Source: an uncultured archaeon (GTDB lineage Archaea; Asgardarchaeota; Lokiarchaeia; Sigyniarchaeales; Promethearchaeaceae). From it: DNA of 15,331 bases. Below, one piece after another: positions 1 through 15,331 of the stretch. The notes below the pieces were generated by a model. That model was not told the DNA's origin, ran no database searches, and was given only the letters and a program-made list of their open reading frames with translations. The translations under genes were made by a program, and so were the position numbers. The stretch's first letter is position 1; each line of letters begins with the position of its first letter. The stretch covers positions 1 through 15,331 of the forward strand of contig CAYRPF010000075.1 of NCBI GenBank assembly GCA_964426185.1, read 5' to 3'.

Positions 1-42
1 TCTCTTGGAATAGTCGAAAAATAAAATATCTATGCGCCTTTG

Positions 43-783
43 TTAGTTGAAAATATTTGATTGAATCATTTCTGAAGGATTAACGATTTTTTGAGACAAA
101 TTCTCTTTAAAAGAAGGAAAACGTTTATGAAATGATTGAGTATTCAACATAGGCCAATCTCGAAAAAGAAATAGCGAACTAAGTGGTTTTTTACCAATTT
201 GTTTATAATCTTGTTTAATGGTATTTCTCAGAGCATCGAGATCAAACAATGAAATAATCTCGGAAGATGATAATACATCCAGAAACCTTATGTAATAACG
301 TAATAAATCATCGCTAGTGTCGATGTCGTTTTGAGATTTATATTTATGATAAATTGCATTTTCCAGCAAACATGGATAGGTTTGATGCTCCCACATGATT
401 ACATTTGTAAAAAGAATGAATAATTCTTCCATACTAAGTCTATAGTATATTGATTTATACAATATATTCATATCATCTAAAGGAATTTCTTCCTTATTAG
501 AATATTTCTGTTGTCTTCTAAAAGATTCAATAAATTCGGAATAATTACAATGGACAAAGGAACGCAATACTGTTTCAAAGAATTTCGTGTGATTGTCATA
601 TTGTAGAAAAATCAAAATAGCTCTGTATAAATAATCTTGCATTTGACGTTGACGTGATCGAGTTCGAGTGCAGTTTTTCCACTTTTCTGAAAAAGGATTA
701 CTTTTAGCGCGGTGACTATACTCCAACTCAAAAAAACTAATATCTAACAAGTCATTCATCATTTGGAATATTAATTCTTTCAT
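43..783 (-). CDS. Hypothetical protein (246 aa)
   Basis: Long ATG-started ORF in AT-rich DNA, divergent from the UPF0280 gene; no recognisable motif. Confidence 0.6.
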   Translation of the reverse strand: MKELIFQMMNDLLDISFFELEYSHRAKSNPFSEKWKNCTRTRSRQRQMQDYLYRAILIFLQYDNHTKFFETVLRSFVHCNYSEFIESFRRQQKYSNKEEIPLDDMNILYKSIYYRLSMEELFILFTNVIMWEHQTYPCLLENAIYHKYKSQNDIDTSDDLLRYYIRFLDVLSSSEIISLFDLDALRNTIKQDYKQIGKKPLSSLFLFRDWPMLNTQSFHKRFPSFKENLSQKIVNPSEMIQSNIFN

Positions 784-975
784 TCAGGTATTTCACCGTG
801 CTAGAATGGATAAAAAAAAATGGAAATAAGATTTCACACCTACTACTACTACTTAGCAACTTAGGAAATAAAAGCCTTACGTGTTTTTCTTCACTGATTG
901 TGCTAAATTTAGTGGGAAGATCATCCCAAAACCATAATTTAATTAAATAGGAATTTTATTAAGGAAATAATATAT

Positions 976-1770
976 ATGAGATTCGGTTCAAATCAACGCT
1001 TTTCGCATCATTTTCAATATCATAAATCAGATTGCACCATCATCACCGATGTTCAAGCCAAAATTAAAGTTGCCATGGATAGATTTCATCAAGATCTCTC
1101 AAATCTTGAAAAATTTGTGGAAGAACATCCGGATTGGAAAGATTCCTACTTTCCTGTGAGTATCAGTTCTTCTAATTCGCAAAATTCTGAAAATTCTAAT
1201 AAATCTCGCGATGCAATTATTTCACTGATGGAGGATGCTGCGAAATTAACGAATGTAGGTCCGATGGCAACAGTTGCAGGTGCTTTAGCCGATAGAATGG
1301 TTCAAGTTATATTAACAGAAATAGCAGGTGAAACTCTTCCTCGTGTGGCAGTAGTAGAGAATGGGGGTGAAATCTCCATCAATTCCCAAGAAGATATTAT
1401 TATAAATCTCCAAGTTCTATCTACTTCGCTTCAATCAAAACTCGGATTCAAGTTTATCGGAGGTTCACCGCCACTCGGAATAGCTACCAGTTCAGCTACT
1501 TTCGGACATGCTGATAGTTTAGGAGAAGCAGATGCCGTAGTCGTCTTTGCTCCTTCTGCCGCGATTGCTGATGGGGCAGCGACTTATATCTGTAATGCAG
1601 TAAAGGGAGAGAACAATCAAGCTGCGATTCAAGCAGGATTAACAGCTTTTAAGGATATACCAGATCTGTATGGAGTTTTTATTGTTAAAAATGAAATAAT
1701 TGCTCAGAAAGGAGAAATTCCCCCAATAGTTAGGATAACTGATTCAAAAAAGAAAGGATGTAGAAAATAA
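976..1770 (+). CDS. UPF0280 / ApbE-like protein (COG2122, MA1715-like sulfide assimilation factor)
   Basis: Family motifs VGPMATVAGALAD, VVENGGEI, GIATSSATFGHADSLGEADAVVV and ADGAATYICN; adjacent to a COG1900 gene. Confidence 0.88.
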   Translation: MRFGSNQRFSHHFQYHKSDCTIITDVQAKIKVAMDRFHQDLSNLEKFVEEHPDWKDSYFPVSISSSNSQNSENSNKSRDAIISLMEDAAKLTNVGPMATVAGALADRMVQVILTEIAGETLPRVAVVENGGEISINSQEDIIINLQVLSTSLQSKLGFKFIGGSPPLGIATSSATFGHADSLGEADAVVVFAPSAAIADGAATYICNAVKGENNQAAIQAGLTAFKDIPDLYGVFIVKNEIIAQKGEIPPIVRITDSKKKGCRK

Positions 1771-1775
1771 GTGGG

Positions 1776-1982
1776 TTAATTTAATGCTTGACGTGGACAT
1801 GCATCCAAGCAGAGTTTGCAACCATTGCAATTTTCTACATGAAAATGAAAATAATCATGTTCATCCATCTGCAAAGCCGAAAATTTGCAAATAGATATGC
1901 ACCATCCGCACTGAACACATTTTTCTGGGAAATATTCAATTGTTCGATGAAATTTATCAGTTTTACTACTCATTTCCTTCAT
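1776..1982 (-). CDS. 2x[4Fe-4S] ferredoxin, probable Fe-S partner of aspartate-semialdehyde sulfurtransferase (MA1822/MJ0099-like, no NIL domain)
   Basis: Two CxxCxxCxxxC motifs (CVQCGWCISIC, CNGCKLCLDACP); overlaps the 3' end of the COG1900 gene; GGAGG just upstream of the ATG. Confidence 0.85.
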   Translation of the reverse strand: MKEMSSKTDKFHRTIEYFPEKCVQCGWCISICKFSALQMDEHDYFHFHVENCNGCKLCLDACPRQALN

Positions 1983-3102
1983 AATCCTCCTGAGACAAAT
2001 TTTTAAATTCCGTTTCCCTTGGTAAGGGAAGAACGGGTGGACGGAACGAAATCACCCCTTGTTTGCTCCATTTCTTAAGAATTTTCGTAATTTGCCGAGA
2101 TTTAGCATATGAAGAAGTTGATGACACAGGTATTTGCTTTCCCTCGATTTCAATGACTCTGGATTTCAACTCCTCATAAGAAACTTCTCGCAACAAAGGA
2201 CGTTCTCTTTCTCTGGTAGAATAATCTAATACTGAAGTGAAAATTTCGCTATCCGGAGTTCCACACGTTCGAGCTAATCCTTCGTTTATTATCGGAATGG
2301 GAATTCCCAACCCAATAAAACAACTTGAGCCATATCCTGAAATTGCTGCACCCGCAATAAATTCAGGTGACATTTCTTTTAAATTTCCGGTTACCATGAT
2401 ATTTCCCATCTGAGATCTCGGATTATGCTGAGTGCCAGGACCAATAATCGTTCCTAAAGCACCTCCTAAGAATATTGAAGTTCCGAGACCAATAGTTTGA
2501 TAGGTGGGATCGTTATTTAGAGGTGACATTGTGCCCACTCCTCCATAAGCCCCATTTTGAAGATTTGGTAGAAGTTTACCCATATAAGTATATAAAATTT
2601 CACCAGAATTATTAACTGCACAAACATACCGTTGGTAAGCATTACGAGGGTTTATCATAATTGCTTGATTAAAATTCTTTAATTTCAGACGGACATTTAG
2701 AGATTTTCGGGGATAACAATCAGTTCCCGCGCCGGTAACTTCAATTTGTACGGATTTTCTCCTTAATAAACTTTCCAGAACATGACCTCCACCAAAATTT
2801 TCGTTTTCTGAACTAGTTTGAGTAACCCCTAAGTAAAAATCTGCGGCAGCATTTCCGTGATAGGCATTAATTCCATCAATTACAACTGTTTCCATTTTTA
2901 TGGGAGGATCTGGTTGAGGAATATTGAAAAAAACACCACTTGAGCACATACATCCAAAAGTGCCTGTGGTTACCACATCTACTTCTTCAGCAGCATATTC
3001 CACCCCTTCATTTTCAACTAATTCAACCATTTCTTCTGCTGTCAAAATGACTGCGACGCCATCTTTAATTTTTTTGTTAATTTCTTCATATGTTTTGGTC
3101 AT
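1966..3102 (-). CDS. Homocysteine biosynthesis protein / L-aspartate semialdehyde sulfurtransferase (COG1900, DUF39; MA1821/MJ0100-like), without CBS domains
   Basis: N-terminus KTYEEINKKIKDGVAVILTAEE, VDVVTTGTFGCMCSSG, GGGHVLE, GTDCYPR, NPRNAYQ, YTYMGKLLP, SPLNNDP, GTQHNP; GGAGG SD and ATGA overlap with the aspartate kinase stop. Confidence 0.92.
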   Translation of the reverse strand: MTKTYEEINKKIKDGVAVILTAEEMVELVENEGVEYAAEEVDVVTTGTFGCMCSSGVFFNIPQPDPPIKMETVVIDGINAYHGNAAADFYLGVTQTSSENENFGGGHVLESLLRRKSVQIEVTGAGTDCYPRKSLNVRLKLKNFNQAIMINPRNAYQRYVCAVNNSGEILYTYMGKLLPNLQNGAYGGVGTMSPLNNDPTYQTIGLGTSIFLGGALGTIIGPGTQHNPRSQMGNIMVTGNLKEMSPEFIAGAAISGYGSSCFIGLGIPIPIINEGLARTCGTPDSEIFTSVLDYSTRERERPLLREVSYEELKSRVIEIEGKQIPVSSTSSYAKSRQITKILKKWSKQGVISFRPPVLPLPRETEFKNLSQEDYEGNE

Positions 3103-4628
3103 ATGATTTCCTCCTTTTTTTCATTTTGCTGAGGGATAGTTGAGTTATTACTTTTTTGATCTTGGTTGTTTAAATTTTGATTCTGATGGTTTCCTAGAGA
3201 ATAGGATAAATTAATCGCGTTTGCAATTTCAGTAACATTAATACGCGGAACTACCACTGATACCGTGATTCCTTGATAATCTTGTAAGATTCCATGAGCA
3301 GAAATACCCGAATGTTGCAAAATTTTACCAATTTTTGCAATAATTTCTGCTTGATGTTTCTGATCGGTAATAATTGTAATGATTCCGGCTGGTTGTGCAT
3401 AAATTTGTAGCCATTCTTCTGGGATATGTCCGTTTTTTTGGAATTTTTTTAGTTTCTCCTTCATATCAATATCGATCGTTGATATAAGCAGTCGGTTTTG
3501 TGAGTATGATTGCTGAAGGAGGGACAACTGTAGTTTATTGTGGTTACAAAAGGAGAATAATTCTTGCATAAATGCCATTTCATGAAACAAAAAAGGAGAT
3601 TCTAATATAATAAGATAAGCATTCGCATCTATTTCAATTCCTTTAATTGGAAGACTTACTTTTGATGAAGAAATTAATGTAAATTCAGAACTCTCGGGTT
3701 GACGAAAAGCACGTAGTTCGATGGGGATTTGTTGGTTTTCTATTATGCTGATGCATTTTGGATGTAAAATTTTTGCGCCCAGCACTGCAATTTCCTTAGC
3801 TTCTGTATAATTTAATCTGGAAATCAAATGGGGTGCTTGAATATATTCCGGATTACCAGAAAGTACTCCAGGAACATCCTTCCAAAGAATAATACGGCCG
3901 TTTTCAAATTTTTGAGCATCATGAAGCATTCTCGCTATAATCGTAGCTGTAAAATCGCTTCCCCCTCTTCCTAAAGTTGTCGTGTAGCCGATTTCATTTC
4001 TCCCAATAAATCCCGTAATTACCAAAATTTGGTGATTCCAATTGTTATCAAGTAATGGTACAATTTTTTGAATGATTCGAGCACGAGTATGTTCTAAATC
4101 TGGCACTGCTTTATTATACTCGCTATTTGTGATTATCAAATCTTCCCCAAAAAAAACTTTTGAAGAAAAATTTTCTTGGGAAAGGAATAAATGAACTAAG
4201 GTTGCACACAATTTTTCACCAAATGACATGATATAATCGATAAAATAGGGAACAATGCCGAATTCTGCCACTTCTTCAAGAACAGTTGAAAGATCATGCA
4301 GTATTCCTTGTAATTCTCCTTTTGCAGAGTTTGTTACCTTTAAACTTTCTTCAAATAGATTATCAATAAATTGCTCGTGGATTTCTTCTATTTTCTTTAT
4401 ACGAGCGATTACTTGATGGTCACACCCAGTGCTCGCTAAATGGGTTAATTCTATCAACAAATCTGTTACACCTTTTAAAGCAGAAACAACTACGATAATA
4501 GTGGTAGGTTTTGATTCTTTCTTGAAGTAAGACGTGAGAATTTGCTTAATTTGACTGAAATCTTCAGGTTGGGAAAGACAACTTCCGCCAAATTTCATAA
4601 TTACATTATATTTATTTTGTGTATTCAA
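3099..4628 (-). CDS. lysC: Aspartate kinase
   Basis: MKFGGS, VVVSA, TTTLGRGGSDFTA, WKDVPG and GAKILHP motifs; divergent ACT-like C-terminal region. Start is TTG overlapping the asd TGA; the ATG at MKFGG is an alternative. Confidence 0.93.
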   Translation of the reverse strand: MNTQNKYNVIMKFGGSCLSQPEDFSQIKQILTSYFKKESKPTTIIVVVSALKGVTDLLIELTHLASTGCDHQVIARIKKIEEIHEQFIDNLFEESLKVTNSAKGELQGILHDLSTVLEEVAEFGIVPYFIDYIMSFGEKLCATLVHLFLSQENFSSKVFFGEDLIITNSEYNKAVPDLEHTRARIIQKIVPLLDNNWNHQILVITGFIGRNEIGYTTTLGRGGSDFTATIIARMLHDAQKFENGRIILWKDVPGVLSGNPEYIQAPHLISRLNYTEAKEIAVLGAKILHPKCISIIENQQIPIELRAFRQPESSEFTLISSSKVSLPIKGIEIDANAYLIILESPFLFHEMAFMQELFSFCNHNKLQLSLLQQSYSQNRLLISTIDIDMKEKLKKFQKNGHIPEEWLQIYAQPAGIITIITDQKHQAEIIAKIGKILQHSGISAHGILQDYQGITVSVVVPRINVTEIANAINLSYSLGNHQNQNLNNQDQKSNNSTIPQQNEKKEEII

Positions 4629-5803
4629 AATTTTGACCTCCCAAATAATTTCTTCAAATATAAATATTCGGCATTAAGAACCGCACCTCTGCCAGCCCCA
4701 AGTTCTGTATTATGAGAGAGAACGGTCATTTTAAACCCATTGTTGAAGTTAGAAGGTTCCAAACCTCCAATAAAGGTGGTCATGCCATGATTATCCGAGG
4801 ATAAATCGATTCGAGGTTGGGGACGATCTTTGTATTCTGATGAAAACACCATAATTGGGGTTTTTGGATAATTGAGAAGGCTTTTTCTATCAATTTCTGT
4901 CATGTCATCAGTTCCTTGAAAGTCTTGCAAGCATTTACGAATCTCTATTTCAGTCGCTGTTTTGATAGTCTGGAAGAAGACAGATATCATATGACCTTCC
5001 AGTACTGGGACACGATTGCATTTAACATCTACGATGAAATCTGGGATTGAAAATAATTCTTTGTTCGTCTCAAGTTTTGGGATTTTCGCAAAGATTTTCT
5101 TCAATTCTATCCGAACTTTCTGCTCTTCTTCAGGAATATAGGGTATTATGTTGCCTAATATATCATAAGAACTTATTCCCCCATAGCCTGCCCCGCTAAC
5201 GGCTTGCATAGAAACTGCAGTGACATTTTTCAATCCAAATGTCTTAAAAATTGGATACAATGCCACCGCTAGACCTACTGTGGTGCAATTCGGACCGGGA
5301 CAAATAAAACCATCACTTTTGTTTTTTTGTTGTTGCAATCGAAGTAAATCTGCATGATGTCCGTTAACAATAGGTAAAAATATCGGAATATCAGGTTGAT
5401 ATCGTGCCCATGAGGCTGTAGAAAAAACAGGTACCTTTTTAGCCAGTTTAGACTCGATTAAAGCCGCTTGCTCTGATGGAATTGCTGAAAACACCAAGTC
5501 AATTTCATTGATATCAAGATTTTCTACCGATTTTACTGGTATATCTGCAATTTTCTTGGGTATTTTTTTGGCAGTGGCAGATCGTCTGGCCTTTGAATAA
5601 GGTAAACCAACTGTTCCTAATCCATGAAGGGAGAAAATTTCGAACCAAGGATGGGAAATTAAAGAATCGACTATTGATTGCCCTGCCAATCCTGTACATC
5701 CAATTATAGCTGCTTTCAGTTTACGAGGGCTAGTTATAGTTACGGATTTTTCTTTTTTTTCAATTTTAGGAATTTTTTCCAATTTATTTGCCTGTAAATC
5801 CAT
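4625..5803 (-). CDS. asd: Aspartate-semialdehyde dehydrogenase (archaeal/fungal type)
   Basis: IIGCTGLAGQ nucleotide-binding motif, catalytic PNCTT, QAVSGAG, CNRVPVLEGH, DRPQPRID, SHNTELGAG. Start placed at ATG 5803 (AGGTG SD-like upstream) rather than the GTG at 5890. Confidence 0.95.
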   Translation of the reverse strand: MDLQANKLEKIPKIEKKEKSVTITSPRKLKAAIIGCTGLAGQSIVDSLISHPWFEIFSLHGLGTVGLPYSKARRSATAKKIPKKIADIPVKSVENLDINEIDLVFSAIPSEQAALIESKLAKKVPVFSTASWARYQPDIPIFLPIVNGHHADLLRLQQQKNKSDGFICPGPNCTTVGLAVALYPIFKTFGLKNVTAVSMQAVSGAGYGGISSYDILGNIIPYIPEEEQKVRIELKKIFAKIPKLETNKELFSIPDFIVDVKCNRVPVLEGHMISVFFQTIKTATEIEIRKCLQDFQGTDDMTEIDRKSLLNYPKTPIMVFSSEYKDRPQPRIDLSSDNHGMTTFIGGLEPSNFNNGFKMTVLSHNTELGAGRGAVLNAEYLYLKKLFGRSKF

Positions 5804-5904
5804 TAAATTCACACCTTTATATTTTTTTTTAAGATTTTTAACCGAATTTGTAATGTAGATAGGCGATACTGAAAGTTTCAGAAAATACACGACACTTAAA
5901 ATTA

Positions 5905-6095
5905 ATTAACCTAGATTCCATCGCCCCCCCCATCTGGCGACAGATCATCAACATTTTTCTAAAAACAGAGAACGAGCGATCGAATTTTGATTCCTTAATT
6001 AAAGTGCCTTTGCCATAGCCATCATACTGACTATGGCCCAGCGCATCGGGAACATGGAAAATTTATCCCACTTGCTGCCCATGTATAAATCTAGG
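5905..6095 (-). promoter_or_regulatory. Structured, GC-enriched 5' leader of the asd operon (candidate attenuator/riboregulator)
   Basis: Hairpin 6012..6037 (10 bp, one G-U), hairpin 5918..5943 (8 bp, two G-U), long-range pairs 6088..6095/5910..5917 and 6048..6059/5916..5928. The G-U pairs form only on the minus strand. Confidence 0.55.
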
Positions 6096-6145
6096 AACTT
6101 TAAAGAATCGGATCGCATTATTAGGTTCTTATTGGAAGGCATCAT
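5999..6145 (-). CDS. Putative Met-rich leader peptide / uORF (48 aa: MMPSNKNLIMRSDSLKFLDLYMGSKWDKFSMFPMRWAIVSMMAMAKAL)
   Basis: Hand translation, below the ORF-track cutoff. 9 Met in 48 codons, all ATGs in frame, upstream of the homocysteine operon. True start may be M1 (6145), M10 (6118) or M22 (6082). Confidence 0.55.
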   Translation of the reverse strand: MMPSNKNLIMRSDSLKFLDLYMGSKWDKFSMFPMRWAIVSMMAMAKAL

Positions 6146-6164
6146 TTAAGAAATTAATGAAAAT

Positions 6165-6509
6165 TCAGCCACCACCAATTGGCGGGAAAATGGCTACTAC
6201 TGAATTATCCTTTACAATGGGTGTATTCAATGCTTGCTCAGTGAATAAAATGCGTCCATTTAATATAACTTTAAAATATTTGCGTAATATTGGAATTGGT
6301 TCGGAAAAATCTATGATTTCTTGGAGGAATTTTTGACTTTGAGGAAGAGATCGAGCAATATCTTGCAAAAGTGCACCAATAGTATCCCCCTTTTTAATAA
6401 TATAAAAATTCTTCTTGAATTGGGTCAGATCGCGTAAATTAGCAAATACTCGCACTTCTACTTTTATATCGATTTGATCTTGATCAGGATTGACATTCAT
6501 TCGATTCAC
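6165..6509 (-). CDS. moaD: MoaD/ThiS/SAMP ubiquitin-like sulfur carrier protein
   Basis: VEVRVFANLRD N-terminus, VILNGR, C-terminal VAIFPPIGGG diglycine end; downstream of AOR and its maturase. GTG start, with ATG 6500 as an alternative. Confidence 0.88.
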   Translation of the reverse strand: MNRMNVNPDQDQIDIKVEVRVFANLRDLTQFKKNFYIIKKGDTIGALLQDIARSLPQSQKFLQEIIDFSEPIPILRKYFKVILNGRILFTEQALNTPIVKDNSVVAIFPPIGGG

Positions 6510-6515
6510 TTCACT

Positions 6516-7889
6516 TCATGATTTTCTTCTATTTGAATTGAAATCAAACAAACATTTTACAAAACCCGTACTATATGGACATTCATTGCATCCCGGTTGA
6601 TTCCCATAGCAATCTCCCGTATTGTCTGAGATATAATAGCAGTTTTGGGTTGAATAGACACAATCTCCGCAATAAGGGACTTTAGTTGAAATTGATGTCA
6701 AGATTGAATGAAGTTCAAGTACTTTTTTACATGAAGTTTCGGGATCTGCGATACTTCCTAAAATATAAGGATGAATTATGCGTTCATGATGATTAATTAT
6801 CATTGAATGTTCATGCCCAAAATTATAACATGGAATAATACTACCATCATAAGTAATAAATAAGGCATTTCGTGCTGCAAATGGGCATTCTCGTTTAGTT
6901 GACTCTGCAAATAATGGCGGTAGGTCAATTTTTATTCTCTTTTGTTCAGCTAATTCGGATAAATATGTAAACATTTTTTTTGCTTCTAAGATCGAATACT
7001 TTTTCGTTTGAACATCGGTAATTTTATGTAGATCTAATTCAATTTCCTTATTCTTGATCATTTCGATAGTTTGGAGTAGTTTTTTGATTTGAGAATGCTT
7101 ATCGGCAATTAGAATTTTATGATATTTTGGTGTTAATATAATTTGATCTAAGATTTCCCATCCAATTTTCCCTATTTCATCCAAAATACGGAAAGCTTCC
7201 TCAGATATTGGCAAAAAAATAGATTTTCTTTCCATATCATTTGTATAAGGCAAGAGATGAGAAAAAAATATTTGGGGTATTCCGTTTTTGGAACAAAAAT
7301 CTATTAGAAAGGGGAGATCATATAAATTCTCTTTTGATATGATGGTTTCAATTGCTATTTCTCCTATTTTTCCTGCGTGATATTCATTAGCAAGATAAAT
7401 CAAATTGTCAAATACTTCATTGGTAAAACCTTCTCTCATTTGTTTGATTTTGGCAATAAATGGTGAATCAATCGACACTATAATACGGTCGATGTGATAT
7501 TGAAGGATTAAATTGAGATACTCAGAAGTTAAAAGCGAACCATTCGTAGTAAATTCCAATTTTGCTTTATGTGGTAGAAATTTTCGGGAAATCTGCAAAA
7601 TCGATAAAAAATCAGGATGGGTTAATGGCTCTCCTACACCATACAATATTAAGTGTTCTAAGGTCGGAAATAAACTTTCAGCAATTTTCTCAAATAAATC
7701 AATTGACATCTCCTGACTGATTAGTGAGTTTTGGGCGTGTAAGCACATTTTGCACTCAAAATTACACTTAGTGGTAATTTCCACCTGCAAAGTTTTCAAT
7801 TCAAATGGATTGGATGAATTTTTAGCAGATATATTTGATTTTCCTAATACCTGATGAGAAGAGTTTAAATTCACAGCTGGCAACTCCAT
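6516..7889 (-). CDS. Radical SAM/SPASM protein, probable tungsten-cofactor oxidoreductase (AOR) maturase
   Basis: CNFECKMC (CxxxCxxC), GVGEPLTHP, FTTNGSLL, and a Cys-rich C-terminus (ECPF...IIPCY...CGDC...C...DCYGNQPGCNECPYSTGFVKC); located directly after aor. Confidence 0.85.
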   Translation of the reverse strand: MELPAVNLNSSHQVLGKSNISAKNSSNPFELKTLQVEITTKCNFECKMCLHAQNSLISQEMSIDLFEKIAESLFPTLEHLILYGVGEPLTHPDFLSILQISRKFLPHKAKLEFTTNGSLLTSEYLNLILQYHIDRIIVSIDSPFIAKIKQMREGFTNEVFDNLIYLANEYHAGKIGEIAIETIISKENLYDLPFLIDFCSKNGIPQIFFSHLLPYTNDMERKSIFLPISEEAFRILDEIGKIGWEILDQIILTPKYHKILIADKHSQIKKLLQTIEMIKNKEIELDLHKITDVQTKKYSILEAKKMFTYLSELAEQKRIKIDLPPLFAESTKRECPFAARNALFITYDGSIIPCYNFGHEHSMIINHHERIIHPYILGSIADPETSCKKVLELHSILTSISTKVPYCGDCVYSTQNCYYISDNTGDCYGNQPGCNECPYSTGFVKCLFDFNSNRRKS

Positions 7890-7934
7890 TGAATTAAAAA
7901 AGTAGTACTATAAAAATTCGCTGTTGATATTTTT

Positions 7935-7959
7935 AAAAAAGTGAAGGAAAAAATTTCAC
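7935..7959 (-). terminator. Possible terminator after aor
   Basis: Minus strand GTGAA-ATTTTTTCC-TTCAC-TTTTTT: 5-bp stem plus U tract, about 25 nt after the aor stop. Confidence 0.3.
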
Positions 7960-7983
7960 ATATACATTTTTTTTATTTGGAAT

Positions 7984-9834
7984 TTAGTCAATTCCTAATT
8001 CAGATAATTTTCCCGCAGTGGGTACACCTCTTTCATCCCAACCGCGCAGCTTATAGTATTCCTTCAACATATCATCAAGTTTGAACACTTCTCCCTTTGA
8101 AGGTCCTTCTGGAAGGGGTTCTTCAGACAACCGCTTGGGTAGAAAGTCTTGAGCAACTACACCCAACTTTTCCATAATTACCCGTTGGAGATTGTAAATT
8201 CGTTCACCTACATTTAATACGGTTTCAGCACTAATATTCCAGCCAGTTACAGCAGTCATTAAGGCAGCAAAATCATCCGCTCCCAAGGCAAACGTTGTAA
8301 ATAGGCAGTTCACCGTACTATTCACTGCTGCGGTAAAATCTTGGAATATCTTCACCCATGTTGGCTTAACTCCATAATCTAAACGGTCTATCTGTTCTGG
8401 AAGACCGATTACCTCAGGGGATACAGTATAACCAGTAACATGGCATCCTCCACGATTAGCGGTGGCATAATTTAGTCCGATACCCTTTACTCCTCGGGGG
8501 TCATAGGCAGGCATTTCTAATTTTTTGGCAGTCATACTTAGTTCTGGGTGGCCGTAAGAATTAGCCAAATGATGCGAGCCCATAATCAATTTTTTACCGA
8601 ATCCTTCTCCTTTGCCCATCAGTTTAATGGCATCCACCAACCCTTGACTACTACCGAATTTTAAATCTAATCCTTCGTAATCTGAGGGAGGAATATAACC
8701 TTTCTCTGCTAATTCCATTGCAGCCGCCACTGTAGATCCCGCAGAAATGGTATCAATTCCGTATTCATCGCAGTAATGATTTGCCATAATAACGGCAGGC
8801 ATATCATATACCCCACAACTACTTCCGAAAGCCCAAATACTTTCATATTCAGGACCTTCAGTTTCTGCAATTTTAAATGGACCTTCATCTACCTTAGTTG
8901 CTCGACCGCAAGCGATTGAACAACCCCAGCACGGATGACGTTTGCGTAGATATTTTTCAGTAAGTGTTTCTCCACTAATTTGCTCTGCTTTTTCGCTATA
9001 AGAAAATTGCCAGTTATTTACAGGTAATGAGCCAATATTATTAACTACATTTACTAGAACGGCTGTCCCATATGTTGGAAGACCGGTTCCGCAGACTGGA
9101 TTCTCCTTCATCTTGGCTAAAGTTGATTTAGAGAGCTCTTTGAATTTTTCTGGATCTGCAGTTTCAACTTTCAAAGTTCCACCAGTAACAATTGCTTTCA
9201 ACTTTTTCGAGCCCATTACTGCACCTACTCCTGTTCTTCCGGCAGCTCGATGTGCATCATTCATGATGCCTGCAATTGGGGCTAATTTTTCACCTGGAGG
9301 TCCAATGCATGCTACACTAATTTTATGTCCTACATCTTGGTATTGTTTCTTTAATTGTTCATCCGTTTCAAAAACGGTTTTTCCCCATAAATTCCCCGCA
9401 TCTTTGATAGTTACTGTTCCATTCAAAGCTTCTAAATAAACCGGACCATCAGCTTTTCCTTCAATTACTAGCATGTCGATACCTGCTTTTTTAAGTAAAG
9501 CACCGAATTCACCTCCTGAATTAGCTGATCCAATAGAACCTGTTAGAGGTGATTTTAACATCATCACATGATGTCGACCAGGACTGGGGAAACCTGTGAT
9601 TCCCGTTCCCGGTCCAGTTCCTATCACCAGCAAGTTATCCGGTGAAAAAGCGTCAAATTCTTTCAAATTAACTCCTGCAGCTTCTAATTTTTTAACTTGA
9701 TCCCAGAGAATTTTGGTTCCAAGTCCTGCTCCACCCCAATATTCTTGATAAGTTTTTAGAGGGATTTCCATTAGAGTTGCAGTTCGATCCGAAAGATTAA
9801 CTCGTATTACTTTCCCCATTAATCCATTTCCCAT
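7984..9834 (-). CDS. aor: Tungsten-containing aldehyde:ferredoxin oxidoreductase
   Basis: KSPLTG, SANSGGEFG, AAGRTGVGAVMGSKKLKAI, CWGCSIAC, EGPEYES, DEYGIDTIS, PAYDPRG, NRGGCH, YYKLRGWD; AGGTG SD upstream. Confidence 0.95.
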   Translation of the reverse strand: MGNGLMGKVIRVNLSDRTATLMEIPLKTYQEYWGGAGLGTKILWDQVKKLEAAGVNLKEFDAFSPDNLLVIGTGPGTGITGFPSPGRHHVMMLKSPLTGSIGSANSGGEFGALLKKAGIDMLVIEGKADGPVYLEALNGTVTIKDAGNLWGKTVFETDEQLKKQYQDVGHKISVACIGPPGEKLAPIAGIMNDAHRAAGRTGVGAVMGSKKLKAIVTGGTLKVETADPEKFKELSKSTLAKMKENPVCGTGLPTYGTAVLVNVVNNIGSLPVNNWQFSYSEKAEQISGETLTEKYLRKRHPCWGCSIACGRATKVDEGPFKIAETEGPEYESIWAFGSSCGVYDMPAVIMANHYCDEYGIDTISAGSTVAAAMELAEKGYIPPSDYEGLDLKFGSSQGLVDAIKLMGKGEGFGKKLIMGSHHLANSYGHPELSMTAKKLEMPAYDPRGVKGIGLNYATANRGGCHVTGYTVSPEVIGLPEQIDRLDYGVKPTWVKIFQDFTAAVNSTVNCLFTTFALGADDFAALMTAVTGWNISAETVLNVGERIYNLQRVIMEKLGVVAQDFLPKRLSEEPLPEGPSKGEVFKLDDMLKEYYKLRGWDERGVPTAGKLSELGID

Positions 9835-10143
9835 TTTTCAACACCTTTAATTTTGTGGAATATTCATCGTGCTTCATTTTGTATCCTAAATTCAAAATAT
9901 CACGATATCATACGCCAATGTTAATTGATCTATGTGACTAAAAAGTTTTTTCCTTTACCGTTATGTATTATGAAACATATCGAATAAATATTAAAGGAAT
10001 TGCTTCGAAAGGGAGAATTGATAAAAAAGAATTACTAAGAAGCATAATTTATGAAATTAAATAGAAACGTATTAATCAATCGTGATTTTATGACCTAAGA
10101 ACAAACATTGAGCTGCAATTTTCACACAACACGCTTGTGTATA

Positions 10144-10335
10144 ATGCCAGACGTGTTGATATCCGTGGAATTGCCCAGGTGGTTACCGAAAGAAATTAGG
10201 GAAATCATGGGAGAACACTTTATTTATAGGTTAGCATGGTTAGGGATGACTCAAGAAACTGAGTTGGAATTGAATGAATTTCTTGGAATGTGCTCAAAAC
10301 ATCTATATCTCCGATATTTATATGCAAATGCATGA
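10144..10335 (+). CDS. Small hypothetical protein (63 aa from ATG 10144)
   Basis: Protein-like composition and higher GC than the flanks; no motif; could be spurious. Confidence 0.35.
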   Translation: MPDVLISVELPRWLPKEIREIMGEHFIYRLAWLGMTQETELELNEFLGMCSKHLYLRYLYANA

Positions 10336-10489
10336 AAAAGTAGTGAATGTTATAAAATGATCTTATCTACAACAAATAAATAAAAGATAAGGGTTCAATT
10401 ACATAGTGAATGAAGTGAATGATGTATAAAATTTATTGCAATTAATATAATTCTTTAAATGAGATTTAGGATTATTTCAAATAATTAAG

Positions 10490-11404
10490 ATGGATTTTGA
10501 AACAGGCCAGTTTCTAAATAAAATACCTTATGCTAAAGCGGGTTCAGGTGAAAAAACTATCGTAATTTTTCCACCGACTCATCATTTATTGTGGAATGTT
10601 ACCGTGGATGCAGAAGAACAAGTTAACGGATATAAGCATTTTATTCCTGATAGATTTACCTATTATATTTTAGGGTATGATCCCAATTTACCTAAGGATC
10701 ATACTAGTGAACAAATTGCTGCTGATTTTGCCCAAATTATTCGAGAATATATTGGACCATCAATAATTATGGCTGTTTCATTTGGAGGTTCGGTGGCTAT
10801 TCCATTTGCTGCACTTTATCCAGAATTAACTGAAAAATTGATTCTTCTAGTTTCAACTTATGGTTCCTCTGGAGAAGGGGTAAAATTGGCAAAAGAATTA
10901 ATAAAATTAGCAGAAGAAGGCAAAACTTTCACTTTACAGAAAGAAATTAATCAATTATATTCCAATAGAGTACTTCGACTTTTATTTGATTTGAAAACGT
11001 GGAAAAATTGGCCAAAAATGGAAAGAACTATGAATCCCGTTTCAACTTTTATTAATGCATATAATCATCTACTTGAAACAGCCGAAGAGCGAAAAAAGTA
11101 TCTTCCTATGATTCAATCACCAACATTAATAATTGGGGGAACCAAAGATCAATTCACATCTGAAGAATACTACCGAACTACCGCAGAATTGATTCCTAAC
11201 GCGCACTTAGAATTATTTGAAGGGAAAACACATACAGTAGCTGTAGAGAAATTATTTGAAATTAGGAACATCATCGAAAGCTTTTTAGAGGTGGATAAGG
11301 AAGAAAAGGCAATTTGGAGTAAAATCTTAACAAGAACTCACGAAAAACTCGTGGCAATTAAGCAGAGTGCCAAAATGAAGGTTTTAAAGAAGAAAAGCAA
11401 TTAA
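10490..11404 (+). CDS. Alpha/beta hydrolase fold protein
   Basis: Nucleophile elbow AVSFGG, PTLIIGGTKD (acid) and GKTH (His) catalytic triad pattern. Confidence 0.85.
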   Translation: MDFETGQFLNKIPYAKAGSGEKTIVIFPPTHHLLWNVTVDAEEQVNGYKHFIPDRFTYYILGYDPNLPKDHTSEQIAADFAQIIREYIGPSIIMAVSFGGSVAIPFAALYPELTEKLILLVSTYGSSGEGVKLAKELIKLAEEGKTFTLQKEINQLYSNRVLRLLFDLKTWKNWPKMERTMNPVSTFINAYNHLLETAEERKKYLPMIQSPTLIIGGTKDQFTSEEYYRTTAELIPNAHLELFEGKTHTVAVEKLFEIRNIIESFLEVDKEEKAIWSKILTRTHEKLVAIKQSAKMKVLKKKSN

Positions 11405-11532
11405 TGGTTTTTGTATAATAGAAAGTATTTCATTACCCAATTATGGGTAATTAAAAATCAGAATCGGGTAAGTTTATATATTCTTTAGAACTGTTTTTCT
11501 TGTCTGTAAAACTTATTCAAGGACTGATTTTT

Positions 11533-12216
11533 ATGCTAGAACAATTAAATCAATCAAAAAACGAAGAAAATTCAATAGATGATTCCACTGAACGTAAAAC
11601 AAAGGAAATGTCAAATAGAACTTTGAACTTGGAAATTGCAGGAGCAGCTATTTTCAGCGCATTATCAATTGCTTTATCCTATACCGCAACATTCATTCCA
11701 AGGATACCAGGATGGTACATAGCGTGGTTCGATCCTGTTTCTCTCATCTGGATTGCCGCATTTCTAATTTTCGGTTTTAGAGCTGGACTTATCACAGCTA
11801 TTATAGGAACGATCGGATTGGCACCATTTGACCCTACGATATGGATTGGACCCGTGATGAAATTTTTGAGTACTATTTGGTTTATTGTAATTCCTTATTA
11901 CTGGATGCGGTTGCAGCGTAAATCTTTAACTCACGAGAATTTAAAAGTGCCTAAAAATTATTTCCCACCAATGATTATTGCTTGGATTTTGCGAGTGATA
12001 CTAATGGTGTTTTTAAATATAGTCATTTTGAAATACATGTTTAATGTTTTAGATTATATGACTTTGGGATGGTTGGGATTTAATGCAACAACTGGTGTCA
12101 TCGCTGTGGTTGTTACTGTAATATTCATCAATACCTTACAAACGCTATTTGATGTTTTGCTGCCCTATTTTGTGGTTTTTAAAACACCCATTCAAAAAAC
12201 TCTTTCTGTATATTAA
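11533..12216 (+). CDS. ECF transporter S component (substrate unknown)
   Basis: About six hydrophobic segments; AIFSALS and FDPVSLIWIAAFLIFGFRAG patterns typical of S components. Start uncertain (11500 TTG, 11533 ATG or 11608 ATG). Confidence 0.7.
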   Translation: MLEQLNQSKNEENSIDDSTERKTKEMSNRTLNLEIAGAAIFSALSIALSYTATFIPRIPGWYIAWFDPVSLIWIAAFLIFGFRAGLITAIIGTIGLAPFDPTIWIGPVMKFLSTIWFIVIPYYWMRLQRKSLTHENLKVPKNYFPPMIIAWILRVILMVFLNIVILKYMFNVLDYMTLGWLGFNATTGVIAVVVTVIFINTLQTLFDVLLPYFVVFKTPIQKTLSVY

Positions 12217-12288
12217 AATCCAACAGAAAAATTTTCTGTTTTTTCCATTAATCTATTACTATCACGTATATACTAAACTGATAAAATT

Positions 12289-12528
12289 ATGAAAGAAATA
12301 TCGATTCGAGATGCAGGTATGAAGAATTTACTAGCAAACATGATCTGTTGTGCGAAATGCCCGGTAGTTCAATCAATATATTTAACCGAAGTTAATACCG
12401 TGAAAGTGAAATGCTGTTATGCTGATTCTATCGAATTTCCGTTAAAAAATGGAATAACGATTCAATGCCCATTTAACAAATTACGAAATTGCAATCCAAA
12501 TTTTGTTATAATGGGTGAATTTAAGTAA
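12289..12528 (+). CDS. Small Cys-rich hypothetical protein (79 aa)
   Basis: ATG start, co-oriented between two real genes; 7 Cys (CCAKCP, KCCY, QCPF, NCNP). Confidence 0.55.
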   Translation: MKEISIRDAGMKNLLANMICCAKCPVVQSIYLTEVNTVKVKCCYADSIEFPLKNGITIQCPFNKLRNCNPNFVIMGEFK

Positions 12529-12563
12529 AAATTTATGAAATCCGAAGATATAATATATTACAG

Positions 12564-13508
12564 ATGTCAAATTCATTTAATCCACTTGGAATTCCCCATA
12601 TTAGAGTAAAAACGGGTTATCCCACTTCTAAGGCTATTATTCGACATCCAGATTTAATACCCTATTTGAAAACGCGTTATCCACCGCGTATTGATAATGA
12701 AAATCGTGATTTTCTTTTCCGATATAATAAATACATCGCACAAGACTTATTCGGATTGAATCTTCAGTTTGCACCTTCTGGAATAATACCCACTCCTGTT
12801 CTTCGCTATAATTTTCTCAAATACGCGCTTCATCCCCGCGATATTCCTTATTCCGATAAGAATCTCTCAAATCTTAAAAACACCTCAAATCTTGAAAACA
12901 CCTCAAATCTTGAAAATTCAGAGTCTAACGCTGGAAGATCGAAAATTGTGTTAGATATTGGAACAGGGGCCAGCGCAATTCTTGCCTTACTCGCAGCAAA
13001 ATGTTTCAATTACCGAGTTTACGCCACTGAAATTGATCCCGAATATATATCTATTGCGCAAAAGAATATCTTTAATAATAGCTTACAGAAAAAAATCACC
13101 TTACTTCCCTCATCAGGCGGAATTATTGATTCTGTGATTCCTTCTGATTTAAAAATAGATTTTGTTATTTCCAATCCTCCATATTATAACAAAATCTTAT
13201 CACCAAAATTAATTTGGGGTGGGAAATCGCATGAATTGATCAGTAAGGGAAATGCAGGTGAAGAGTTTATTTTACACATGATTACAGAAGGCTGGCCACA
13301 TCTAAAACCTGGAGGTATCTTAGCATTTTTAATTCCAAAAACCCGAACAGATACGTTAATTGCCGTAGAAGAATTTTTGAAAGAAGGAGAATATGACTAC
13401 GAAATAATTGGGCTATTAGTGGGAAACAGAACGCGCTATGTTTTCCGAGTTTTTAAAGAAAATACTTATATTGACGAGACTCAAATGCGGTCTGAAATGT
13501 TGGATTAG
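12564..13508 (+). CDS. RlmF-related / METTL16-family N6-adenine RNA methyltransferase
   Basis: IIPTPVLRYNF, SAM motif VLDIGTGASAI, ATEID, catalytic SNPPYY, GEEFILHMITE, GNRTRY. Confidence 0.8.
   Translation: MSNSFNPLGIPHIRVKTGYPTSKAIIRHPDLIPYLKTRYPPRIDNENRDFLFRYNKYIAQDLFGLNLQFAPSGIIPTPVLRYNFLKYALHPRDIPYSDKNLSNLKNTSNLENTSNLENSESNAGRSKIVLDIGTGASAILALLAAKCFNYRVYATEIDPEYISIAQKNIFNNSLQKKITLLPSSGGIIDSVIPSDLKIDFVISNPPYYNKILSPKLIWGGKSHELISKGNAGEEFILHMITEGWPHLKPGGILAFLIPKTRTDTLIAVEEFLKEGEYDYEIIGLLVGNRTRYVFRVFKENTYIDETQMRSEMLD
12866..12919 (+). repeat. In-frame 18-bp tandem repeat x3 (CTCAAATCTTRAAAAYWC)
   Basis: Units 12866..12883, 12884..12901, 12902..12919 encode SNLKNT/SNLENT/SNLENS. Confidence 0.9.
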
Positions 13509-13543
13509 GAATTTCTGGGTTTGGTAAATCTTTCATATTTTTA

Positions 13544-13960
13544 ATGGAACCTCAAATTTCTAACACACATCAAAAGATAAATGCAAAATTATGCGGGGAA
13601 ATTCTTGAAATCAAGAATGAACGTTGTCGAATCGGATTAATATTGGCACCCGAGATGGCTGTAGATGATTATAAATTAGTCCACGGGGGATTTATCTTTG
13701 GATTAGCAGATTATGCAGCAATGGTCGCAATTAACCATCCGAATGTTGTTTTGGGAAGCGCAAATGTGAAGTTTCTAAAACCCGCCTTGGTGGGGGATTA
13801 TCTGATTGCAGAAGCCATAAATGTTCAAAAGGTGGGGAAAAAGAGGATAGTTGAGGTTAGAATAAAAAGAGGCGGAGAAGAAATATTTCACGGGGAATTT
13901 ATTTGCTTTACTCCAGCAAAACATGTGTGTGAATCTGTAAATAATCTAAAAGAGAATTAA
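13544..13960 (+). CDS. PaaI-family hotdog-fold thioesterase
   Basis: VHGGFIFGLADYAA motif and VKFLKPALVGD. Confidence 0.88.
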   Translation: MEPQISNTHQKINAKLCGEILEIKNERCRIGLILAPEMAVDDYKLVHGGFIFGLADYAAMVAINHPNVVLGSANVKFLKPALVGDYLIAEAINVQKVGKKRIVEVRIKRGGEEIFHGEFICFTPAKHVCESVNNLKEN

Positions 13961-13995
13961 AAAGATTTGGCAAATTCAAAAATGTGCTGAAAAAA

Positions 13996-14463
13996 TTAAT
14001 TAGGACTTATATTGTCAAGATCTGATAAATCTAATCCTAAATCCATATCATCAGGCATTTCACTGAGAAATTCATCCAGTATACTGCGCAACTCCTCACC
14101 AGAACGCTTCAATACCAAACGAATCAATCCTAGATTAACATCTACATCTGAGATCAAACATAAAACGCCCCGTAATCCTGTGGCACAGGCGAATATTTTA
14201 CCTTGATCAAATTCACTAGTAACTATTTGTAAAGCGCCCAGTTCAAGATTACGCCCTTGTTCTTCTGATGCACAAAATACTGCAGATGCAATAGCTCCTA
14301 TTCCATCTGCATCAACGGGAATATATGAAAATTTTGAAACGTGAGCGATGGTTAAACCGGTCCGATCAACTAGAATTACTTTTTTGATGCCAGATTCGGA
14401 TTTAATAATTTTTGAGAGGATATCATTGAAAGATTTTGTAGATAATGACATAATATTTACCAT
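13996..14463 (-). CDS. Roadblock/LC7 (MglB/LAMTOR-like) domain protein
   Basis: GIKKVILVDRTGLTIA, IGAIASAVF, LELGALQIVTSEFDQGKI, VNLGLIRL; acidic C-terminal tail. Confidence 0.88.
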   Translation of the reverse strand: MVNIMSLSTKSFNDILSKIIKSESGIKKVILVDRTGLTIAHVSKFSYIPVDADGIGAIASAVFCASEEQGRNLELGALQIVTSEFDQGKIFACATGLRGVLCLISDVDVNLGLIRLVLKRSGEELRSILDEFLSEMPDDMDLGLDLSDLDNISPN

Positions 14464-14566
14464 CAGATTGTGTTAATTTATATGAATATTCAATATTACT
14501 TATTTACTAGGATCATGTTTAAAGTATAAATAATTTTGGCTCACTTCGAATGAGCCTTTGTATTAT

Positions 14567-14617
14567 GTTAAGCTGTGATTACTTAAAAGAAATAGGGTTA
14601 AGCTGTGATTACTTAAA
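14567..14617. repeat. Two identical 21-bp direct repeats (GTTAAGCTGTGATTACTTAAA), period 30 bp, each containing TTAAG-N9-CTTAA
   Basis: Copies at 14567..14587 and 14597..14617, upstream of the Roadblock gene. Confidence 0.85.
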
Positions 14618-15007
14618 TCAATATTGCCATGCAGAAATAGTTGAAACATTTCATAAGTATCATAATCTAATTATGCGGTTTTTTCCTCAGTTTTTTTGGG
14701 AGATTTCAGATGATTTGATAATCCTAATGAAGTTAATTTTGATGGGTTGTATAATAAAAAGATCATTTGATCATATAATTCGTCATTGAAGATTAAACCG
14801 TATCCACTCATTTTGATTATAGATCTAATGAAAATTCACAAATATAAATTGACCCCTTAGAAGTTATGAACGAATTTCAAAAAAAAGTGGATTTCCCCCC
14901 ATTGGGTTAATAACATTTACCGATTAGTAATAAAAAAATTATTGATAAATGTATCCTTCTGATAATAAATCGAAAACCATTATATATTACTCAATTCTCT
15001 TATATCA

Positions 15008-15331
15008 TCATTTAACATGGAATAGATCGGCGAATCGTATAAAAACTACGACTGGTAGCAATAATTGGAAAATTCCTTTTCCAAGTTGTGTAATTGTATA
15101 AGAAACACGAACAGGTGTGCCAGTATGAACTTTGCGCTCAATGATTTGAAATTTTTCAAGTTCTTTCAATCGCTTTGATAAAGTGCCAGGATTTATATAA
15201 GGGAGATTTTCTTTAATTTGGTTGAAATATTGAAATTGCATTCCATTCAGAAGAAAAATTAAATCCAAAGTATATTTTCCTTGAAGCATTTCCAAGCCTG
15301 GACGCAATTCTTGGAGTTCATTTTGGAGATG
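15008..15331 (-). CDS. HxlR-family winged helix transcriptional regulator (5' end probably outside the window)
   Basis: LQGKYTLDLI, FNQIKENLPYINPGTLSKRLKELE, PVRVSYTITQLG; the frame stays open to the window edge (HLQNELQELRPG...). Confidence 0.85.
   Translation of the reverse strand, partial: HLQNELQELRPGLEMLQGKYTLDLIFLLNGMQFQYFNQIKENLPYINPGTLSKRLKELEKFQIIERKVHTGTPVRVSYTITQLGKGIFQLLLPVVVFIRFADLFHVK

Follow-up and report, generated by a model that had tools for sequence, protein, structure and literature searches.

A methionine-codon-rich leader ORF with a two-state RNA before the aspartate-to-homocysteine operon of Lokiarchaeia: a candidate ribosome-dependent attenuator

Attenuation by leader peptides is textbook knowledge in bacteria, as is nutrient sensing by upstream ORFs (uORFs) in eukaryotes. 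In the classical attenuator topology, the helix between regions 1 and 2 of the leader RNA (1:2) is the off state. In the case of CGS1, a conserved peptide inside the main ORF is needed, and the system represses on high SAM. The mycobacterial polycysteine leaderless sORFs (Ms5788A; bioRxiv 10.1101/834739) serve a sulfur amino-acid pathway, and occupancy of the sORF by ribosomes prevents an attenuating fold. In archaea, amino-acid operons are known to be controlled by the TrpY repressor and the Tar activator (PMC6737238), and termination occurs at U-tracts with aCPSF1 (PMC8716108, PMC11616081). That ribosome position might control aCPSF1/FttA termination in archaea has been raised as an untested hypothesis (PMC11616081). 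Our literature search, which left most subscription papers outside, returned no report of leader-peptide attenuation in archaea, and none of Met-codon counting in any organism.

The locus described here lies in a 15,331-nt stretch of an uncultured lokiarchaeal genome (contig CAYRPF010000075.1; hereafter the window). Like the enterobacterial trpL, hisL, thrL, pheL, leuL and ilvL leaders and the Mtb ilvB1 attenuator (PMC13236596), it has a short uORF, rich in codons for the end product, in front of a biosynthetic operon.

The operon and its leader ORF

All features are on the minus strand unless stated otherwise. The operon, asd-lysC-hcyBio-ferredoxin, begins with asd, encoding aspartate-semialdehyde dehydrogenase (4625..5803; PF01118 and PF02774), followed by the aspartate kinase gene lysC (3099..4628; PF00696, TIGR00657), by hcyBio, the COG1900 large subunit of L-ASST, here without CBS domains (1966..3102; PF01837 only), and by a 4Fe-4S ferredoxin gene for an MA1822-like partner (1776..1982; PF00037). 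L-ASST consists of hcyBio and the ferredoxin and makes homocysteine from aspartate semialdehyde (PMC12068725), which, with the Pfam domains, bears out the homocysteine pathway assigned to these genes in a first-pass annotation of the window. Since the window genome also encodes a MetH-type synthase, methionine can be regarded as the operon's end product; MetE was not found with PF01717 in five genomes. Converging on the operon is a UPF0280/COG2122-like gene (976-1770, plus strand; PRK04334 family, below cut-off) that is kept in all same-genus loci seen, and directly upstream of the leader lies a cluster of AOR, radical SAM/SPASM and MoaD genes (6165-9834). A second COG1900 paralogue with 36% identity is located at C50:19155-20051 of the window genome (G000; locus L139), where it adjoins a possible phosphonopyruvate/sulfopyruvate decarboxylase-like gene.

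The leader ORF is housed in the 361-nt gap between the MoaD/ThiS gene (6165-6509) and the asd start at 5803. The first-pass annotation had placed it at 5999-6145, and its description of that frame was accurate: 48 residues with 9 Met (versus 7 in the 392 residues of Asd), all nine ATGs in a single frame, and a stop 195 nt before the asd start. Its estimate that the Met enrichment exceeds chance is also confirmed, as the 361-nt region was dinucleotide-shuffled 20,000 times and never gave 9 Met in one open frame. The window genome has 2,515 small intergenic ORFs close to a downstream gene, and none of the others is as enriched in any one amino acid as the leader.

The start, on the other hand, has to be moved from 6145 to 6118, the position common to all ten loci that we compared. 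This leaves an ORF of 39 codons plus stop (5999..6118) with 7 Met, at codons 1, 13, 22, 25, 32, 33 and 35. The 9-codon in-frame extension (6119..6145) probably lies outside the conserved gene. Its two Met codons, at 6145 and 6142, abut a TATA-like box (6145..6152), are both missing in the closest relative, L116, and are not common to the other loci. When octamers are compared across loci, an identical TATA-like octamer is found at -34 from the leader AUG in four of them, with similar boxes at -31/-38 in the other six; we infer from the box a transcription start about 4 nt before the AUG. With such a box 31-38 nt before the AUG in 10/10 loci, the leader is probably nearly leaderless. In the window genome the MoaD stop comes only about 12 nt before the box, so that read-through into the leader is possible there. 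A DNA search of this genome found no second copy of the element.

Conservation of the leader in Lokiarchaeia

Homologous leaders of 39-55 codons precede the same asd-lysC(-hcyBio) operon in nine related loci from two genera. With the window, the comparison set thus comprises ten loci, which amount to only three or four independent lineages; L117, named Ca. Harpocratesius sp., is a near twin of the same-genus genome G001. Genomes G001 and G002 are syntenic with the window and carry the Met-rich ORF at the same place. In the second genus (G007, G012), where a ferritin gene takes the place of MoaD upstream, the ORF is present too, so the element travels with the downstream operon. Its length is exactly 39 codons in eight of the ten loci (51 and 55 in the other two), each leader has 7-14 Met against a proteome Met frequency of 2.0%, and 94 of the 98 internal ATGs across the ten loci are in frame. 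In-frame Met-rich ORFs are therefore kept in orthologous asd leaders despite sequence drift, the very check that had been suggested for this ORF. Differences from L116 fall 9/9/8 on the three codon positions, with a similar spread elsewhere, and only three columns of the peptide alignment are invariant. Selection thus acts on frame, length and Met count, and not on the peptide sequence.

This pattern bears on several other readings. The ORF could encode a small Met-rich protein with a function of its own, such as a sink for metals or oxidants, with the hairpin that follows being just its 3' end. The recurrent 39-codon length, a single call by gene callers and the metal-cofactor genes (MoaD, AOR) upstream in one genus would suit such a protein, which we nevertheless consider very unlikely, given the even spread of differences over codon positions, the few invariant columns, the lack of a Pfam match to the leader peptide, the linkage to the downstream operon, and the retention of region 1 (see below) as RNA across a shift in codon frame. 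The SAM/Met-dependent nascent-peptide arrest of the plant CGS1 kind that the first-pass annotation had proposed is not supported either, because only three columns are invariant and substitutions are even over codon positions. What could be taken for an arrest signal is a G-x-x-W motif, seen in one genus, and a Pro-Met-like motif that most loci have, but the motif is missing in the second genus and no purifying selection on the peptide is seen. Moreover, effector arrest would be expected to stall ribosomes at high Met, the reverse of sensing by codon enrichment, and we give this mechanism a slimmer chance still. Triplet-repeat slippage or plain chance is hardly credible and is largely refuted by the conservation data: ATG runs do occur, four in a row in G001, yet dispersed in-frame ATGs are present in all lineages, the shuffles never produced such a frame, and no such leader was found at the stand-alone loci inspected, about 38 of hcyBio and about 95 of lysC.

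The element is also narrowly distributed. Of 151 genomes in the class, a profile of the ten peptides finds a match in only 5, each at the asd operon. No Met leader was seen before metG or metH, and at L119, an asd-lysC locus that is CBS-less, the 130-nt gap contains no leader. In a third genus, which has a different Met route, the lysC-metY-metX-metW operon (L220, G010 C1:2388498 onward) has a long untranslated region and no Met-rich leader. A search for related loci with a single Asd query gave nothing useful, and one with a LysC alignment retrieved stand-alone lysC genes without leaders and one truncated homologue. In other Asgard families all pattern matches fell inside large ORFs and were rejected; viral contigs gave 116 raw matches, from the pattern scan alone.

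Two mutually exclusive helices and the position of the ribosome

After its stop codon the leader has a switching strand, region 2 (5974..6002; core AUCGCU at 5980-5975), that pairs either with region 1 (6099..6116), which covers codons 1-7 and overlaps the AUG, or with region 3 (5902..5933 with flanks; core GCGAU at 5924-5920). The two pairings are mutually exclusive. A pyrimidine/U tract (tract 1, 5961..5971, with U5 at 5965-5961) and a segment X (5936..5944), which folds into a local hairpin with region 3 when 1:2 is in place, lie between regions 2 and 3, and a U-rich tract 2 with two U4 runs occupies 5882..5901. This layout recurs in 10/10 loci: GCGAU of region 1 is invariant at the leader start, AUCGCU of region 2 lies 14-18 nt after the stop, GCGAU of region 3 follows 56-70 nt beyond region 2, and the distance from the stop to the U4-U5 run of tract 1 is 28-35 nt. 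The region 1 word stands in a shifted codon frame in G002 and L118, with its RNA sequence retained.

With duplex windows fixed by ORF geometry alone, the 1:2 duplex has -16 to -26 kcal/mol (shuffle p 0.000-0.027) and the 2:3 duplex -22 to -26 kcal/mol (shuffle p <= 0.004) in all ten loci. Both helices carry lineage-specific compensatory changes, in that strands from different loci cross-pair best when they belong to one lineage, and the pair types in the flanks differ from lineage to lineage; the pair counts rest on a hand-anchored register, and the helix cores are invariant. RNAalifold on MAFFT alignments recovered the X:3 hairpin only (six same-genus loci) and not 2:3, and model R1 on MAFFT alignments likewise returned X:3 only; misalignment of region 2 in the second genus is part of the reason. 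A 10-bp hairpin over the Met cluster, which had been singled out in the first-pass annotation, does exist (6012..6037; 6037-6028 with 6021-6012, one G-U pair; also in L116), with the Met-Met-Ala-Met codons in its loop and 3' arm, but the conserved structure is instead the 1:2/2:3 switch. As comparison of the loci shows, the ORF, its frame, its Met content and the two mutually exclusive helices are under selection, and we regard the leader as very probably a translated Met-responsive cis-regulator.

In an unbiased scan of the genome for this geometry the element was one of 314 candidates and took sixth place, after CRISPR-like repeats, a match on an rRNA contig, one other match and an element on contig C17. 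Type I-E CRISPR-array-like repeats are found on a short contig of the window genome (G000 C108:70-340). The C17 element is an unannotated ORF of 38-39 codons (G000 C17:1315-1434, plus strand, L395; also in G001, L263, and G002, L399) whose peptide has a conserved motif and whose stop is followed by a similar hairpin. It is divergent from a radical SAM gene and about 900 nt from the next same-strand gene, with conserved DNA blocks and a second 40-codon ORF in between, and an Rfam scan gave no real match. Could it encode a small protein or a RiPP-like precursor?

A two-state structure before a Met pathway also brings to mind an RNA switched by a ligand or a protein (a SAM riboswitch, a T-box-like or a protein-bound RNA), with the ORF incidental, since in bacteria such pathways are S-box and T-box territory (PMC1262725). 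The Rfam scan of the window gave no match up to E = 5, the conserved bases are those of the paired cores and not of a pocket, and the in-frame ATG bias and frame-preserving indels need translation, all of which make a switch of this kind very improbable.

How could translation set the switch? In computed folds of the nascent RNA before region 3 is made and with no ribosome bound, 1:2 forms with P >= 0.97 in 10/10 loci. With a 27-nt ribosome footprint (PMC7261190), these computations lose 1:2 entirely when a ribosome sits on codons 1-7, and mostly keep it when one ribosome by itself stands at codon 13 or beyond. What the switch reads is therefore likely to be whether the start region is occupied, and a queue would be required, as a single stalled ribosome does not block 1:2. 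At equilibrium the full leader of the window genome folds as 2:3 under all conditions, so that a queue-dependent latch would need kinetic trapping.

As for the output, each of the six same-genus loci leaves its U-tracts more open in 1:2 than in 2:3, by a modest margin, and in the second genus the difference is weak or reversed. The asd gene has a Shine-Dalgarno (SD)-like site at 5809..5818; genome-wide, SD motifs are most frequent at -10 to -14, and the 16S rRNA has the anti-SD. In G001 and L117, tract 1 is predicted to form an anti-SD duplex with the asd SD (-15.7 and -17.5 kcal/mol) that is opened in 2:3, and opening the SD costs 8.3 and 11.0 kcal/mol in 1:2 versus 1.4 and 4.7 kcal/mol in 2:3. 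Together, U-tract exposure in the same-genus loci and SD occlusion in G001 and L117 suggest that 1:2 is the off state. SD gating was not predicted in the window genome, L116, L118 or the second genus, and G002 gave only a weak shift. A universal anti-SD output, with occlusion predicted in only two of ten loci, was consequently rejected. U-tract/aCPSF1 termination is thus the more general candidate, as neither the window genome nor the second genus shows SD gating. No terminator-like site was found in the leader, where U-runs in the window genome come at least 12 nt past X:3. The window genome has an aCPSF1 gene, and the Loki aCPSF1 orthologue works with U-tracts and functions in M. maripaludis (PMC8716108), which makes the leader testable in heterologous archaeal hosts.

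Our preferred interpretation, which we hold to be probable though far from certain, is that the nearly leaderless Met-codon-rich uORF acts as a ribosome-dependent queue-and-latch attenuator of the aspartate-to-homocysteine operon. Under a shortage of charged tRNA-Met, ribosomes would come to a halt at Met codons, the earliest of them codon 12-13 in 8/10 loci, and queue back over the start region, keeping region 2 from region 1. Region 2 would then pair with region 3, masking the U/pyrimidine tracts, and the operon would be expressed. When Met is plentiful, ribosomes would clear, helix 1:2 would latch the leader AUG and leave the tracts exposed, and the RNA may then be terminated, at the U-tract with aCPSF1/FttA, or in G001-like loci the exposed tract may pair with the asd SD.

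The same sensor could also work with opposite polarity, 2:3 terminating and 1:2 serving as an antiterminator that forms around a ribosome stalled mid-leader or upon failed initiation for want of Met-tRNAi. All internal Met codons are indeed placed so that one ribosome leaves regions 1 and 2 free, U-rich tails come after 2:3, and a similar post-stop hairpin follows the conserved small gene at C17:1315, which has no gene close behind. We think this polarity unlikely, because in G001 and L117 the asd SD is occluded in 1:2 and freed in 2:3, because with so many Met codons to stall at, ribosomes should back up over region 1, and because the classical topology has 1:2 as its off state.

Related leaders and comparison with known systems

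The same scaffold occurs with a Lys/Met-rich leader before asd-dapA-dapB lysine operons at four loci of a Lokiarchaeum-like genus (L128, in G010 C1 before asd at 1974839, L404, L405 and L406). These leaders are rich in Lys, Met and Thr, have 35-38 codons and carry both the 1:2 and the 2:3 pairing; the three complete ones have 5-9 Lys and 4-6 Met. They are possibly homologues retuned to lysine. A 29-codon Ile-rich ORF stands about 220 nt before ileS in the window genome (G000 C51:19828-19917, plus strand, L136); it is kept in G001 (L240), with 10 Ile in the window genome and 9 in G001, and an Ile-rich ORF before ileS is present in G010 as well. Codon content thus seems to track the product of the operon, with Lys/Met leaders before lysine operons and an Ile-rich ORF before ileS.

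In a comparison of hcyBio from the window (1966-3102) with L253-L257, the CBS pair was absent from the proteins of the window genome, G007 and G006 and present in three tested stand-alone Loki hcyBio. This offers a hint, and only that, that allosteric CBS control gave way to leader control; hcyBio of G006 has neither CBS domains nor a leader. One may speculate on a Lokiarchaeia family of start-codon-latch attenuators, in which a ribosome queue at cognate codons gates cleavage-termination by the CPSF73-like aCPSF1, with the scaffold retuned to Met or to Lys/Met and perhaps replacing allosteric CBS control of L-ASST. We put this forward tentatively, as a conceivable reading that falls short of probable. 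If true, it would mean ribosome-dependent amino-acid attenuation in archaea, by Met codons. In these closest prokaryotic relatives of eukaryotes, the leader would also be a compact, mutable substrate for studying whether ribosome position controls aCPSF1/FttA termination.

Compared with known archaeal control, the leader resembles the TrpY and Tar systems in its predicted amino-acid-responsive control of an operon, and aCPSF1 is present; TrpY and Tar are, however, DNA-binding proteins, aCPSF1/U-tract termination is constitutive, and neither uses a leader ORF. With Arabidopsis CGS1 it would share ribosome-based control of a Met-pathway gene and stacked ribosomes, but its ORF is separate and has no conserved peptide. 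As in the enterobacterial attenuators, mutually exclusive helices follow the leader ORF, and here they are conserved and supported by shuffles and by lineage. Unlike those attenuators, it has an archaeal host, would sense Met, has a longer ORF with dispersed control codons and no Rfam match, and uses the start-codon region, not the control codons, as the switching partner. To judge from its sequence, the Met leader would work like a bacterial leader-peptide attenuator, yet it departs from the class in two defining respects: there is no intrinsic terminator, that is, no GC hairpin directly followed by a U-run, and the control codons lie outside the strand that a single stalled ribosome masks, region 1 being codons 1-7. 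In its logic the leader appears closest to the mycobacterial polycysteine leaderless sORFs (10.1101/834739), with which it would share a probably leaderless sORF whose occupancy is predicted to prevent the attenuating fold, a sulfur amino-acid pathway and, as predicted in G001 and L117 only (2/10), occlusion of the SD. In Ms5788A the Cys codons themselves pair with the SD, whereas the Met codons of the present leader take part in no pairing with the SD or with region 2, and the queue of ribosomes would have to reach the start.

Follow-up and report, generated by a model that had tools for sequence, protein, structure and literature searches.

The window, i.e., the whole stretch of 15,331 nucleotides that was analyzed, carries on its minus strand, in this order, genes for an aldehyde:ferredoxin oxidoreductase at 9834-7984, a radical-SAM/SPASM protein at 7889-6516, and a ThiS/MoaD-like protein with a C-terminal GGG at 6509-6165. 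Beyond a gap of 361 nt lies an operon whose first gene is asd-like (5803-4625; Pfam Semialdhyde_dh), followed by genes for an aspartate kinase (AA_kinase; 4628-3099), a COG1900/HcyBio protein (3102-1966), and a small 2x[4Fe-4S] ferredoxin (1982-1776). COG1900 and the small ferredoxin together form the L-aspartate-semialdehyde sulfurtransferase, which produces homocysteine from aspartate semialdehyde in methanogens (PMC12068725); the operon therefore spans the path from aspartate to homocysteine. Reading from the sequence, the ATG of the asd-like gene (5803-5801) is preceded by the Shine-Dalgarno motif GGUG (5815-5812), and relatives have GGUG or GGAG at the same place, 6-9 nt before the ATG. 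A convergent ApbE-like gene adjoins the operon in relatives. The host is a Lokiarchaeial Asgard archaeon with a genomic G+C content of 34% (genome G000). The SSU rRNA of a closed genome of the same genus (G001) scored 1472 bits on the archaeal model, profilin-family matches were found in these genomes but in none of 14 control genomes, and the closest asd proteins carry the names Ca. Harpocratesius sp., Promethearchaeota, and Ca. Lokiarchaeum ossiferum.

Homologous leaders were collected through their asd genes. Orthologues were taken at >50% identity, which set them apart from a 35-39% paralogue in the same genomes, and were drawn from related genomes, metagenome contigs, and a protein database together with the encoding contigs. 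Eleven leaders from five Lokiarchaeial lineages were compared, namely G000 with L147, G001 with L148 (Harpocratesius), a G002-like group, genus g6 (G007, G012, and L067), and L156; the alignment (A2) holds 12 homologous leader rows including one doubtful row, G010. Several rows are close kin, some of them near-identical, and with five lineages in all the covariation counts given below are small.

In each of the 11 leaders, a small methionine-rich ORF lies directly upstream of asd. The upstream neighbor varies by genus, from ThiS in g1 to a different gene in g6, and thus the leader ORF travels with asd. The leader precedes asd only where that gene heads the asd-ask-COG1900 homocysteine operon, and it is present at the loci that have aspartate kinase as the next gene; the exception is L152, where aspartate kinase comes after asd but the leader is missing. 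No such leader was found where the orthologous asd precedes dapA/dapB of the lysine branch or stands in another context, nor before stand-alone HcyBio genes. The element is single-copy, with one per genome and none before other methionine or SAM genes. When the intergenic region was searched as DNA against 60 relatives, it matched the same-genus G001 only, over the ORF only, the other matches being to a poly-A stretch. Searching genome contigs for related loci yielded no more than two asd genes, both of distant bacteria, and among 80 asd loci returned from metagenome contigs the leader was present in L067 only. A genome-wide scan for small ORFs whose start could pair with the region past their stop codon proved too noisy, with 532 of 4,766 ORFs passing, and in G000 a crude search for intergenic mini-ORFs rich in Trp, His, or Cys yielded no convincing second leader.

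The leader ORF of the present sequence occupies 5999..6118 on the minus strand; its 39 codons (MRSDS...MMAMAKAL) include seven for methionine and have homologs in all 11 leaders. A longer form of 48 codons, starting at 6145, is peculiar to the present genome. Across the leaders the ORF has 39, 51-55, or 33 codons, and since three clades share a form of exactly 39 codons beginning MR(S/F)(D/E), the conserved start is the ATG at 6118 rather than that at 6145. Methionine makes up 12-36% of the leader-ORF codons in the 11 leaders (18-36% in most lineages) compared to 2.1% in the long ORFs of the present genome; the methionine density of the ORF within G000 alone is unexceptional among 19,222 small ORFs. 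Of 105 ATG triplets within the leader ORFs, 102 are in frame (102/3/0 by frame), and the indels among the G002-like ORF copies are multiples of three. The methionine codons of the present ORF are scattered over codons 13-38. L156 has kept the RNA elements described below, yet has only four methionines in 33 codons. Codon 2 is CGA, which accounts for 26% of arginine codons; as it is not rare, it is uninformative on constraint at the RNA level. A candidate role for a conserved Met13, which would place a collided disome on the start codon, was dropped because L067 has Thr at codon 13 and because the first internal methionine of the G002-like ORFs is codon 31.

These data bear on whether the product of the ORF is itself functional, i.e., a methionine-rich micropeptide, with the RNA helices merely stabilizing or localizing the mRNA. 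The exact length of 39 codons in three clades would suit such a role, and the gene caller of one assembly annotated the ORF as a gene. However, the peptide belongs to no Pfam family and drifts approximately neutrally: by a rough estimate, its identity of 57% between G000 and L147 is close to what the nucleotide identity of 79% would leave under neutrality. Moreover, seven residues differ between G012 and G007 although the RNA downstream is 98% identical. Conservation thus concerns the methionine codons, the ORF length, and an RNA word formed by the opening nucleotides, rather than the protein, and we consider a functional micropeptide highly improbable.

A TATA-like A/T element, TTTCTTAAAT, lies at 6144..6153 on the minus strand, centered ~30 nt upstream of the start of the ORF, and is a putative promoter. 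In all five lineages such an element is found at -39 to -23 from the ATG of the ORF, centered 28-34 nt upstream, and in no lineage is the leader ORF preceded by a Shine-Dalgarno motif. This combination suggests that the leader ORF is translated from a leaderless mRNA and that its first codons stand at the 5' end of the RNA. The ORF is thus probably leaderless or nearly so, with a transcript that probably starts at, or a few nucleotides from, the AUG of the 39-codon form.

Alignment A2 contains five conserved blocks: segment S1 (AAUGCGAU(U/C)) at the start of the ORF, segment X ((G)AUUCGAUCGCU(C)), a pyrimidine-rich U4-U5 tract, segment Y (UAUCGCC), and segment Z (GGGCGAUAGAAUC). In the present sequence, on the minus strand, S1 (GCGAUC-C-GAUU; 6105..6116) covers codons 1-4 and is complementary to X (AAUUC-G-AUCGCUC; 5974..5986). 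X is in turn the strand shared by the pairings of S1 and of Z (GGGCGAU-G-GAAU; 5915..5926), the latter being the 3' strand of a helix that we term P1. A further copy of UAUCGCC (W; 5862..5868, minus strand), read from the sequence, could also pair with Z and is partly conserved (as AUCG) in L147, G001, and L148. The word AUCGCU is present in all leaders but the doubtful G010 row. The AUCGC core of X starts 18 nt past the stop codon of the ORF in the present sequence, and this distance is 14-18 nt in the ten methionine-rich leaders that have a core of Z as well. In all lineages, the outer portion of X begins 9-14 nt past the stop codon, where a terminating archaeal ribosome might cover it.

P1 joins 5985-5982 and 5980-5974 of X with 5926-5920 and 5918-5915 of Z. 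Its positions are paired in 85.9% of the alignment cells, a value that none of 500 shuffles reached and that compares to 30-48% in slid controls. Four pairs of P1 change on both sides, and its outer helix is AUUC/GAAU in g1 versus GGAUCA/UGAUCC in g6. The S1:X duplex has a predicted energy of -10.6 kcal/mol in the present sequence and of -14.5 to -22.8 kcal/mol in the relatives, with z = -3.0 to -7.5 against shuffled partners. Its form differs between lineages: GCGAUC/GAUCGC plus GAUU/AAUU (6+4 bp) in G000, a continuous 12 bp (GCGAUUGUUUCC/GGAAGCAAUCGC) in G002 with S1 shifted to codons 3-7, 9+5 bp in g6, and 8 bp in L156. When the strands of the five lineages were matched with one another in all 120 ways, the native S1:X pairings ranked first and the native X:Z pairings fourth.

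Since S1:X, X:Z, and Y:Z share strands, X has two mutually exclusive covarying partners (S1 and Z), and Z likewise has two (X and Y). The leader therefore has two states. In state 1, S1:X would close the ORF into a loop and Y:Z would form; in state 2, X:Z (P1) would form and the hairpin of Y with Z would be prevented. When forced, the two states differ by 2-9 kcal/mol of ensemble energy, and which of them is favored changes between lineages, as does the state adopted in the unconstrained minimum free energy (MFE) structures. We conclude that the leader has mutually exclusive, strand-sharing helices, namely S1:X, X:Z, and Y:Z, that are predicted from the sequences and conserved with covariation.

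The ATCGC/GCGAT words of S1, X, Y, Z, and W might alternatively be sites for a protein, either a DNA repressor or an RNA-binding protein, with RNA pairing being incidental or secondary. Five copies of a 5-7-mer in ~260 bp of a genome with 34% G+C do exceed the ~0.3 that we estimate to occur by chance, and S1 lies at the presumed transcription start, a usual place for an archaeal repressor. Yet the sequences flanking the words covary as antiparallel complements would, and do so differently in each lineage. For an operator, sites 140-250 bp downstream of a promoter would also be unusual. The strand is informative too. The earlier note on this DNA had argued that wobble pairs that are G-U on the minus strand would be C-A on the plus strand, favoring a function in the transcript of the operon, and this argument holds for the conserved helix: one pair of P1 is U-G in eight rows and U-A in three, and the former would be C-A on the other strand. 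Consistently, the minus strand of 5905-6095 folds with -64.2 kcal/mol (z = -3.99; 0 of 200 shuffles as good) and is far more stable than the plus strand with only -45.2 kcal/mol. Protein sites are hence an unlikely explanation of these words.

The span 5905-6095 is that in which the earlier note had described four helices on the minus-strand RNA, and its folding stood up to the shuffled controls. All four helices can be read at their positions: hairpin A (6012..6037; 6037-6028 with 6021-6012) has 10 bp and a loop of 6 nt in the methionine-rich 3' part of the ORF; hairpin B (5918..5943) pairs Y (5943-5936) with part of Z (5925-5918), whose 3' strand it overlaps, through 8 bp with two G-U pairs and a 10-nt loop in a G8 run (5931-5924); helix C joins 6059-6048 with 5928-5916 over 12 bp with one bulge; and helix D joins 6095-6088 with 5917-5910 over 8 bp. 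Of these, A and D appear in the MFE structure of the span, together with the local pairing of the 5' strand of C that had likewise been proposed; B and the long-range C do not. In place of B, it pairs AUCGCUC (5980-5974) with GGGCGAU (5926-5920), i.e., the core of P1.

Conservation separates these helices. Hairpin A, although present and part of the MFE structure, has 10 of its 10 pairs only in G000 and its closest relative L147; the other lineages have, at the same position, non-homologous hairpins built from AUG and CAU. Hairpin B retains 7-8 of its 8 pairs in G000, L147, G001, and L148 and is what RNAalifold gives as the consensus for the g1 domain, and genus g6 has a sequence-shifted equivalent (UAUCCUCC/GGAG-c-GAUA) in its MFE structure. 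Taken together, A and B are paired in 63.6% of the cells of A2 versus 59.8% after shuffling. The G8 run and the AU-rich tail of B are peculiar to the present genome. B is followed by AAUCUAGGUUAAUUAAUUUU, and a simple terminator scan found no site at B or elsewhere in 6118-5804; B is one of the conserved mutually exclusive helices.

In the scheme of the earlier note, this terminator-like hairpin B would be displaced by C (6059-6048) and D (6095-6088) pairing with 5928-5910. Both helices exist in the present sequence and D closes the MFE structure of the span, but neither is kept in any relative. Across A2, C and D are paired in 51.9% of cells compared to 52.9% after shuffling (364 of 500 shuffles as good), and even L147 has only 8 of 12 pairs of C and 3 of 6 of D, with lower counts in the other lineages. 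An exact 8-mer complement within ~360 nt is moreover expected about once by chance, by our estimate, and no U run of the terminator type follows B. Covariation across homologous leaders, which the earlier note had looked to, was found for S1:X and X:Z and not for C/D. We therefore regard C and D as probably fortuitous and displacement of B by them as extremely improbable; the conserved competitor of B is X (5986-5974), which had gone unnoted. The earlier observation of mutually exclusive helices tied to a methionine-rich ORF is in this way partly confirmed, and its interpretation partly supported: it was right in kind and wrong in the helices.

The same note had also entertained a riboswitch responding to SAM or otherwise independent of the ORF. 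A metabolite riboswitch for SAM, SAH, methionine, or homocysteine, enclosed by P1 (5986-5915), would suit the architecture of a covarying closing helix with an alternative hairpin; SAM riboswitches control the same pathway in many bacteria, and the P1 interior that is kept within g1 includes Y and the U-tract. Four findings speak against it. First, comparison with Rfam, a check that the earlier note had named, matched no known family at the gathering thresholds or even at E <= 10, the two matches of E ~8-9 in 5750-6250 being at chance level. Second, a covariance model (R1) built from the P1 domain in g1 found one site per g1 genome and no second locus but missed the g6 copies; the interior of 45-65 nt between X and Z is therefore unconserved between genera, and hardly any conserved unpaired nucleotides are left for a pocket. 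(A single weak R1 match in G011 was rejected, as it lay within a coding frame on the other strand.) Third, there is one copy per genome, with none at other methionine or SAM genes. Fourth, it would leave unexplained both the conserved frame-specific methionine codons and the fixed spacing from stop codon to X. A riboswitch that works without the ORF thus appears unlikely.

Between X and Y lies the pyrimidine/oligo-U tract CUCUGUUUUU (5961..5970, minus strand), a candidate archaeal termination or cleavage signal. Every lineage has a U4-U5 tract preceded by pyrimidines between X and Y/Z, 7-10 nt from X in g1 and ~40 nt from it in g6. Archaeal terminators are U-tracts helped by aCPSF1/FttA. Constitutive internal termination within archaeal operons has been described (PMC10450193). 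A bacterial intrinsic terminator is excluded as the output of the switch, since none was found between 6118 and 5804. The most likely output would be premature termination or cleavage at this conserved oligo-U tract; its predicted accessibility shows no consistent change between the two states.

Control of asd translation is the main alternative for the output. In this form, the same ORF and helices would gate the ribosome-binding site of asd, as in the translational attenuation by poly-Cys sORFs of mycobacteria, where a leaderless short ORF with an RNA duplex provides the closest published analogue (bioRxiv 10.1101/834739). Forcing X:Z raises the predicted unpaired fraction of the Shine-Dalgarno motif from 0.12-0.50 to 0.67-0.92 in L147, G001, and L148, which would suit such gating, but these are the only three of eight leaders in which its accessibility depends on the state; G000, G002, and G007 do not have this change. 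Furthermore, 100-130 nt separate the motif from Z, the sequence around it is poorly conserved, and no conserved anti-Shine-Dalgarno segment was found. We judge gating of asd translation to be rather improbable, though less so than the riboswitch or the protein sites.

Our preferred reading is that the 315-nt leader of the asd-aspartate kinase-COG1900-ferredoxin operon of this Lokiarchaeial archaeon is a methionine attenuator read by the ribosome, to which we assign a probability of roughly 0.55. Its logic would rest on four short competing segments: S1 (GCGAU, codons 1-3) and Z (GGCGAU) can each pair with X (AUCGC), and Y (AUCGCC) can pair with Z. When Met-tRNA is plentiful, ribosomes would clear the ORF, leaving S1 free, or a terminating ribosome would mask X; either event would lead to state 1, which we take to be OFF. 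Under scarcity of Met-tRNA, stalling and queueing of ribosomes on the methionine codons would keep S1 covered, so that X would pair with Z, giving state 2, taken to be ON. A ribosome stalled within the loop would not on its own rule out S1:X, and the queueing step is conjectural.

In bacteria, attenuation through the ribosome is textbook knowledge. The present leader resembles trpL, hisL, leuL, thrL, and pheL of Escherichia coli in that it carries a short ORF rich in codons for the end product, the stop codon of this ORF lies near the next pairing segment, and the helices that follow are mutually exclusive. In terms of those leaders, S1 corresponds to segment 1, X to segment 2, and Y:Z to 3:4, with the choice made by X deciding the distal hairpin. 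It differs from them in its host, an Asgard archaeon, and in the amino acid that would be sensed, methionine. The upstream partner is moreover the region of the start codon, at the presumed 5' end, rather than the regulatory codons, and the competition is of 2:4 with 3:4 rather than of 2:3 with 3:4. Finally, the G+C-rich hairpin with a direct U run is missing, and there is only the conserved U-tract between X and Y.

Three other systems invite comparison. The mycobacterial 'Cys ribulon' (Canestrari et al., bioRxiv 10.1101/834739) likewise has a probably leaderless sORF, rich in one sulfur amino acid, at the head of a biosynthetic operon (here one for the precursor homocysteine), and sensing is proposed to work through stalled ribosomes that remodel an RNA duplex. 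In contrast, the present host is an archaeon, its methionine codons form no tight run, no conserved pairing with the ribosome-binding site downstream was found, and the start of the ORF is itself one of the switching strands. SAM riboswitches (S-box/SAM-I and the other Rfam SAM classes) share the cis-acting leader, the alternative helices, and the methionine/homocysteine genes. The present element differs in matching none of them in sequence or structure and in being tied to a presumably translated ORF, and no candidate ligand pocket is apparent since the interior between the helices is unconserved. Lastly, archaeal U-tract terminators assisted by aCPSF1/FttA, a group that includes internal terminators of operons (PMC10450193), resemble the pyrimidine-rich U4-U5 tract that lies in the present leader ahead of the first structural gene; a two-state fold and a sensor ORF flank this tract, such that termination would be conditional. 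In the literature searched, leader-peptide attenuation was found for bacteria only and no archaeal case was found, and the archaeal Ribo-seq literature searched mentions small ORFs in 5'-UTRs only as possible uORFs.

In sum, this archaeal homocysteine operon has a conserved leader RNA with two states, probably linked to translation, which presents the attenuator principle in a new form. It is tentatively possible, with considerably less assurance than for the attenuator itself, that Asgard archaea gauge methionine through the ribosome, with stalling and queueing on a leaderless ORF of methionine codons keeping S1 off X and the three-way switch governing termination or cleavage at a U-tract of the hairpin-independent, FttA type. 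The ~315-nt leader offers a defined target for experiments, for which the helix map of the first reading has been corrected. If the reading is right, transcription-translation coupling would sense amino acids in the archaeal lineage closest to eukaryotes, attenuation would work without a terminator hairpin of the bacterial type, and one could directly test how U-tract/FttA termination in archaea is linked to translation. This would be attenuation built for the archaeal transcription machinery, not a copy of the bacterial one.

The leader RNA preceding asd directly adjoins, on its upstream side, a gene block on the minus strand (window 6165-9834) that encodes an aldehyde:ferredoxin oxidoreductase, a radical-SAM/SPASM protein, and a ThiS/MoaD-like protein with the C-terminus GGG. 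This block resembles AOR cofactor-maturation clusters; its ThiS-like protein might additionally donate sulfur to the homocysteine pathway encoded next to it. The arrangement is kept in genus g1, including at the related loci L148 (1-2533) and L153 (1-1022). A terminator scan identified a terminator-like hairpin, CCGCCAAUUGGUGGUGG then CUGAAUUUUC, at window 6169-6185 on the minus strand, where it overlaps the 3' end of the ThiS-like gene (final codons and stop); the leader's TATA-like element follows 20-30 nt downstream.

Two elements of the leader region are restricted in their distribution. Hairpin B carries in its loop a G8 run (window 5924-5931, minus strand) that is found in the window genome alone; the closest relative has GGAGAAUUGGG at this position. 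Limited to the G002-like lineage, one of the five with the leader, is a CCUCC...GGAGG hairpin that lies between word Z of the leader and asd, ~90-60 nt upstream of the latter (loci L035, L150, and L154). Its GGAGG resembles a Shine-Dalgarno sequence and is distinct from that of asd itself.

Coenzyme M in methanogens is made by MMP16-like COG1900 proteins (PMC12068725). The window genome encodes a second COG1900/HcyBio paralogue (G000:C50:19155-20051; 36% identity), and the leader is absent at this locus. HcyBio homologues from genera g7, g4, and g2 of the same family (loci L166, L167, L168, and L171) are solitary genes, with neither asd nor ask upstream; their open reading frames span ~490-515 aa compared to 378 aa in the window, which suggests that HcyBio is fused to an extra domain in these four cases.

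Among the related genomes G001-G060, most of those from the order contain two types of asd, the first sharing 35-39% identity with the window gene and the second, at >50% identity, being the window type. Depending on the genus, window-type asd is linked either to ask and HcyBio or to dapA and dapB. In the Lokiarchaeum ossiferum-like genome G010 (locus L038, reverse strand 2593-2853), an asd orthologue that is followed by dapA has its own 37-codon upstream ORF, which contains six Met codons and encodes KKK close to its end. The RNA 3' of this ORF holds two U5 tracts as well as a helix, UAUCGCA...UGCGAUA. The S1 word, found at the start of the leader ORF, is absent from the L038 upstream ORF region. 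The L038 element may share its origin with the leader and have diverged in a lysine-branch operon; alternatively, the resemblance may be due to chance.
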